From an archaeon (GTDB lineage Archaea > Nanobdellota > Nanobdellia > Woesearchaeales > GW2011-AR9): a DNA stretch of 62,343 bases. The position numbers and the translations under genes are program-made. Below are positions 1 through 62,343 of the stretch, in pieces; position 1 is the stretch's first letter; each line of letters opens with the position of its first letter. The stretch is taken from positions 1-62,343 of the forward strand of contig NZCK01000019.1 in assembly GCA_002688265.1 (NCBI GenBank), given 5' to 3'. The notes under the pieces were generated by a model. The model had not been told where the DNA came from. It was given only the letters and a program-made list of their open reading frames with translations, and searched no databases.

Positions 1-1
1 A

Positions 2-97
2 GTCTCAGAACCAGTAGAAACAGACGCAGAAGCTTCAATTGGAATTGAAGAAACAGCAGAGAATTCTGAAGATATGGAAGCAGCTGCAGAAGAATAA
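2..97 (+). CDS. 3' end of an acidic protein (partial, runs off the window edge)
   Basis: Open frame from the window edge reads VSEPVETDAEASIGIEETAENSEDMEAAAEE, then TAA at 95-97. No family recognised. Confidence 0.3.
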   Translation, partial: VSEPVETDAEASIGIEETAENSEDMEAAAEE

Positions 98-103
98 AGT
101 GGT

Positions 104-778
104 ATGAAAATGGAAGAACATAAAGTTTTAACAGGAATGCTACTTGTAGCATTAGTAGTTTCTGTAGTAGGTACAGTAATTACAGTAGATAGATTAGGTG
201 CTGTTGGTGGCATTGGTATAACTGGAGCTGCTGGTGGAACAGGTGACTTGAACATTACATCAGACATTACCATAACTTTGCCGGATTCAGGGATTGATTT
301 TGGAAATGGAAAAGTAGATCCAAGCGTAGGATATGCTTCACTTGATAGTGGAACAGGGAGTGTCACTGGTGGAACCTGGGCTAACACTAGCGATAACATT
401 ACTGTAAGAAATGATGGAAATGTAGGAGTTAATGTAACAGTTAAATCTAACAAAGAAGATGGTAAAGATGGAACAGACAGTTTTATCTGTCAAGGTGATG
501 CAGGTGGATGTGGAGTAGGATACTCAGCAGGAAATGATGCATTAGAATACTCATTTACAACTGGTAACAAAGAATCTGGATCTTGTACAATATTGGGAGG
601 AGAAACCAATATTGATGTTAAAGATACAGATTATGATTTCTGTGATTGTCTAAAAACAGGATCAGGAGAAGATGAGGCATTACTAGGGTTATTAGTTGGA
701 ATTCCAGCAGATGCACAAGGTCAAAAATCTGCAACCATAACTTTCACTTCTTCTGCTGCTGGAGGATTTGGATGTTAG
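104..778 (+). CDS. Secreted Cys-rich surface protein, paralog 1 of 3 (TasA/camelysin-like fold is only a hypothesis)
   Basis: N-terminal hydrophobic segment VLTGMLLVALVVSVVGTVIT. Shared blocks with ORFs 9315-9989 and 18344-19048: GDLNITSDITITLPDS, DNITVRNDGNVGVNVTVKSNK, FICQGDAGGCGVGY, IPADAQGQKSATITFTS. The last residue is Cys. Confidence 0.8.
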   Translation: MKMEEHKVLTGMLLVALVVSVVGTVITVDRLGAVGGIGITGAAGGTGDLNITSDITITLPDSGIDFGNGKVDPSVGYASLDSGTGSVTGGTWANTSDNITVRNDGNVGVNVTVKSNKEDGKDGTDSFICQGDAGGCGVGYSAGNDALEYSFTTGNKESGSCTILGGETNIDVKDTDYDFCDCLKTGSGEDEALLGLLVGIPADAQGQKSATITFTSSAAGGFGC

Positions 779-784
779 GTTAAA

Positions 785-819
785 TTTTTTTTTTTTCTTT
801 TTTTCTTTTTATTTTTTCT
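785..819. terminator. Oligo-T/oligo-A tract between convergent genes (archaeal-type terminator)
   Basis: Runs of T12, T7, T5 and T6 immediately after the stop at 776-778. A similar T-rich tail follows the other two paralogs. Confidence 0.5.
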
Positions 820-843
820 ATTCTGTTTTATGAATATTTAATT

Positions 844-1443
844 TTAGAATAAGTTTTTAATTTCATTTTCTAATTTTCTTTCATTAGTTTCAACTAAAAT
901 TTCATCATAAGGCCCTCTTAAAACTCCTGGTTTTTGTAAGTTTTTTTCAACCCATTCAAAGGTTTTGGCTTTCTGAGAATCCACGAATCGTTGGAATTTT
1001 TCTTGACTCCAACCTCCTTTATGAGTTCTCCGAATCTCTCTTTCTCTGTTAAGAATAATTCGTTTCTTTGTGTTTCTCCATTCGATCACCTTTAATCGTT
1101 TAGTTGTAGCTTGAATGAAAAGGATATTATTGTTATTAGTTGCAAGGTTCTCCGCTATTTGCTCTTTCTCAGATATGTTTATTCTTTCTTTACGTCGAGT
1201 TTTTGTCTTTGGAGGGTCTTCTTTGATTTTTTTAATTTTAGTTACTTGTTTCTTTGTATTTTTAGAATCTAGTTGTTTTTGTTTCTCTTTTTCTAATTGT
1301 TTTTTTAGAAGTTGATTTGCTCTTGTTTGTTTTATTTTTATTTGTTCTTTACTTAGCTGTTTTTGTGGTTTTTTGTAAACAACTTTTTCTTTCTTTTGCT
1401 TTTCTTTTATGAAAAAAGATTTAATTTTTTTGAATAAGGACAT
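844..1443 (-). CDS. Lysine-rich basic protein, unknown function
   Basis: 199-aa ORF. N-terminal two thirds are K/Q/E low complexity. The C-terminal ~70 aa (HKGGWSQEKFQRFVDSQKAKTFEWVEKNLQKPGVLRGPYDEILVE) look globular. No family recognised. Confidence 0.6.
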   Translation of the reverse strand: MSLFKKIKSFFIKEKQKKEKVVYKKPQKQLSKEQIKIKQTRANQLLKKQLEKEKQKQLDSKNTKKQVTKIKKIKEDPPKTKTRRKERINISEKEQIAENLATNNNNILFIQATTKRLKVIEWRNTKKRIILNREREIRRTHKGGWSQEKFQRFVDSQKAKTFEWVEKNLQKPGVLRGPYDEILVETNERKLENEIKNLF

Positions 1444-1490
1444 ATTACTTTAATAGAAAGACTTTTTAACTTAAATACTCTTCTACTTTT

Positions 1491-2225
1491 ATGACTTATT
1501 TGTTATCAGAGATGGAGGTTTTGAATCGAAAATATAACTGGGCTAAGGAAAATGCTAGGCGCAAGTCCGTGAAAGTTTTTGTTTTTCGTCATGGACACAC
1601 ATCATTCAATGAAAAACATAAATTCTGTGGATGGAAAAATTCTCGTTTAACTAAAAATGGTCTTATAGATGCTAAGAAGATTTCTCGCAAGCTTAGGTCT
1701 GAGAAAATCGACCTTGCATTTCATTCTTCATTGTCTCGAAGTCGCAGGACAATGGAAATTGTTGTTGGATTCCACAAAGAATGCCATAAAAAAATTTGCG
1801 ATGACAGATTAATTGAGAGATGTTATGGGGATTTGCAAGGGAAAACACATTCAGCATACGCAAAAGAGTGTGGTGAAAACGATTTGAAAAAATATTTGCA
1901 ATGGCACAAATCCCAATATTTGGATTATAACCATTCCAAAGAATTTGTTAGAAAGTTTGGTGAGCGGGATCTGCTAAAGATAAGACGTAGTTATTCTGCC
2001 CGTCCACCAAATGGGGAATCGATAAAAGATGTTGAGAAACGAGTTAATGAGTTTCTGAAAGATTTGCTTAAGATATGTAAGTTGTATAAAGTGAATGTAG
2101 CACTTTCAGTTCACGGAAATTCTATGAGACCAATTCGAAAATATTTTGAGAATCTTAGTACTAAGGAAATGATGCATCTTGAGAACCCTTGGGATAAGGC
2201 TTTTGTGTATGAAGTTAAGGTTTAG
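1491..2225 (+). CDS. Histidine phosphatase family, cofactor-dependent phosphoglycerate mutase-like
   Basis: RHG motif (VFVFRHGHTSFN) and a second catalytic His block (SVHGNSMRPIRKYFENLS) resembling dPGM HGNSLRAL. Confidence 0.75.
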   Translation: MTYLLSEMEVLNRKYNWAKENARRKSVKVFVFRHGHTSFNEKHKFCGWKNSRLTKNGLIDAKKISRKLRSEKIDLAFHSSLSRSRRTMEIVVGFHKECHKKICDDRLIERCYGDLQGKTHSAYAKECGENDLKKYLQWHKSQYLDYNHSKEFVRKFGERDLLKIRRSYSARPPNGESIKDVEKRVNEFLKDLLKICKLYKVNVALSVHGNSMRPIRKYFENLSTKEMMHLENPWDKAFVYEVKV

Positions 2226-2401
2226 AAACTTAATGAAAATACAGATTGAAAGCACCAATTAAATTTTTTGAAGCACTTAGTTATCTAATAAGTTTATTGA
2301 ATTAACCTGGACTGCAAATAGTTAAATATTTTTTTTGATAATTTTAATTTCTGTAAAATTTAAGTAAGACTTATAAATAAATACTCTTTTGGAATAGTAA
2401 C

Positions 2402-3205
2402 ATGGATTTAAGCAAAGCCCAAGAACTAGCTGCAATTACAGCAAAGACAATTCTAGAAAAAGCGTATATTGGAGAAGATGGTCAATATGATGTAATGCTT
2501 TTTGGATCTACTATCCGAGAGGAAGCAGAACCGAAGGATTTAGATTTATTAGTTATTCATAACCATCCACCATTAGATATCTATGCATTTTTTACTGAAT
2601 ATGATCCAAGTGAAGGTGATTGGGTGGCAATGGATAGAGCAAGAATTGGAGTGCTAGAAAATTCAGTTGAATTATTTTTGAAACAATTAGGATCTCATGA
2701 GTTCAGAAGTAACAAAATTGCAAGGAACTTTTTTGCGCGTCTTGGTTTATTTAAGCAAAAGATATCAACCGTTGAAGGAAGTCATTGGATTAATGAAGAT
2801 CGAAGAAGAAAAAAATTAGAGGATCTTCCCGTTAATACTGGATATTTTGAATTTGGTGATTTGATGATTAGAATTGATCCAGAAAAAGATAGAGATGCAC
2901 AAATAAATGAATTTCGTGCAAAATATTCTAATAAATTTGTTTGGGATTCAGTTAAAGCAGAATTTGCTAAACATGATGGTTTAGATTATAGTGTATTACA
3001 TTTAATGGCAATGAATCAAGGTGTTTTAGAACCAACAAATAAACTATGCGCGTGGACTAGAGGCATGATGCTTAAGCAAGCTCCAGATGCACAGTTTTGG
3101 CCAGATATCTTAACTGAGGGAAGATTGTATAATTCAGAATCAGGAGAGTTTGATATTGCTGTAGTTGATAAATATGAAAAAGCAATTGATCTGATGAGTC
3201 GGTGA
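2402..3205 (+). CDS. Pol-beta superfamily nucleotidyltransferase domain protein with unknown ~190-aa C-terminal region
   Basis: GS...DxD signature in MLFGSTIREEAEPKDLDLLVIHNH. The rest is unrecognised. Confidence 0.65.
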   Translation: MDLSKAQELAAITAKTILEKAYIGEDGQYDVMLFGSTIREEAEPKDLDLLVIHNHPPLDIYAFFTEYDPSEGDWVAMDRARIGVLENSVELFLKQLGSHEFRSNKIARNFFARLGLFKQKISTVEGSHWINEDRRRKKLEDLPVNTGYFEFGDLMIRIDPEKDRDAQINEFRAKYSNKFVWDSVKAEFAKHDGLDYSVLHLMAMNQGVLEPTNKLCAWTRGMMLKQAPDAQFWPDILTEGRLYNSESGEFDIAVVDKYEKAIDLMSR

Positions 3206-3409
3206 TTTTCTTAAAAGTTTTATTTTTATTTCAAAGCAGCTTGTTCTTTTCTAGATAACATCAATCTTTCTTTTTGAGTAAAATATAATAATGTCTTCGG
3301 CAAAGTTTTGCTAAGAAGATGTGCAAGCATTGCAGAATCCAAGGGACAAAGTTTTTGTGTATAAATTTAAAGTATAACTTTTTAAAACAGAGCAATTCTT
3401 TTTGGAAAA

Positions 3410-3874
3410 ATGGTAAATGATGTAGATTTATTAGTTAAGATAAGTGGAATAATTTGTACTAGCTCTATTTATGATTCAAAAACAGATCTTTTTAATGTAA
3501 GGCGAATTGGTTCTGGACAAAGAAGCTCTGTTTCTATTGATTACTGCTGTAGAAGAATGTCTGATTTAAATATAACTGTGCCTGAAGAGCGAGAAAAGAT
3601 GTTAGAATCTGCTGGAAATGGAGATCTTCCTTACACTGGTTTTACGATAACAATGGATCCAAATTCTTTGATTGTTTCCGGACAATTAAATGTCCACCTT
3701 AATTATAGGGGAGAAGGATATGGTCGGGAACTAATTGAACTTGCAGAGAGGGTAGTTAGGACAATGGGGATGGATGAAGTTCGAATTGAAAGTCCCAATG
3801 AAGGTTTTTTTGCATATTTTGGATGCGAAATTGTTGATGATGGGGAAGTATATGCAGTTAAGAAATTTGGTTAA
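3410..3874 (+). CDS. Possible GNAT-like acetyltransferase (C-terminal half only recognisable)
   Basis: YRGEGYGRELIELAERVVRTMGMDEVRIESPNEGFFAYFGCE resembles GNAT motif A/B (R-x-x-G-x-G, then FY-x-x-GF). The N-terminal half is atypical. Confidence 0.4.
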   Translation: MVNDVDLLVKISGIICTSSIYDSKTDLFNVRRIGSGQRSSVSIDYCCRRMSDLNITVPEEREKMLESAGNGDLPYTGFTITMDPNSLIVSGQLNVHLNYRGEGYGRELIELAERVVRTMGMDEVRIESPNEGFFAYFGCEIVDDGEVYAVKKFG

Positions 3875-3939
3875 ATATAATCATTCTATTCTCCACTGCC
3901 TACATTTTTATAAATAATGTATATGTTTTATCCCAGATT

Positions 3940-4305
3940 ATGTCAATTATTGATTTTGAAAGATGGGAAACAGCTCAGGGCCTGTATGATGTTTTAGTTT
4001 TAGATGTTGATAAGGAAGCTAGGAATGATTACATGATTAGTTTATATTGTTTAGGTGTTGATGAAGGTTATGTAGCTCAAGCTGCAGATTTGGGTTTGCA
4101 TAATGGTATATCTCCTCGGCAAATGGCTAATCAGGTGTGGGATGTAGAAATTGATTATTGCTATGCTGTTAAGGAAGTAGGGAGACATTTTGGAAAGCAA
4201 CTTGTTGTTAATTCAGATATTCGAAATAATTTAATTCTTGCAGATTTGTTTGGAAGGGAGTCTGTTGGCAAAAGGTTGTTTGATTTGGTTGAAGAACGTT
4301 TTTAG
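3940..4305 (+). CDS. Hypothetical acidic protein
   Basis: 121-aa ORF with a TATA-like ATTTTTATAAAT about 30-40 nt upstream. No family recognised. Confidence 0.5.
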   Translation: MSIIDFERWETAQGLYDVLVLDVDKEARNDYMISLYCLGVDEGYVAQAADLGLHNGISPRQMANQVWDVEIDYCYAVKEVGRHFGKQLVVNSDIRNNLILADLFGRESVGKRLFDLVEERF

Positions 4306-4353
4306 TTTGGTTAATTATTTGTTATTTCTTTGGTTTTGTAGAAAATCTCTTTA

Positions 4354-4481
4354 GCGCTGGTCAGGCTTATTCCACTCCAAACCAGTTCGCGATTGATTTT
4401 GCTTCTTGTTCCAAAGCAAAATGCTCCTGGTGATCATTGTCTTTCTTCGCTTGCCAGCAAGGGGACCTGCGCGCCAATGCA
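4354..4481. repeat. GC-rich structured intergenic element, copy A (candidate ncRNA or MITE-like repeat)
   Basis: GC-rich island in an AT-rich spacer. Closing helix GCGCTGGTC (4354-4362) / GACCTGCGC (4464-4472) with one T-T mismatch. Sequence blocks are shared with copies at 19208, 33962, 35301 and 54921. Confidence 0.55.
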
Positions 4482-4570
4482 GTTTTTATATCTCTTTTAC
4501 CCGTAAACCTTTTAAATTAAGCACTAATGATCGGCATATAACAATCAAATAGACTTATGGGGGGAAAAAT

Positions 4571-6574
4571 ATGTCTGTAGCATTATTTGCATTATTAATG
4601 AGTTTACTAGCACTGCTATATTCTGGATATCTGTCATTTCGGGTTCTAAAAGCACCACAAGGATCTGATAAGATGCAAGAAATCGCAGGAGCTATCAGAG
4701 AAGGAGCAATGGCATACATGGCACGTCAATACAAGACGATCACTATCTTTGCTGTTGCAATAACAATATTATTAGCACTTTTATTCGATCCACCAATTGC
4801 AATTGGATTCGTTGTTGGAGCTTTACTATCTGCTGTTTCTGGATACGTTGGATTAAATATTTCTGTTCGAGCAAACGTTCGAACTGCCGAAGTTGCTAAA
4901 AAAGGAGTGGCTGAAGCACTCAAAGTTGCTTTCAACGGCGGTGCTGTAACAGGTATGGCAGTAGTTGGACTTGCACTTTTTGCAATCAGTTCATTATACA
5001 TGTACTATCAAGACCCACTACTTCTAGTAGGACTTGGTTTTGGAGCTTCACTAATTTCACTATTCGCTCGGGTTGGTGGAGGAATCTACACCAAAGCAGC
5101 TGATGTTGGAGCCGACCTTGTTGGTAAAATCGAAGCTGGAATTCCAGAAGATGATCCAAGAAACCCAGCAACTATCGCTGATAACGTTGGAGACAATGTT
5201 GGAGACTGTGCAGGAATGGGTGCAGATTTGTACGAAACTTATGTAGTGACTTTGCTTGCTGCAATGCTTCTAGCTACAATTCCAAGTGTATCTGGAATGT
5301 ATAATGCAGCAGTGGAATACCCATTAATGCTTGGTTCAGTTGCTATTCTAGCTTCTATTATTGGAACTTGGTTTGTAAGGCTTGGTAAGAACAAAAGTAT
5401 TATGATGGCCCTTTACAAAGGACTTTGTGTTTCTGGGTTAATAGCAGCAATTGGATTTTACTTTGTTACCAAACAAACTGGAAACCCAATGAGTCTGTTT
5501 TATACAACTTTAATTGGACTTGTAATCACACTTTGTATTACTATAATTACTGAATATTACACTAGTACTAAGTATCACCCAGTTAGAAAAATTGCTGAGT
5601 CTTCCGAAACAGGAGCTGGTACTAACTTAATTTCAGGATTAGCTTTTGGACTGCAAAGTACACTATTTCCAGTACTAGTAATAGTGGCTGGAATCTTAGG
5701 AGCTTACTGGTTATCAGGACTCTATGGGGTTGCTATTGCAGCAGTTTCAATGCTTTCACTAACTGGAATGGTAATTGCGTTAGATAGTTATGGTCCGATT
5801 ACTGATAACGCTGGTGGAATTGCAGAGATGAGTGGCCTAAGTGCAACGGTAAGAAAAGTAACTGATGAACTTGATGCAGTTGGTAACACAACTAAAGCTG
5901 TTACTAAAGGATATGCTATCGGTTCAGCAGCACTCGCTACTCTTGCTTTATTTGCAGCTTTTGTTGAAGAAGTTATCAAAGGCGGAAGTGGAGAATTAAA
6001 CTTTATTTTAACTGAACCTGTTGTACTGGTTGGACTTTTCATTGGAGCTATGCTACCATTTATTTTCTCAGCGGTTTGTATGACTGCTGTTGGAAATACT
6101 GCCCACAAGATTGTAATTGAAGTTAGACGTCAATTCAAAGAAATTAAAGGTATAATGGACGGTTCAGGGAAACCAGAATATGCTAAGTGTGTAGACATAG
6201 TAACTTCAGCGGCACTAAAGAACATGATTCTGCCTGCAGTTATTGCAGTAGTGTCACCAGTTGCTGTTGGAATGTTGCTTGGTGCTGAAGCTTTGGGCGG
6301 TCTCTTAATTGGAGTAATCTTATCTGGTCTTTTGATGGCACTCTTTATGAGTAACGCAGGAGCAGCTTGGGATAACGCTAAGAAGTATATTGAAGATGGA
6401 AACCATGGTGGAAAAGGCTCTGATGCTCACAAAGCAGCAGTAGTTGGAGACACAGTAGGAGATCCATTCAAAGATACAGCAGGACCAGCTTTAAACTCTT
6501 TGATTAAGGTTATTAACACTCTAGCTATTGTGTTTGCACCTTTCTTTATTGCGTACGGTTTAACTTTGTTTTAA
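4571..6574 (+). CDS. hppA: Membrane-bound pyrophosphate-energised H+/Na+ pump (V-type pyrophosphatase)
   Basis: [51 protein letters not shown] signature. About 15 TM helices. GGGGGG Shine-Dalgarno-like run before the ATG. Confidence 0.95.
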
Positions 6575-6580
6575 GTTGAA

Positions 6581-6636
6581 TTTGTTTTTTTCTTTTTTTC
6601 CTCCCTCTTTTTTTCTTATTTTCTTTACTCTTTTCT
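6581..6636 (+). terminator. T-rich terminator tract after hppA
   Basis: Multiple T6-T8 runs starting 7 nt after the stop codon. Confidence 0.45.
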
Positions 6637-6709
6637 TAATATTGCATTAATTACAATAAAGTTTTTAAAAAAGGCTCCAAAATTTATACTATTAATAAAT
6701 ATTCTGAAA

Positions 6710-8377
6710 ATGGAAGGAGCAGGATTAGCTGGACTAATAAGAAATACAGGAAGTGGCTTAGAAACAGTAATTACTAGTGGCAGCCCTATTTCTTTTGGAC
6801 AAGAAGAACCATTGGTTGATTTTGATCAAGTTAAATGTTTAATTCGTGATGTTTATTCTGGACTCAATGTAAAAGAATTGAAAAGAAGATACTCTTCATT
6901 CAATTTAGATTTTGATAGGAATTGGTCTTGGGAAAATAGAGTAAAAAATGCTGAATCTATTCTAAGAGATTATGTTACAATAGAAGATTATGTTAATTTT
7001 GCTGCTGATTGTGATTTAGGTAATGGATCAGATCAACCTGAACCAATTGGAAATGATGATTATCAAAAACTAGTTCAAGAATTAGAAAGAATGACAGATC
7101 AGGCGTTAGATAAATTAGATAAGCGGCATAGAAAAGTTAAGAATTTTGAAGCAATAATTAAACCAAGGCTCTCTGGAATTTCTGATTATTTAGGTGATAC
7201 TACTCATGGGATCTTGGCTTATGTTGAAGAATTATCTGATATTGGATTTGAAGATGAAGAAGCAACTGAACCAATTAGACAAAATTCACGAATTGAAGAT
7301 TATCTACAAAGAAGAAAACAAGAAGCTGCAATTGAAGTTAAAGTATGGTTTTCAGATATGGTTGGTAATCCTAATCCCGCAAGATACTTAGCTCAAAAAT
7401 TAGAACAAGTTGGTTACAAATCAAATGGTGAACAAGAGATTGCAGAAGTTTATGCTGATCAGTTAGAGACAAGAGTCAATAGCAATTCTTGGAGAACAGT
7501 TATGGGTGAGAAAAAATCAAAAGGAATCTTTGGAAGAGTTTCAAATTTCTTTAAAAACAGAAGAATAAAATCTATTGAAAAAGTTATTGGAACTTACGCA
7601 TCTAAATGGAGAGCTCAAGCTGATGCGCTCAAAGGAAGAAGTGAACCAGAAAGTCCGAAATCAGTGCCAGTTTCAGAAGAAAATTTAGCAAGGATATTAA
7701 CTCCAATAGTAAAAGGAGATGAAGAAAGCGGAGTGGATGTTAATAGGGTGGACCCATATTTAACAATTTTTAGAACTCCAAGACGTGATTTTAGATTAAC
7801 TAATGCAGTCTTAGCGACAGGCGTGGTTTGTACTTCTATTATGGCTTTTGGCTTTAGTGTATCTTATGCAGATCATGCAAATGATGTAAACCAAGATACA
7901 ATGGATTGGTTAAATGGAAGTAATGGTTATGAACAAGTTTTTCTTGATTATGACAGGCTTGCAAGTAGTTTTGGTGTAGATGTATCTTCAGATGCAGATC
8001 CTGAACCTGTAGATTCAGCAGGGTTTTATTCAGAAATTGTTTCGCCAAAAGCACAAGCAACACCACTTTCAGAACCTGTTGAAATAACTGATATAGGTCA
8101 AATTATTGTAGATCATATAGATTTGACTAAAGGCCAAATACATTACAGTGGTCAAGAAGAAGCTCAATTAAAATTATTAAAACAACTAGCTAATTTTGGT
8201 TCGCTAACAAATCATAGTCAACTGTTTATCAGTCAATTGTATTGTTCAAATGGGGAATTGCCTCGGGGAGAATTAATTGTTACTGGAGAAGGTAATAATA
8301 TGGAAGTCACTGAAATTGTTGGGAATGAAGTAATTAACACTAGTTTTTACAAGGGAAAGCTAACTTTTGGAACTTAA
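6710..8377 (+). CDS. Orphan acidic protein with one predicted TM helix
   Basis: 555-aa ORF with a single hydrophobic stretch AVLATGVVCTSIMAFGFSVSYA around aa 365-386. No family recognised. Confidence 0.55.
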   Translation: MEGAGLAGLIRNTGSGLETVITSGSPISFGQEEPLVDFDQVKCLIRDVYSGLNVKELKRRYSSFNLDFDRNWSWENRVKNAESILRDYVTIEDYVNFAADCDLGNGSDQPEPIGNDDYQKLVQELERMTDQALDKLDKRHRKVKNFEAIIKPRLSGISDYLGDTTHGILAYVEELSDIGFEDEEATEPIRQNSRIEDYLQRRKQEAAIEVKVWFSDMVGNPNPARYLAQKLEQVGYKSNGEQEIAEVYADQLETRVNSNSWRTVMGEKKSKGIFGRVSNFFKNRRIKSIEKVIGTYASKWRAQADALKGRSEPESPKSVPVSEENLARILTPIVKGDEESGVDVNRVDPYLTIFRTPRRDFRLTNAVLATGVVCTSIMAFGFSVSYADHANDVNQDTMDWLNGSNGYEQVFLDYDRLASSFGVDVSSDADPEPVDSAGFYSEIVSPKAQATPLSEPVEITDIGQIIVDHIDLTKGQIHYSGQEEAQLKLLKQLANFGSLTNHSQLFISQLYCSNGELPRGELIVTGEGNNMEVTEIVGNEVINTSFYKGKLTFGT

Positions 8378-8490
8378 ATAATAAAATCTATATTAGAATA
8401 AAGTTTAGAATAAAGTTTAAGAGACATAATCTGTATTTTAGGTTTCTTATAGTCTTTAATTTTTCTTTTTCAAATTTTCAGAAATTAATT

Positions 8491-8985
8491 TCAGTTACGA
8501 GAAACTTTTTGTTTTAAACTTTTTCCTAACACAAAACAAGTCTCACCCCACCTATAATGGTTTCTTAAAGTGGCTTCTTTATGATATCCATGTTCTTTAT
8601 AGAAATTTAATTGGGCTTCTGATTCTGCTATGTTTAATTCAATCTTTGCTGTTTTAGATTGCTGATGAACATACTGCTCACATTCTTTTAACAATGCCAA
8701 ACCTGCAGTTTCATTACTAAAAGCGAAGTGGCGAAACTTCCATCTAGTATGGTTTTTATCTACAGACTCTCCTGTTTTGATAATAATAGCTGCTGCAGTA
8801 ACTTGTACTTCATTATTCTCACTAGCTTCTTGAACAACTAAAAATTGATTTTGTCTAGCTTGCAAACTTAAATAATGAGAAATTTTTGGTATCTCTTGAT
8901 GAAATATATCATGTTTAGGATAGAATGCTCTGAATAAAGTAATTAATTGTTTGATATGTTTTGGTTCTGCTCTTGAGATGTGCAT
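8491..8985 (-). CDS. GNAT family N-acetyltransferase
   Basis: 164 aa. Layout typical of GNAT: KQLITLFRAFYP..., the C-terminal NFYKEHGYHKEA matches the FY-x-x-x-GF block, and ETAGLALLKECEQYV lies in the motif A position. Confidence 0.6.
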   Translation of the reverse strand: MHISRAEPKHIKQLITLFRAFYPKHDIFHQEIPKISHYLSLQARQNQFLVVQEASENNEVQVTAAAIIIKTGESVDKNHTRWKFRHFAFSNETAGLALLKECEQYVHQQSKTAKIELNIAESEAQLNFYKEHGYHKEATLRNHYRWGETCFVLGKSLKQKVSRN

Positions 8986-9314
8986 ATAGGATGGTATTTT
9001 TGAGAAGTTAATTAATGTTTTGTAAAACTAAGATAGATAGTCGTTTTTTAATATAATGTTAAAATAACTTTAGTTTGTTTTTACATTAAAATTAGTTGAA
9101 ATTTCTTTAACAATAGTTAAAGATCTACTTGAATTCATTAATTTTAAATAATATCAAATCAAATTTATTTCTTGTTTACTTTAATTTAATTTTTCTTGCA
9201 AAATAAGAAATATCTTTAAAAAATAAAACAGAAGATTTTTGAGATAATTTTATAAACTAAATTCTCCTCTTTAATGTTTTATAATAGTAAATATTTAGTT
9301 GGTGGTGTTGATGA

Positions 9315-9989
9315 ATGGAAGAACATAAAGTTTTAACAGGAATGCTACTCATAGCATTAGTAGTTTCTGTAGTAGGGACAGTAATTACATTAGATAGACT
9401 AGGTGCAGTAGGTGGAGTTGGTTTAACTGGGGCTGCTGGTGGAACAGGTGACTTGAACATTACATCAGACATTACCATAACTTTGCCAGATTCAGCTATT
9501 GATTTTGGAAATGGTAAAGTAGATCCTAGTGTAGGATATGCCACAGTTAATAGTGAAGCAGGAAGTACATCAGGTGGAACTTGGGCTAATGCAACTGATA
9601 ACATTACTGTTAGAAATGATGGGAATGTTGGAGTAAATGTAACAGTTAAATCTAATAAACAAGATGGAAACCATACATCAAACAGTTTCATTTGTCAAAG
9701 TGATGCTGGTGGTTGTGGAGTTGGATATGAAAATGGTGGAGAGTTGACTGCTTTGCAATATAAGTTTCAACCATTAAACCATGAAGCAAGTTCTTGTGGA
9801 GCTAATTTAGCTGGAACAACTTCATTTTCAGTAAAAGATACTGACTATGAGTTTTGTGGTTGTCTGAAAACAGCATCTACTGAAGACGAAATTGCTTTAA
9901 CGTTAAATATAGGAATTCCTGCAGATGCACAAGGACAGAAATCTTCAACTATAACATTTACTTCAGTACAATCTGATGTAGCTTGTTAG
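9315..9989 (+). CDS. Secreted Cys-rich surface protein, paralog 2 of 3
   Basis: Same architecture and conserved blocks as 104-778. The first ~230 nt are nearly identical to paralog 1 at nucleotide level. Terminal Cys. Confidence 0.85.
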   Translation: MEEHKVLTGMLLIALVVSVVGTVITLDRLGAVGGVGLTGAAGGTGDLNITSDITITLPDSAIDFGNGKVDPSVGYATVNSEAGSTSGGTWANATDNITVRNDGNVGVNVTVKSNKQDGNHTSNSFICQSDAGGCGVGYENGGELTALQYKFQPLNHEASSCGANLAGTTSFSVKDTDYEFCGCLKTASTEDEIALTLNIGIPADAQGQKSSTITFTSVQSDVAC

Positions 9990-9995
9990 GTTGAG

Positions 9996-10019
9996 TTTTT
10001 TCTTTTTTTCTTTTTTTTT
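9996..10019. terminator. Oligo-T tract between convergent paralog 2 and the signal peptidase gene
   Basis: T6, T7 and T9 runs right after the stop at 9987-9989. Confidence 0.45.
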
Positions 10020-10024
10020 AAAAC

Positions 10025-10708
10025 CTATCCAATTATATTAATCCCAAATAGATAAAGAAATTCAGCAAATAAAATCTTAATATAACCTAGATAAGGAATT
10101 CTAACTAAAGCTTTACCATAAATCCTATCTATAGTAATATCCTCTTCACCTAAGTTCCCACCAAAACTGTCTTTATTATGGTCACCTTTAGTTTGATAAT
10201 GATATTCTAATTCACCTGTTTCTGCATCTTCAACAGTCCAAATATCAACTACTCTATGGATAATTGGATGAGATTTACTTGATTGAAAAACTAGAATATC
10301 TCCTATTTCAATATTTTCTGTATTGGCTCGCCAGAGCATAATTATATCTCCTTTGTTGAAACCATTATGCATAGGAAAATCTTCGAACTGTTCTTTAGAA
10401 ATATCTATCTCTTCACTAGTGTACCAATAACTACAAACTTCCCACCAACTGTCAAACCCATTTGGAAAATAATCATAATCTTGTCCACAGATTTCTCCTT
10501 GGTGCAGCCCGTGTTCCATACTCTCACTTACAACGGCAACTACTGGGAAAGCAGTACCCAAGACTAAACCCAAAATAGGATAGAAAATGAATTTGATAAT
10601 TACAAATGCAATAATGATATTGGCAATCCAACTCCAAGCAGATTCGTCATGCCATAAAAAATGCCAGACTTTTCTTGCATGTTGTTTGTATTTAGCTGAA
10701 TTTTTCAC
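10025..10708 (-). CDS. Signal peptidase I, archaeal/eukaryotic S26B (Sec11/SipW-like) type, with a large insert
   Basis: N-terminal TM, then the Ser box VVSESMEHG, GDIIMLWR, the His box PIIHRVV and TKGDHN. About 50 extra residues lie between the Ser box and the GDI box. GTG start inferred. Confidence 0.85.
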   Translation of the reverse strand: MKNSAKYKQHARKVWHFLWHDESAWSWIANIIIAFVIIKFIFYPILGLVLGTAFPVVAVVSESMEHGLHQGEICGQDYDYFPNGFDSWWEVCSYWYTSEEIDISKEQFEDFPMHNGFNKGDIIMLWRANTENIEIGDILVFQSSKSHPIIHRVVDIWTVEDAETGELEYHYQTKGDHNKDSFGGNLGEEDITIDRIYGKALVRIPYLGYIKILFAEFLYLFGINIIG

Positions 10709-10732
10709 AAGTTATAGGTTGTAAGCTCAGCT

Positions 10733-10746
10733 TAAAAAGCTTTTTA
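10733..10746. promoter_or_regulatory. Perfect 14-bp palindrome TAAAAAGCTTTTTA in a 63-bp divergent spacer (probable shared TATA/BRE region)
   Basis: Lies about 25-35 nt from both the GTG at 10708 (minus) and the ATG at 10772 (plus). Read either way it gives a CTTTTTA(T/A)A TATA-like box. Confidence 0.45.
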
Positions 10747-10771
10747 TAACGTGAAGTGCTTTATTCAGTTA

Positions 10772-11659
10772 ATGCAAAATCCAAAAACGATTTTTTTAAA
10801 AGCAATCCTTTCAAAAAAAGAGCTTGCTTCTGTTGATTTGAACTATGCAAAGTATGAATTGGAAGCATTTTTAGTTAGAGATTCAAAGGCTAAGAAATAT
10901 TTGGAATCAGGAAAAATAAGTGAACGTTCAAAAGAATTTAAACAGATAGTAAAGGCAGTTAGATCTGTTCTTCGAAGAGCCCACTCGCTTTTTGAAGTAG
11001 GTGATCGAAGTGAAGAATATCTGCGTTTCCATGAAGAGATAGGAGAAGTTAAGACTTGGAAAAAATTAGTGGAGTTAAGTGAGGCTGTTCTTGCTTCTCA
11101 TGCATCTAGTAATGAGCGAAAAGAAGATTACAAAGAATTGTACACTTGGCTTGCTAAAAAAGTTAAGCCATTAAACTCAATAATTGATTTGGGTTGTGGT
11201 TTGCATCCGTTTTCTGTTGTTTTTTTAGGAAAGAAAAAATTGAAAGGGATGAATTACCTAGCTTTTGATATCAACAACTCTGAAAAAGACCTGTTAGATT
11301 TGTTTTTTGACAAAACTGCTGGTTTTTTTGAAGGATTTTATGGCAAAGCTGATGTGATGAATTTAAGAAACAAGCAATCACAGAAACGTTTGAAATCTCT
11401 AGATAATTGTGATTTAGCTTTTATGCTAAAACTAACAGACCATTTGGATCGGGGTCAAGGGCATAAGGCAACAGAAGAAATATTAGTCTCTCTGAATTCT
11501 AAGTATGTGTTATTATCTTTTCCAACTATAACAAGAAGTGGTGCACCTATGAGGTTTCCAAAACGCAAATGGGTGAAATATCTATGTAATCGTTTAAATT
11601 ATGGAATTGAAATCTTTGAAACAAAAAATGAGTTGTTTTATTTGATTAATAAATGTTGA
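10772..11659 (+). CDS. FmrO/ArmA/Rmt-like 16S rRNA (guanine-N7) methyltransferase homolog
   Basis: Blocks align with ArmA as I recall it: HASSNERKEDYKELY vs HSSTNERVATLNDFY, SIIDLGCGLHPFS vs SILDFGCGFNPLA, AFDIN vs AYDID, DLAFMLKL vs DVVFLLKM, LLSFPTITRSG vs VISFPIKSLSG, NELFYLI vs NELVYI. Start trimmed from GTG 10751 to ATG 10772. Confidence 0.65.
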   Translation: MQNPKTIFLKAILSKKELASVDLNYAKYELEAFLVRDSKAKKYLESGKISERSKEFKQIVKAVRSVLRRAHSLFEVGDRSEEYLRFHEEIGEVKTWKKLVELSEAVLASHASSNERKEDYKELYTWLAKKVKPLNSIIDLGCGLHPFSVVFLGKKKLKGMNYLAFDINNSEKDLLDLFFDKTAGFFEGFYGKADVMNLRNKQSQKRLKSLDNCDLAFMLKLTDHLDRGQGHKATEEILVSLNSKYVLLSFPTITRSGAPMRFPKRKWVKYLCNRLNYGIEIFETKNELFYLINKC

Positions 11660-11665
11660 TAAAAA

Positions 11666-12763
11666 TTAAAGGTTTTTCTCTCTATTACCAACACCAACTG
11701 CCTCAGAAATATTCTTGTAACCGTCTCTTCTAAGAAGTTTAACTAGTCCTTTATTGGTTCTCTTCATCATAGATGGGCCTTCATAAATCATCCCAGTAAT
11801 AAGTTGAATCAATGAAGCACCAGCTTTGATTTTCTCATAAGCATCTTCAGCTGTAAACACCCCTCCACATCCAATTATGGTATACTTGCCTTGAGTTTTT
11901 TTGTAGACATGAGAAATCATTTCATTAGAAGCTTTAACAGTCAGCTTTCCACTAATTCCACCTTTGCCTACTTTAGCAAATTCTTTTTCTGGAACATTTA
12001 ATTCTTCTCTATTTTTAACTAAATTGCCAATTATGAACCCACTGATTTTGTGTTTATCTGCAACTTCAATCAATTCATCTATTTGTTCAAGTGATAACTC
12101 TGGTGAAACTTTAATGTATCTTGGCTTTTGATAATCAACAGTATCTAATTTAGTAAGTAATTTATCTAAGCGTTCTTTAGAGGTAAACGGCTCTCCACCA
12201 TAAGCATTTGGACAACTAATATTAATTGCAATGTAGTCTGCATATTTCTTTAAAATAATGAACGATTCATAATAATCCTTAATTGCTACATCAACATCAG
12301 CAGTTTCTTTACAATTAGTTTTTGCAATACTGATTCCTAAAGGAAAAGAAAATTTTAACTTTTGAAGCTTGCTGGCAATTTCATGGGCACCACCATTTTT
12401 TAAGCCATAATAAACAACTAGTGATTTTTGTTTAGGTAATCTCCAAAGCCTAGGTTTGGGATTACCAGAGCAAGGAAGAGCAGTAACTGATCCAATTTCT
12501 TCAAAACCAAAATTCATTGAAGGTAACACCTGAGTTAAGTGTGCATCTTTATCGAATCCAGCAGCTAAACCAATTGGATTTTGGTATTTAATGCCATCTA
12601 CTGTTTGAACCAAAGCTGAGTGTTTGTAGTTGTAAAAAACTGATAGTAAATATTTGATTGGTCCTATCTTTCCTGCGATCTTCCCTGCATAAGTTGCTAT
12701 ATCATGGATCTTTTCTGGATCTATCAAAAAGAGAATAGGCCGAAGTATATTTTTGTAAATCAT
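11666..12763 (-). CDS. pyrD: Dihydroorotate dehydrogenase (class 2-like)
   Basis: NPIGLAAGFDKDA, GFEEIGSVT, GNPKPRLWRL, INISCPNA and GGISG blocks. Confidence 0.9.
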   Translation of the reverse strand: MIYKNILRPILFLIDPEKIHDIATYAGKIAGKIGPIKYLLSVFYNYKHSALVQTVDGIKYQNPIGLAAGFDKDAHLTQVLPSMNFGFEEIGSVTALPCSGNPKPRLWRLPKQKSLVVYYGLKNGGAHEIASKLQKLKFSFPLGISIAKTNCKETADVDVAIKDYYESFIILKKYADYIAINISCPNAYGGEPFTSKERLDKLLTKLDTVDYQKPRYIKVSPELSLEQIDELIEVADKHKISGFIIGNLVKNREELNVPEKEFAKVGKGGISGKLTVKASNEMISHVYKKTQGKYTIIGCGGVFTAEDAYEKIKAGASLIQLITGMIYEGPSMMKRTNKGLVKLLRRDGYKNISEAVGVGNREKNL

Positions 12764-12835
12764 TATATTAAGTTGAAAAATTACTGTTATTAATGCTTTT
12801 CTATTTTAGAAATTATCTTCTCAGATCAATAAAAA

Positions 12836-13573
12836 TTACCTGATATGCACAGTAGTGAAATAATTCTTTAAAATATTTTTAGCTTCTTGTAGTTTTTTGT
12901 TGTTTGGTTCACCTATATTTTCATAAGCATAGTCTATTTTTAATTGCTTATATTTTTCAATACCTGAACGGCGGTAAGGAAGAATTTCTACTCTTTGAAT
13001 GTAAGAATAATCTTTAAATTTCTCTCCAATCAGCTTGATGTCTTCTTTGTTATCAGTGTAACTTGGCATTAGAACGTATCTTAACCAAATTGATTTTTTC
13101 TTTTGTTCACAATAATCTAAAAAGTTTTGGAAATTTTGATAACTTCCTTTAGTTATTTTTTGGTATTTTTTTTTGTCTGCGTGTTTGATATCCAGCAAAA
13201 CCAAATCAACATAATTTAGAAGTTCTCTTACTGAATCATTTAGAATTGATCCTGCTGTATCAATGGTAATATGGTAACCTTGATTTTTTAATTCTTGACA
13301 AATTGGAATAAGTGATTTTGCTTGTAGAAGTGGTTCTCCTCCAGAGAAAGTGATCCCTCCTTCCTTTGAGAAGTAAGGTTTTTGTTTTTCTAAGAGTTTT
13401 TGAATTTCAGTTAAAGTAATTATTTGATTTTTTTTAATTTCTTGAGTATCTGGGTTATGACAGTAAATACATTTTAGGGGGCAACCTTGTAGGAATAGAA
13501 CTAGTCTGATGCCTGGTCCTTCATGGGTGCCAAAAGTTTCAATGGAATGGATGTTGAGAGTTGGTTCTTGCAT
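12836..13573 (-). CDS. pflA: Pyruvate formate-lyase activating enzyme (radical SAM)
   Basis: GPGIRLVLFLQGCPLKCIYCHNPDT (CxxxCxxC) and GGITFSGGEPLLQ. Confidence 0.9.
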   Translation of the reverse strand: MQEPTLNIHSIETFGTHEGPGIRLVLFLQGCPLKCIYCHNPDTQEIKKNQIITLTEIQKLLEKQKPYFSKEGGITFSGGEPLLQAKSLIPICQELKNQGYHITIDTAGSILNDSVRELLNYVDLVLLDIKHADKKKYQKITKGSYQNFQNFLDYCEQKKKSIWLRYVLMPSYTDNKEDIKLIGEKFKDYSYIQRVEILPYRRSGIEKYKQLKIDYAYENIGEPNNKKLQEAKNILKNYFTTVHIR

Positions 13574-13773
13574 AGTAAAAGAAAAATTGGATGTTATTTA
13601 TTAGATCTTTGGCTCTTTGAATCAGAACAGAAACAAGTAGGTTAATAGTTATATTTGATTATATATAATTAGAGATAAGTATATTAATAACTGCCTCACT
13701 TATGTTATGTATCTATTCAATAATTTGAAAAAAGTTAAACATATTGACTTTTTATTTAATATGAATAAAATTT

Positions 13774-13779
13774 GAGGAG
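13774..13779 (+). promoter_or_regulatory. Shine-Dalgarno-like GAGGAG 11 nt before the glnA ATG
   Basis: tttGAGGAGtggatgggaagATG. This supports 13791 rather than GTG 13779 as the start. Confidence 0.5.
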
Positions 13780-13790
13780 TGGATGGGAAG

Positions 13791-15149
13791 ATGAGTTTAG
13801 TTCAAGAAAATGGTGTTTTTAAGGAGATTCTCGAAAGAATAGAAAGAGACAATGTTAAATTTATTCAATTACAATTTACTGATTTACATGGGATGATAAA
13901 ATCTGTTACAATTCTAAAAGAAAATGTTATTGAAAGCTTAACTAAAGGTACTTGGTTTGATGGAAGTTCTGTTGAAGGTTTTACAAGAATTAGTGAAAGT
14001 GATATGTATCTAAAACCAGACCCTAACACATACGCTGTTTTGCCCTGGGCAAGTCCAACAGGAGTTACAGCAAGATTTATTTGTGATGTTTACACGCCGA
14101 ATGGTAATCCTTTTGAAGGTGATCCTCGTTATATTTTAAAGAAAGTTTTGAGGGAAGCAGAAGAATTAGGACTTGAATTTAATGTTGGACCAGAATTAGA
14201 ATTTTTCTTATTCAAACGTTCAGAGTCAGGAAAGGTAGTTCCAAAAGCACACGATGCTGTTGGCTACTTTGATTTCTCTCCAGGGGATCTTGCAAAAGAA
14301 GTTAGAAAAGAAATAGTTCTTGCTTTAGAATTTTTAGGAATAGATATAGAAGCTTTGCATCATGAAGTTGCGCCAAGTCAACACGAAATTAATTTTAAGT
14401 ATGGACCAGCATTATTGACTGCAGATCGAGCATTAACATTCAAATATGTAGTAAAAACTATTGCACATAAGCACGGTTTACATGCAACTTTTATGCCAAA
14501 ACCAATGTTTGGAGAAAATGGAAGTGGAATGCACGTTAATCAAAGCCTTTTTGATAAACAAACAAAAAGAAATTTATTTTTTGATCTTGATGGTGAATAT
14601 AAACTAAGCAAGATTGCTCAGCATTTTGTAGCAGGGCAATTAGCTCATGCAAAAGGATTTTGTGCAGTTGTGGCTCCAACAGTAAATTCTTACAAACGTT
14701 TAGTGCCAGGATATGAAGCACCAGTATATATTAGCTGGGCAGGGTTTAACCGTTCAGCATTGATTAGAATTCCACGTTACTCTCCTGGTCGAGAAAAATC
14801 AACTAGAATTGAACTTCGTTGTCCCGATCCTAGTTCTAATCCTTACTTGGCATTTGCAGTTATGCTCAAAGCAGGATTAGATGGTATAAAGAGAAAACTA
14901 GAACCACCAAGACCAATTGAAGAAGATCTTTTCAAGTTAAGTTCTTCAGAGCGAGAGCGAAGAGGAATCGCAACACTGCCAGGTTCACTAGGTGAAGCAA
15001 TTAATGAATTAAAGAAAGACTCAGTGGTTAAAGAAGCATTGGGATCTCATGCTTTTTCATTGTACCTTAAAGCAAAACAATTAGAATGGGATAGCTACCG
15101 AATGCAAGTAACTCCTTGGGAGATAGAGATGTATCTTAAGAGAATGTGA
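13791..15149 (+). CDS. glnA: Glutamine synthetase type I
   Basis: FTDLHGMIKSV, FMPKPMFGENGSGMHVNQSLF and NSYKRLVPGYEAP blocks. Confidence 0.95.
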   Translation: MSLVQENGVFKEILERIERDNVKFIQLQFTDLHGMIKSVTILKENVIESLTKGTWFDGSSVEGFTRISESDMYLKPDPNTYAVLPWASPTGVTARFICDVYTPNGNPFEGDPRYILKKVLREAEELGLEFNVGPELEFFLFKRSESGKVVPKAHDAVGYFDFSPGDLAKEVRKEIVLALEFLGIDIEALHHEVAPSQHEINFKYGPALLTADRALTFKYVVKTIAHKHGLHATFMPKPMFGENGSGMHVNQSLFDKQTKRNLFFDLDGEYKLSKIAQHFVAGQLAHAKGFCAVVAPTVNSYKRLVPGYEAPVYISWAGFNRSALIRIPRYSPGREKSTRIELRCPDPSSNPYLAFAVMLKAGLDGIKRKLEPPRPIEEDLFKLSSSERERRGIATLPGSLGEAINELKKDSVVKEALGSHAFSLYLKAKQLEWDSYRMQVTPWEIEMYLKRM

Positions 15150-15171
15150 TAGTTGGAAGAATAAATTGAAT

Positions 15172-17379
15172 TTATATTTTTTCATGGAATGTCCTTGCCA
15201 ATACTTCCTCTTGTTGCTCACGAGAAAGTTTGATAAAGTTTACAGCGTAACCAGAAATCCTAATAGTTAACTGAGGATATTTTTCTGGATATACCATTGC
15301 ATCCTTTAATGTTTCACGATCTAGGACGTTGACATTCAAATGGTGGGCGCCTTTTGAAAAGTATCCATCAAGCAGAGAAACTAAATTGTTCATTTTTTCT
15401 TCTTCAGTTGCACCTAAAGAACTTGGAACGAAACTAAAAGTATTGGAAATTCCATCGTGAGCGAATTTGTATGGTAGCTTGGCAACAGAATTTAGTGATG
15501 CAATCGCACCATGAGTGTCTCTTCCATGCATAGGGTTGGCTCCAGGAGCAAATGCTTCGCCTTGTTTTCTTCCATCTGGTGTGGCTCCAGTCTTCTTCCC
15601 ATACAAAACGTTGGAAGTGATTGTCAAAACAGAAAGGGTAGGAATGGCATTTTTGTATAATTGGTGTTTTTCCAATTCTTTTTGAAATCCAGTAATTAAC
15701 TCTTGGGCAATACTATCCACCTTATCATCGTCGTTCCCAAATTTTGGAAACTCTCCTTCTATCATAAAGCCAGTAGAAATTCCTTTCTCAGTTCTTTTTG
15801 CTGTAACTTTTGCAAATTTAATAGCTGAAAATGAGTCTGCAACAACTGAAAGGCCTGCAATACCAAAAGCCATGTTTCTAATGGGATAGGTATCAATTAA
15901 GGCCATTTGAAGTCTCTCATAATAATATTTATCATGCATATAATGAATTACATTCATGGTGTCAACGTAATCTTTAGCAATTTCTTTTACACACTTGTTG
16001 TAATTTTCTTTTACTTGTTTGAGATCTAAGGGTTGATTAATAGGAATTTGAGGAATACCAGAGATTACCAATTCGCCAGTCACTTCATCCCTTCCACCAT
16101 TTATTGCCATAAGAATGGCTTTTCCAATATTACATCTTGCTCCAAAAAATTGCATGGTTTTACCTAATTCCATGTGCGAAACACAGCAACTAATTCCATA
16201 ATCGTCTGTGTTGAATTCTTCACGCATCAAATCATCATTTTCAAATTGGATACTCGAAGTGTCAATTGAAACTTTAGCTGCAAATTTTTTGAAATTTTCA
16301 GGTAAATCCTTTGACCATAAAATTGTTAGGTTTGGTTCAGGTGATGGACCTAGGTTGTAAAGAGTTTGCAAAAATCGATATGCAGTTTTTGTGATTTTGT
16401 GTTTGCCTTCTAAACTGCAACCGCCAATTGCTTCGGTAACCCAAGTTGGGTCTCCTGCGAAAATGTCATTGTACTCTTTTGGTCTTAAGTGCCTTACTAA
16501 CCTTAACTTGATTACGAATTGATCAATTAATTCTTGAGCAGTATTTTCTGTTAAAGTGTTGTTTTTCAGATCATGTTCAATGAATATATCAAAAAAAGCG
16601 CTAACACTTCCTAAACTCATTGCTGCCCCATCATGCTCTTTTACTGCCGCAAGATATGCAAAGTAAGTCCATTGAATTACTTCTTTGCTGTTATTTGCTG
16701 GTTTTGCAATATCAAAACCATAACGCTTGGCAAGATCTCTTAATTCTTTTAGTGCTCCAATCTGCAGAGTTATTTCTTCACGAAGGCGTATTGTATTGTC
16801 GTTTGAATTATTTGAGGAGTTATTGTAATCTTTTTGCTTCTCTTCAATTAGTTTGTTTACACCAAAAAGTGCAATCCTTCGGTAATCTCCAATAATTCTT
16901 CCTCTGGCATAATTATCAGGAAGACCAGTAATCACTCCTAATTTTCTTAGTTGACGCATTTTTTTGGTATAAGCATGAAAGACACCATCATTATGAGAAG
17001 TACAATATTTTCTGAATATATTAGAAATTTTTGGGTCAAGAGTGTAACCATGCTGCTCACAAGCTTTTTCAGTAACTCTAATTCCTCCGTGAGGTTTTAC
17101 TGCTCTTTTTAACGGTTGATCTGTTTGCAAACCAACAATAATCTCTGTATTTTTATTGTTAGGGTCAATGTAACCAGCTTCGTGACTGTTGATTCGAGAG
17201 ATAGTTTTGATGTCAAGATCTAGAAGCCCACCTTTATTGAATTCTTTTTGGAGCAGATCTTTACAAATGTTCCAGATATGTTTAGTTCTTTCTGTTGGCT
17301 CTGTTAGGAAACTAGAGTCACCATTGTATGCGATGTAATTGTCTCTTACAAATTTAGCTATATTAATTTTATGATCCAT
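15172..17379 (-). CDS. pflB: Pyruvate formate-lyase (formate C-acetyltransferase), glycyl radical enzyme
   Basis: Active-site GISCCVS, glycyl-radical motif [11 protein letters not shown] near the C-terminus, 735 aa. Confidence 0.92.
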
Positions 17380-17537
17380 TTTTGTTATAAATAAAAAGTT
17401 AAAATAAGGTATATAAGAATTGTGGATTATCTATCGTGAATATTGTTTTATTGTTAAAATAAAGAAGAAAAAAAGTACAATAAATAAAAAATTAAATTAC
17501 ACTTTTGGCACTATAGTTTTATGATACTTATTTAAAA

Positions 17538-18233
17538 CTAATTTATGGTAAAAGTTACAGCACCGGCCATTGCAGCATAGCTACCTAAAATCATAAGTTT
17601 GACTAATTCAGCATTATATCCAGTAATTCCTCCAAATAACCACAAAGCAAAAAATTCAATTATAACACTAATTAAATATAAAGTTAAAAGTTTTCGATAT
17701 ACTATAGACATCCCTTCTTTTTTGATAAAATCATACTCTGTTTTGTAAATTAATAATCCAGAGACAATAAAAATGAAGACTAAGATTCCTAATATATTAG
17801 TCCAAGGTAATTCTGTGGCTAATGTTTCATAACTTAAAAGACTTTTTCCAAGACCAACTCCTAAAAATGCACCTGCGGTTCCTCGGATTAATTCAAGCAT
17901 GTGTTTACGTTTGAAGGTAAACTTTCCAAATTGAAATAATTGGGATTCAATTCTTTTTTCTTCTTTTTTGATTTCTTGTTGTTTTTTCAAATTAATTCTT
18001 TCTTCTTTATCCACTTTTTTCTCAAGTTTTTTGAGACTTTTAAGTTCATCTTCAATATGTTCTTCAACACCTAAAACTTTTTTTAGTTCAGAATCTAACT
18101 GTTTTGTAGTTACTCTTGTTTTAGTTGATCTAGTCTTTTTGTTTACTGATGACTTCTTAGAAACAGATTTTCCTTTTTTAGAGTTCTTGGAACTAGTCTT
18201 GTTTTTAGCTTTTTTTTTCTTGATAGTAATCAT
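17538..18233 (-). CDS. Membrane protein with lysine-rich coiled N-terminal half (possibly DUF2391-like)
   Basis: K/S/E-rich first ~110 aa, then 4 hydrophobic helices ([64 protein letters not shown]). Start trimmed to ATG 18233. Confidence 0.55.
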
Positions 18234-18306
18234 CCTAATTACTAAAGACAATTTTAGGCTTTTTATAATTTACTAAATTTTGTATTTTAGAATGATTTTG
18301 ATATTA

Positions 18307-18337
18307 AAGAAAAAAAAATAAAGAAAAAAGAAAAAAA
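18307..18337 (-). terminator. Oligo-T tract (minus strand) after paralog 3
   Basis: A9, A6 and A7 runs on the plus strand directly after the stop at 18344-18346. Confidence 0.45.
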
Positions 18338-18343
18338 TCTAAC

Positions 18344-19048
18344 TTAACATCCAGCTCCGCCTGCAGCAGTTGAAGTAAAAGTTAATGTTGAAGATTTTTG
18401 TCCTTGTGCATCAGCAGGAATTCCAATGTCTAAAAAAAGTGCTGCCTCATCTTGAGTAGATCCTGTTTTCAAACAATCACAGAAGTCATAATTTACATCC
18501 TTTTTAGTAAAAGCAGTTGTTCCTACTGCCAAAATGGTACAAGATCCTGCTTCATTATTTACTGCTCCAAAAGCATATTGTAAAGCATTATTTTCTCCAC
18601 CATCATCATAACCTACACCACATCCTCCAGCGTCACTTTGACAAATGAAACTATTAGTTGTGTGGTTTCCGTCTTGTTTATTAGATTGAACAGTTATATT
18701 TACTCCTACATTTCCATCATTTCTAACTGTGATGTTGTCTGCATCTCCAGTATTGTTTTTCCAAGTCCCATCGGCTGTATTCGCTGAACTACTTACTAAA
18801 GCATATCCTGCACTAGGGTCTACTTTTCCATTTCCAAAATCAATTCCAGAATCTGGCAAAGTGATTGTAATATCTTGAGTGATATTCAAGTCACCTGTTC
18901 CACCGGCAGCCCCAGTTAATCCATTTGCACTGTTAACTCCACCTACTGCACCTAGTCTATCTAATGTAATTACTGTCCCTACTACAGAAACAACTAATGC
19001 TATGAGTAGCATTCCTGTTAAAACTTTATGTTCTTCCACTTTTTCCAT
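18344..19048 (-). CDS. Secreted Cys-rich surface protein, paralog 3 of 3
   Basis: Same blocks as 104-778 and 9315-9989. Extra VNSANGL insert after the signal segment. Ends ...AAGGAGC. Confidence 0.85.
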   Translation of the reverse strand: MEKVEEHKVLTGMLLIALVVSVVGTVITLDRLGAVGGVNSANGLTGAAGGTGDLNITQDITITLPDSGIDFGNGKVDPSAGYALVSSSANTADGTWKNNTGDADNITVRNDGNVGVNITVQSNKQDGNHTTNSFICQSDAGGCGVGYDDGGENNALQYAFGAVNNEAGSCTILAVGTTAFTKKDVNYDFCDCLKTGSTQDEAALFLDIGIPADAQGQKSSTLTFTSTAAGGAGC

Positions 19049-19207
19049 ACCTCTTTTTTTATATTTTAATACTAAATATAGTAAATGAAGAATAATTTCT
19101 CTCTATTTAAATTTTTAGAAAATATTAAGGAAAACATGCTAGAAATATGGCTAAATGAGGTAAAAATAAAATAAAAGAGAAAATAATAGAATAAATTAAA
19201 ATAAAAA

Positions 19208-19333
19208 ATTGGCGTTGGGCGAGGCAGGGCTACTCTAAATGACTTCGCGCAGATTTTGTTCGCTCCGCTCCAAAATATTCGTCATTGATTGATTCTGCTT
19301 CTCTTCACTCCTGCATTGGCCAGCGCGCCAATG
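19208..19333. repeat. GC-rich structured intergenic element, copy B
   Basis: Closing helix ATTGGCG (19208-19214) / CGCCAAT (19326-19332). Internal hairpin GCGAGG...CTTCGC. Blocks CCGCTCCAAAATATTCGTCATTGATTGATTCTGCTTCTCTTCAC and GGCCAGCGCGCCAATG match copy A. Confidence 0.55.
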
Positions 19334-19337
19334 TTAA

Positions 19338-21251
19338 TTAATAATTCAACAGAATCTCTGCTTCCTTACCAAAGTGTTTCTTAATAGCTTCGAAAACAGG
19401 TTCCTTAATGAAAACTCTCCCTGGAAATTTAGCACCAGACAAAGCCTTCTCAAACTCTTCAAGACTACTTTTCTTAGCAACACCTAAGCTGCCATCTTTG
19501 TTAAGAGAAGCTTTCTCAATCTTACCATCACGAGCATCAATGTCTCGAACAATAAAAGCTTCTTTTTCAAGTAAAGTGATCTCTGCAAACTTGGAACCAT
19601 GCTTAACTCGGATCTTAGCTCTTTGTAATTCAAGTCCACGTTTCATTTGCAAATAATCTACTAAGAAACGAATCAAAGCAATACTTCCTTGCTTAGCTTT
19701 ATGCAATTCAGACTTGCTAAGTTTTCCTGCTTCGGTTTTCTTCTTCGCAGCTACAATCTCTTTTAACTCACGCAAAAATTTGGCTGGGACTTTTCCAGAA
19801 GTAATTAATTCTTCTTCAAATATCTTTAAAATTTCGCTTTCCTTAGCACGAGTTACACCTTCTAACTTAAGAATATCACGAATGATGGTTACAACCTCGT
19901 CATGCAAATGGATCAAACTATTTTGATCCTTACGCTCTTCGATCTGAGTAAACAATTTTTTGATTCTGGCAAGAAATTCTTCAGTTTCTTTAATCATCTT
20001 ATCAATTTCTGTTCCGGAAATTGTTTTCCTATCGCCATGTTCTAAATCTTTTCTAACCTGTACATTACGTTTTAAGATTTGAATCCACTTCTTTTCCAAG
20101 AGTTTTTCTTTCTTTACAAAAATATCTTCAAGAACTTCTGGTGTCTCCTTTGGTGTTGGTGGAGGAAGCCCATAAAGCATGATTGCAGCCTGACTTGGAG
20201 TTAAGGCTGCATAAAATAAATCTTCCATACCCACATTTCTTAGAGTATGTTGAATTCTCTTTTGCATCTGCTCTCCACTACTCATGAAAATATCAATTGC
20301 TTCACGACTAGGTTTAATTTTTCCAAGTCTTAACAGTTGTTTCCAAGGCATGAAAATTCCACGATCATACATTGGAATTCCATCTCTTAGCAATGTAAAG
20401 ATAATTGGGTTTGCTTCTTTTAGAGAGTCCCAGAAATCAGTTAAGATGTAAACCTGGATGTTTAGCTTGTTAGTTATACCAGTTATTTGACCTGCTTCAG
20501 CACCCATTCCGATAATGATGGCTCTTAGTTTTTCTTTTAATTCTAATCGGCTCATCTTCTTAACATCAGTGTCATCAATTACAATCCAAACATCAATATC
20601 TGATTTTTCAGTTGCTCGCCCTTGAGTTAAGGACCCAGCTAAAACGTATGAAAGAATGTATTTCTCGAATTTCTTGATAACCATACTTTTGTGAATTTCT
20701 GAGATTCTAATCGCAGCTAACATTCCAGTATCATAAATTGGAGCGGACATTGCAATTAATTTAGAAATTTCGTATTTGGCATCATAATAATTCTGCCAAA
20801 GGTCTGTTAATAACATACTCTGAGCTTTGAAATTTTTGTCTACCTTGCCAGCAATTTCAGTTATTATAGTAGAAAATTTTCTATGAAGTTCATCTTTAGT
20901 CATTTTAGTGCTTGTTGTATCATCAACTAAAACTAGAATTGGAACTTCATCAGGATTTTTAACTTTTGCTTTAGGATCAGCTGGTAGAGGTTTTCCATCT
21001 GGTGCTACTTGCGGTTTTTCTGGTGGCAAAACAGTGATTCCTACAATGTAATCTCCAAATTTGTCTACAACTTTATCTTTGAATTGTGCTAATTTTTCTT
21101 GAAGTAAAGTTAATTTTTTCTGCATCTCAGGAGGTAAATTAGGTGTATTTGCTACTGCACCTGCAGCTTTTGCAGCCCCATCTTTTGGATTTACTGCTTT
21201 AATTGATTTTGATTTTAATGATTTCTTCCCTTTCTTAATTGCTTTTGCCAT
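19338..21251 (-). CDS. Large nucleotidyltransferase-domain protein (degenerate NTase-like plus active-looking NTase plus helical C-terminal region)
   Basis: LAGSLTQGRATEKSDIDVWIVIDD (GS...DxD). An upstream region with similar layout lacks the GS/DxD residues (GITVLPP...ILVLVDDT). The helical tail is possibly HEPN-like. Confidence 0.6.
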   Translation of the reverse strand: MAKAIKKGKKSLKSKSIKAVNPKDGAAKAAGAVANTPNLPPEMQKKLTLLQEKLAQFKDKVVDKFGDYIVGITVLPPEKPQVAPDGKPLPADPKAKVKNPDEVPILVLVDDTTSTKMTKDELHRKFSTIITEIAGKVDKNFKAQSMLLTDLWQNYYDAKYEISKLIAMSAPIYDTGMLAAIRISEIHKSMVIKKFEKYILSYVLAGSLTQGRATEKSDIDVWIVIDDTDVKKMSRLELKEKLRAIIIGMGAEAGQITGITNKLNIQVYILTDFWDSLKEANPIIFTLLRDGIPMYDRGIFMPWKQLLRLGKIKPSREAIDIFMSSGEQMQKRIQHTLRNVGMEDLFYAALTPSQAAIMLYGLPPPTPKETPEVLEDIFVKKEKLLEKKWIQILKRNVQVRKDLEHGDRKTISGTEIDKMIKETEEFLARIKKLFTQIEERKDQNSLIHLHDEVVTIIRDILKLEGVTRAKESEILKIFEEELITSGKVPAKFLRELKEIVAAKKKTEAGKLSKSELHKAKQGSIALIRFLVDYLQMKRGLELQRAKIRVKHGSKFAEITLLEKEAFIVRDIDARDGKIEKASLNKDGSLGVAKKSSLEEFEKALSGAKFPGRVFIKEPVFEAIKKHFGKEAEILLNY

Positions 21252-21502
21252 AGATTTTTCCTCTAGTATTTGTTATTTATTGATTTGCTCAAAAATGTTT
21301 AAGACATTTTTGGCACCAAAAGGTTTTTGTCTCAAAATTTCCCCACATTCTCTGAGACAGAACTAACTGCTCAAAGTTAACTATATTTTACATATATATA
21401 TGTTTTTGCCAGGCAGTGGGACATTTGGGTTAAGTGTTCGTTTGGAAAAAAATAGGTTAGATTTAAAAAATAGTGTTTATCTGGCTGTTTTGGACGATTT
21501 TT

Positions 21503-21790
21503 ATGAATGATTCAGTAATTAGTTATGATAGAATGTCAAATGTAGAATTACTCTCTACATTACATGCTTTACTAGGAGAAGCCGTTGATTTGCCTGCAGT
21601 AAATTTAACTGAACTTGGAGTAATAACTGATGACGCGACTTTTTTCTTAAGCGATTTTTGGGAAGATGTAAGAGATGCTTATGAAACTTTAGCTTATATT
21701 TGCAAAGATGATATGCCTCAAGCAGGGCAAATTTATCAATTATTAGAAGGAAGAGAGAAGTTATTTTATGGTCGTCAAATTGATGAGTGA
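21503..21790 (+). CDS. Hypothetical acidic protein
   Basis: ORF trimmed from GTG 21473 to ATG 21503. GATTTAAAAAATAG TATA-like box lies 33-46 nt upstream. No family recognised. Confidence 0.45.
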   Translation: MNDSVISYDRMSNVELLSTLHALLGEAVDLPAVNLTELGVITDDATFFLSDFWEDVRDAYETLAYICKDDMPQAGQIYQLLEGREKLFYGRQIDE

Positions 21791-21900
21791 TGGGGTGATT
21801 TTTAGTGTGAATTTTGAATGCATTATAAATATATTTGTTATTGATGAAGTCTGTTGTGCCATAAACCTTAAAAAGAAAGAAATTGTTTATTACTAATGTG

Positions 21901-22620
21901 ATGGAAACTATAATACCTACTATTCTAAAAATTATTGGCGCTGTAAGTGGCGCAGGAGTGCCTGTGTTCTGGTTAAAATCAGAAGCACCTGATATGTATA
22001 AATTACATGAGAAAAACGTTACTTATGCGAAAAAATTAGCTGATACTCATTCACATATGGTGAATAAGGGATTTTCTGAAGGGGTAGAAAAACATCTAAA
22101 AGATAGTGATGGAAACATAGATTTTAGTCGATTAGATGATAATGATGTCCAACAAGACTTTACTAAAACAATTACTGATTTTTATGTAAAAAAAATAAAA
22201 GATGATCACGGAATGGAAGCAAAAGATGATTTCCATAAACAAATGCTTCTACAAGCATATGCTGGAATAACAACCTCACAATTACAAGATATCGTTGGTA
22301 ATTATGGAGCTAATCTCAATTATGATTTGTTTAGTGGTAGAATTGCAGCACAACTAACAGAAGGAATTAGGAAGAATTTGTATGCTAATGCAAGTGATCA
22401 TATTAAAGATAGTGATATTGGTGGAATTGTTGATAAATTAGGACTTAAAGACAAACTTAGGAAAGGTCAACAGGTAACTCTTGAAGAGGCACGCGATTTA
22501 ATGAATCGTCATGTAACTGGCGGCGGATTGAATGAATCTTCTTTAAGAGATGTTTTGAAGAAGAAGTATAAAGGAAATCCACCTAAGATAAAAAAAGATG
22601 ATGATAAAAAGAAGAAGTAA
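21901..22620 (+). CDS. Hypothetical protein with N-terminal TM helix and KKDDDKKKK tail
   Basis: ORF trimmed from TTG 21883 to ATG 21901. N-terminus is IIPTILKIIGAVSGAGVPVFWL. No family recognised. Confidence 0.5.
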   Translation: METIIPTILKIIGAVSGAGVPVFWLKSEAPDMYKLHEKNVTYAKKLADTHSHMVNKGFSEGVEKHLKDSDGNIDFSRLDDNDVQQDFTKTITDFYVKKIKDDHGMEAKDDFHKQMLLQAYAGITTSQLQDIVGNYGANLNYDLFSGRIAAQLTEGIRKNLYANASDHIKDSDIGGIVDKLGLKDKLRKGQQVTLEEARDLMNRHVTGGGLNESSLRDVLKKKYKGNPPKIKKDDDKKKK

Positions 22621-22803
22621 TTCTCTTTAGTTTTCTTTTAGTTTCTTTAATATTAGTCATTTTTACTTTATTTTTTACTTTAACGCCTAAATTTCTCTTT
22701 AATTGATATCTGGGCACAAATTTGGCTTTTTTGAAAGTAGAATCTATTGTTGTGACTTAAATTGCCAAAATAGTCACTAAACAGTGACAAACCAATAGAA
22801 ACA

Positions 22804-22813
22804 TTTATATATA
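22804..22813 (+). promoter_or_regulatory. TATA-like box TTTATATATA upstream of the 822-aa gene
   Basis: Ends 29 nt before ATG 22842. The same box type and spacing recur before many plus-strand genes in the window. Confidence 0.45.
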
Positions 22814-22841
22814 CAAGTTCCTATCTGAATAATGTTCTAAG

Positions 22842-25310
22842 ATGACACAACAAGACCAGAGTGCAGAGGGGGACGAGGCTAATTTGGAGAGCCGATTAGA
22901 TGGCGCTAGCCCTATTCAACCAGGTCAAAATGGCACTTATTCTGTAATGTTTATTGGAGACCCGCACAACAACTTGCAAGGTCTAAGAATGGCAAGGCAA
23001 GTTGCTGAGAGTCAAGGAGTAGATACTCGAATTTGTCTTGGAGATATTCTTCAAAAATTAAGTTCTGATTATACTAGAGATCAAGGTCTGATTACCGAGA
23101 GGGCAAGAGCTCAATTAAGAGTAGATAGTCCTCTAAGAGAGGCATTAAAAGAAGGGAAATACAGTCAAGCACAAATTGATATGATCACAAGTGCAGCAGC
23201 AGCTTCTGAAGCGACTGTTAGTAAGCATGCGGATAGAACTTATAGTTTAACTCGAGAAATTGATCCTAACCTAATTACTATTGGAGGTAACTGGGATAGA
23301 GAAGAAGAAATTCAAAGAATTTTTGGAGACAACTATCGGGGTACAGGGTTTACTCAAGAAGATAACGGAATGAAAGTTCTTTGGGCGTCTGGTGGAGGAA
23401 GTGCGCCTGTTGGTGGAGCTGGAACCACAAGAGGATTCTTATGTGATAACCAACAAGAAGGAGTTAATCGGGCAAGACCTCTGCAATCATTATTAGCTAA
23501 TCCAAGAGCTGAAGATCAAGAAGGAAATGAAATTGATCTGTTAGTAACTCACGTTGCACCGCCTTCAGAAGGAAAACACAAAGATAATTTTTCAGTTTAT
23601 TTACATCGTTTTATGAGCGCAAGGAAAAGTGTAGGTTTACCTATGCCAAAACTTTTGGTGAACGGGCACCACCACAGTGCTAGTGCGACAATTGATTGGA
23701 TTAATTATCAAGATGATGAAACTGGAGCTGAGTTTAAACAATTAACTTTTACTCCAGGTGTTTTAGCAATAGATCATGCTCAAGAAGGATCACATGGTGC
23801 GTTTTGTATTGGGGAATTTGATAGCCAAACTCATCAATTAGTTGGTGCTAGTGAGTATCATGTACAAAGAACTCTTAGTGGAACCATGAGAGTTGTTCTC
23901 TATGGGAAGCATACTCTTGACCACGCAAAACAAAAAGTTAAATTTGAAGAAATTGGAACGGTTGTTGCCGAAGAAACTTTAGAAGATATTTTTGGAAATC
24001 GAGGGCCACTGAAAGAATTAGATCTTAATTATGCTTTATCAGATAAAGGATTTAATGTAGATTATACTGGACTTAATGCTCAAGAATTTGATCAAAGATT
24101 TAGATTAAACTTTTCATTAATTAGAGAATATGGGGAACAAAGTAAAAATCAAGTAAAAGCAGTTTTAGATGAAGTTAGAAACAAATGGGATTTAGAGAGA
24201 GCGGCAGAAGGAATCCCGCAAACAGCAAGTTATAGTGCAGCTGACTTAAGAGGAAATCAGGAAGAAGTAATGCAGGGTCTTGCTGTCAAAGCTGCTGAAG
24301 TATTTGGAATCGATCCAAAAACTTTTGATGAATTAGATGAAACAGCAAGAGAATTTAAAATTAAACAATTAGTGCAAGCAGCATTTGGAATTAGTTTTAG
24401 AGACATTGAAGATGCTACCAAAAATGCTAGTTTGAAATTTGAAGATATGCCTTACAATTGGGGAAGTGGACTTCAGAAAAAAGCAAATGAACACATCAGT
24501 GGTGCAGCTCAACAATATGTTCTTGCTCCAATTGAAGATGAACAATGGATGGATGTAATTGATAATGTTTGGTCTCCGCTTAACGTTAAGCGAAGTAGAA
24601 CCTTAGAGAGAAGAGAAATTTATGGATTAGTTGGAAAAGCATTGCAAGCAGGAATCTTAAGTGAAGAAGAACTTACTGCAACCAGTGCTTATTCTACTGT
24701 TAAGGACTTTAAGAAAGGAACAATTATGACTGATGATGAAATCAAAGGGACTTTTGATATTCGTTATGCAAATGAAGATGATTTAGGAATTAGCAAAAGA
24801 AATGGAATCCCTGCAAGTGAAGCAGCCGGTTTGCAAAAATTGATTGATGAGCAAGGAGTCCCTGTTTTAAGAAATGCTAAAGGAGATTATATTGTAACTC
24901 CAAAGGGAATTGGATATTTAGATGATGATCTTAAAGAAGCTGTAAACTATGATCCAATTAGATTGAGTGACCTTTTGGATTCTGGGAAAGCTAAACTAGT
25001 TAGTCAAGGAGACGATTATTTGGCTAGTGTTGGTCAGGCAATGTATCCTATTAATTTAGAAGAAGAAGGAATTACTAAAGGCCAGTATGAAGCAACTCCT
25101 CTTTGGCAGGTTTTAGTTGAGCAGGAAGCTTTGAAGAAAAATGGTAACAAAGCGTTTATGGAACGTTTGGCTCAAGATAGTGAGTTTAGAGAAGCGTTAG
25201 CAAGACAGCAAGATGTTAGTAATGGAGGAAGTTATTCTGTAAATGGCGGAAGCGATCTCCCTTCTTCTGGACCTAGTGTAGATATGCCTGATTTGCCTAG
25301 TGATATGTAG
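22842..25310 (+). CDS. Calcineurin-like metallophosphoesterase domain fused to a ~450-aa unknown helical region
   Basis: MPE motifs in order: MFIGDPHNN, CLGDIL, IGGNWD, LVTHVAPP, VNGHHHS. The C-terminal half is unrecognised. Confidence 0.7.
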   Translation: MTQQDQSAEGDEANLESRLDGASPIQPGQNGTYSVMFIGDPHNNLQGLRMARQVAESQGVDTRICLGDILQKLSSDYTRDQGLITERARAQLRVDSPLREALKEGKYSQAQIDMITSAAAASEATVSKHADRTYSLTREIDPNLITIGGNWDREEEIQRIFGDNYRGTGFTQEDNGMKVLWASGGGSAPVGGAGTTRGFLCDNQQEGVNRARPLQSLLANPRAEDQEGNEIDLLVTHVAPPSEGKHKDNFSVYLHRFMSARKSVGLPMPKLLVNGHHHSASATIDWINYQDDETGAEFKQLTFTPGVLAIDHAQEGSHGAFCIGEFDSQTHQLVGASEYHVQRTLSGTMRVVLYGKHTLDHAKQKVKFEEIGTVVAEETLEDIFGNRGPLKELDLNYALSDKGFNVDYTGLNAQEFDQRFRLNFSLIREYGEQSKNQVKAVLDEVRNKWDLERAAEGIPQTASYSAADLRGNQEEVMQGLAVKAAEVFGIDPKTFDELDETAREFKIKQLVQAAFGISFRDIEDATKNASLKFEDMPYNWGSGLQKKANEHISGAAQQYVLAPIEDEQWMDVIDNVWSPLNVKRSRTLERREIYGLVGKALQAGILSEEELTATSAYSTVKDFKKGTIMTDDEIKGTFDIRYANEDDLGISKRNGIPASEAAGLQKLIDEQGVPVLRNAKGDYIVTPKGIGYLDDDLKEAVNYDPIRLSDLLDSGKAKLVSQGDDYLASVGQAMYPINLEEEGITKGQYEATPLWQVLVEQEALKKNGNKAFMERLAQDSEFREALARQQDVSNGGSYSVNGGSDLPSSGPSVDMPDLPSDM

Positions 25311-25358
25311 AGGAATTGACAAAAAGATTGGTTTCTACAGCACCAATTCCCTCAATAG

Positions 25359-25370
25359 CTTTTTATATAA
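25359..25370 (+). promoter_or_regulatory. TATA-like box CTTTTTATATAA upstream of ileS
   Basis: Ends 22 nt before ATG 25392, implying a very short leader. Confidence 0.45.
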
Positions 25371-25391
25371 TCTCTTACTCTCTTATCTTCT

Positions 25392-28300
25392 ATGAAATTT
25401 AAAGAATATTCACTAGATAATGAAACTGCTGTACTACACTACTGGCACTCAAAGAAAACAGTAGAAGCTCTTCGTAAAAGAGGAGCTGGAAAAAAGAAGT
25501 ATTACTTCTTACAAGGACCACCTTACACTTCTGGAAACATTCACCTAGGACATGCTTGGAACATGTCTCTAAAAGATGTTGTATTAAGATATAAGAGAAT
25601 GCAAGGACTTGATGTTTGGGACAGAAATGGTTATGATATGCATGGTCTGCCAACAGAACAAAAAGTTATGAAAAAGTTTAATCTCAAAGATAAACAAGAT
25701 ATCTTAGATTTTGGTTTAGACAAGTTTGCAACAGAGTGTGAAAAGTTCTGCACAGAAATTATGCACATCATGGATAAGGATTTTAAACGCTTAGGAACCA
25801 CTTTTGACTTCTCTAATCCATATCAGCCTATCAAAAAAGAGTTCATAAGTTCTGTTTGGTGGCTAGTAAAACAAGCACACAAAAAGAAAAGATTGTACCA
25901 GGGTCTTAGAACAATGCATTGGGACGCAGCAACAGCTTCAGCTGTAGCTAAACACGAACTAGAATACAAATCTGTAACCGATACTTCAATTTATATCAAA
26001 TTCAAAAGGACAACTAAGGGAGCTCCAAAAGATTCACACTTTGTAATCTGGACCACTACTCCTTGGACAATCCCACTTAACCTTGCAATCATGGTTAACC
26101 CAGATCTGGACTATGTGGATGTGGAAGTTGAAACTAACGGTGGAAAAGAAGTCTGGACATTAGCAAAAACCCTTCACGAATCTGTACTTGAGAAAGCAAA
26201 GATAAAAAAATTCAAAGTTATCAAAGAATACAAAGGAAAGAAACTAGAAGGAAAATCTTATGAGCATCCACTGAAGGTATTTGACAAACTGCCAGAAAAT
26301 GTTCAAGCAGCAAAAAAACTTTTTACTGTTCTACTCACAAAAGAATATTGTGATGATACATCAGGAACTGGTTTAGTTCACACAGCTCCCGGTTGCGGAC
26401 CAGAGGATTATGAAGTTGGCCATACTAATGGAATTCCTCCATTCAACTGCGTTAACGAAGAAGGATTCTTTGCGGATTTCAAAGACGAAATGAATGGACT
26501 CAAAGCTAAAGATGATGATAGCAAATTCATTCAAATGCTTGATGATGAAGGAGTATTAATTGCTAAAGAAAAATACACTCATGATTATCCTTATGGGGAG
26601 CGAAGCCATGAACCAGTAATCTTTCGAACCACAAAACAATGGTTCTTTAAAATGGAAGATTTGAAAGAAAAATTACTGGCCATGAATGAAAAAGTTTATT
26701 GGAATCCAGAGACAAGTAAGAACGCATTTAGAAGTTGGCTTGAAAACTTAAGAGACAATTCTATCAGCAAACAAAGATTCTGGGGAACACCAATTCCTAT
26801 TTGGAAGTATGTAGATCCTAAAACTGAAGAAGAAGAATTTATTGTTGTTGGGAGTATAACTGAACTTGAGAAATTGTCTGGACAAAAAGTAAAAAACCCA
26901 CACATTCCTTTCATTGATGATATAACTATTGAGAAGGATGGCAAGGTGTTTAAACGTGTTCCTGATATCTTAGATGTTTGGATTGATGCTGGGACTGCTA
27001 GTTGGAATTGCTTAGATTATCCTCAGAACGAGGAATTGATTAAGAGATATTTCCCCGCAGATTTTATCTTAGAAGGAAAAGATCAAATTAGAGGGTGGTT
27101 CAACCTTTTAATGGTTGCAAGCGCACTTGGTTTTGATAAACTGCCTTTTAAGAATGTATACATGCACGGTTTTGTAACTGATGTTGAAGGAGTTAAGATG
27201 TCCAAAAGCTTAGGAAACATTACTTCACCATACGAAATCATTGACAAACACGGAGCAGATGTTTTGCGTTTGTATATGGCTTCAACAACAGCAGGAGAAG
27301 ATATCAGTTTCTCTTGGGAAGAAATTGTTGTTAAAGAAAAGTTTTTGAAAATAGTTTGGAATTTGCATAAGCTCTTGATTAGTTCAGCTAAAGAAAGTGG
27401 AATTAACCCTTTCGCTTTGGATGCTGATTTAGAAGAAATGCAACTGGGTTCTTCTGAGAAGTATATTTTGAGTAATCTGCAGTCTACTCTTACACGAGTT
27501 ACTGATTTGATGGAAACTTATCGTTTAGATAAAGTTGGAGATGTCATCGAAGCTTTGTTTTTTAACTTGTCACGTAACTATGTGCAAATGGTGAGAGATA
27601 GATTAGCAACTGGCAGCAAAGAAGAGAAAGAGATTGTGCTTTTTACAGTTGCTAAAGTTATGCTTGATGGACTTAAGATGTTACAGATGTTTTGTCCATT
27701 TGTAAGTGAAGTAATGTATTTGAATTTAAAAGAAGAATTTTCTTTGGAAGAAGAGAGTATTAGTCACTACATGTGGCCAAAAGTTGAGAAAAAACTAATG
27801 GACACCAAACTTGAAGCACAAATGCAAACTTTAGACTTAGTTATGCAAGCATCTTTGAATGCAAGGGAGAAAGCAAAACTCGGTTTGAGATGGCCAATTA
27901 AAGAGTTGGTTGTTGTCAGTGCAGATTCAAAAACTGTTAAAGCAGTAGAGAGTCTGCGAGATCTATTGAAATCTCAACTTAATGTTAAGGATATTACTGT
28001 AATGCCAAACTTGCCGGGTGTAAAAGTTGAAGCTGAAGTTAACATGAAAACAATAGGGCCTCGGTTTGGAAAACAATCACCTGAAGTAATTAAACATTTA
28101 TCTAAAGTTAAAATGGTTGATGTTTTATCTTCAATAGAGGAGAAAGGTAGTTATGTATTTCATTTATCTGATAAGAGTGATGCACAAATTTCAATGAATG
28201 ATCTTTTGGTTTCTCGTGAGGTTCCAAAAGGATTTACTGAAGGGTCTTTCAAAGGCGGATTTGTGTATGTGAACATGTCTCGTTCAGCTGAATTAGAAGC

Positions 28301-28565
28301 AGAAGGATATGCAAGAGAATTAATGCGATTAGTTCAGAATGAGAGAAAGAAAGCAGGACTTGAAAAAACTGATGTAATTACTTTGCATTTGCAAGTACCT
28401 AAAGATTTGGCTGAAGCTGTGTCTAAGTTTACAGAAATGATTCAAGCAAAGGTAGGTGCAAGCCATGTTTTAGTTGAATCAAAGAAGGCTGCTAAGAAAC
28501 ATAAGCATACTGTTGAAGCTAAAGTTAAGAAGCAAGAGTTTGTGATCAGTTTCGATAAGGAGTAG
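25392..28565 (+). CDS. ileS: Isoleucyl-tRNA synthetase
   Basis: PPYTSGNIHLGHAWN (HIGH), GVKMSKSLGN (KMSKS), editing-domain blocks, 1057 aa. Confidence 0.95.
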   Translation: MKFKEYSLDNETAVLHYWHSKKTVEALRKRGAGKKKYYFLQGPPYTSGNIHLGHAWNMSLKDVVLRYKRMQGLDVWDRNGYDMHGLPTEQKVMKKFNLKDKQDILDFGLDKFATECEKFCTEIMHIMDKDFKRLGTTFDFSNPYQPIKKEFISSVWWLVKQAHKKKRLYQGLRTMHWDAATASAVAKHELEYKSVTDTSIYIKFKRTTKGAPKDSHFVIWTTTPWTIPLNLAIMVNPDLDYVDVEVETNGGKEVWTLAKTLHESVLEKAKIKKFKVIKEYKGKKLEGKSYEHPLKVFDKLPENVQAAKKLFTVLLTKEYCDDTSGTGLVHTAPGCGPEDYEVGHTNGIPPFNCVNEEGFFADFKDEMNGLKAKDDDSKFIQMLDDEGVLIAKEKYTHDYPYGERSHEPVIFRTTKQWFFKMEDLKEKLLAMNEKVYWNPETSKNAFRSWLENLRDNSISKQRFWGTPIPIWKYVDPKTEEEEFIVVGSITELEKLSGQKVKNPHIPFIDDITIEKDGKVFKRVPDILDVWIDAGTASWNCLDYPQNEELIKRYFPADFILEGKDQIRGWFNLLMVASALGFDKLPFKNVYMHGFVTDVEGVKMSKSLGNITSPYEIIDKHGADVLRLYMASTTAGEDISFSWEEIVVKEKFLKIVWNLHKLLISSAKESGINPFALDADLEEMQLGSSEKYILSNLQSTLTRVTDLMETYRLDKVGDVIEALFFNLSRNYVQMVRDRLATGSKEEKEIVLFTVAKVMLDGLKMLQMFCPFVSEVMYLNLKEEFSLEEESISHYMWPKVEKKLMDTKLEAQMQTLDLVMQASLNAREKAKLGLRWPIKELVVVSADSKTVKAVESLRDLLKSQLNVKDITVMPNLPGVKVEAEVNMKTIGPRFGKQSPEVIKHLSKVKMVDVLSSIEEKGSYVFHLSDKSDAQISMNDLLVSREVPKGFTEGSFKGGFVYVNMSRSAELEAEGYARELMRLVQNERKKAGLEKTDVITLHLQVPKDLAEAVSKFTEMIQAKVGASHVLVESKKAAKKHKHTVEAKVKKQEFVISFDKE

Positions 28566-28568
28566 ATT

Positions 28569-28889
28569 TTATTTTATTGGACTTATTTTTTCTTTTACCC
28601 AATTGTAGTATTCTTCATTGCAAGAAACTGATTTAATTAAAATCATGGGAACTCTGTAAGGATGCAATTCTTCTAATGTTTTATGACAAAGATCTTCAGT
28701 TTCTCTTAGAGTTTTACAAGATATTTTGAATTCTTCTTCGTTTTGTTCTTGATTTCCCCAATTGTAAAGACTTTGAATTTTTGTAATGTTCGCACAGGCA
28801 ATAATTCTTTTGTTAAGCAAGGTTTTTGCTATAGTTTGAGCTTGCTCCTCTTTAGCAACAGTAGTTTCTATGATAGTAATTTTATGCAT
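28569..28889 (-). CDS. cutA: Divalent-cation tolerance protein CutA
   Basis: 106 aa with ACANI...IQSLYNWGN...EEFKISCKT...HPYRVPMIL, the typical CutA1 layout. Confidence 0.75.
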   Translation of the reverse strand: MHKITIIETTVAKEEQAQTIAKTLLNKRIIACANITKIQSLYNWGNQEQNEEEFKISCKTLRETEDLCHKTLEELHPYRVPMILIKSVSCNEEYYNWVKEKISPIK

Positions 28890-28984
28890 TTTGATAAGGG
28901 AAAGTTTTTGGAATATTTATTTTTATTGGGTTTGTAGTTTTTAAAAGCAGAATCTTATTAAGTAAGAATGATGCTGATGTTATT

Positions 28985-29947
28985 ATGAATGAAGAAATAG
29001 TAGCCAAGCTTCAAGAAATTTGTAGACAAGAAGATAAAGTTGATTCACTTTTGTATAAGGGAGAAGTTTTGCAAATAGATCATTCTCGGTTCTCTGAGAT
29101 TGGAAAAGGAGAGTTAAAGAAAGTTTACTTTGTTGATGGTGGCCAAGCAGAACTGTTAGTTGCAGGGAATTTTTGTTTGCAATACTTAAGAGTTGCTGCA
29201 GTTAGTTTTTCTGATAAAGGAAAAGAAATTCACAAACTGAACGCTTATTGTTTAGTTAGAACCGAAACTATTCGTGATCAGATCTATTACATTGCTGAAT
29301 TGTTTTTAGATGGAAAAAAGATTGAGGGAATTACATTTGAAAAAGAAGAATTAATGGTTTCTTCAAGCAATGAAATGATTAAATCTGGAAGACAAAGAGC
29401 TCCAATTACAAAGTTGGGGGGGATTGTAAGACGTTTTATGGAATTAAAGCTGACAAAGTTACTGGCTGAGAAAGATCCAGAAGCATATGTAATTTTAGAT
29501 GGCAGTTTAGATGCAAGGTATCCAAAAGAGCAAGAGATAATTGACAGTTTGCCTTCGAGAGTTTGTGCACTCGCTAAAACAACTCAACTCTTTACTGTAA
29601 GTGGTAAGAATCCTGTAGTTTATTTGAATAAAATTTGTTCTATGAATAATCCATGGGTTTATTCTTTTAGCGAGAAATTGCATTTTGTGAAATTGCATTG
29701 GTCTGCTTGGCATGTTTTCAGATTCGATGGGGAAAAGACTGTTTTAGGAAGTCTGTTGGACCAATCAAAAGACCCAACCTTCTTAGGCTATCCTTATGGT
29801 TTAATTCTAGTTGATAAGTTAGCAAGAGTTAGTGAGCAGGAGAAGTCACAATTGCGAAGTAAGTTTCTACTTAGAAAGGATCTAGCTTTTCTCAAAGAAC
29901 ATTTAGCTAGCCAAGATGCTCATGAGATATTGGATAGGATAGGTTAA
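28985..29947 (+). CDS. NurA-like 5'-3' nuclease domain protein
   Basis: YFVDGGQAE, RRFMELK, YVILDGSL, ALAKTTQL and GYPYGLILVDKLARVS match the order of NurA motifs as I recall them. No herA adjacent. Confidence 0.5.
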   Translation: MNEEIVAKLQEICRQEDKVDSLLYKGEVLQIDHSRFSEIGKGELKKVYFVDGGQAELLVAGNFCLQYLRVAAVSFSDKGKEIHKLNAYCLVRTETIRDQIYYIAELFLDGKKIEGITFEKEELMVSSSNEMIKSGRQRAPITKLGGIVRRFMELKLTKLLAEKDPEAYVILDGSLDARYPKEQEIIDSLPSRVCALAKTTQLFTVSGKNPVVYLNKICSMNNPWVYSFSEKLHFVKLHWSAWHVFRFDGEKTVLGSLLDQSKDPTFLGYPYGLILVDKLARVSEQEKSQLRSKFLLRKDLAFLKEHLASQDAHEILDRIG

Positions 29948-29980
29948 TTATTTATATCTTGAGTTAAAGAAGTAATCATA

Positions 29981-30601
29981 ATGGCAGTTAAAGCAATTGA
30001 TATCGCTCTAATTCCTTCAGATGAAGTAATAGATTATTGTTTAAATATTAATAAAAGAGCTAAGGATTTAGATAAAGCATTTTTTGAATTAGGAAAAGAG
30101 GATTTTATCCCACATATTAGTTTAGCGTTAGGATGTGTTGATGAGAAAGACATTGCTTTTATCTCAAACAAACTTAATGAGATTTTAGAAGATAAAACTG
30201 AAATAGATTTAGATATCAGTGGTTTTGGAAAATATGCACAAAAAGATGGAAGTTATACTTTGTATCTTGACATTGTTATTTCAGATATATTAAGATCCTT
30301 TCATGAAAAAGCCATTGAAATTGTAAGACCTTTTTTAGTCGAAAGTAAAGATGCTTTAGTTCTAGTTGAAGGAGAAGAAACAAGTATCAGTGAAGGAAGT
30401 ATGAAAATATTGAATAATTATATTGAGAGTTATGCTTATGAGAATTTTCATCCTCATATCTCTTTAGGTGTTTTTGATTTTGAAGAAAAAGAAGAATTTA
30501 CTAAGACACCTTTGAAGTTTAAAGTTTCTAAATTATCATTGTTTCATGTTGGGAATAGGTGTACTTGCCGTAGAGAGACCAGTTCTGTAAATTTGAATTA
30601 A
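29981..30601 (+). CDS. 2H phosphoesterase superfamily (LigT/2'-5' RNA ligase-like)
   Basis: Two H-x-S/T-x motifs: IPHISLAL and HPHISLGV, about 115 aa apart. Confidence 0.7.
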   Translation: MAVKAIDIALIPSDEVIDYCLNINKRAKDLDKAFFELGKEDFIPHISLALGCVDEKDIAFISNKLNEILEDKTEIDLDISGFGKYAQKDGSYTLYLDIVISDILRSFHEKAIEIVRPFLVESKDALVLVEGEETSISEGSMKILNNYIESYAYENFHPHISLGVFDFEEKEEFTKTPLKFKVSKLSLFHVGNRCTCRRETSSVNLN

Positions 30602-31284
30602 TCCTCATTCAAATGTAACTTACCATCTTTATACTCTAAGTTGTGAGATATAAACACAATATCAAAGTTTGATGTTAAGAATTTGTCTGGTTTCAATGCC
30701 TGGGTTCCACTGAAAATTTTCTTCTCTATCTTTTCTAAAACATTGTGAGAAGGTTTCACTGAAGAGAGACCAGTGTGAAACTTAGCATGATGAAAAGCAG
30801 AATTAACTAATTCTGTACAGAAGTATTTGGCGTAATCACTTTCAAAAAAGAAGTCATAAGGCTTTCCTAATTGTTTTTCAGCAAATAAACAAGCTTCTTG
30901 AATCATTCTTCTTCTTCCTTTAACGTACCTTGGAATTCTAAGAATAATTAATACATCATACTCTGTTGCTACATGGTGCCAAGTTGATAAGGATACTCCG
31001 TCACCTACTGCACCAACAAACCTTCTTCTTCCTAAATAAAGCATAGCATGAGTTGTAATTCCCGAAATTGCTAAACTAGATAACTCTCTTAAATTGCCAA
31101 CAAGAACAATGTCTCCTTTGTACATTCTATGTTTGGCTCTAAATATATCTTTGTGAGTAAGACTATTTTTTCTATGGTGAATTACAATTCCTCCAAGAAC
31201 ATAGATGAAATTAGCAAATATTTTTTTGTACAAAGGGTATCTTTTTGGAAAATTATGAATTAGATGGTCTTTTGCGAAGAGCAT
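30598..31284 (-). CDS. Permuted papain-like (YaeF/YiiX, NlpC/P60 superfamily) hydrolase
   Basis: GDIVLVGN, THAMLYLG (His) preceding YFCTELVNSAF (Cys). This is the permuted order typical of the YiiX family. Confidence 0.55.
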   Translation of the reverse strand: MLFAKDHLIHNFPKRYPLYKKIFANFIYVLGGIVIHHRKNSLTHKDIFRAKHRMYKGDIVLVGNLRELSSLAISGITTHAMLYLGRRRFVGAVGDGVSLSTWHHVATEYDVLIILRIPRYVKGRRRMIQEACLFAEKQLGKPYDFFFESDYAKYFCTELVNSAFHHAKFHTGLSSVKPSHNVLEKIEKKIFSGTQALKPDKFLTSNFDIVFISHNLEYKDGKLHLNED

Positions 31285-31326
31285 AAGTGTAAGAAAGTTA
31301 TTTTAACTTAAATATTTGTTGATTTG

Positions 31327-31357
31327 GGTGTCCACTTTTTTGGAAAGGGTGGTCACC
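31327..31357. repeat. GGTGTCCAC-N13-GTGGTCACC motif pair at the 3' end of fic
   Basis: A 9-mer at 31327-31335 and a near-complement at 31349-31357 that overlaps the fic stop codon. Related pair at 32303-32342. Confidence 0.6.
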
Positions 31358-32291
31358 TAAATTTTCTTTTTAATATCTTGTATTCCTTTAAGAATAATTC
31401 TATTGTAGGACGAAGATCTCCTCTTTTTTGGTATTCTTGTAATGATCTGTAATATTCACGCCTGTGTTTAAATTCAATGTTGATTGGAGGAAAATCATGT
31501 TTAATCAGTATATTATTTAGTAAAACTCTACCGACTCTTCCATTTCCATCTGCAAAAGGGTGAATTGTCTCAAATTGGTTGTGGACTACTGCTGCTAAAA
31601 CAATTGGATGATATTTGTTTTTATTTCTTTGATACCAGGTAACTAGTTCTTTTAGTAAACTTGAAACCAAAATTGAAGGAGCACCTTGGTGAACAATCTC
31701 TCCTTTGAAATCTCTAATAACTACTTCTACTCCTTTTTTTCTTATCTTTCCGGCGAAAGACTTAGAATTTTGAAAGATAATTTCATGAATCTCTTTAATA
31801 ATTTTAATTGATAACTGAGTTTTACAAGTTCGGATGTAATCAATAGCACTTTTAACTCCTTGAGCTTCAGCAATATCTTCTTTTGGAGCATCTTGAGGCC
31901 AAATATTGTTAGAGATGATCTTTTTAACTTCAGATAGGATTAGAGTAGAACCTTCAATAGCATTTGTGTTATAGGTAAAACTCTCAGTAAATTCATTCCA
32001 TTGTTTTTTTGAAAGATGTTGGATCTTTACATAATTTTTTGAGATTAAATTATCAATCTCTTTAATTTCTTCTATTGAAAGGACTGTGTTAAAAGGATTA
32101 TTAATTCTCTTACTTTCGTTAATTTTAACTTTGATAGCTTTTTCTGCTTGTGGACGAATTTTTAGAAGTTGTTTGTTACTTAAATTTTCACCTAAATAAC
32201 GACGAGTCTTCTGGACTTTGCCTTCCTTTTTGTAAGAATGAGTAAGATAATACTTTTTTTTCTTTCCAATTTCTCTTATTTCTAAGTACAT
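31353..32291 (-). CDS. fic: Fic/DOC family protein (AMPylase-type motif)
   Basis: HPFADGNGRVGRVLLN matches HxFx(D/E)GNGRxxR. Confidence 0.9.
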   Translation of the reverse strand: MYLEIREIGKKKKYYLTHSYKKEGKVQKTRRYLGENLSNKQLLKIRPQAEKAIKVKINESKRINNPFNTVLSIEEIKEIDNLISKNYVKIQHLSKKQWNEFTESFTYNTNAIEGSTLILSEVKKIISNNIWPQDAPKEDIAEAQGVKSAIDYIRTCKTQLSIKIIKEIHEIIFQNSKSFAGKIRKKGVEVVIRDFKGEIVHQGAPSILVSSLLKELVTWYQRNKNKYHPIVLAAVVHNQFETIHPFADGNGRVGRVLLNNILIKHDFPPINIEFKHRREYYRSLQEYQKRGDLRPTIELFLKEYKILKRKFR

Positions 32292-32302
32292 ATACTCTCT
32301 AT

Positions 32303-32342
32303 GGTGTCCACTTATTTAAATTTTTTGTTTTTAGGTGACCAC
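32303..32342. repeat. GGTGTCCAC-N22-GGTGACCAC motif pair between the PLD gene stop and the fic start
   Basis: An identical 9-mer GGTGTCCAC at 32303-32311 and GGTGACCAC at 32334-32342 abutting the PLD stop codon. Confidence 0.6.
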
Positions 32343-33401
32343 TTACTCTTCAGCTTCAGCCCAGACTCTGTTGAATTCTTCTGTGAATTGCTTGGCAATA
32401 TCGCTTGAATGAATGATTAAAAGAGTTTCGTCATTATTATCAATCCCATTATTACTAGGATTCATACTCCCAGTAATTACTGTCTCTTGGTCTATAATGA
32501 ACACTTTGTGATGCATACTATTAGGGTTGCCGTCTTTTCTAACCTCAATTCCTTGGTAATCGAATACCTCAAATTTGCTGTATTGAGAATTCATTCTTGA
32601 TTCAAACACTCCTTTGATATCCAATTCGTTCAATTCATGTTGCACTAAAATATTGTTAGCAATACCTTCATGAGTGAAACTGAAAGTCATGAAATAAATA
32701 GATCCTTTTGCTTCTTTGATTTCTTCCTCAACTGCATTTGCACAATCGTCATCTGGGCAGAAGTAAGATTCGATGGTTATATCGTTTAAGCTTATGGATA
32801 TTGCGTTAGGATTTCCCTTTTTGAAAACTCCATTCCAAAGTTCTTGAAATTCAGCTTCAAAAGCTGTTGCTAAGTTTTCTGAATTAATGATTAATAGGTT
32901 GTTATCATTCTTGTTTGCACCATTGTCTGTTGGGTTCATACTTCCAGTTAGAACTTTATTATTGTCTGAGATACAAAACTTGTTGTGCATGTAAGCGTAG
33001 CCATCTTCTTTGACGAAATCTTCAGAGAATTTGTCATAATATTCATCGTCAGTTACAACTTGCACTTCTATTCTTTCTGCTTGATTTCTTAAGGCATCTT
33101 GCACTGATTCTAAACCAATGTCATAGAAAGCGCAGTGTAAAGTGGTTGTGGCTTCGTTTATGAAGTTTAGTAAAGTTTCTTCACAGTTTTGTGTTGGACA
33201 GAATGTGACTTGGATTGCTTCGTTTGTGTTTTGATTATCTGTTGTTTCAATAGTCTCTTCAATTATTTCTTGTTCGGGTAAACCAGTTGCTGCTCCTGTA
33301 ATTGTTCCTATATCGCCTAAGTCTTCTATTGAAATATCATAATAGGAGTATAAACTTAGAAAAAGAACCGCGAGGATTGTGATTGTGAGATATTTTTTCA
33401 T
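32343..33401 (-). CDS. Secreted/membrane-anchored phospholipase D superfamily protein (two HKD motifs)
   Basis: N-terminal hydrophobic segment. HNKFCISDNNKVLTGSMNPTDNG and HHKVFIIDQETVITGSMNPSNNG. Confidence 0.85.
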   Translation of the reverse strand: MKKYLTITILAVLFLSLYSYYDISIEDLGDIGTITGAATGLPEQEIIEETIETTDNQNTNEAIQVTFCPTQNCEETLLNFINEATTTLHCAFYDIGLESVQDALRNQAERIEVQVVTDDEYYDKFSEDFVKEDGYAYMHNKFCISDNNKVLTGSMNPTDNGANKNDNNLLIINSENLATAFEAEFQELWNGVFKKGNPNAISISLNDITIESYFCPDDDCANAVEEEIKEAKGSIYFMTFSFTHEGIANNILVQHELNELDIKGVFESRMNSQYSKFEVFDYQGIEVRKDGNPNSMHHKVFIIDQETVITGSMNPSNNGIDNNDETLLIIHSSDIAKQFTEEFNRVWAEAEE

Positions 33402-33433
33402 TTATGAAGGCAATAATCATCTAATATATTAAT

Positions 33434-33940
33434 TTAGTTCTTCTCATCCACTTCATCCAAAAACTCATTAAGTAATTCATGAATCTTACACTCTGGCCTA
33501 ACATATGGAATGAAGTCATGCTCTTCTGCTATCTTCAAATACTTCTCAAGCTCTTTAACATCAGGACAATAAAGAAGTGCTTCTGTTTCAGCTGAAATCC
33601 CTTCCAAATACTCAACTTGATGTCTTGGATCAGTTCTATCACGATTCGCAAGAGCAATCACTGGAAGTTTGCGTCTTAGAATTTCAAAAACAGTCCCAGG
33701 TCCGCCATGACAAATAACAAAACTGGCTTTGTCATAATACTCATGCAACTTTGGAGCGAATTTGAAGAACTCGCAATGTTTGGGTTCGTAAGATCCGTGA
33801 CCTATTTGAATGATAACTTTGCTAGGAATTTTTCCAATCTCTTTTAGTCGATCGATTTCTTTGATCAAAGGATCGAATCTGCCGTTACCTACTGTAACGA
33901 AAACTGTAGCAAAAAGTTCTTCTGGTTTTTTTGGTGTCAT
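33434..33940 (-). CDS. Alg13-like glycosyltransferase subunit (GT28 C-terminal domain; PssE/Cps14G-like)
   Basis: VFVTVGNGRFDPLIKEI and ICHGGPGTVFEIL. Start trimmed from 34015 to ATG 33940 because the extension runs through GC-rich element D. Confidence 0.75.
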   Translation of the reverse strand: MTPKKPEELFATVFVTVGNGRFDPLIKEIDRLKEIGKIPSKVIIQIGHGSYEPKHCEFFKFAPKLHEYYDKASFVICHGGPGTVFEILRRKLPVIALANRDRTDPRHQVEYLEGISAETEALLYCPDVKELEKYLKIAEEHDFIPYVRPECKIHELLNEFLDEVDEKN

Positions 33941-33961
33941 TTTTTGATTTTTTTTATTTCT

Positions 33962-34133
33962 GGCGTGGGTCAGTAAGGCTTCGTCGTAGCAAGCTACTCC
34001 TCGGAACACTGCCACTCACACCTCAATGTTTTATTTGAGGAAGCTGCGACCCGGATGGTGCAACCCCCGCAACGCTTTCAATATGTTTTATGATTGGTGC
34101 TCGTAATTGGCAGTGTGTTCGCCCTTACTGACC
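33962..34133. repeat. GC-rich structured intergenic element, copy D (largest; between alg14-like and alg13-like genes)
   Basis: Nested helices: GGTCAGTAAGG (33968-33978) / CCTTACTGACC (34123-34133); CACTGCCA (34007-34014) / TGGCAGTG (34108-34115); CCTCAA...TTGAGG hairpin. The 5' end TGGCGTGGGTCAG..GGCTT matches copies A and B. Confidence 0.6.
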
Positions 34134-34137
34134 TTAA

Positions 34138-34620
34138 TTACGATAACCTCCCTTTGAACTTAGCCTTAGGATATTGATGTAACATATTCTTCCACTGAAC
34201 AATAAACAAGTCAGTAATTCGATAAACAAACCTTCCTGCTTGACTTTTATTATGTACTCTTACCCAACTCTCTAAAAAGATAGTCTTGATTCTAAATATC
34301 TTTGCTATCCAAAACAAAGGTATTGCCATACTTGGCCCACTACATAAAACAACATCAGGTCTTGAGTGTCTTAAAACATTAATTACATCTAAACTAGCTG
34401 GAACCATCTTAAGAGCAACTTTGCCTAAAAATTTGTCTTTCATATCTCTTGGATTTTTCATGTAATAAATTGGACCAGGTTTTCTAATCTTAGCTTTACT
34501 GGTTTTATCATCAGTACATATAAGGTAGCATAATTCGTGTTTCTCTTCAATCCCATCAACTAATCTTAAGATTTGAGAAGTGTGTCCACCCATTCCAAGT
34601 GCTACTAATACTTTTGCCAT
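34138..34620 (-). CDS. Alg14-like glycosyltransferase subunit (PssD/Cps14F-like), no N-terminal TM
   Basis: LGMGGHTSQILRLV and PDVVLCSGPSMAIPLFWIAKIF..IFLESWVRV. Confidence 0.7.
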   Translation of the reverse strand: MAKVLVALGMGGHTSQILRLVDGIEEKHELCYLICTDDKTSKAKIRKPGPIYYMKNPRDMKDKFLGKVALKMVPASLDVINVLRHSRPDVVLCSGPSMAIPLFWIAKIFRIKTIFLESWVRVHNKSQAGRFVYRITDLFIVQWKNMLHQYPKAKFKGRLS

Positions 34621-34718
34621 GTATTTAATTTGTTTTAAGGTTTTATTTTATAAGTTTAGTGGAAGATGATTACTTGTTTAGAATGAGAGAATAAATGAAA
34701 ATAAAATAAAAAGAAATT

Positions 34719-35294
34719 TTATTGCTTCCGATCATGAGCTCTTCGACTTGGACGAGCTTTTTCATAACCTTTGCCCTTTTTCGCCATACCACGAGATTTC
34801 TTCCCTGCAGAAGTTTTCCCATGAAATACACGGGATTGGTTTGCTTTCTTACCTGTCCAAGCCATTTTTGGATCTGATTTGATCACAGGATGGTTTGGAT
34901 CTACACAGATAACTTCAAACCAATAATTCTGACCATCTTGAGCTACCCAATAACTGTTTAAAACAACTAAGTTTTTGTAAGTTTTTTGAACACGCTCTTC
35001 TGCGATAAGCCCATAACTTTTTCTCAAATTTAATCTTTGAGTGTATCTCTTAGGACGTCGTCCTCCTTTAAGCATTGGCCTTTTGTGACCACCACGAATA
35101 ACTCTTTCTCTTACCATTACGTATCCTTGTTTTGCTTTGTATCCAAGGTTTCGAGCACGATCAATTCTAGTTGGTTTTTCAATTCGAATTGTGCTTGGTT
35201 GACGTCTCCAAATTAGAAGTCTTTCTCTGTATAATTCGTTTAAGTTAGCTTTTGGTTTTTTCCAAAGCTGTTGAACATATTTGTACATTCCCAT
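34719..35294 (-). CDS. rpl15e: 50S ribosomal protein L15e
   Basis: [13 protein letters not shown]...[46 protein letters not shown] lies 9 nt before ATG 35294. The ORF-track start at 35327 was judged an over-extension. Confidence 0.92.
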
Positions 35295-35300
35295 TTTATT

Positions 35301-35420
35301 TCGGCCTCCGCTTGTGCGGTATATCAAACCAGATTCTTGATTTTCTGGTTCTTTTCGTTTTTTAGCTTTTTTTTTGTTAATTTTTCAGATTCAGGCAGCA
35401 GCCAAGCGCCCACATGTCTG
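35301..35420. repeat. GC-rich structured intergenic element, copy E (abuts the rpl15e start)
   Basis: CAAACCAGATTCTTGATTTTCTGGTTCTTTT aligns with copy A CAAACCAGTTCGCGATTGATTTTGCTTCTTGTT. The 3' GCAGCCAAGCGCCCACATG resembles GGCCAGCGCGCCAATG of copy B. Hairpins AACCAGA/TCTGGTT and CCGC/GCGG. Confidence 0.45.
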
Positions 35421-35464
35421 TTTTAAGTAGAAATGCTATAGTTTCTTTATAAAGATTGCTTAAA

Positions 35465-35848
35465 CTATTCAATATTGTATGCGTCGATGATAGTTTGTTG
35501 GTTGTAAAGTTTGGTGAGTTGAGGTAGAATTAATTGTTGTATTTGAATAAATCCTTCGTCAGATAAATAAAATGATGTTTCTAACTCAAGCAAATAATCT
35601 TCACCAATAACAATGTGTCCTGCAATTTGATCTTCAAGTCTACTATGTAGTTTTTCTGTAGCATCGTCTTCACAGTTCCCTTGAAAACTAATATTTGAAA
35701 GATTAATATCATTATCACTAGCTTCAATCCATTGATAAGATGGAGTCATATAACTTGCATCAATAACTGCTTGAGGCACAACTCTGGTCTGATCACAAGC
35801 AGTTAAAAGTCCAACTGCAAGCATACAAATTGGCAAGTATTTTGACAT
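35465..35848 (-). CDS. Small secreted protein with lipobox-like signal (LLTAC)
   Basis: Trimmed to ATG 35848, giving MSKYLPICMLAVGLLTACDQ. The longer ORF-track start would overlap the divergent CBS gene. Confidence 0.5.
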   Translation of the reverse strand: MSKYLPICMLAVGLLTACDQTRVVPQAVIDASYMTPSYQWIEASDNDINLSNISFQGNCEDDATEKLHSRLEDQIAGHIVIGEDYLLELETSFYLSDEGFIQIQQLILPQLTKLYNQQTIIDAYNIE

Positions 35849-36006
35849 GTTTCTGATTGGAAATTGTCTGTTTTTAAGGTTTATGGATGATTTGTGTTTT
35901 CTTCTCTCCAGTTCAATAGAGTTTATATAATAAAAGAGAATAGTAATTATGGGGATAGGTGTTAATTTAATAAAAGTTTCAAGAGTTTTATCGGAGGATA
36001 TTTGAA

Positions 36007-37176
36007 ATGAACGTAAAACAAATAATGCAAACAGATTTCTTGACATTTAAAGAAGAAGATGACATATCAAAGATAGTTGGATCTCTTATCAAATACAAAA
36101 AAAGAAATGCTGTAGTTTTAGATAATGAAGGAAGTTACTTAGGAATCGTAAGTAGAAAAAAACTACTTGGAAGAAAATATATTAACAGTAAAGCAAAAAA
36201 CGTGATTCTAAAAACTCCAATAGTTCTTGAAGACTTAGACTTACTGACCTGTGCAAAATTAATGCATGCAACTGGAATTAGAACTCTTCCTATAGAAAGA
36301 AAAGGAAAACTGGTTGGTTTAGTTAAAATTTTAGATTTACTTAAAGAATTGTCTTTAGAATTAGAACAAGCAAAAAATAAAGTTGCAAGCTTAACATTAG
36401 CTAAACCTGGTCCTCTAAAAAAAACAGACACAATAGCAAAAGCACTAGCTGTAATGATTAAACAAAAAGTAGACAACACTTTAGTTTTCAATGATAGGAA
36501 ACTAGAAGGAGTTCTTTCAGTAAGAGACATTTTACGTGTTGCAATGACCGGAAATCAAAGAATTTCAAACCCAGGAAAAGCAGGTAGGGGTGCCCAAAGT
36601 CGTGGTGCTGTAGTTGATAGAACGCCAGTTATGCAAATGCCTGTAGGATCTTTTATTGCTACTGGACCACTTTTAACTGTAACCAAAGAAAATACTCTAA
36701 TGGATGCTATTGCTTTAATGCATAGAAGAAATATTAGAGATATTATAGTTCAAGAGCATGATAAAGTTTTTGGGATGGTTACTACAAAAGATTTGTTGAA
36801 TTCTTTTGTTAAGGATTCTATTCAACCAAATCTTGCACTTAGTATTCGTGGTCTAAAAAAATTAGGACTACATGATATGCAAGAAGCCAGATTTTTAGCA
36901 CTGATCCGCTCTGAAGCTTTAAAATTGCAACGCAAAGCAGGAGAAGAAATTCAAATTTCTTTGCATCTGAAGATTAAGAAGGCTAAAGGAGCTGCTCATC
37001 AATATGAACTAAAACTTAAAACCGAAGGAAGTCAAGGAAGATTAATGAGTGAAGCTACTGAATGGAAACTGGATGCTGCAATTCGATCAGTTTTTAGAGC
37101 TTTAGCAGTAAGTAATGAGAAAAAATCGGTTAAAAGAAGTAGTAAGCAGAAAGGACGTGGAAGAAATAAAAGATAA
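36007..37176 (+). CDS. CBS-domain protein (about two CBS pairs) with extra C-terminal domain and basic tail
   Basis: Repeated CBS-like units (VKQIMQTDFLTF...LGIVSRKKLL; TLAKPGPLKKTDTI...LEGVLSVRDILR; PVGSFIATGPLL...FGMVTTKDLL). The C-terminal ~100 aa has an alternating beta/alpha pattern reminiscent of HPF/RaiA; this reading is weak. Confidence 0.65.
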   Translation: MNVKQIMQTDFLTFKEEDDISKIVGSLIKYKKRNAVVLDNEGSYLGIVSRKKLLGRKYINSKAKNVILKTPIVLEDLDLLTCAKLMHATGIRTLPIERKGKLVGLVKILDLLKELSLELEQAKNKVASLTLAKPGPLKKTDTIAKALAVMIKQKVDNTLVFNDRKLEGVLSVRDILRVAMTGNQRISNPGKAGRGAQSRGAVVDRTPVMQMPVGSFIATGPLLTVTKENTLMDAIALMHRRNIRDIIVQEHDKVFGMVTTKDLLNSFVKDSIQPNLALSIRGLKKLGLHDMQEARFLALIRSEALKLQRKAGEEIQISLHLKIKKAKGAAHQYELKLKTEGSQGRLMSEATEWKLDAAIRSVFRALAVSNEKKSVKRSSKQKGRGRNKR

Positions 37177-37248
37177 TTTTCTTTGTTTTTTAATTATATT
37201 TTCTATTTTTATTTATTAATAAAATGATAGTTGTGTTTAGTTGGCATA

Positions 37249-37866
37249 TTAATTAACAAACATATCTGGCCACAAACATTCTAACTTACTCCTATATTCA
37301 TTTACAAGTGGTTCGTATCTAGGATCACAACCTAATTCTTTTTCAAATGTTAAAAACAAAGTAGAATAAAACCAATGCTGCTCATCTCTTGTTCCATTAA
37401 ACCGACTCCAAAATTCTATACCTTCATCTTTTTGCTCACGACAGAAACTTTCTAAATTACAATACTTGTCAGCAAAAATTAAGACCAATTGCTGATTATT
37501 GGCACCTTGAACTTTCTCAATAACTTCTTGTTTACGACTTTTCCAACTTGATTTACTATGGATTGGTCCTTTTTCTTCCATATTTTCTGTACAAAAGTTA
37601 ACTAAATCATAAATTTCTTGATTAAAATCAACTAATAATTCATCTAAAGTATAACTAGTATCTTCAATTGTGTCATGTAAATAAGCAGCACAAACTTGGG
37701 CAGTACTACCATGCATTCGATAAATTGCATTGGCAACCTCATTTGGATGAAGAATATAAGGAATAGAAGTTCCCTTACGATATTGACTTTCATGTTGTCT
37801 TGTAGCTATTTCTTGAGCTTTGAGAATCAAATCCCAGTCATAATCTATTCGAGGAGAATTCAACAT
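37249..37866 (-). CDS. HD-domain hydrolase of the RelA/SpoT (Mesh1/small alarmone hydrolase-like) type
   Basis: ATRQHESQYRKGTSIPYILHPNEVA ... AAYLHDTIEDT is the SpoT-type HD signature. No synthetase domain. Confidence 0.7.
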   Translation of the reverse strand: MLNSPRIDYDWDLILKAQEIATRQHESQYRKGTSIPYILHPNEVANAIYRMHGSTAQVCAAYLHDTIEDTSYTLDELLVDFNQEIYDLVNFCTENMEEKGPIHSKSSWKSRKQEVIEKVQGANNQQLVLIFADKYCNLESFCREQKDEGIEFWSRFNGTRDEQHWFYSTLFLTFEKELGCDPRYEPLVNEYRSKLECLWPDMFVN

Positions 37867-37932
37867 ATAAACATAAACTGAATATAATATAAAAAGATTA
37901 TGGAGATTTAATTTAGTAGTTGTAATCTCAAC

Positions 37933-38982
37933 TCAGGACAGTTCTTTATTTCTTGTTAATTTCCAACATATCTGAAACATTTCTTGCATTTCATCAACCT
38001 TAACAATGTTAATTTTAGTTTTACTAAATGTTAATTTTTTTAAAACTAATTTTCTAATTAAAGCAGAACCTGCACCAACACCCCCTGTAAAAACTAATAA
38101 ATCTACCCCATTTAAAATTGCAATTGCTGAGCCAATAGCTTTTTGTACTTGATGAATGTAAATTTGTAAAGCTTGTTTTTCTTTGCTATTATTATTAGAT
38201 TTTTTCTGTTTTTTTATTTTTTCTAAGATTATTCTTAAGTCATTATTTCCAGTTAAACCAAGAAAACCAGATTCTTGATTGAGAATTTTGCTACTGATTT
38301 TTAGAGTTGGATCAACACTTCCAGACCTAGTCGAACCCATTATTCCTTCAAGTGGACTAAAACCCATAGAGTTATCTATACTTTTACCGTTTTTTACTGC
38401 AGTAACACTAGAGCCACTTCCTAAATGACAAATAATAGTTTTCTTTGCTAACTTTTTTTCTTTTTTTAATTTTGAGATCGCTGATTGGACTGCTAACCCA
38501 TGATATCCAAAGCGATAAATTTGGTTTTTCTTAGTAAGCCTATTTGGAATCGCATAAGTTTTAGCATAATTTGGGACACTTTTATGAAAACTTGAATCAG
38601 AACAAGCAATAATCTTGGCTTTTGGAAAATGTTTTTTAATTATAGTTATTTCTTTTAAAACAGGTTTGATGTGAAGTAGAGCTAAATGTTTTATTTCTTT
38701 TAATCTGCTAAGATATTTTTGATTGATTACTTGATGTTCTTGAAAAAAGATTCCTGGGGCAACCACCCTAACTCCAAAAATCAAATTACTTTTACGCAAA
38801 TCAATATTTTGTTTTTTTAATTTAGAAATGATTATACTGAAAATAGAGTTTTCTTTTTTTCTCCCCTTATTATTATTATTTAATGTTAATATTAATTCAG
38901 TTTTTGATTTATTTTTAATATAAACAGAGTATTTATTAGAACTGCTTCCAATATTAGACATTATAAATATTTTAGAATTCAT
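37933..38982 (-). CDS. ackA: Acetate kinase (short form)
   Basis: NIGSSSNKYSVY, YRFGYHGL and ICHLGSGSSVTAVKNGKSIDNSMGFSPLEGIMGSTRSGSVDP. ATG 38980-38982 overlaps the xfp TGA 38979-38981 (ATGA). Confidence 0.85.
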   Translation of the reverse strand: MNSKIFIMSNIGSSSNKYSVYIKNKSKTELILTLNNNNKGRKKENSIFSIIISKLKKQNIDLRKSNLIFGVRVVAPGIFFQEHQVINQKYLSRLKEIKHLALLHIKPVLKEITIIKKHFPKAKIIACSDSSFHKSVPNYAKTYAIPNRLTKKNQIYRFGYHGLAVQSAISKLKKEKKLAKKTIICHLGSGSSVTAVKNGKSIDNSMGFSPLEGIMGSTRSGSVDPTLKISSKILNQESGFLGLTGNNDLRIILEKIKKQKKSNNNSKEKQALQIYIHQVQKAIGSAIAILNGVDLLVFTGGVGAGSALIRKLVLKKLTFSKTKINIVKVDEMQEMFQICWKLTRNKELS

Positions 38983-41360
38983 ACTTTCTCCCATTTCCAA
39001 AATTTTATTTCTTCAGGGTCTTCACCATACTTTAAGATGTACTTTTTATGATCTCTAAGTTTTTGTTCGAAAGAGATGATCTTCTTTTGAGCTTGTTTCT
39101 TAGAAATCTTTTTTTCTTTTAGCAGTAGGTTTGTAGCTTCTATACACAAATGAAATCTACTTGTTTGATTTCTCACATGCATATCAAAAGGAGTTGTTGT
39201 AGAACCATGTTCAGTGTAACCGTGAACATGAAATCTTTTTGGGTTTTCATGATGAATTAAAAGTGAATTAACATCATTTGGATAACCATGATAGTTAAAA
39301 ATAACTGGTTTGTTCTTTGTGAATAATTTTGCAAGTTTATTTTTTCTTAGTTTGTTGTGATTTTCATCAGTAATTTGTCCAATACCAATAGAAGTTAACT
39401 CCATAATGTTAATGAATCTAATTTTTATATTAGGAAAATCTATCTTGAGACATTGAATTGCTGCAATTGACTCTTTGGTTAGATAATCTCCAACTGCTGC
39501 AAAAATGATGTCTGGATTATTGTCACTTAGAAAATCCCATTGCATGAAACCTTGTTCTAATTCTTTTTTAGCCATATCTAAAGTTAACCAACGAGGTTCT
39601 ACAGTTTTTCCAGCAACAATAACATTAATTTTGTCTGTTGATTTGAGGCATTTTTCTAAAACAGCTAAAGTACTTGATCCATCTGGGGGGAAATAAACAT
39701 TGGCAATATTTCCTGGTTTTTCTAACATACCACTAATAAATTTAGGATTTTGATGCGAAAAACCATTATGTTCTTGACGCCAACCACTTGACGTAAGAAT
39801 GTAATTTATAGACGCTGCACCACGTCTCCAAGGAATTTCTCTTGATACTCTAATAAACTTTTCATATTGGTCAGCCATACTACTGATTATTTCAATAAAA
39901 GCTTCATAGGAAGCCAAAATGGCATGGCGGCCAGTTAAAATGTAACCTTGTGTTAAACCCTGAAGTGTGTGTTCGCTTAACATTTCAATTACCTTACCAG
40001 AGTTTGCTATATCAGTGTCCCAAGATTTTTTGGGCCATACAAATGCTCTTTTTGTAGATTTGAACATAGCGTCTAATTTGTTAGAGTAAGTTTCATCAGG
40101 AGAAAATAATCTGAAATTATCAGGATTGAGTTTAGTTAATTGTTCCAAATATGCTCCAGCTCTTCTCATACTACTAGAACCAATTGTCCCTGGGATGCTT
40201 GAGTCCTCAGTTAAGTTTTTGATGTTTGGTAATTTGAGTTTCTGTTTGATCTTAGCAGCGTAGGCATGATGATTTAAACCCATACAATATTTTTCTTTAG
40301 GAGTTATAGATTTTATCTCTTTACAGAATCCTGTCTTTTCTGAAAACAATTCTTCAAATTTGTAAGATTTAAACCATTTTTCAATTTTTTCTAATTCGTA
40401 ATCGTCAGTTTTCGCTTTCTTTCCCACAACTTGATGCGATAAACAGTTCCCTTCTATTTTTTTATGATGTAATTCTTTTATACCTGTCCAACCTTTTTTT
40501 GATCTTAAAATAATCATTGGAAATTTGGGTTTGTTTTTTTGTTTCTTTGATTTTTTGTTTCTTGCGTCATTTTGAATTTTAGTAATTGTTTTGTAAGCTA
40601 AATTTATTGCATTATACATGCTGCTATACATTTTATTATCTTCTTTTTCATCAACAATAATCGGAAGGTACCCATAACCTTTGAATAAATTTTTTAATTC
40701 AGAATTAGACATTCTACCATAAATAGTTGGTCCTGAGATTTTGTATCCATTTAGATGCAAAATAGGTAAGACAGCACCATTAGTTTTAGGATCAATAAAT
40801 TTGTTGCAATGCCAAGCGGTTGCTGTTGGACCAGTTTCAGCTTCACCATCTCCTACTAAGCAAGTTACAATCAAATTGGGATTGTCAAGAATAGCTCCAT
40901 AACTTGTGGCTAAGGCGTAACCTAATTCTCCTCCTTCTAAAATAACTCCTGGTGCCCCCGGGTTACTGTGACTTGGAAAACCGTAAGGCCAACTAAATTG
41001 GCTAGTAATATATTGCAAACCTGCTTTTGTTTTCTTTGCTTTTTTGTAAAATTTTTCAAGGCTACCTTCCATAAATAAGTTAGCTTGTAGTGCAGGAAAT
41101 CCGTGACCTGGCCCCAAAACAAAAAGCATACTTTGATTTGTTTCTTTGATTAATCTTTGTAGATTAGCGTAAACAAAATTTATTCCTGGACTTGTTCCCC
41201 AATGGCCAAGTAGTCTTGGTTTAATATCTTTATGACTGAGTTGTTTATTTAGAAGAACGTTGTTTTGTAAGTAGATTTGGGCAGCTGCAATGTAATTTGC
41301 TGCTCGGTGGTATTTCTTTATTGCATCAATTGCTTTTGCTTTAGTTAATTTTGGAACCAT
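38979..41360 (-). CDS. xfp: Phosphoketolase (xylulose-5-P/fructose-6-P)
   Basis: GHWGTSPG, EGGELGY, GDGEAETGP, 793 aa. Confidence 0.92.
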   Translation of the reverse strand: MVPKLTKAKAIDAIKKYHRAANYIAAAQIYLQNNVLLNKQLSHKDIKPRLLGHWGTSPGINFVYANLQRLIKETNQSMLFVLGPGHGFPALQANLFMEGSLEKFYKKAKKTKAGLQYITSQFSWPYGFPSHSNPGAPGVILEGGELGYALATSYGAILDNPNLIVTCLVGDGEAETGPTATAWHCNKFIDPKTNGAVLPILHLNGYKISGPTIYGRMSNSELKNLFKGYGYLPIIVDEKEDNKMYSSMYNAINLAYKTITKIQNDARNKKSKKQKNKPKFPMIILRSKKGWTGIKELHHKKIEGNCLSHQVVGKKAKTDDYELEKIEKWFKSYKFEELFSEKTGFCKEIKSITPKEKYCMGLNHHAYAAKIKQKLKLPNIKNLTEDSSIPGTIGSSSMRRAGAYLEQLTKLNPDNFRLFSPDETYSNKLDAMFKSTKRAFVWPKKSWDTDIANSGKVIEMLSEHTLQGLTQGYILTGRHAILASYEAFIEIISSMADQYEKFIRVSREIPWRRGAASINYILTSSGWRQEHNGFSHQNPKFISGMLEKPGNIANVYFPPDGSSTLAVLEKCLKSTDKINVIVAGKTVEPRWLTLDMAKKELEQGFMQWDFLSDNNPDIIFAAVGDYLTKESIAAIQCLKIDFPNIKIRFINIMELTSIGIGQITDENHNKLRKNKLAKLFTKNKPVIFNYHGYPNDVNSLLIHHENPKRFHVHGYTEHGSTTTPFDMHVRNQTSRFHLCIEATNLLLKEKKISKKQAQKKIISFEQKLRDHKKYILKYGEDPEEIKFWKWEKV

Positions 41361-41485
41361 CTATATAAAATAAAGAAAAAAAGCTATATTAATGTATCGA
41401 ATGAGAGTTGCTTTTTTAATTGTTTATGATAATTTTTTTAAAAGATTTATTCCAAGATAGTTATTACTTTGACTTTGTGGATAGA

Positions 41486-41497
41486 CTTTAAATATAT
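41486..41497 (+). promoter_or_regulatory. TATA-like box CTTTAAATATAT upstream of the ARH-PRT fusion gene
   Basis: Ends 20 nt before ATG 41517. Confidence 0.4.
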
Positions 41498-41516
41498 TGT
41501 TTAATTTTCATGGAAT

Positions 41517-42968
41517 ATGGATACAATAAAGAAATGCCAAAATCTTATGCTAGGCATAGCTATAGGAGATGCATTTGGAGCTGGATATGAAAATTTATCA
41601 AGGAGCGAAGTACAAGAAGCCCTTAATATGACTCAATATGACTGTTATCCATTTGAGTCTGGTCACAAACCAGGACATTATACAGATGATACTCAAATGT
41701 CTATAGCTGTTGCAAAAACATTATATGGTATGTGTTTTGACAGAAGGAATCTTACTCATTCATTTTTGGAAGAATATAAATCAAATAATATCATAGGATA
41801 TTCAAGAGGTTTTTTATCTATATTAGAAGCATCAAAATCTCCTGAAGATTTTATCAATAATGTGGTCCATACAGAACGAAATGGTGCAGTAATGCGAGCA
41901 GTACCTATTGGTGTACTACAAGATATTAAAAAAGTCGTAGAAAATAGTGTTATTAATGCTCAAATCTCTCATAATACTGATAGTGCAATAACAGCATCTG
42001 TTGCAATTGCTCTTGCTTCTCATTATTTCTTTTATAATCTTGGTCAACCAAGTGAAGTTATTGAGTTTTGTATTGATAATATGGGTGGGTTTAATCCTGA
42101 GTCATTAGAATATCTTGCTGAAGTGTCAAAAATGGGTGAATTAAAACCTGAAATTTTGTTTGGAGAGGAAAACAAAGATCATGGGGTGCCTATTCACGGA
42201 TTAAAAACTGCTGGTGCAGTATTGTATCTTTTAACTCGTTATTCCCATGATGGAATGGAAACTTTAAAGCAAGCAGTTTTACTTTTGGGAGATACTGATA
42301 CAACATCATCAATAGCATTAGGGATAGTACAATCCGCAAGTGAAGGAGGATTGGATGATTTTCTCCAAGATGATCTACAAAACGGGGATTATGGGAAAGA
42401 TTATATTCGAAGAATAGGAACAAGGCTTGCTACCATTCTTCCTATGGAAGTTAGGAGCATAAAACGGCTAAATTATCCTGGTAGTCGTCAATCAATGATA
42501 GTGCAAACACTTGACGGTCTGCTTGAAATTTTGGATCCAATTTATCTTACTCAAGTAATGAAACAATTATTTGATCAAATTGACTATAAACCAACTGACA
42601 TAATCTTAGCGGTTGATGCATCAGGATACATCCCTGCTGTTGCTGCATCGATAGTTACTGGTTTAAAACTTGGAGCATCTAAGAAAGCTGATTTGGAAAT
42701 TTCAAATAGAATTGAGTTTTATGAACCTGGAACTCCTAATCCAAATGTATTCATGTATTCCATACCAGATAATAGCCGTGTAATTATTGTTGATGATGAA
42801 ATAATGTCAGGAAATACAGCATATAATGCTGCTAAAGCACTTATGGAGAATGGTCATAAAGTACTTGCCACAGTTGTTCCTGTTGAATCAACTAGACATA
42901 ATTCCAGAGAAAAGCTTAGCAGTAAGGGGATTTCCTTAATAAGTCATACTAAGCATGATTTCTCCTAG
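41517..42968 (+). CDS. ADP-ribosylglycohydrolase (ARH/DraG family) fused to a type I phosphoribosyltransferase domain
   Basis: N-terminus has GIAIGDAFGAGYE, GHYTDDTQMSIAVA and LLLGDTDTTSSIALGI. C-terminus has the PRPP-binding loop RVIIVDDEIMSGNTAYNAAKAL. Confidence 0.75.
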   Translation: MDTIKKCQNLMLGIAIGDAFGAGYENLSRSEVQEALNMTQYDCYPFESGHKPGHYTDDTQMSIAVAKTLYGMCFDRRNLTHSFLEEYKSNNIIGYSRGFLSILEASKSPEDFINNVVHTERNGAVMRAVPIGVLQDIKKVVENSVINAQISHNTDSAITASVAIALASHYFFYNLGQPSEVIEFCIDNMGGFNPESLEYLAEVSKMGELKPEILFGEENKDHGVPIHGLKTAGAVLYLLTRYSHDGMETLKQAVLLLGDTDTTSSIALGIVQSASEGGLDDFLQDDLQNGDYGKDYIRRIGTRLATILPMEVRSIKRLNYPGSRQSMIVQTLDGLLEILDPIYLTQVMKQLFDQIDYKPTDIILAVDASGYIPAVAASIVTGLKLGASKKADLEISNRIEFYEPGTPNPNVFMYSIPDNSRVIIVDDEIMSGNTAYNAAKALMENGHKVLATVVPVESTRHNSREKLSSKGISLISHTKHDFS

Positions 42969-43248
42969 TAATAATAATGCACAGCAAAACTTTTAGAAGC
43001 CAGACTTTTAGGGAATAAAAATATTTAGGGAATAAAAATTATTAGCTTTTTACTTCAGTGCCTCTTATTTTTAATTATAATTAGATTTTCAACTGCGAAG
43101 TTTCTAGGAAATAAAAGAAAAGTATTTTACTCTGACTTTCTGTAAATTAATTATTGAATAAATTTATAGTTCTGATATAAACTCTGTTATACTCAAATTA
43201 CATTTCTCCCCACAATTTATTTAAAGCAGTAGCGGTCTTTTTAGTTTT

Positions 43249-44001
43249 ATGACAGAAAGAGCTGAATATAAATTAGTTTCAATGAAACAAGAAACAAAAG
43301 ACACAGTTAGTTTTGTACTTTCTGGTCCTTCACTTGAACATCAAGCAGGGCAATTTGTTATGCTTGAATATCCAGGCAAAGATGCTTCTGCTAAAGAAGC
43401 TGATAAACCAGTAAAACGTGCTTATTCGATCGCTAGTGGACCTAAGCGAGCAAGATGGGGCAACATTGAACTCTGTGTGAAAGAAATGCCTGGAGGGTGG
43501 ATTTCAAAATTATTACAGAATGTAACCTTGTCAACATCATTTTTTTTATCAGGACCATTTGGTCGTTTTATCTTTAATCCTGAAGAACATAAAGATATTG
43601 TGATGCTCGGTGCAGGATCAGGAATTGCACCATTTGCAGCTTTCTTAGAAGAAATCAGAGACCTTAAGTTAGATACAAAAGCAATGTTAGTGTTTAGTAA
43701 CAAAACTGAAGAAGATATTATTTATCGAAAATTGCTTAATGATTTAGTTAGTCATTGCAAAAATGCTGAAGTCCATTACACTTTAACTCGTCATACAAAA
43801 GAAGATATTGAAGGTGAAGATATTTGGCTTGGAAAAACAGGTAGAATAGACGCTACTATGCTTAGTCATTTGTGTGGTGAAGATTTGTCTTCTAAAGATT
43901 TTTTTATCTGTGGACCACTCGTGTTTGCTAAAGAGATGCGCAGAATACTTGAAGAGTTAGGTGTTGATAAGGAGCAAGTACATTTTGAAAGTTATGGGTA
44001 G
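43249..44001 (+). CDS. Ferredoxin-NADP reductase-like FAD/NAD(P)-binding oxidoreductase
   Basis: RAYSIAS (RxYS FAD motif), GAGSGIAPF (NAD(P) motif), 250 aa. No Fe-S tail seen. Confidence 0.75.
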   Translation: MTERAEYKLVSMKQETKDTVSFVLSGPSLEHQAGQFVMLEYPGKDASAKEADKPVKRAYSIASGPKRARWGNIELCVKEMPGGWISKLLQNVTLSTSFFLSGPFGRFIFNPEEHKDIVMLGAGSGIAPFAAFLEEIRDLKLDTKAMLVFSNKTEEDIIYRKLLNDLVSHCKNAEVHYTLTRHTKEDIEGEDIWLGKTGRIDATMLSHLCGEDLSSKDFFICGPLVFAKEMRRILEELGVDKEQVHFESYG

Positions 44002-44010
44002 GTATGAATA

Positions 44011-45552
44011 ATGGAAGAAAAGAAATTTACTGAAGAAGGACATTTGATCAAAGAGAAAAAGAAAGGCATAGCAGAGTCTGGCTCAGAAACAGCAATGCCA
44101 GAAGATATTTCTTGTGTTGGTACTTGCTGCTGGGAGTTACCAATGACTCATAAAGAAGGAATGAGAGTTCCAGCACGAATAATTGCTAATAAAGAATTAA
44201 TTGAGCAAATGGATAAAGGAGTCTTTGATCAAATAACTAATGTTGCATCACTTCCAGGGATTCAAAAGTATGCGTATTGTATGAGTGATGGGCACTGGGG
44301 CTACGGATTTCCAATTGGTGGAGTTGCAGCCTTTGATCCAAAACAAGGCGGAGTAATTAGCCCTGGCGGTATCGGTTTTGATATCAACTGCGGGATGAGA
44401 TTAATTCGAACTAATTTGCACGTTTCAGAAGTGCAACCTAAAATCAAAGAGTTAATGCACTTATTGTATAAGAAAGTTCCAACAGGTGTTGGGCTTAAAG
44501 GAACTTTTAGACCAACTCAAGATGAATTTGATCAAGTAATGCTTAAAGGAGCAGAATTTATTATCAACAAAGGTTTCGGTTGGCCTGAAGATTTAGAACA
44601 TATTGAGAGCAAAGGAGTTATCCCTGGTGCTGATCCTTCTAAAGTATCTGATAAAGCTAGAAAGCGAGGAATTAATCAACTTGGAACTTTAGGCTCAGGT
44701 AACCATTACTTAGAAGTTCAAGTTTCTGATAAAGAAAACATTGGTGATGAAAAAGCAGCAGCAGCTTTTGGAATCGATAAAGACGGCCAAGTTGTTGTAA
44801 TGGTGCATTGTGGTAGTCGTGGTTTTGGACATCAAATCGGAACTGATTATCTAAGAATGTTCGTTGAAGAAACAATGCCAAAGTATGGAATCAAAATTTT
44901 AGATAAAGAACTTGCTTGTGCTCCATTTGATTCACCTGAAGGTCAAGCATATTTTGCAGCAATGGCCTGCGGAGCTAACATGGCTTTTGCAAATAGGCAA
45001 GTCATCACTCACAAAATCCGAGAAGCTTTTGAAAAAATCTTTGGCAAAACTGCACGTGAGATGGAAATGTATTTAGTTTACGATGTAGCTCACAACATTG
45101 CTAAGGTTGAGAAGCATAAAATTGACGGCGTTGAGAAAGAATTGGTTGTACATCGTAAAGGAAGTACCAGATCTTTTGGACCAGGTCGAGCTGATGAATT
45201 GCCTGAAGATTACAAAGAAGTTGGACAGCCAGTTATTTTAGGTGGGTCAATGGAAACTGGATCTTATTTGTTAGTTGGTCAAGATGGCAGTGAGGAAACT
45301 TTTGGATCAACTGCGCACGGAGCTGGCAGAGTAATGTCTAGAATGAAAGCAAAAAAACTTTGGCGCGGAGATGAACTTCAGAAACGAATGGAAGAGAAGG
45401 GCATCTACGTTAAAGGAGCATCAATGAAAGGTCTTGCTGAAGAAGCAGGTGGGGCTTACAAAGATGTACATGCAGTTGTGAAAACTCTTGAAGAAGCAGG
45501 TATTACTAAAAGGGTTGCAATGCTAAGGCCTATTGGGAATATTAAAGGTTGA
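44011..45552 (+). CDS. rtcB: RNA-splicing ligase RtcB
   Basis: GGIGFDINCGMR, GSGNHYLEVQ, HCGSRGFGHQ, HNIAKVE, HRKGSTR and GSTAHGAGR. Confidence 0.93.
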   Translation: MEEKKFTEEGHLIKEKKKGIAESGSETAMPEDISCVGTCCWELPMTHKEGMRVPARIIANKELIEQMDKGVFDQITNVASLPGIQKYAYCMSDGHWGYGFPIGGVAAFDPKQGGVISPGGIGFDINCGMRLIRTNLHVSEVQPKIKELMHLLYKKVPTGVGLKGTFRPTQDEFDQVMLKGAEFIINKGFGWPEDLEHIESKGVIPGADPSKVSDKARKRGINQLGTLGSGNHYLEVQVSDKENIGDEKAAAAFGIDKDGQVVVMVHCGSRGFGHQIGTDYLRMFVEETMPKYGIKILDKELACAPFDSPEGQAYFAAMACGANMAFANRQVITHKIREAFEKIFGKTAREMEMYLVYDVAHNIAKVEKHKIDGVEKELVVHRKGSTRSFGPGRADELPEDYKEVGQPVILGGSMETGSYLLVGQDGSEETFGSTAHGAGRVMSRMKAKKLWRGDELQKRMEEKGIYVKGASMKGLAEEAGGAYKDVHAVVKTLEEAGITKRVAMLRPIGNIKG

Positions 45553-45557
45553 AGAAT

Positions 45558-45950
45558 ATGTTTGAAAATGTTAGAAACACAGGATTGGTTTTGCTTGTAG
45601 CATCAAGTGTTATGGTTTCTTGCGCAAAGCCAAGTCCAGTGATTCCTTTTAATTTGAGTGCAGATTTTGTTGTTCCTGTAGCAAATTATTTTGATGAACC
45701 AAAATTGGATGATTCTGGTAGAGTATTAGAAATTAGTTCAATAGGCGTTTCTTGTGGTTATAGTGCAGATGAAGGTTCTTGGTTTTTAGCTAAGCCAGAA
45801 TACTTTATAGATCTGAGTCAAGTTCCTTTGGAATGTAATGTAACTGATTATGATTTGCTTTTCAACCCAGATAAACCGTTTTGTTATGATTGGATGAATG
45901 AACAAGCGAGATTAGCTTGTGGTGGAGATGTCAAGTTTAAGATAATGTAA
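45558..45950 (+). CDS. Small secreted protein with lipobox-like signal (MVSC)
   Basis: MFENVRNTGLVLLVASSVMVSCAKP. Trimmed from TTG 45549, which overlaps the rtcB stop. Confidence 0.5.
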   Translation: MFENVRNTGLVLLVASSVMVSCAKPSPVIPFNLSADFVVPVANYFDEPKLDDSGRVLEISSIGVSCGYSADEGSWFLAKPEYFIDLSQVPLECNVTDYDLLFNPDKPFCYDWMNEQARLACGGDVKFKIM

Positions 45951-46004
45951 TTTGTCTCTTAAGAAATAAGATGGGATGGTTTAACTCAAGAGGAAGCAAG
46001 TTTA

Positions 46005-46616
46005 ATGATAAACATGAAACTACAAGAACTTCGAAGACAAATATTGCACATAATTACTGGAACAATAATTCTATTTGGATTTTATTATGATTTGTTATCT
46101 TCTTTGAGTATATTTTTAATTCTAATCTCTGGAATAATTCTCTCTTTCATTGTTAAATATCAAAGATTAGTTTTTATCTCAGACTTCTTAGAACTGTTTC
46201 AACGTCAAGAGGAACAAGATTCAGTTCCAGCTAAAGGAGCTATCTTCTTTTTCTTAGGAGTGCTTTTGGCAACAAAGATTTTTACAAAAGACATAGCACT
46301 TGCTTCCATTGCAATACTCACTTTTGGGGATTCTATTAGTCATATTTTTGGAAAAGAATTTGGAAGAGTGAAGAATTTCTTGAACAATAATAGTAAGAAA
46401 GCGCTTGAGGGATCCATCTTTGGTGCAGTGTGTGCTTTTTTTGGAGCAGTTATTTTTGTAAGACCTTTTGAAGCTTTTTTAGCATCATTCATTGCAATGT
46501 TTGCTGAATTGGCAGAAATGAAATTAGCAGAAGAAATAATTGATGATAACCTTTTAATCCCACTAGTTGCTGGAACGGTGATTACACTTTTGAGAAAGTT
46601 TTTTGTAGGATTTTGA
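46005..46616 (+). CDS. CTP-transferase-1 family membrane protein (dolichol/polyprenol kinase-like or cytidylyltransferase-like)
   Basis: About 6 TM helices. FGDSISHIFGKEFGR...KKALEGSIFGAVCAFFGAV resembles the K-x-x-EGS block of CdsA/dolichol kinase families. Confidence 0.5.
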   Translation: MINMKLQELRRQILHIITGTIILFGFYYDLLSSLSIFLILISGIILSFIVKYQRLVFISDFLELFQRQEEQDSVPAKGAIFFFLGVLLATKIFTKDIALASIAILTFGDSISHIFGKEFGRVKNFLNNNSKKALEGSIFGAVCAFFGAVIFVRPFEAFLASFIAMFAELAEMKLAEEIIDDNLLIPLVAGTVITLLRKFFVGF

Positions 46617-46633
46617 TTTTAAATAGAATGATT

Positions 46634-48997
46634 TTACATTTTCCCATATATGAAAATATCTTTTCTAAATGGGTACTTGCTTACTTTATAACTTGGCAAT
46701 TTTTTGAAACCTGCTTTCTTAAATAGACTAAGAATCTTAGTTTTATCTTCGATCACATTACTATTCGGTGCTACATTCAAAAAATGATGTGTTATATAGA
46801 AACAATATTTGGCATTTGTTGGCAATATTTTTTCTATTTTATTTAGATAAGAAGCCAAATCTTCTACATGTCCAAGATCATTATGAGAGATGAAAACATT
46901 AGCCTTAGTTACAGACCTAGGGATATTTCCTGGTCTGATCTTATGAATATCTACTTTGTGAGATCGCTTTTGCTTTTTGATTATATATCGCAAATAAATT
47001 CTTTCCTCATTAGATGAACAAAAGATATGATGTTTTTTATAATCATGTTTTTTTCGATGAATCATATGACTAATAATACCTGTTGGTGAATTAGAATCAA
47101 CTATCACAGTATTTTTATTATAAGGACCTGTGATTTTAAGAATTTGCCGGTAAGCTGGCAAGACTTTTGGAAGAAAGTGGAAATAGTGTCTCATTTTGGC
47201 GAGAAATGATTTTCTCAAAGTGATATATTCTACTTCATAGAATAACTCAATAAAGAAGTAGGCTGGAATTCCAAACAAAACAAGAGCTATTGATATTTTT
47301 AATATCTCCCAAGCATGATGAGTTTCTTTAGTGAACATAAAGAGTAAGAATAGCATGAAAAGAACAGTAAAAATAGGTCCAACTTTTCCAAAAGGAACTT
47401 TATAAGACCTATTTATATTAGGTTTTTTGAATCTTAAAATAACAACAGCCAATAAAACAGCTGAGTAAATGGCAAGTATAATTGGAACTAACATATGCAG
47501 TAAAGTCTCATAGTTTCCAGAACCAATGATTACAAGAACAATCAAAGTGATTACTTGAAAAGCTATTGAGATATAAGGACTTTTGTATTTTGGATGTACT
47601 TTTGCAAATTGAACAAAAAACAATTTGTCTTCAGCAACTGACATTAATAATCTTGGTGCGGTAACAATCCAACACGCAACAGCACCTATGATTGAAATGA
47701 ATACAAGTATTGTAAAAATTAAGGATCCTGTTGATCCGAACATGGCTCCAGCTAAATCTGCAAGTGGTGCAGTTGAAGACCCATAAGTTTGCCAAGGAAT
47801 CACTCCCATTGATACTAATGAAAGTAGTAAGGCTAATACTGCAATGATGACTGTTCCCCAAATTAAAGCTTTTGGCATAACTTTCTTAGGATTTTTTGTT
47901 TCGGCACTCAAGAACACTGCACTTTCCCACCCGAAAAAGGTTTCAGCAATAAAAAATATAGTAAGCAAGATAGAGAAGCTAGGCATAACAAAAAATGGAT
48001 CAAAATTAGCAAAATCCAACTTAAACAGACCAGGGATAATTAAACCTAAGACTGTTGCAAGGGTAACAAGAGCAAAAGAAACCAAAATAAAAACCCCTGT
48101 TTGCATTCCTGTATAAGCCACCAAATTGAATGCAAAAATTAGAACTATGGCAATTAGGATATAGTATTGAGAGTGATTTGGAATTAAATATTGAAGAGCA
48201 CCAAGAAGTAGCATAGCAATAGTAATGTTTCCGGCAATCGCTGTCATCCAACCAATAGCAAAAGACCAGAATCTGCCATATGCTTGCTTTGCAAATTCAT
48301 AAACTCCTCCTGCTTTTGGAAACATTGCCGTTAATTCGCTAAAACACATGGCAATATACAAAGAAATAATTGATAGAACGGCCCAAGATATTAAAGATGC
48401 TGGACCAGCATTTTTTGCACCAGCTGCTGTTAAAAAATAAATACCAGTTCCCATGATGGAATTTACTGTGATTAAGAGTATTGCTTTGAAAGGTAAAATC
48501 CCCTTCATAGTTTCTTCGTGAGTGTGCTTTAACTTCTTTGAACCTTTCTCTTTTGTAGCAACATTCCTGAGCCTCAAAAACCTTGGCAGCCTTGTTGCAA
48601 CTCTTAGCAAACGCAGCATTCTACCAGATCTTGCAGCAATTCTTAAGACTCTAACTCCTCTTAATCCTTGAGATAGGGCTAAACCTCTAACATCTATGAA
48701 TAAGAAGTTTAGAGGGATTGTTGCTATGATATCTAGCCAGTATTTCCTAAACCAAGTTTGCCAATTAGCTTCTTCTTTGAAACGAAAGTGCAAATCGATT
48801 GCAAAGATAATTATAATATATGCATCAAAAATATTTACAAAAACTCTAGTAATCAAGTTGATACTAAAGAATAGATCATAAATTGTTATTGTGAGTAGTA
48901 GTATTAGTGATGGAGGGATGAGTAGAGAGACTATGTTGTCTAAGTTTGATTTACTGCGAGCATTTGTTCTAGTAGAATTTTTTCTTGGTTCAACCAT
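46634..48997 (-). CDS. Three-part fusion: voltage-sensor-like domain (S1-S4), APC-family amino acid/polyamine permease, and a degenerate class I methyltransferase-like domain
   Basis: S4-like RGVRVLRIAARSGRMLRLLRVATRLPRFLRLR preceded by YWLDIIATIPLNFLF. APC block ITVNSIMGTGIYFL...GPASLISWAVL...FSELTAMFPKAGGVYEF. C-terminus NVFISHNDLGHVEDLASYLNKIEKILPTNAKY is MTase-like, but motif I reads VIVDSNSPTG. Confidence 0.7.
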   Translation of the reverse strand: MVEPRKNSTRTNARSKSNLDNIVSLLIPPSLILLLTITIYDLFFSINLITRVFVNIFDAYIIIIFAIDLHFRFKEEANWQTWFRKYWLDIIATIPLNFLFIDVRGLALSQGLRGVRVLRIAARSGRMLRLLRVATRLPRFLRLRNVATKEKGSKKLKHTHEETMKGILPFKAILLITVNSIMGTGIYFLTAAGAKNAGPASLISWAVLSIISLYIAMCFSELTAMFPKAGGVYEFAKQAYGRFWSFAIGWMTAIAGNITIAMLLLGALQYLIPNHSQYYILIAIVLIFAFNLVAYTGMQTGVFILVSFALVTLATVLGLIIPGLFKLDFANFDPFFVMPSFSILLTIFFIAETFFGWESAVFLSAETKNPKKVMPKALIWGTVIIAVLALLLSLVSMGVIPWQTYGSSTAPLADLAGAMFGSTGSLIFTILVFISIIGAVACWIVTAPRLLMSVAEDKLFFVQFAKVHPKYKSPYISIAFQVITLIVLVIIGSGNYETLLHMLVPIILAIYSAVLLAVVILRFKKPNINRSYKVPFGKVGPIFTVLFMLFLLFMFTKETHHAWEILKISIALVLFGIPAYFFIELFYEVEYITLRKSFLAKMRHYFHFLPKVLPAYRQILKITGPYNKNTVIVDSNSPTGIISHMIHRKKHDYKKHHIFCSSNEERIYLRYIIKKQKRSHKVDIHKIRPGNIPRSVTKANVFISHNDLGHVEDLASYLNKIEKILPTNAKYCFYITHHFLNVAPNSNVIEDKTKILSLFKKAGFKKLPSYKVSKYPFRKDIFIYGKM

Positions 48998-49024
48998 CCT
49001 ATTAAAAGGTAATTATTTTGGTAT

Positions 49025-50644
49025 TTAATTGTTTCCTTGAGGAAGGTTGAGTTGTAAAGCTTCCTTTCTCATCTTGATTTTTCTCTTTTGTCTATTATAA
49101 TTAATAACTAAAGTATGTGTTGCGTCTCTAATCTTTCTAATCAAAAGCATCATAGGACTGGTTTTCTTGAATTTTAGCGTATCATTTGAATTTGGTAAAA
49201 CAATCTCTTCATCTTGTTTCGCTAAACCAATAAGGGGAATTTGAAGATTTAATTGTTTAAGCGCTTTCATTGAAGCTGTAACTTGACCCTTACCACCATC
49301 GATAATTATTAACTCAGGCATTTCTTTGTTTTCTTTTTGTAATCTATGATACCTTCTATAAACAACTTCACGCATTGCTGCAAAATCGTCTTGTTTGCCT
49401 AAAGTAGATTGAATTTCGAATTTGCGGTAAGCTGTTTTGTTGGCTTTGCCATCTTTGAATTGAGTCATTCCAGCTACAATGTGTTCATCACCCAAATTAG
49501 AGATATCAAAACACTCAATTGTTTGTGGAAGTTCAGGAAGATTAAGTTTGTCTTGTAATTCTTGCAAAATTTTGTTTTCTAAAAGATAATGGGCATTCTT
49601 TTCAGCTATTTCAATTAGTTTTACTTTGTCTCCCCTTTGAGGAATAATGAATTCTACTTTTGATCCTTTTAGTCTTGTTAAATAACCTTCAAGGGCCTTC
49701 TTATCTGACTTATTATTCCAAGCTTTTCTATTAATGATAATCTCACTTGGAATTGAATTTTTTGAATAATATAACTTTATGAAATCTTCTAAAAGTTCTG
49801 GGTCGTTATCAAACTTGTACTCTTTCTTCCCAGAAATAACCCCTTTGTGAATTGAAAAAACAATTATTGCTGTTTTGTTTTTCTGTTCTAGCATCGCTAC
49901 TACATCTTGGTTGTATCTGACTATTCTATCTACTGCTTGTTTTGCTTCCATGTACTGAATCGCTTCAAGTTGTTTGCGTTTTTCGAGTGCCAATTCAAAG
50001 TTTAAGTTTTCTGCAGCAGTTTTCATATCTCTTTGTAATTGTTTTTCTATTACTTTACTATTGCCTTTGAGAAATTGAATTGCTTGTTTTACTTGCTCTT
50101 GATATTCTCTTTCTGTAATTTTTTTAATACAAGGACCTTTGCATAAATTGATATGATAATTAAGACAAGCTCGTTTAGGTAAATTTTTGCAAGTTCTAAG
50201 TTTGAAAATTTTTAGACAAAGTTGAATTAATTCACGTCTGGCACTGCCATCAGTAAATGGTCCAAAATAAGTTCCATCTTTTTTGATGATTCTAGTTGAT
50301 AAAATCCTTGGAAACTTTTCGTTGGTTGTAAGTTTAATGTAAGCGTAACTTTTGGCATCTTTTAAAGTAATATTGTATTTTGGTTTATGTTGTTTGATGA
50401 GTTTGTTTTCTAACAGCAAGGCTTCTACTTCAGTGTTAACAACTATGGTTTGTAAATCTGTGATGTTTTTGACAAGAACGATGGTTTTAGCAGAATGAGT
50501 TTTTTTATTAGATTCTTGAAAGTATGATCTAACTCTGTTCCTAAGGTTTTTAGCTTTACCAATGTAGATAATGTTGTTATTTTTATCTTTGAATAGGTAG
50601 ACTCCTGGATCTTTTGGTAGGTTGGTTAGTTGTTCTTGAAGCAT
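49025..50644 (-). CDS. uvrC: Excinuclease ABC subunit C
   Basis: GIY-YIG N-terminus (GVYLFKDKNNNIIYIGKAKNLRNRVRSYF), UvrBC-interaction and endonuclease V-like regions. At 539 aa it is shorter than typical. Confidence 0.9.
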   Translation of the reverse strand: MLQEQLTNLPKDPGVYLFKDKNNNIIYIGKAKNLRNRVRSYFQESNKKTHSAKTIVLVKNITDLQTIVVNTEVEALLLENKLIKQHKPKYNITLKDAKSYAYIKLTTNEKFPRILSTRIIKKDGTYFGPFTDGSARRELIQLCLKIFKLRTCKNLPKRACLNYHINLCKGPCIKKITEREYQEQVKQAIQFLKGNSKVIEKQLQRDMKTAAENLNFELALEKRKQLEAIQYMEAKQAVDRIVRYNQDVVAMLEQKNKTAIIVFSIHKGVISGKKEYKFDNDPELLEDFIKLYYSKNSIPSEIIINRKAWNNKSDKKALEGYLTRLKGSKVEFIIPQRGDKVKLIEIAEKNAHYLLENKILQELQDKLNLPELPQTIECFDISNLGDEHIVAGMTQFKDGKANKTAYRKFEIQSTLGKQDDFAAMREVVYRRYHRLQKENKEMPELIIIDGGKGQVTASMKALKQLNLQIPLIGLAKQDEEIVLPNSNDTLKFKKTSPMMLLIRKIRDATHTLVINYNRQKRKIKMRKEALQLNLPQGNN

Positions 50645-50751
50645 GGTTGAATAAATATAGGTTTATAGATATAAATGCTTTTTTAACTTATTGCAGTTTT
50701 ATCTACTCTTCACTAGAAATACTTATAATAAATTGCTAAAAATTCAGATAT

Positions 50752-51537
50752 ATGAGAATAGTAAACACATTTAATGATCCAAATAGTCCTGGGCCAAGTT
50801 ATCACTTAGGTATTGATGGAGCATACCCAAATGTAATTACAGGAGGAGATCCTGATAGAATTGAAAAATTAGCAGGTCTTTTAGATGATGCAGTATACAT
50901 TCATAAAAGAGGTAATCTTACAGTACATGGATTTTATGAAGGACTTCCTGTAACTGCTTTTTCTACTGGAATGGGTCCATCAAGTGTTTGTATTACTCTA
51001 CCTGAAGTAATTGAAGCTTGCGATGACGATGATATGCTTTTACTTCGAATTGGAACATCTGGAGGACTTAAAACACATTTAGCTGTAGGAGATAATGTGG
51101 TAACTAGTGATGTGTTTCATGATGAAGGTGTTTCAGCAAAGATCATGGGTGAAGGGTATCAAGGCAGTGCTTCAGAAGACTTTAGAAAAGTTATAGAGAA
51201 AGTAGCAAGAAGAAATAATATCACCAATGGTTTAGATGTTTTTGTAGGAAAAACTGTTACTACGGACGTGCTTTATTTCGATGCAATAGGTGATCTTAGC
51301 CGATATGAAAACTCTTTAGCAATTTCAATGGAGTTTGGTGTTATCGCTGCTCTAAGAGATTGGTATAACCAAAATGATGGAAGAAGAATTATGGCAGGAA
51401 ATCTCTTAAGAGTTAGTAATATGTTAGTTAGATCTGATGTGGATTCTAAAGTAAGTAGACCAAGTCCAGATGAGATAGAATATCTACATATTAAATCAGG
51501 ACTTGATGCTCTTGTTGCTATGAGAAGAAAGAGATAA
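50752..51537 (+). CDS. Nucleoside phosphorylase, PNP/UDP family 1 (uridine or purine nucleoside phosphorylase-like)
   Basis: GDPDRIEKLA, VTAFSTGMGPSS, LLRIGTSGGL and AISMEFGVIAAL. Confidence 0.75.
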   Translation: MRIVNTFNDPNSPGPSYHLGIDGAYPNVITGGDPDRIEKLAGLLDDAVYIHKRGNLTVHGFYEGLPVTAFSTGMGPSSVCITLPEVIEACDDDDMLLLRIGTSGGLKTHLAVGDNVVTSDVFHDEGVSAKIMGEGYQGSASEDFRKVIEKVARRNNITNGLDVFVGKTVTTDVLYFDAIGDLSRYENSLAISMEFGVIAALRDWYNQNDGRRIMAGNLLRVSNMLVRSDVDSKVSRPSPDEIEYLHIKSGLDALVAMRRKR

Positions 51538-51574
51538 ATTTCTTAATTTTTTAGAAAAAGCTTATATTATTTCT

Positions 51575-51868
51575 TTGAGAAATCAGTCACTTGATGAAGT
51601 AAGAAATGATCTAAATTATGTTAAGAGAAGGGTAGCAGAAGACTGTGAACAACCAATAGAATATGTAAATAAACAAGTAGAAATAATCTCCAAAATGCCA
51701 GATATCATGTTAAAACATATTTATGAATCAGTAGGCACTGCCTGGAATCAATTAAACAGAGAAAGATTTTTGGATTTAATTTCAGGAAAATATGCAGATA
51801 AAAAACATATTGCAGTGAGTTGTGGATATAATCATAACGAAGTGTTTAGACCACTTTATGGCATATAA
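51575..51868 (+). CDS. Hypothetical protein
   Basis: 97-aa ORF with a TTG start as given by the track. No family recognised. Confidence 0.4.
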   Translation: MRNQSLDEVRNDLNYVKRRVAEDCEQPIEYVNKQVEIISKMPDIMLKHIYESVGTAWNQLNRERFLDLISGKYADKKHIAVSCGYNHNEVFRPLYGI

Positions 51869-51920
51869 TTTCACTTCAACAACTTTGTTAATAACTCGTA
51901 ACCATTAGTATTTTGGTTGC

Positions 51921-54884
51921 TTATCCTTGAGCAGAGTTATTTCTTGATTCACGTCGAAATAAATCCTTCAAAAACTGACCAGTATAACTTTTCTTAACCT
52001 TAGCAATTTCTTCTGGTGTCCCTTTAGCTAAAACAATCCCACCTTTCTCCCCACCTTCAGGACCCAAATCTATCACATAATCACAAGATTTGATCACATC
52101 CAAATTATGCTCAATCACATAAATAGAATTGCCTTTATCAACCAAACGATTGAGAACCTGCAATAACTTACGAATATCCTCAAAATGCAGACCAGTAGTT
52201 GGTTCGTCTAGTAAATAAACAGTATGTCCACGTTTTTGCTTAGCAAGTTCACGAGTTAATTTAATTCTCTGAGATTCACCACCAGAAAGAGTAATGGCAC
52301 TTTGACCCAACTTAATATATCCTAGACCAACATCATACAAAGTTTGAACTTTACGTTTAATCGAAGGATGGTTTTCAAAAAACAAAAGAGCAGCTTCGAC
52401 AGTCATATTCAAAACATCAGCAATATTCTTTTCTTTAAACAAAATAGAAAGTGTATCTTTATTGTACCTTTTTCCTTTACATTCATCACAAGTCACATAA
52501 ACGTCAGGCAAAAAATTCATTTCAATTTTAATAGTCCCATCTCCACGACAACTTTCACACCTACCACCTGGAATATTAAAACTAAAACGTCCAGCTTTGT
52601 AAGCTCGCATTCTAGCTTCTTTGGTTCCAGCATAAATTTTACGAATTTCATCAAAAATTTTAGTATAAGTTGCAGGATTAGACCTTGGAGTTTTTCCAAT
52701 AGGTTCCTGATTGATCAAAATTACACTTTTAACATCTTCTGGAATTGAAAGAGATTTGTGCGCTCCCATTTTCTCAAACGTTTGACCTAACTTCTTCTTT
52801 AAAGCAGGGATAAGTGTTTGATTCATTAAAGTAGATTTTCCAGAACCAGAAACTCCAGTTATGACACAAAGAATTTTGGTTGGCAAAGTAATATTGACAT
52901 TTTGCAAATTGTTCTGAGTGCAACCAATCAAAGTAATCTCATCTTTAGAAGTCTTTGGAAGTTCCCTTCTTTTTGTAGGTAACTCTATTTGTTCCTTTCC
53001 ACACAAAAACTGACCTGTGTGGCTGGCTTTATTTTTCATAACTTGCTCAGGTGTCCCTTCAGCTACAATTGATCCGCCATGTACACCAGCGCCAGGTCCC
53101 ATATCTATTAAATAGTCAGCCGCTCGCATAGTGTCTTCATCATGCTCAACAACAATTAAAGTATTACCAAGGTCCCGCAGACGATGAAGTGTGGCAATTA
53201 ACTTTTGATTGTCTTTTTGATGTAATCCAATACTTGGTTCATCTAATATGTACATAACTCCCATTAAATTTGCACCAATTTGAGTTGCTAACCTGATCCT
53301 TTGCGCTTCCCCACCACTCAATGTTCTTGCGGTTCTTGACAGATTAAGATATCCCAGCCCTACATTGTTTAGAAAAGTAAGTCTGTCAGTAATTTCTTTG
53401 AGAATTTGGCTGGCAATGAATAAATCTTTTTCGTTCAATTTTTTTGGAATGATTGTTATAAATTCTAGAGACCTTTCAATACTCAAATCTGTAATTTCAA
53501 TAATGTTCTTACGAGCAATCTTTACTGCAAGCATAGTTTCTTTCAAACGTTTACCCTCACAAATTTGACAAGGCTTACTTCGCATCATAGTCTCAAGTTT
53601 TTTCCTACGGTATTCAGACTCTGTTTGTTTGTAAAGACGCATACTCTGAGGAATTATTCCTTCAAAGCCTTGGTCCATATGCATTCTAGCACCAGTGCTC
53701 CACCTACCTCGAATCTTTTCAGTAGTTCCATAAAGCAAGATTTGTAATTGTTTTTCAGTGTAGTCTTTTATTGGTGTAAAAATATCAAAACCAGATTGTT
53801 TTCCAACAACAGCAATTTGCTGGCTACGCCATTTATTATCCATTTTACTATAAATAGCAATGGCACCATCAATAATACTCAATTTTTTGTTTGGGATTAT
53901 AAGTTCAGGGTCAATTTCTAAATGCTCACCTAGACCAGAACAGGTCCCACAAGCTCCAAACGGAGAATTGAAAGAAAACATTCTTGGCTCCAATTCTTCG
54001 AAAGTGATCTCTTGATGAGTTGGACAAGCACCAAAATTGGAGTACAAAGTTTCACCAGCACCTCTTCCAATTTGTTTTAGTGTTTCACTTTTACCTGTTT
54101 TATTCTTTGAAGATTTTGATTTATTTCTAGAATTTTTTTTGATATTCTCTTCTGCCCTTTTATCTGGATCCAGAACAACCAATTTTCCATCACCTTTTTG
54201 TAAAGCAGTTTCCACAGCTTCACTGAGCCTTAACCTAGTTTCTTGATTAATAGTAATTCGATCAATCACAGCTTCAATCCAATGTTTTTCGTATCTACCT
54301 AACTTTATCTCATCTTTAATTGTATCTAAACGATAAATTCTCCCATCGCATCTTACTCTGCTGAACCCTTCCTTTAATAGATCATCAAATATTTGTTCAT
54401 GAGTTCCTTTTTTCCCTCTAACGATTGGAGCTAAAATGATTAATTGTTTGCCAATGTCAGACATGATCATATTGGTGATAGTTTCTGCACTCAGTGGTTT
54501 AATTGGGCTATCACATTTAGGACAATGAACCGTTCCAATTCTGGCGTATAGAAGCCTTAGGTAATCATAAATTTCTGTTACAGTTCCGACAGTGGATCTA
54601 GGATTTTTACTAGTGGTTTTTTGTTCAATAGAAATTGCTGGTGAGAGACCTTCAATACTGTCAATATCAGGTTTGTTCATGATCCCTAAGAATTGTCTAG
54701 CATATGAAGATAGAGACTCAACGTAACGCCTTTGTCCTTCAGCGTAGATTGTGTCGAAGGCTAAACTGGATTTTCCACTTCCTGATAATCCAGTGATAAC
54801 TGTGAATTTGTTTCTTGGAATAGTAACTGTGATGTTTTTTAGATTATGTTGCCGAGCACCACGTACTATAATATCTTTTAACAT
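51921..54884 (-). CDS. uvrA: Excinuclease ABC subunit A
   Basis: GLSGSGKSSLAFDTIYAEGQRRYVESLSSYARQF, two ABC modules and zinc-finger cysteines. Start trimmed from 54965 to ATG 54884 (MLKDIIVRGARQHNLKNI). Confidence 0.95.
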   Translation of the reverse strand: MLKDIIVRGARQHNLKNITVTIPRNKFTVITGLSGSGKSSLAFDTIYAEGQRRYVESLSSYARQFLGIMNKPDIDSIEGLSPAISIEQKTTSKNPRSTVGTVTEIYDYLRLLYARIGTVHCPKCDSPIKPLSAETITNMIMSDIGKQLIILAPIVRGKKGTHEQIFDDLLKEGFSRVRCDGRIYRLDTIKDEIKLGRYEKHWIEAVIDRITINQETRLRLSEAVETALQKGDGKLVVLDPDKRAEENIKKNSRNKSKSSKNKTGKSETLKQIGRGAGETLYSNFGACPTHQEITFEELEPRMFSFNSPFGACGTCSGLGEHLEIDPELIIPNKKLSIIDGAIAIYSKMDNKWRSQQIAVVGKQSGFDIFTPIKDYTEKQLQILLYGTTEKIRGRWSTGARMHMDQGFEGIIPQSMRLYKQTESEYRRKKLETMMRSKPCQICEGKRLKETMLAVKIARKNIIEITDLSIERSLEFITIIPKKLNEKDLFIASQILKEITDRLTFLNNVGLGYLNLSRTARTLSGGEAQRIRLATQIGANLMGVMYILDEPSIGLHQKDNQKLIATLHRLRDLGNTLIVVEHDEDTMRAADYLIDMGPGAGVHGGSIVAEGTPEQVMKNKASHTGQFLCGKEQIELPTKRRELPKTSKDEITLIGCTQNNLQNVNITLPTKILCVITGVSGSGKSTLMNQTLIPALKKKLGQTFEKMGAHKSLSIPEDVKSVILINQEPIGKTPRSNPATYTKIFDEIRKIYAGTKEARMRAYKAGRFSFNIPGGRCESCRGDGTIKIEMNFLPDVYVTCDECKGKRYNKDTLSILFKEKNIADVLNMTVEAALLFFENHPSIKRKVQTLYDVGLGYIKLGQSAITLSGGESQRIKLTRELAKQKRGHTVYLLDEPTTGLHFEDIRKLLQVLNRLVDKGNSIYVIEHNLDVIKSCDYVIDLGPEGGEKGGIVLAKGTPEEIAKVKKSYTGQFLKDLFRRESRNNSAQG

Positions 54885-54920
54885 GATGGCACCTCTCTGT
54901 GCTCTTGGCAACGATCGACA

Positions 54921-54986
54921 AGCTTTGCTTGTCGAAAATTGATTTCTTTTTTCACTTGCCAGCAAGGGACATTCGCCACACTAAAT
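54921..54986. repeat. GC-rich intergenic element, copy C (short; abuts the uvrA start region)
   Basis: AAAATTGATTTCTTTTTTCACTTGCCAGCAAGGGACATTCGCCACACTAAATG. The 14-nt run CTTGCCAGCAAGGG is identical to copy A (4450-4463). Confidence 0.45.
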
Positions 54987-55186
54987 GAGGAGTTAGTTAT
55001 TCTTGATATATTGACGCTCGCACTACTGATTTCTGTTTGGGTGTAATTTACGTCTTTTAGCATACCATAGTATATTTTTGAGTCTGCTATATAAATCTTG
55101 AGTAGAGCTGTCCTGTGGGTAGTGGGTGTAGAAGTAAACAGATAATGAAGAACAAGTTTTTATAGTGCTAAGGAGTTCTAATTTTT

Positions 55187-55468
55187 ATGTTAATCCTTCC
55201 AAGAAATGACCTCAAGAAACAAGAACTGCTAGAGCCAATTGCAGCTAAATTTCAAAAGGACAGAGAATATTTGGAATCTGAAGTTAACAAAATAATCAAA
55301 TCTTTTGACACTGAAGATCATGTCCTATTTAGGCGTGAACTAATAAATTTTAATTATCTTGGACGTGACCCTTACAAAGGGGTTTACTGGTTGAAAAAAA
55401 GTAAACTTTCTGAAGAAGAATTAGAGAAAATAGCGGCTAGACAGAAAAAGATAAGGAAGATAGAGTAA
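55187..55468 (+). CDS. Hypothetical protein
   Basis: 93-aa ORF with AAGGAG 12 nt upstream and a TTTTTATAG box further up. No family recognised. Confidence 0.5.
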   Translation: MLILPRNDLKKQELLEPIAAKFQKDREYLESEVNKIIKSFDTEDHVLFRRELINFNYLGRDPYKGVYWLKKSKLSEEELEKIAARQKKIRKIE

Positions 55469-55472
55469 CTTT

Positions 55473-56654
55473 TCAAACAAGCAATTTCCTTTGCCACTCT
55501 CTTAAACAATCTCTCTTACCTGTGACAACAATCTCTAGCATTTGATCATTACAAGCAATTAAATGTCCCCTAATACCCAATTTCTCTGCAATTTTATTCC
55601 TCTTGGTTTCAAGAGCTTCATAATCTCTTTTTTGCTGAGCAGTCATTTTCTTTCTTGGCTTTGGAGGAACCATAATCTCAACACCTTTAGCAGATTGAAC
55701 TGCATCAGAAAATAGTTTAGTATTGCTTTTTATATATCGATTAGATTTTGGCATATATTTCCAAGCCCGCTCGGTTCTTGGAGGTTTCTTTGCAATCTCC
55801 ATCATCTGTTTAGTACCCAAAACATAATGCAAAGGTTTGTCATGCTTTTTTGCTAAATTGTCACGAAGTTGCCAAAGCTTAAGTAAAATAGCTCTTTGTT
55901 TATTATCTAAAGAACGGATTCCTTTCAGATCGTAAAAACTTTGCTCATGATATTTTAAGTTTTTGCCAGCGATTTCTTGACACTCTTGCTCGCACCAAGT
56001 AAGACGTTTCTTCTCTTTTAATTCTGCTACCAATTTTTTCTTAATGAAAATTAAATTATTAGTATCTCCAATAGCATAAGCAAGCATTTTTTCACTTAGA
56101 GGACGCCTAGTCCAATCGTAACGTTGAAATTTTTTCTCTGCTGTGATCTTACAATATGCTTCTAAGAGTGATGCTAAACCTAATTTCTCTTTTCCTATCA
56201 AGAGACAAGCCATTTGAGTATCAAAAACATTTTTTGGTCTTGATTTGTACTGGGTGTAGATAATCCTCAGATCAAAACTGTAATCATGCAGAATTTTTTC
56301 TATTTTTTCATCTTCTAAGATTTTTAGTAGAGGAAGTAGGCTTTGCCTAGTTGGGAATTTCATAGAATCAATTACAAAATGCTCTTTTGGCGTTGAAATT
56401 TGAATGAGACAGACGTATGTTCCATAATGATGCAAACCGTTTTCACATTCAATGTCGATTGCGAAACTCTTTACTTTAGAAAGTTCTTTGCAGCATTCTG
56501 TTAATCCTTTTTGGGTTGTGATGAATTTAAAGCAATTGTTGTCATCAGTATCTTTAGTTGCTTGTTTTTTAGCCGTTTGGCTGCTTTGAACCTTTTGTTT
56601 TTCTGTTTCCTTTGGCTTTTTTTGAATTCTTTTTATTTTATTGATTTTTATCAC
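55473..56654 (-). CDS. RNase D-like 3'-5' exonuclease (DEDDy) with HRDC domain
   Basis: FAIDIECE (DxE), LHDYSFDL, YAIGDTNNL (Y-x3-D). The HRDC-like region is LKLWQLRDNLAKKHDKPLHYVLGTKQMMEIA. Lysine-rich N-terminus. Confidence 0.75.
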   Translation of the reverse strand: MIKINKIKRIQKKPKETEKQKVQSSQTAKKQATKDTDDNNCFKFITTQKGLTECCKELSKVKSFAIDIECENGLHHYGTYVCLIQISTPKEHFVIDSMKFPTRQSLLPLLKILEDEKIEKILHDYSFDLRIIYTQYKSRPKNVFDTQMACLLIGKEKLGLASLLEAYCKITAEKKFQRYDWTRRPLSEKMLAYAIGDTNNLIFIKKKLVAELKEKKRLTWCEQECQEIAGKNLKYHEQSFYDLKGIRSLDNKQRAILLKLWQLRDNLAKKHDKPLHYVLGTKQMMEIAKKPPRTERAWKYMPKSNRYIKSNTKLFSDAVQSAKGVEIMVPPKPRKKMTAQQKRDYEALETKRNKIAEKLGIRGHLIACNDQMLEIVVTGKRDCLREWQRKLLV

Positions 56655-56812
56655 TTCAATTGCTTTAAAGAGGATAAACGGGACTTTTGCTTAAAAACCT
56701 GTTGATTTTTGTGGTTTTATTTCTAATAACATAAAGCTTTTTAATAAAATCCTTGTTTTTAAGTTTAGAGTGTGGTTTCTTGGTTGTTAATAAAAAGAAA
56801 AAAGAAAGAAAA

Positions 56813-57355
56813 ATGAGACAAATTGATATTCGGCCACAAACCATTCCTGATGATGTAAAAGCATATTTTGCAAGCACAGGAGTTAACCTTGACGATCATT
56901 TTGCTAGTTATTTTGAAACCGCTGTAGATTCTACTTTGTTATCAACAGATGGAATCTTTCCTTGTATAGGAGGAATATTTTATCGGCAAGGCCATTTAGG
57001 ATTAGGTCATTTTGATCCTTATCTTGAACCGCTCCTTGAAGAAATTGAAGAAAATGTTTTGCCAAGAATGAATTCTTATGGTACTGGACCAATTTCTTGT
57101 CGTTTTTTTACTGGGATTGGTTTTAGATCTAGGCCAAACGGATGGTGGGATTATGATCGATTTTCAGATAGAATCAAAGAAATAGATTTAAATTTTGATG
57201 AAGAAGGGTCAAGATTATTTGAATTATTGCATAATGAGATGATTTGGACAATAGATCAATTGCAGGCAAGACTTGTTGGTGATGATCTGAGAAAAGTTGA
57301 GATTAAAGTTAAATATTCTATTGGGCCAAGTGAAATGTTTAGATTTGAAATTTAA
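56813..57355 (+). CDS. Hypothetical protein
   Basis: Trimmed from the track start at 56753 to ATG 56813 (MRQIDIRPQT). No family recognised. Confidence 0.5.
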   Translation: MRQIDIRPQTIPDDVKAYFASTGVNLDDHFASYFETAVDSTLLSTDGIFPCIGGIFYRQGHLGLGHFDPYLEPLLEEIEENVLPRMNSYGTGPISCRFFTGIGFRSRPNGWWDYDRFSDRIKEIDLNFDEEGSRLFELLHNEMIWTIDQLQARLVGDDLRKVEIKVKYSIGPSEMFRFEI

Positions 57356-57376
57356 TTCTATTTTTGTTATCAATAA

Positions 57377-59353
57377 TTACTTCTTCTTATTCTCATACTC
57401 TCTAGTGTTTTGTTTGATTTCTAACTCTTTCTCCATACCCTTCAAAACTTCTCGTAAATCAATTGCTTTTTCGAAATCTAGATTCTCTGCTGCCTTTTTC
57501 ATATCAGCTTCGATCTCCAACATCTTCTGCTCTAATTGTCCTTTCCCAAGATGTTTAATACCTCTAACTTCACGAGTTTTCTCTGCAACTTCTTTAATAA
57601 TAGTTTTTGGAGTAATACTATGTTCTTTGTTGTACAATTCCTGTTTGCGTCTTCGCTGCTTAGTTATCGCAACCGCTCTTCGAATTGAATCAGTAATCTT
57701 ATCAGCAAAAAGAATCACATGGCCATTTGCGTTTCTTGCAGCTCGACCAATTGTTTGAATCAAACTCCGCTCATTTCTTAAAAAACCTTCCTTGTCTGCA
57801 TCCAAAATAGCAACCAAACTAACTTCAGGAATATCTAATCCTTCACGCAGTAGGTTAATCCCTACTAAAACGTCAAACTCACCTGCTCTTAGAGCCCTTA
57901 CAAGTTCAATTCGATCAAGACTTTGAATGTCGGAATGCATGTACCTAACTTTAATATCAGCTTTAGCAAAATAATCAGTTAAGTCTTCTGCCATCCTTTT
58001 AGTTAAAGTTGTGACCAAAACTCTTTCATTTCTTTTTGTTCTAATTGCTATTTCGTTAATCAAATCTTTAATCTGACCATCAATTGGTTTAACTTCAATC
58101 GTCGGATCCAAAAGACCAGTTGGTCGAATGATTAACGGAACTACTTGCCCTGATTTTTCTAATTCGTAATTTGCTGGAGTGGCTGACACGAAAACAACAT
58201 GTTTGAAGAATTTTTCAAACTCTTGGAATTTTAATGGCCGATTATCAAAAGCACTTGGGAGCCTAAAACCAAAATCGATTAGATTCTTCTTCCTAGCATA
58301 ATCTCCCTTGTACATAGCATTGGACTGAGGAATACTTTGGTGTGATTCGTCAATAATTAATAAGAAATCATCTGGAAAATAATTAAGCAAAGTGTGTGGT
58401 GGAGTACCTTCTTTTCTTCCTTCAAAATGCCGAGAATAATTTTCAATGCCAGAACAATAACCCAACTCTTCAATCATCTCTAAATCATATTTTACTCTTT
58501 GTTTAAGTCGCTGTTTTTCTAACTCCTGCAATTCTCTTAGCCTTTGTTTTAGTTCATCTCTAATTGCTTGAATAGCGTTAATAGTTTTTTCTTCAGGAAC
58601 CACAAATTGTTTAGCTGGGTAAATTGTGAACTCTTTGATATCTGCAACTTGCTCAGCTGTTACCTTATGCCGTTCAGTAATTTTATCTATTTCATTGTCC
58701 CAAAGTTCTATTCGAATGTAATTGTCATCATAAGGAGGATAAATTTCAATAGTGTCTCCTTTAATTCTAAACTGTCCAAATTCTAAACTGCTTGGGTTTC
58801 TCTCATATTGCATGGCAACCAACCTTCTGATAATTTGATACCGGGATATCTTTTGTTTGGTTTTGACTTTTAATGAAAGTGCTTTGAAATCTTCTGGATT
58901 TCCTAAACCATAAATGCATGAGATACTGGCTACTACAATCACATCTTTTCTGCTTAGAAGAGAGGCTGTAGTTCTAAGACGCATTTTTTCAATTTGTTCA
59001 TTGATACTAGCATCTTTTTCAATGTAAGTGTCACTCGTTGGAATGTAACTTTCTGGTTGATAGTAGTCATAGTAAGAAATGAAGTATTCTACTCTGTTTT
59101 CTGGAAACAATTCTTTGAACTCTGAGTATAACTGAGCAGCTAGTGTTTTGTTGTGTGCGAGAACTAAAGTTGCTTTACCTACTTTTTGGATTAAGTTGGC
59201 CATGCAAAAAGTTTTACCACTGCCAGTAATCCCTTGCAAAGTTTGCATAGGGTATTTATTGTAACCTTCTGCTAGCTTTTTTATGGCTTGAGGTTGTCCT
59301 CCAGCTGGCTGGAATTTGCTTTGGAGTTTGAATGGAGATTTGGAAATTGGCAT
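57377..59353 (-). CDS. uvrB: Excinuclease ABC subunit B
   Basis: GITGSGKTFCMANLI (Walker A), IIDESHQSIPQ (DEAD/DESH-like box), C-terminal UVR motif, 658 aa. Confidence 0.95.
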   Translation of the reverse strand: MPISKSPFKLQSKFQPAGGQPQAIKKLAEGYNKYPMQTLQGITGSGKTFCMANLIQKVGKATLVLAHNKTLAAQLYSEFKELFPENRVEYFISYYDYYQPESYIPTSDTYIEKDASINEQIEKMRLRTTASLLSRKDVIVVASISCIYGLGNPEDFKALSLKVKTKQKISRYQIIRRLVAMQYERNPSSLEFGQFRIKGDTIEIYPPYDDNYIRIELWDNEIDKITERHKVTAEQVADIKEFTIYPAKQFVVPEEKTINAIQAIRDELKQRLRELQELEKQRLKQRVKYDLEMIEELGYCSGIENYSRHFEGRKEGTPPHTLLNYFPDDFLLIIDESHQSIPQSNAMYKGDYARKKNLIDFGFRLPSAFDNRPLKFQEFEKFFKHVVFVSATPANYELEKSGQVVPLIIRPTGLLDPTIEVKPIDGQIKDLINEIAIRTKRNERVLVTTLTKRMAEDLTDYFAKADIKVRYMHSDIQSLDRIELVRALRAGEFDVLVGINLLREGLDIPEVSLVAILDADKEGFLRNERSLIQTIGRAARNANGHVILFADKITDSIRRAVAITKQRRRKQELYNKEHSITPKTIIKEVAEKTREVRGIKHLGKGQLEQKMLEIEADMKKAAENLDFEKAIDLREVLKGMEKELEIKQNTREYENKKK

Positions 59354-59423
59354 AGAACTTGTGTTTGTGATGCTGATTTATATGTGTTTGGTGGAGTTGT
59401 CTAGTGGGTATGAGAAATATGAA

Positions 59424-59987
59424 TTATAAATTTTGAGCCACAGCATAGACTGCGGCAACTGCTCCAACAGAACCTACAGTGACCACTGCAGCTAAACCTT
59501 TTTGAACAGTAGGACTTTGGTTTTTGATCATATCTGGAAGACGCCCATTTTCTTCAACACCAAACACTTCACGATAAGAGTCAATTAAATATCCTCCAGG
59601 ATATCCCATTACTGCTCCAGCAGCAGCAGTTGCCACGGTTGCAATAGCAATTTTCCTCCAATCAGTTTCTCCAGACATCCAATAGATTACTGGTTTTAAC
59701 CCCAAAACTGCTGTACCAGTAAAAAGTACATCATGTAATCCTTTTTTCCATTCTGCAGACTCTTCAGTTATACCTATCTTCCTCTTTGAAAAGTCACGAA
59801 TTTTGGTCAAACTTGCTAATCCTGCATAAGTTATTGCTGTACTAATTGCTCTAGAATTTAATGAAACACCAACAGTCATACCTGCCATCATTTCAAGTAC
59901 TGCATAGGTAGGGTTAGCTAATGAAACAATAGCAGTAGCATCTGATAGGTGCCTTGGTAACTCTCTCTTTATTATATCTTTAAGCAT
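59424..59987 (-). CDS. AlaE-like small exporter family membrane protein
   Basis: DATAIVSLANPTYAVLEMMAGMTVGVSLNSRAIS and ETDWRKIAIATVATAAAGAVMGYPGGYLIDSYREVFGV align by eye with E. coli AlaE as I recall it. Confidence 0.5.
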   Translation of the reverse strand: MLKDIIKRELPRHLSDATAIVSLANPTYAVLEMMAGMTVGVSLNSRAISTAITYAGLASLTKIRDFSKRKIGITEESAEWKKGLHDVLFTGTAVLGLKPVIYWMSGETDWRKIAIATVATAAAGAVMGYPGGYLIDSYREVFGVEENGRLPDMIKNQSPTVQKGLAAVVTVGSVGAVAAVYAVAQNL

Positions 59988-60079
59988 ATCACTGTTTTTT
60001 CAATGGTAATATATAAGTGTTTATAGTCTGTTGAATTAATTAGTCTTTATTGAGATGGAATTTTGTAAAGCCTAATTAT

Positions 60080-60394
60080 TTATGAGTTTAAGAAATCTAA
60101 CTTTTTAATTAACTCATTATAGATTATTTTTCTCTTAGATTCTGATAATGAAAATAATTTTTTCTTAATAAGTAATGATGAAATTGTAAATATGTAGTTT
60201 AGTTTAATTACACTGTTTTTAACAGCACCTTCTTTTTTTGTTAAAGGAATTCCATGCATCTTCGTATTGCTAGTAACCCCTGCCACGACAATGTTGTCAA
60301 ATTCTTTGAATAGTACAAGTGCAGGTCTGATTTTTACTTCAAAAGTATCAGGAAATTGAATCTTTGCAATAATAATATCACCTGCTTCTACCAT
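60080..60394 (-). CDS. mazF: MazF/PemK-family toxin (type II TA endoribonuclease)
   Basis: GDIIIAKIQFPD...KIRPALVL....VVAGVTSN...IPL is the PemK layout. It immediately follows a 77-aa ORF with no gap. Confidence 0.7.
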   Translation of the reverse strand: MVEAGDIIIAKIQFPDTFEVKIRPALVLFKEFDNIVVAGVTSNTKMHGIPLTKKEGAVKNSVIKLNYIFTISSLLIKKKLFSLSESKRKIIYNELIKKLDFLNS

Positions 60395-60628
60395 TTATAT
60401 AGTCTCCCAAATTTCATCTTCTTTGTTATCCCAAAGTTCTTGCATTTTTGCCTGCTGAATTTTATGCAGAAATTCATCATATTGGTTTTTACTCCTTGTT
60501 GATTTGAACACCTTAAGCATGTTTTTGATTAATTCATTGTATGTTTGTCTGGGGTATTCTCTTGCTTCTTTGAGAGCGTTGACAATTGATTTTTCTAATT
60601 GGATTGTTGTTATCTCTATTTTGATCAC
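60395..60628 (-). CDS. Putative antitoxin (possibly ribbon-helix-helix-like)
   Basis: 77-aa ORF whose stop abuts the toxin start (60395/60394). The N-terminal strand-like ITTIQLEKSIVNALKEA suggests this. Confidence 0.5.
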   Translation of the reverse strand: MIKIEITTIQLEKSIVNALKEAREYPRQTYNELIKNMLKVFKSTRSKNQYDEFLHKIQQAKMQELWDNKEDEIWETI

Positions 60629-60676
60629 CTATAGTCCACTATAGTGAGTCATATATATAAGGTTTTCAGTATTTTA

Positions 60677-61510
60677 CTATAAAGATATGTAATCCAATGG
60701 GCTTTGAACATTAATTATCATTGGTCTTGCTAAATGTAGATATCTCATTGTTGTATTAATTGAATTGTGGCCTAAAAGTGGTTGAACACTAGTAACAGGA
60801 TTACCTTGTTCTATCAAGTGTGTTGCAAAGGAATGCCTGAAAGTGTGTGGATGAATATTCTTTTTGATTCTTGCTCTTAGTTGTGCTTTTTTTACAATTG
60901 CTTGAATTGTTCTAGTGCTCAATTTTTTGTGTTTGTAATATGAAAAGAACAAATAATCATTGGATTCAAGTTGATTTTTATTGATCCATTTTTTTAATTG
61001 TAATTTAATTTTTTTGGCAATAATTATCGGGCGATCTTTTCTTCCTTTACCTTGTCTTACCCAAGCATAATTTTCATCTAGTTGTAAATCTTTTACTTTC
61101 ATATTTGTTAATTCACTTACTCTGATTCCTGTTGCATAAAGAAACTTTATCATAAGAAGATGCTTTGGGTTTTGAATTGCATTGAAAACTTTATGTAGTT
61201 CATTTTGTGTTAAAAATTCTGGAAGCCTTTTGATACGTTTTTGATATTCAATTTTAATAGTTAATGTTTTATGGAGAATCTTTTCATAAAAGAATTTTAA
61301 TGCTGAGAGATAGACATTGATTGTACTACTTGCTCTTTTCAATTCCATTAATCTGTGGATATATTTTTCAATATCTTTTTTCTTTAGTTTTATTGGATCA
61401 ATTCTAATTGTTCTAAAAAATTTTTGTAGACAATGTTGATATGTCTTTATAGTTCTGGGACTTAAGTTCAGTCTTAATCCTTTTTGTCTGACAAGTTCGT
61501 GAATGTTCAT
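60677..61510 (-). CDS. Tyrosine recombinase (XerA/XerC/XerD-like integrase)
   Basis: N-terminal SAM-like LSPRTIKTYQHCLQKFF. Catalytic region ATGIRVSEL ... HPHTFRHSFATHLIEQG ... LLGHNSINTTMRYLH (R..HxxR..H/Y). Confidence 0.85.
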   Translation of the reverse strand: MNIHELVRQKGLRLNLSPRTIKTYQHCLQKFFRTIRIDPIKLKKKDIEKYIHRLMELKRASSTINVYLSALKFFYEKILHKTLTIKIEYQKRIKRLPEFLTQNELHKVFNAIQNPKHLLMIKFLYATGIRVSELTNMKVKDLQLDENYAWVRQGKGRKDRPIIIAKKIKLQLKKWINKNQLESNDYLFFSYYKHKKLSTRTIQAIVKKAQLRARIKKNIHPHTFRHSFATHLIEQGNPVTSVQPLLGHNSINTTMRYLHLARPMIINVQSPLDYISL

Positions 61511-61793
61511 AAATTATTGATAGAAGAACTTCTTAATAACTCTTAGCTGAAGGTGGCCAGTGCCAGTGGGGAAATGCAGGTAAATGTATTTTGGATAAAT
61601 GGCTGTTTAGTAACTTATTGGTGGGTGCTCATAAAGTTGTTGTGGGCGTTAGAATATTGTGGTTAGGGGTCTTTAATAGTTAATATTTAGCCGAATTCGT
61701 ATAAGAGATGTTTCACGCAATTTGTCCATCACCTAAAGTAAAAGTACGCTACGCTAAAAATTAAGAACTCTAAAGTTGGCGCCTTGTGGATGT

Positions 61794-62342
61794 CTACTCT
61801 ATGAATCCGTAATCAATATCCCAAGAACATGAATCCTTTGTATATCCATCCAATATTTTTTCACAAATAGCTTTATCTTTCATTACAAATGCTACTTTTC
61901 TAAAACACTCATCTTTCTTTCCTAAACTAACAATATTCTCGCAAATTGATACATCTTGTGTTTCTTCTGCTACCAATATTAAACAATCAAGTTTCATTGA
62001 AGCATCCTGAATTTTATTACATGATTCCTCTGTCTTTTCAAAAGAAGCCAAACACCAATTCTTTACATCTGCATTTTCAACTTGCTGACAAAGATTTTTA
62101 TCATTATTCGCTAAAGCAACTTCTCTAAAGCATTCATCTTTCGTATTTCCAAATAATTCTAAAGTAGATTCTGCTGTTATTTCACTACAAATAGTTCCAT
62201 CTTGTTTAGCAACAGCAACTCCTTTAAGACATTGATTTTTGTTATACTCTTCACTAATTTTATCACAAACTGCTTTATCTTGTTTTACTTTAGCAACCTC
62301 AATAATACATGGCTCTTTTGTAAATTCGTCAGTTATTTCTTC
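61794..62342 (-). CDS. Cys-repeat protein (partial; N-terminus beyond the window edge)
   Basis: The frame stays open from 62342 down to TAG at 61794-61796. About 7 repeats of [KD]xxC-x5-VA-x3-5-D-x3-C-xx-I, for example KEPCIIEVAKVKQDKAVCDKI, KNQCLKGVAVAKQDGTICSEI and KDECFRKVAFVMKDKAICEKI. Confidence 0.65.
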   Translation of the reverse strand, partial: EEITDEFTKEPCIIEVAKVKQDKAVCDKISEEYNKNQCLKGVAVAKQDGTICSEITAESTLELFGNTKDECFREVALANNDKNLCQQVENADVKNWCLASFEKTEESCNKIQDASMKLDCLILVAEETQDVSICENIVSLGKKDECFRKVAFVMKDKAICEKILDGYTKDSCSWDIDYGFIE

Positions 62343-62343
62343 A

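Follow-up and report, generated by a model that had tools for sequence, protein, structure and literature searches.

A structured, GC-rich intergenic repeat family in marine Woesearchaeota-like archaea

Introduction

DPANN archaea are uncultured and have tiny, AT-rich genomes, and to our knowledge very little is known of their non-coding content. A contig from one such archaeon raises the question of what kind of element fills a few of its intergenic spacers with GC-rich sequence. The window analysed here is the whole stretch of 62,343 nucleotides. An earlier note, made from its sequence alone, had described five related islands (A to E) in spacers that are otherwise nearly pure A/T, all in one orientation, with paired ends in three of them. 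It had proposed an unclassified non-coding RNA, a MITE-like repeat or a mobile leader element. The present analysis addresses which islands belong together, whether they occur in other genomes, what structure they share, and which of these explanations best accommodates their distribution.

The window and its host

The window is archaeal and encodes eL15, homologues of Alg13 and Alg14, a membrane pyrophosphatase (PPase), UvrA, IleRS, glutamine synthetase and pyruvate formate-lyase. Its nearest relatives in GTDB are 'archaeon SI039_bin19' (81% identity in eL15), SI039_bin32, and MAGs of Woesearchaeota/Nanoarchaeota, so the DPANN affiliation suggested earlier is correct. TARA Oceans assemblies contain contigs identical to the window. 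Pfam scans covered 30 window ORFs, with about 35 of the 55 assumed window genes lying outside the scan.

Base composition sets the islands apart. The window has a GC content of 33.6%, with 34.2% in coding sequence and 27.6% in spacers. A GC fraction of 0.58 over 60 nt is reached in just three spacers, those holding A, B and D, which bears out the GC islands described from the sequence. The corresponding maxima are 0.47 in the C spacer and 0.45 in the E spacer.

Family members in the window

Similarity among the islands was assessed with Smith-Waterman scores against shuffled sequences, with a covariance model (R1) built from A, B and L058e, a copy from a related genome, and with a profile HMM trained on copies outside the window alone and scanned against it. 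The Smith-Waterman scores of A with B (31) and of A with C (Table 1) were equalled in 0 of 300 shuffles. Those of A with E (p about 0.003) and of B with E (p about 0.01) were marginal, and D was unrelated to any other copy. Neither the profile HMM nor R1 found a match at D or E. A, B and L058e align collinearly from end to end.

Table 1. Position and extent of the islands in the window, counted from its first nucleotide
Feature	Position	Strand	Length and GC	Scores	Location
Copy A, full-length	4351..4480	+	130 nt, 50% GC	CM R1 120.5 bits; HMM E 7e-17	
Copy B, full-length	19209..19334	+	126 nt, 51% GC	CM R1 116 bits; HMM E 3e-23	
Copy C, degenerate 3' part	54893..54976	+		Smith-Waterman A-C 40; CM 13.7 bits (E 0.37), model positions 25-113	
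Element D, rod-like	33961..34133	+	173 nt, 51% GC		Between Alg14 (34138-34620) and Alg13 (33434-33940), both minus
Island E of the earlier note	35296..35425	-			Promoter and ~115-nt 5' UTR of eL15 (34719-35294, minus)

A and B are full-length, collinear homologues, and membership is narrower than the five copies proposed. Two full copies and the degenerate fragment C stand, while D shares a terminal motif alone and E is not a member. The resemblance claimed between A and B is real, but the block on which it was based is off register, and its extension to E does not hold. The true collinear alignment places A 4371-4406 against an earlier part of B. Judged by eye, an internal quasi-repeat, in which J5/P3 resembles the 3' loop, seems to account for the shift. 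The 3' block shared by A, B and C is genuine homology and is in register.

Copy C is a decayed copy, matched by R1 over 54893-54968. Its segment 54925-54976 gives HMM E-values of 1.3e-3 to 1.4e-4 (profile positions 69-122), and it retains a P3-like hairpin, the pyrimidine-rich loop and the CTTGCCAGCAAGGGAC block (CUUGCCAGCAAGGGAC). Its minimum free energy z-scores are -2.4 and -2.5. On the opposite strand, the 5' end of C serves as the ribosome-binding region of uvrA (51921-54884, minus), whose Shine-Dalgarno region and start it overlaps. The window copies lie singly, 15-35 kb apart. The common orientation remarked on earlier applies to A, B, C and the D motif, all of which are on the + strand, but four of four has a probability of 0.125.

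Element D has the family's 5' terminal motif (TGGCGTGGGTCAG) with 0 mismatches, together with GCTACTC, and lacks the family interior and the other terminus. The match between the 5' end of A and D holds as a motif: TGGCGNNGGTCAG is exact in D, where chance would give about 0.1 occurrences per window with up to one mismatch allowed, and the same sequence is carried by L058e and L192e. The closing helix of D is GGTCAGTAAGG/CCTTACTGACC, and its minus strand folds with z = -3.96. D begins 4 nt past the Alg14 stop codon, in the spacer 33941-34137. L003, the closest relative, has no D, its Alg14 and Alg13 genes sharing a 4-nt overlap, so D is either an insertion or a sequence lost in L003. No Rfam match to D and no homologue among the fetched loci were found. 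D is possibly a distant or truncated relative of the family. By eye, it also bears a weak likeness to SRP helix 8 and to CR-I/CR-V of RNase P, for which there is no model support.

Island E was rejected as a family member since it is the promoter and leader of eL15. It aligns upstream of eL15 in L003, to which it is about 70% identical, and in L004. The leader is conserved in L003 and partly in L004.

Homologues in related genomes

Copies outside the window establish the family independently of the window itself. A six-frame tblastn search for pseudogene fragments gave simultaneous matches in several frames to a single L058 spacer, which indicates homology at the nucleotide level. L058, a MAG contig from NCBI, encodes a PPase with 88% identity to that of the window, and its copy, L058e, is 129 nt long and collinear with A and B throughout. 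Scores under R1 are 141 bits for L058e, 70 for L065e, 70 for L192e and 59 for L202e. L065 is a 186-kb JGI marine contig, and L192-L200 represent one population. Homologues are present in three related marine Woesearchaeota-like genomes (L058, L065 and L192/L202). With E-values of 1e-13 to 1e-29 in independent genomes, a merely fortuitous similarity between GC-rich spacers is ruled out.

Searches of wider collections yielded little. A pattern scan of metagenomes returned 120 loci, among which L065 alone is real; the pattern is GC-biased, and soil contigs dominate the output. No copy was found in the other 119 metagenome loci, which are chance matches, or in 13 viral loci, and scans of viral contigs gave chance matches only. 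Phage and plasmid collections yielded no match to the element. Copies were likewise absent from about 100 kb of more distant relatives, including 40 kb of L003/L004 and 52 kb of relatives with a 78% identical PPase. Among 206 loci, the terminal motif occurs at the elements themselves and in two chance soil contigs only.

Non-orthologous copies show star-like pairwise identities of 66-75%, both within and between genomes. The orthologues B and L202e are 87% identical, and the spacer adjoining them cannot be aligned. A search of the literature found no description of such an element. The family is a genuine structured repeat, previously undescribed and unclassified.

A conserved rod with covarying helices

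All copies fit one nested rod, a long irregular hairpin on the family + strand with the helices P1a-P1b-P4-P2-P3. P1a pairs UUGGCGC with GCGCCAA. Its outermost U-A pair becomes A-U in L058e only, and in L065e nine further flanking base pairs, identified by eye, lengthen it. The 3' strand next has a 3-nt bulge (NGC), and P1b is GGUC/GACC. P4 is GCNGG/CCNGC, where the N pair is C-G, A-U or U-A. The rod further contains a 5' loop (GCYACUYYA), P2 of 5-6 bp, a junction (UUCGCG..G), the P3 hairpin (AUUUUG.../...CAAAAU) and a pyrimidine-rich loop of 22-26 nt on the 3' side (UUGAUU..CUUUCUU..). In copy A, these features correspond to P1a at 4351-4357/4471-4477, P1b at 4359-4362/4464-4467, P2 at 4381-4385/4427-4431, the P3 hairpin at 4396-4404/4414-4422 and the pyrimidine-rich 3' internal loop at 4432-4453; P4 itself is degenerate.

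Conservation along the element is highest at the termini, which form inverted repeats (TTGGCGC-N-GGTC ... GACC-NGC-GCGCCAA). Read as terminal inverted repeats of the MITE type, the left end is TTGGCGC-T-GGTC and the right end, in reverse complement, TTGGCGC-GCN-GGTC; both are invariant or nearly so in six copies. This sequence conservation contradicts the earlier proposal that the closing helices of A, B and D differ in sequence and are kept by compensatory change, as A and B share the same closing helix in the form of an invariant inverted repeat. The compensation is located instead deeper in the rod, in helices P2 and P4, and at the outermost A-U pair.

P2 provides the clearest case. It differs in all five independent copies (AACCAG/CUGGUG, AAUGAC/GUCAUU, UCCUGU/ACAGGA, UUCAAC/GUUGAA and UUUCAC/GUGAAA), yet 29 of 30 positions form standard pairs with their own partner, whereas swapped partners give 15 on average and 18 at most. 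For the concatenated helix strands, 94.6% of cells pair, compared with 83.6% in shuffles (reached in 0 of 500) and 38-45% when the partners are slid. The covariation score is 0.355 versus 0.121 in shuffles (0 of 500), and eight pairs change on both sides (1 of 500). These tests use five independent sequences with helix strands delimited by hand, and on that basis the helices covary as in structured non-coding RNAs generally.

Folding energies vary among the copies. The minimum free energy fold of L058e reproduces P1a-P1b-P4-P2-P3, and the copies of the relatives fold well on both strands (z -2.3 to -4.4). A and B fold no better than their shuffles (z +0.6 to -0.7).

The rod is also symmetric with respect to strand. 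Standard pairs occupy 159 of 168 helix cells, and three of these pairs are G-U; a further three cells hold A-C, which would read as G-U on the opposite strand. As the two are equally frequent, pairing is essentially Watson-Crick on both strands. In typical RNA helices, the share of G-U pairs is far above that seen here.

Read from the alignment and compared with a bulge-helix-bulge (BHB), the substrate of the archaeal splicing endonuclease (a 3-nt bulge, a 4-bp helix and an opposite 3-nt bulge), the element has the NGC bulge and the 4-bp P1b. A U stands opposite the first bulge, and the second 'bulge' is a 2x5 internal loop, so the arrangement departs from the canonical BHB. L202e additionally carries a nested insertion of 36 nt in its 5' loop (L202 2160-2195) with a hairpin of its own (GGCAATC..GATTGCC). 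This insertion is absent from its orthologue in the window, copy B.

Known RNAs and coding potential

Searches for recognised RNAs agree with the earlier judgement that the islands are not tRNA, 5S, SRP or RNase P RNA, and the family is unclassified in fact. ARAGORN found 0 tRNA genes in the 62-kb window at its default threshold, with or without intron search, and its calls at a relaxed threshold fall elsewhere, none on any copy. Rfam 15 has no gathering-level match in the 62 kb, and scans of A, B, D and L058e at E<=10 gave nothing beyond noise from unrelated families, all under 19 bits. The sequences as read have no T-loop or D-loop, and a split or permuted tRNA was rejected on that ground. 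Likenesses to C/D box and H/ACA RNAs, to a K-turn, to SRP helix 8 and to RNase P CR-I/CR-V were superficial, made by eye, and found no support in Rfam. Protein coding was rejected as well: no reading frame is conserved among the copies, whose small ORFs vary in both frame and length, with A and L058e put out of frame by indels and L065e reaching a stop after 12 codons.

Genomic context and presence or absence

The copies A, B, C, L058e and L065e all lie in different gene contexts. Copy A starts 46 nt past the stop codon of a 121-aa gene (3940-4305, +) and is followed on its 3' side by a T5 run and then by the promoter and gene of the PPase (4571, +). A gap of 3 nt separates the 3' end of B from the stop codon of a convergent gene (19338-21251, minus) for a nucleotidyltransferase-like protein of 637 aa, so that the minus strand reads stop codon, element, T6 run. 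The same order of stop codon, element and oligo-T holds at the copies that adjoin gene ends, on the + strand for A and on the other strand for B, L202e and L192e. By eye, neither strand has a TATA-like box at a fixed distance upstream or a T-run that consistently follows the element.

Orthologous loci differ in whether they hold a copy. In L058, no element stands upstream of the PPase gene; one lies about 600 nt downstream, between two minus-strand genes. The syntenic site in the window (8986-10024) carries a pilin-like gene instead. This gene (9315-9989, +) has a paralogue at 18344-19048 (-), 77% identical to it. Both encode secreted pilin-like proteins with an N-terminal hydrophobic segment, and the second lies 160 nt from copy B. 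A separate observation concerns the PPase promoter region (window 4482-4570, L058 500-593), which is conserved with its CTTTTAAATTA box and GGGGGG Shine-Dalgarno sequence; the upstream neighbours are wholly different in the two genomes.

The B site is the most informative. It is also filled in L202 and in L192-L200, where the flanking protein is 89% and 83% identical, respectively. In L201 (83%), a T-rich terminator comes immediately after the stop codon and aligns with the L202 sequence beyond the element, which constitutes a clean empty site. The element is likewise absent after the orthologous gene in L203, L204/205 and L206. In a neighbour-joining (NJ) tree of the flanking protein, lineages with and without the element are interspersed; judged from this single-gene tree, the element was gained or lost two or three times at the least.

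Direct traces of transposition were sought at the element boundaries and in the neighbouring genes. TA/TA flanks occur at L058e and L202e only and at none of A, B, L065e and L192e, and in flanks this AT-rich TA is expected by chance. No transposase was found in the 30 scanned window ORFs, and no transposase or autonomous element with the family's termini in the window or any fetched locus.

A palindromic repeat or a family of RNA genes

The closest resemblance is to a small palindromic element that is, or once was, mobile. In its specific form, this reading describes a MITE/ERIC/Correia-like family of structured intergenic repeats, GC-rich imperfect palindromes of 125-130 bp, in marine Woesearchaeota-like DPANN, and we give it a probability of about 0.5. 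Insertion into AT-rich spacers, in many cases between a stop codon and the oligo-T terminator, would have scattered the copies. An inserted element would be co-transcribed with the neighbouring gene in the orientation in which it landed and would form a stable rod in the transcript. Selection, either for propagation or for a benefit to the host such as 3'-end protection or termination, may then keep the hairpin Watson-Crick on both strands. The reading is based on the inverted termini, the rod on both strands, the non-syntenic copies, the polymorphism at one site, the placement ahead of terminators and the lack of a promoter or terminator belonging to the element.

Several observations speak against this repeat reading. 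No target-site duplication can be demonstrated, no transposase was found in the scanned window ORFs or the fetched loci, and the density of copies is modest. The copies are old, with star-like identities unlike those of a recent MITE burst. The gain and loss argument comes from a single-gene NJ tree, and the folds of A and B in the window are unremarkable. The loops are conserved (GCYACUYYA, UUCGCG and the pyrimidine tract), and together with the 87% identity of B and L202e beside an unalignable spacer, this points to purifying selection on individual copies, as for a functional RNA. For these reasons of missing duplication and transposase, old copies and conserved loops, a family of small RNA genes stays the main rival.

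Paralogous genes for a small non-coding RNA are a possible, though not a probable, source of the pattern. They would produce a stable rod of about 125 nt with paired termini, acting in trans, for example by binding protein through the loops. The shape would be comparable to those of 4.5S, Y, vault or 6S RNAs. Helix covariation alongside conserved loop sequences suits such genes, as does high GC in an AT-rich genome, a classic signature of structured RNA. The long-term retention of the B site across lineages, with flanking proteins 83-89% identical and the element of B and L202e conserved where the spacer has diverged beyond alignment, also fits. On the + strand, B, L058e, L065e and C have a divergent gene start upstream, so a shared promoter may exist. 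Other observations count against such genes: neither strand has conserved promoter spacing or a terminator, the 3:3 ratio of G-U to A-C prefers no strand, copies adjoin stop codons at a distance of 3-9 nt, positions are not syntenic, one site is patchy among close relatives, and Rfam holds no relative. More tentatively still, the family may be a new class of stable rod RNA of about 125 nt, confined to a marine Woesearchaeota-like DPANN lineage and with several paralogues per genome of about 1 Mb. Its loops (GCYACUYYA, UUCGCG and UUGAUU...CUUUCUU) would bind a protein or a target RNA, and turnover of its genes would mimic mobility.

A role at the DNA level, as an attC-like site or another structured site for recombination or binding that a recombinase or other protein recognises on folded single strands, is quite unlikely. 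Conserved inverted termini around a variable yet paired interior would suit it, and so would the placement right after stop codons, the strand-symmetric Watson-Crick pairing and the presence/absence polymorphism. The ends (TTGGCGC ... GCGCCAA(T)), however, misfit the attC core RYYYAAC/GTTRRRY on direct reading. The copies are flanked by conserved housekeeping genes in ordinary synteny and not by cassettes, they are scattered singly instead of standing in arrays, and no integrase or recombinase was found in the 30 scanned ORFs, which differs from an integron with its core sites, cassette arrays and integrase.

Among the options offered in the earlier note, the unclassified RNA and the MITE-like repeat survive as main rival and best explanation, respectively. 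A cis-regulatory leader, whether a riboswitch or a protein-binding 5' UTR of the downstream gene, is very improbable and largely refuted by the varied contexts. A, L065e and C do lie 90-210 nt upstream of a co-directional gene. These genes are unrelated (PPase, a 155-aa ORF and a DUF2087 protein), the TATA-like boxes of the PPase and 155-aa genes sit between element and gene, and B, L202e, L192e and L058e are antisense to both neighbours. The last reading, a familiar RNA that has gone unrecognised (5S, SRP or RNase P RNA, or a tRNA that is split, permuted or interrupted by an intron) or a chance GC-rich similarity, has only GC richness and the lack of a tRNA gene in 62 kb in its favour, and is hardly credible given the ARAGORN and Rfam results, the missing T- and D-loops and the E-values in independent genomes.

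Comparison with known repeats and RNAs

ERIC/IRU of Enterobacteriaceae and Correia elements (CREE/NEMIS) of Neisseria are imperfect palindromes of about 100-155 bp (ERIC about 127 bp) with conserved inverted ends. They reside in transcribed spacers in both orientations, form long hairpins in mRNA, and vary in presence at orthologous sites; the present family is not known to undergo RNase processing or to act as a promoter. The family resembles them in length, inverted ends, hairpin, intergenic dispersal and site polymorphism. It differs in its DPANN archaeal host, in its far more diverged copies (66-75%), in an apparently low copy number and in the lack of a demonstrable TA duplication. No sequence similarity between the groups is expected or seen.

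MITEs are non-autonomous derivatives of insertion sequences, and archaeal examples have been described in Sulfolobus and haloarchaea. Like them, the family is small and non-coding, has terminal inverted repeats of about 13-15 bp, and occupies unrelated sites with insertion polymorphism, the site filled in L202 and empty in L201 being the instance at hand. The burst-like high similarity expected of MITEs is not seen among its non-orthologous copies. It also departs from MITEs in that no target-site duplication, parent IS or transposase was found, and in that the interior has compensatory changes and conserved loops.

The REP/BIME sequences are likewise GC-rich extragenic palindromes located after genes, with stems kept by compensatory substitutions, and roles in mRNA 3'-end stability and termination have been proposed for them. 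In contrast to the present family, REPs are about 35 bp long, are often clustered and have a cognate Y1 transposase (RAYT); no such transposase was seen here. The Hgc RNAs offer the closest analogy in discovery, having reportedly been found by Klein, Misulovin and Eddy in 2002 through GC composition in AT-rich hyperthermophilic archaea. GC islands in AT-rich archaeal spacers are common to both, whereas the host here is a marine mesophile-type DPANN and no Rfam Hgc model matches at E<=10.

The significance of the family depends on which reading applies. A mobile element would serve as a marker of genome dynamics in a supposedly streamlined lineage and would help in strain typing and assembly. 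A co-opted one would be a candidate for hairpin control of archaeal mRNA 3' ends. Archaeal terminators are thought to need oligo-T alone. As a family of RNA genes, it would add an orphan class of non-coding RNA. The covariance model and the motifs enable a census in public MAGs and metatranscriptomes.

Other features of the window

Two further features of the window merit a brief description. The 62 kb, part of a small archaeal genome, has no tRNA, rRNA or other RNA gene that Rfam recognises. The spacer 61511-61793 is 283 nt long with 37% GC (maximum 0.48 in 60 nt) and G-rich stretches; it has neither a long ORF nor a match to the element family.

The leader region of eL15 (35296-35464, minus) is organised as a TATA-like sequence TTTATAAA, a GC-rich 5' hairpin GGGCGCUUGGCUGCUGCCU and an A-rich linker, and a hairpin CCGCACAAGCGG adjoins the GGAGG Shine-Dalgarno sequence. 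This region is possibly an autoregulatory leader of the ribosomal protein.

Follow-up and report, generated by a model that had tools for sequence, protein, structure and literature searches.

A pore-less voltage-sensor domain fused to an APC-type amino-acid transporter and a degenerate methyltransferase-fold domain in DPANN archaea

In this study, we report an archaeal protein of 787 aa in which a pore-less, channel-type voltage-sensor domain (VSD; S1-S4), an APC/LeuT-fold secondary amino-acid transporter with a LAT/asc- and CAT-like core, and a class I methyltransferase-fold domain are joined in one chain, and show that this fusion is conserved across DPANN archaea. The gene lies on a contig of the lineage Woesearchaeales (GenBank assembly GCA_002688265.1, contig NZCK01000019.1), and the whole stretch of 62,343 nucleotides that was analysed is referred to here as the window. 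Judging from sequence and predicted structure, we think it fairly probable that the transporter is gated by membrane potential via the N-terminal VSD, with the C-terminal part acting as a methyltransferase-derived regulatory domain.

The open reading frame (46634..48997, (-) strand) runs uninterrupted from an ATG start to the stop codon at 46634-46636, and the GC content of the gene is in line with that of its surroundings. A preliminary description of this DNA had read the product as a single three-part chain, and profile searches returned the same layout, with a VSD-like part (aa 18-147), a transporter (aa 170-586) and a methyltransferase fold (aa ~624-787). The peptides quoted there were all located, namely YWLDIIATIPLNFLF at residues 86-100, the Arg-rich stretch at 113-144, NSIMGTGIYFL at 179-189, FSELTAMFPKAGGVYEF at 219-235 and VIVDSNSPTG at 631-640. 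Scanning of the window with Rfam and for tRNA gave no match. The features of the gene are given below, with the evidence for each in brackets.

46634..48997, (-): whole gene, VSD / APC transporter / pseudo-methyltransferase fusion, 787 aa (single ORF and colinear full-length homologues)
48869..48946, (-): S1 helix, aa 18-43 (AF2 helix, pLDDT ~80; column conservation; KvAP S1 alignment)
48773..48856, (-): S2 helix, aa 48-75, with D58, F65, D68 and R72 (conservation; KvAP alignment)
48701..48763, (-): S3 helix, aa 79-99, with D89, I90, A92 and P95 and the motif LDIIATIP (conservation; KvAP alignment)
48557..48685, (-): S4-like helix, aa 105-147 (sequence; family statistics; low-pLDDT AF2 helix; KvAP and HCN S4 alignments)
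48491..48556, (-): basic cytoplasmic linker from S4 to transporter TM1, aa 148-169 (conservation; predicted disordered)
47240..48490, (-): APC-superfamily (LeuT-fold) amino-acid transporter core, aa 170-586, ~12 TM (Pfam, TIGRFAM, Foldseek, phmmer, motif conservation)
47129..47239, (-): helical connector from transporter to C-terminal domain, aa 587-623 (AF2 helices 589-605 and 613-623; invariant residues)
46637..47128, (-): cytosolic domain with a class I methyltransferase fold and degenerate SAM motifs, aa 624-787 (AF2, family profile, motif co-variation)

The connecting segments are themselves conserved. Y587, Y591 and R595 of the helical connector are invariant, as is H160 of the linker, which carries the family motif KIRKVQPHEK and has a pLDDT of 33-38 in the AF2 model.

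Colinear fusions of the same kind were found in at least 120 protein clusters (53-89% identity, ~98% coverage) and in about 57 species-representative Woesearchaeota/Nanoarchaeota genomes, with ORFs of 744-861 aa, and database annotation of the family names APC permeases only. This survey across archaeal genomes, which the preliminary description had proposed together with a check that the fusion is not due to chimeric assembly or to a frameshift between separate genes, disposes of that concern; dozens of colinear, full-length orthologues come from independent genomes, and synteny is shared with the closest relative (89% identity), so that the chance of the fusion being an artefact is negligible. 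The window gene is flanked by uvrC and a convergent membrane-protein gene, an arrangement shared only with this closest relative, and the neighbours of a distant homologue are unrelated; no functional partner was found in the gene neighbourhoods of the three. Related pore-less VSD modules also occur as stand-alone proteins and fused to HPP (TM_HPP) membrane domains. The stand-alone VSD genes lie beside topoisomerase VI A/B, aminoacyl-tRNA synthetase and other housekeeping genes. A Rosetta-stone test for stand-alone VSD genes beside transporter genes was uninformative, as these neighbours are housekeeping genes and reflect lineage synteny.

The N-terminal domain was identified as a VSD by several profile searches, in agreement with the preliminary description, which had named a search for voltage-sensor similarity as a check. 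When the isolated N-terminus was compared with Pfam, Ion_trans was matched at E=2.6e-5 only over the half of the profile that holds S1-S4 (positions 14-119 of 241); the score of 24.0 bits lies 1 bit below the gathering cutoff of 25 bits. Ion_trans was matched at E<0.01 by 13 of 30 family members (best E=1.7e-6), and the threshold is cleared, with 26.0 and 30.3 bits, by stand-alone relatives that the family profile retrieves at E down to ~1e-25. Searching the PDB with the family profile gave 58 matches, 55 of them to the sensor region of voltage-gated channel chains, the best being S1-S4 of the archaeal channel KvAP (E=5.6e-5), and hhalign against the KvAP VSD gave a probability of 87.5% and E=3.6e-6. 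S4 aligns to S4 of KvAP and HCN. The similarity to known VSDs is modest in sequence (E ~1e-5 to 1e-6).

In agreement with the preliminary description, no S5, P-loop or S6 pore module follows S4; the Ion_trans match ends at profile position 119 of 241, the AA_permease_2 match starts at residue 171, and there is no room for S5-P-S6 because the APC core starts ~23 residues past S4. Among prokaryotic voltage-gated K+ channels, KvAP is the best match for S1-S4, and the acids, the R76 equivalent and the S3 proline align with it. Unlike these channels, the window protein has no S5-P-S6 pore, a much longer S4 and a VSD fused to a carrier. We infer a VSD of four TM helices with both ends inside (N-in/C-in), followed by the cytoplasmic linker and then by transporter TM1a. 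This topology agrees with the distribution of basic residues under the positive-inside rule and with the cytoplasmic start that the following APC core requires.

The residues that characterise voltage sensors were examined in an alignment of 64 sequences. S1 contains the LIPP motif and an outer acidic residue, D41, which is E in most homologues (D/E in 63/64). In S2, D58 is the outer acidic residue, F65 the aromatic plug, D68 (+3) the inner acidic residue and R72 (+4) an Arg; D58, D68 and R72 are each found in 64/64 and F65 in 63/64. In S3, position 89 is D in 59/64 and E in 4/64, and I90, A92 and P95 are invariant. Profile alignment places D58, D68, R72, D89 and P95 at KvAP D62, D72, R76, E93 and P99, respectively. 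The window protein thus has every element of the gating-charge transfer centre as defined in PMC13095418, namely the S2 aromatic, the S2 acid at +3 and the S3 acid, along with the outer S1/S2 acids.

The S4 segment has 12 basic residues (11 Arg and 1 Lys; aa 104-146), mostly at every third position, with arginines at R113, 116, 119, 123, 126, 129, 132, 136, 139, 142 and 144, and is closed by an invariant P138-R139-F140. Across the family, S4 spans 36-70 aa with 10-19 K/R and 0-2 D/E, and the variation in length is driven by indels of the repeat. Since this S4 is much longer and more charged than that of canonical sensors, part of it cannot sit in the membrane, and the segment might do something other than carry gating charge.

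The AlphaFold modelling proposed in the preliminary description was confident only for the first three helices. The AF2 model has helices at 18-43, 48-75, 79-99 and 105-147, of which S1-S3 are confident, whereas S4 is helical with a pLDDT of 44-58 and is not packed confidently, and the isolated domain has a pTM of 0.48. With this isolated model as query, Foldseek ranked the VSDs of KvAP, KCNQ2, Kv1.3 and NavAb first, but at E >=0.3 and TM ~0.4, which is not significant, and these matches were not counted in favour of the VSD assignment. The exclusion of S4 from the bundle by AF2 and its unusually variable length would fit a VSD-derived N-terminus that no longer senses voltage and acts in the structure, membrane insertion, lipid binding or oligomerisation of an otherwise ordinary APC permease; non-sensing VSD-like domains exist in other channel families. 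However, the outer and inner acids, the plug, the S3 acid and the periodic S4 arginines are invariant or almost invariant in a domain that is only ~50% identical, which argues for selection on the sensing machinery itself. Loss of sensing is therefore considered unlikely, and a working voltage sensor is preferred.

The transporter core was matched by Pfam AA_permease_2 (PF13520) over residues 171-570 at E=1e-48, the score of 166.8 bits being well above the cutoff of 27 bits, and by TIGR00909 at E=4.8e-55; no NCBIfam equivalog cutoff was reached by the core. A Foldseek search with the full model gave APC-fold matches only, including BasC, GkApcT, AdiC and LAT1 (E down to 2.6e-14), with the LAT-type exchanger BasC as the closest solved structure at a TM of 0.83, and phmmer aligned the core to BasC at E=7.5e-34 and 26% identity. 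These results are as expected from the permease of ~12 TM segments that had been read from the sequence. NSIMGTGI in TM1 and FFIAETFFGWESA in TM6 occur unchanged in 64/64 sequences. In structures of APC proteins, the unwound TM1 G-[ST]-G and TM6 motifs bind the amino-acid backbone. The core resembles BasC/LAT (SLC7) and GkApcT/CAT in its 12-TM LeuT fold and in keeping the substrate-site motifs (TM1 G-T-G, TM6 F-G-W-E), but these known carriers have neither an N-terminal four-helix domain nor a C-terminal methyltransferase-fold domain.

The TM5 basic residue, equivalent to ApcT K158 and BasC K154, is less easily placed. HMMER pairs the BasC TM5 Lys with the invariant A294, in an alignment that is ambiguous by ~2 residues, and position 296 is R/K in 55/64 relatives and Thr (T296) in the window protein. 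Uncoupled transport through loss of the TM5 lysine was considered and rejected, given this ambiguity and the R/K found two residues away in most relatives.

An S1-S4 unit that forms an ion or proton pathway of its own, either Hv1-like or as an omega-pore, and feeds or dissipates the coupling ion beside the transporter would offer another explanation for the domain. The hallmarks of Hv1 are a mid-membrane Asp in S1, a short S4 with RxWRxxR and a C-terminal coiled-coil. The window protein has neither the coiled-coil nor the other hallmarks, and its S4, with 12 basic residues, runs on into the transporter; there is no Trp in S4, and the sole conserved S1 acid (position 41) sits towards the outer end of its helix, leaving S1 without a mid-membrane acid. 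The gapless arginine ladder, the 10-19 basic residues of S4 and the conserved hydrophobic plug F65 also speak against a pathway of this kind. Hv1 does provide a precedent for a pore-less VSD that conducts protons (PMC13095418), and the absence of the TM5 basic residue at position 296 of the window protein would fit an ion pathway, but according to the same review Hv channels have not been found in bacteria or archaea, and we judge this explanation highly improbable beside control of the transporter by a voltage sensor.

At the C-terminus, AF2 predicts strands at 631-635, 655-660, 682-686, 701-705, 730-738, 769-774 and 778-786 with a pLDDT of 80-90, and these seven strands follow the beta-alpha-beta order of a Rossmann-like class I methyltransferase fold. 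Single-sequence searches with the C-terminal 200 aa of the window protein gave no match, including none to Pfam methyltransferase families. The family profile, when compared with the PDB, matched class I SAM methyltransferases (ToxA, E=2.3e-7), and 18 of 22 relatives matched Methyltransf_11. The preliminary description had proposed a methyltransferase-like domain with a degenerate SAM loop, and the loop is indeed altered: in place of the glycine-rich motif I, D-x-[DN]-C-G-x-G, the window protein has DSNSPTG. The SAM-ribose-binding acid at the end of beta2 is likewise absent from the window protein, in which IFCSS places a Ser there. The canonical motif I, D-x-[DN]-C-[GR]-x-G, is kept in 25 of 64 homologues, and the beta2 Asp co-varies with it (25/25 canonical-motif homologues vs 0/39 degenerate). 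Both SAM-contact motifs have therefore been lost in 39 sequences, the window protein among them, while the VSD and the transporter stay fully conserved. The best explanation of this pattern is that the C-terminal domain is methyltransferase-derived and regulatory and does not bind SAM, and the paired loss would be a clean example of the passage from enzyme to regulatory pseudo-enzyme.

The relatives that keep canonical motif I and the beta2 Asp, and those that match methyltransferase families, lend some weight to another view, in which the sensor mainly controls the methyltransferase-type domain, the transporter supplies or removes its substrate, and the enzyme has decayed in the window lineage; VSD-controlled enzymes have a precedent in Ci-VSP (PMC13095418). 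As the SAM motifs have been lost in 39 proteins with an intact VSD and transporter, however, enzyme activity cannot be the conserved output, and the VSD is tethered to transporter TM1, ~440 residues away from the C-terminal domain. Voltage control of an enzyme is thus quite improbable, and the transporter is retained as the likelier target of the sensor. The median S4 length was 46 aa in canonical-motif and 49 aa in degenerate homologues (Mann-Whitney p=4e-5, with sequences that are phylogenetically non-independent); because these sequences share ancestry, no conclusion was drawn on a link between S4 length and the state of the C-terminal domain.

In the proposed mechanism, membrane potential would move S4, and the long cytoplasmic S4 extension together with the short conserved basic linker would couple this movement to TM1a, which in LeuT-fold carriers opens the inner gate. 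By acting on TM1a, S4 could permit or block the inward-open transition of the transporter, and amino-acid flux would therefore be confined to a suitably energised cell. Such an arrangement might serve as a check valve that keeps scavenged amino acids from leaking out upon depolarisation of the membrane. The C-terminal pseudo-enzyme would probably be a cytoplasmic platform for docking or regulation, by analogy with SLC9C1, in which a long S4 meets a cytoplasmic domain.

It had been suggested that no fusion of a VSD with a secondary transporter had been described; this does not hold, since SLC9C1, the voltage-gated Na+/H+ exchanger of animal sperm, is one (PMC13095418, PMC10620092), and a 2023 paper calls it the only known VSD-gated carrier. 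SLC9C1 has an NHE (CPA-fold) core, a VSD located C-terminal to the core and a CNBD (PMC13095418), and its long S4 contacts the cytoplasmic domains and couples voltage to transport (PMC13095418, PMC10620092). In the window protein, too, a secondary-transporter core, a pore-less VSD of the S4 type and a cytoplasmic regulatory domain share one chain, with a conserved charge-transfer centre and an unusually long S4. The window protein differs in having an APC/LeuT rather than an NhaA/CPA transporter, a VSD that is N-terminal and tethered to TM1, a degenerate methyltransferase fold as the third domain where SLC9C1 has a CNBD (for which a Pfam search of the window protein gave no match), 10-19 basic residues in S4 across its family vs 6, and a DPANN archaeon as host in place of a metazoan. 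No sequence relationship to SLC9C1 exists beyond the VSD superfamily, and the two fusions therefore arose independently. A literature search, of incomplete coverage, gave SLC9C1 as the sole described fusion of a VSD with a transporter, and found no described VSD-APC fusion and no survey of prokaryotic pore-less VSDs.

A wider proposition, which we hold to be evenly balanced, is that the family is the first class of secondary transporters known from prokaryotes, and the second overall, to be gated by a VSD of the S4 type, LeuT-fold and independent of SLC9C1; that it belongs to an unrecognised DPANN repertoire of stand-alone, HPP-fused and APC-fused pore-less VSDs; and that VSDs serve generally as plug-in modules that regulate membrane transport beyond channels and eukaryotes. 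If so, a second, independent and widespread VSD-controlled carrier would exist in archaea, with another fold and a sensor wired directly to TM1a, and electromechanical coupling to alternating-access transporters would be a recurrent solution in evolution. It would also provide a compact prokaryotic system for studying S4 gating of a LeuT-fold carrier, the fold of neurotransmitter and SLC7 transporters, and would suggest that in genome-reduced DPANN archaea, which are believed to rely on the scavenging of amino acids, the flux of nutrients is linked to the energy status of the cell. The stand-alone and HPP-fused sensors are relevant to the question whether the evolution of voltage sensors was independent of that of channel pores.

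Other known proteins share single parts of this architecture. Ci-VSP, Hv1 and TMEM266 are further pore-less proteins with an S1-S4 sensor, but all three are eukaryotic, and the window protein has a membrane carrier as its effector instead of a phosphatase. In KimA and the cation-chloride cotransporters, both of which were among the Foldseek matches, a LeuT/APC core is likewise followed by a cytosolic C-terminal domain, but they have no voltage sensor and their C-terminal fold is not methyltransferase-like. The C-terminal domains of these two groups are regulatory, and the matched KimA entry is a c-di-AMP-bound structure.

The preliminary description had read a voltage-sensor domain (VSD), an APC permease and a degenerate methyltransferase-like domain in a single ORF. 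The gene was recovered as such, and every peptide quoted there was found in place:

46634..48997, minus strand: VSD/APC/methyltransferase-fold fusion gene, an uninterrupted ORF of 787 aa with an ATG start

Its GC content (0.31-0.34) equalled that of its surroundings. The best 120 homologues were 735-858 aa long and 53-89% identical, with query coverage of ~96-100% for nearly all (lowest 88%); they come from Woesearchaeota and Nanoarchaeota and are named in their sources only as APC-family or amino acid permeases, and a precomputed Ion_trans match was present in none of the 120. One-genome-per-species data yielded 69 matching loci; ~57 of these carry the fusion, and those with a complete ORF encode 744-861 aa. 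Since homologues of the same colinear architecture occur in ~57 species genomes and among the best 120 homologues, a chimera or frameshift was excluded, and an artefact as the source of the fusion is vanishingly improbable. Many of the species-representative MAGs with the fusion (loci L003-L059) bear the title 'uncultured Methanosarcinales archaeon', and that of one HPP-VSD locus is 'Gammaproteobacteria'; these titles are probably placeholder or wrong labels, because the proteins cluster with those of Woesearchaeota and Nanoarchaeota.

Residues 1-166 alone matched Pfam Ion_trans at 24.0 bits (E=2.6e-5; cutoff 25 bits), and only within profile positions 14-119 of 241, the S1-S4 half. The absence of an S5-P-S6 pore after S4, as previously described, was confirmed, since the APC match begins 23 residues past S4. 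An Hv1-like conduction path through this pore-less sensor is very improbable. A PDB search with the single N-terminal sequence gave weak matches only, nearly all to HCN, KvAP and AKT1 sensors. The N-termini of 30 orthologues were combined into a profile (A2), which gave 58 PDB matches at E up to 1, 55 of them to voltage-gated K+/HCN channel chains in the sensor region; the top match was archaeal KvAP (E=5.6e-5), with an alignment spanning S1-S4. Comparison of A2 with the KvAP sensor using hhalign gave 87.5% probability (E=3.6e-6, 97 columns), and 13 of the 30 members matched Ion_trans singly (best E=1.7e-6).

At the sequence level, we consider the residue pattern to be the strongest evidence for the VSD identity of this domain. 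Among 64 aligned family members, D58, D68 and R72 (numbered as in the window protein) were invariant and F65 was present in 63; residue 89 was acidic (Asp or Glu) in 63/64, with I90, A92 and P95 invariant after it, and S1 position 41 was acidic in 63/64. These signature residues aligned with KvAP D62, D72, R76, E93 and P99. The spacing 58/65/68/72 (+7, +3, +4) equals that of Shaker E283/F290/E293/R297 and, likewise, Kv1.2 E226/F233/E236/R240. D58, F65 and D68, together with the S3 acid, correspond to the outer acidic residue and to the aromatic and acidic members of the gating-charge transfer centre, which is defined as the S2 aromatic/acidic pair with an S3 acid (PMC13095418). The protein thus carries a channel-type sensor with its charge-transfer signature intact, and the voltage-sensor likeness first noted from the sequence alone is upheld by these residues, the Ion_trans match and the KvAP profile match. 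That the sensor is a fossil kept for a structural role is unlikely, if still worth considering.

The S4 segment was located as follows:

48557-48685 (aa 105-147), minus strand: S4, with Arg at 113, 116, 119, 123, 126, 129, 132, 136, 139, 142 and 144

These 11 Arg residues agree with the earlier reading of Arg at almost every third position. Across the family the segment has 36-70 residues, 10-19 of them basic and at most 2 acidic, and its length varies among orthologues by RxxRxx repeat indels (A2 columns about 130-190). Such length and charge far exceed those of canonical sensors. With its median of 49 residues the segment is about double the membrane thickness, and both S3 and the loop leading from it to S4 are short, so that S4 would extend well into the cytoplasm, as it does in HCN channels and SLC9C1. 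The basic N-tail and S2-S3 loop would lie inside, and the four helices would return the chain inside, which fits since APC carriers start in the cytoplasm. In the AlphaFold model of the protein, built with 64 homologues (mean pLDDT 73, pTM 0.73), S1-S3 were predicted with confidence (pLDDT about 80), but S4 was not (44-58). The isolated domain gave pTM 0.48, and Foldseek ranked the KvAP VSD, KCNQ2, Kv1.3 and NavAb first, though without significance (E of at least 0.3, TM about 0.4).

Searched with the whole protein, Pfam AA_permease_2 matched residues 171-570 (E=1e-48) and AA_permease also matched (E=2e-32). Among NCBIfam models, generic APC subfamilies scored best (TIGR00909, 4.8e-55; BcaP; basic amino acid/polyamine antiporter), in each case far below the equivalog cutoff and so too low to assign a substrate. 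A LeuT-fold core was predicted with confidence, closest in fold to BasC, a bacterial exchanger of the LAT type (TM 0.83), then GkApcT, AdiC and LAT1 (Foldseek); BasC was also the nearest solved relative by sequence (E=7.5e-34). These results support the permease assignment. The motifs NSIMGTGI in TM1 and FFIAETFFGWESA in TM6 were invariant in 64/64 relatives, and the carrier core has its substrate site intact. The TM5 basic residue of ApcT, BasC and GkApcT probably corresponds to R/K296 in 55/64 relatives, in an alignment uncertain by two residues, and no conclusion rests on it:

48110-48112, minus strand: residue 296, start of TM5; Thr in the window protein and its closest relative, Arg/Lys in 55/64 family members

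Thr296 lies close to the position of the Lys that is important for function in ApcT and BasC. Within the APC family, the core is related to mammalian LAT1 (Slc7a5), which modulates Kv1 channels via their voltage-sensing domain, an interaction in trans that parallels the fusion in cis (PMC7690953).

The C-terminal domain gave no match in single-sequence searches. AlphaFold predicted a seven-stranded alpha/beta domain with class I methyltransferase strand order (pLDDT 80-90), and a profile of family C-terminal domains (A3) matched solved SAM methyltransferases, best ToxA (E=2.3e-7). Methyltransf_11 and related families were matched singly by 18/22 relatives, whereas the window protein's own domain had no methyltransferase Pfam match; precomputed matches were present in 50 of the best 120 homologues. 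Two classes were evident in the 64-sequence alignment, with motif I and the beta2 residue co-varying perfectly: 25 sequences had motif I D-x-[DN]-C-[GR]-x-G plus Asp at the beta2 end, and 39, including the window protein (DSNSPTG at motif I, IFCSS at beta2), had lost both. The degenerate methyltransferase-like character was thus corroborated. Since both SAM motifs are lost and the domain is otherwise well conserved, we regard it as a pseudo-enzyme retained for a non-catalytic role. It is quite unlikely that the sensor primarily controls this methyltransferase-type domain.

Sensor, carrier and degenerate methyltransferase fold all lie within one conserved chain, and the architectural interpretation is supported; control of transport by voltage through S4 is a plausible prediction. 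The S4-TM1 linker is short and basic, with the family motif KIRKVQPHEK and an invariant H160, and in carriers of the LeuT fold TM1a serves as the inner-gate helix. Membrane potential would move S4, which would permit or block alternating access via the linker to TM1a, and/or where its cytoplasmic extension touches the C-terminal domain. If S4 gates alternating access in this way, amino-acid flux would be limited to the energised membrane.

The preliminary description knew of no voltage-sensor/secondary-transporter fusion, which was incorrect: SLC9C1 is one (PMC13095418). Its chain runs from an NHE core through a VSD to a CNBD; hyperpolarisation activates the protein, whose long S4 is embedded among helices in the cytoplasm (PMC13095418 section 16). 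According to Yeo et al., VSD-transporter coupling "appears to be unique to SLC9C1" (PMC10620092). Because it differs from SLC9C1 in the fold of its carrier, the order of its domains, its third domain and the domain of life in which it occurs, we regard the archaeal family as an independent invention of the SLC9C1 principle. The literature searched, whose coverage was incomplete, yielded no account of VSD and APC domains in one protein, nor of these pore-less sensors from archaea.

When the sensor profile was searched exhaustively with HMMER, 554 proteins matched at an E limit of 1e-3 and 159 at a limit of 1e-10. The majority of the top 150 were only 150-230 aa, with the sensor filling nearly the whole length; some short entries are fragments of the VSD/APC fusion itself. 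Twelve short matches (L060-L071) were complete ORFs within long Woesearchaeota/Micrarchaeota contigs, encoding 154-220 aa with little beyond S1-S4 (e.g. L061:3480-4025, L067:3492-3956; P0125, P0129, P0134). Two sampled stand-alone sensors exceeded the Ion_trans threshold, in the sensor half only. Many carry an acidic helical insert between S3 and a final R-x-PRF S4 segment. In proteins of 305-317 aa, an N-terminal TM_HPP domain (PF04982) precedes the pore-less sensor:

P0162, P0200, P0201, P0219, P0264; L063:3018-3971: TM_HPP + VSD

The L063 host may be bacterial, because DXP reductoisomerase is among the neighbours. In a third architecture (P0149, P0175, P0242), the sensor follows a ~130-aa N-terminal region of four TM helices for which no Pfam match was found. 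Occurring alone, after TM_HPP and after this region, the sensor behaves as a mobile pore-less module joined to different membrane proteins.

A gap of 27 bp separates the fusion gene from uvrC upstream of it, and the gene is convergent with one for a membrane protein weakly like CTP_transf_1; the neighbourhood also includes UvrA, a PNP-family phosphorylase, RtcB and phosphoketolase. Synteny was common only to an 89%-identical relative and missing in a distant homologue, and stand-alone sensors neighbour housekeeping genes. No functional inference follows from gene context in the window, relatives or stand-alone sensors. Scans of all 62 kb of the window for tRNAs and Rfam RNAs were negative. The phosphoketolase and the bacterial-type UvrC and UvrA occur in an apparently DPANN archaeal genome, and a further ORF shows an unusual domain pairing:

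38979-41360, minus strand: phosphoketolase (XFP)
49025-50644, minus strand: UvrC, bacterial-type
51921-54965, minus strand: UvrA, bacterial-type
41517-42968, plus strand: ADP-ribosylglycohydrolase + phosphoribosyltransferase fusion, 483-aa ORF
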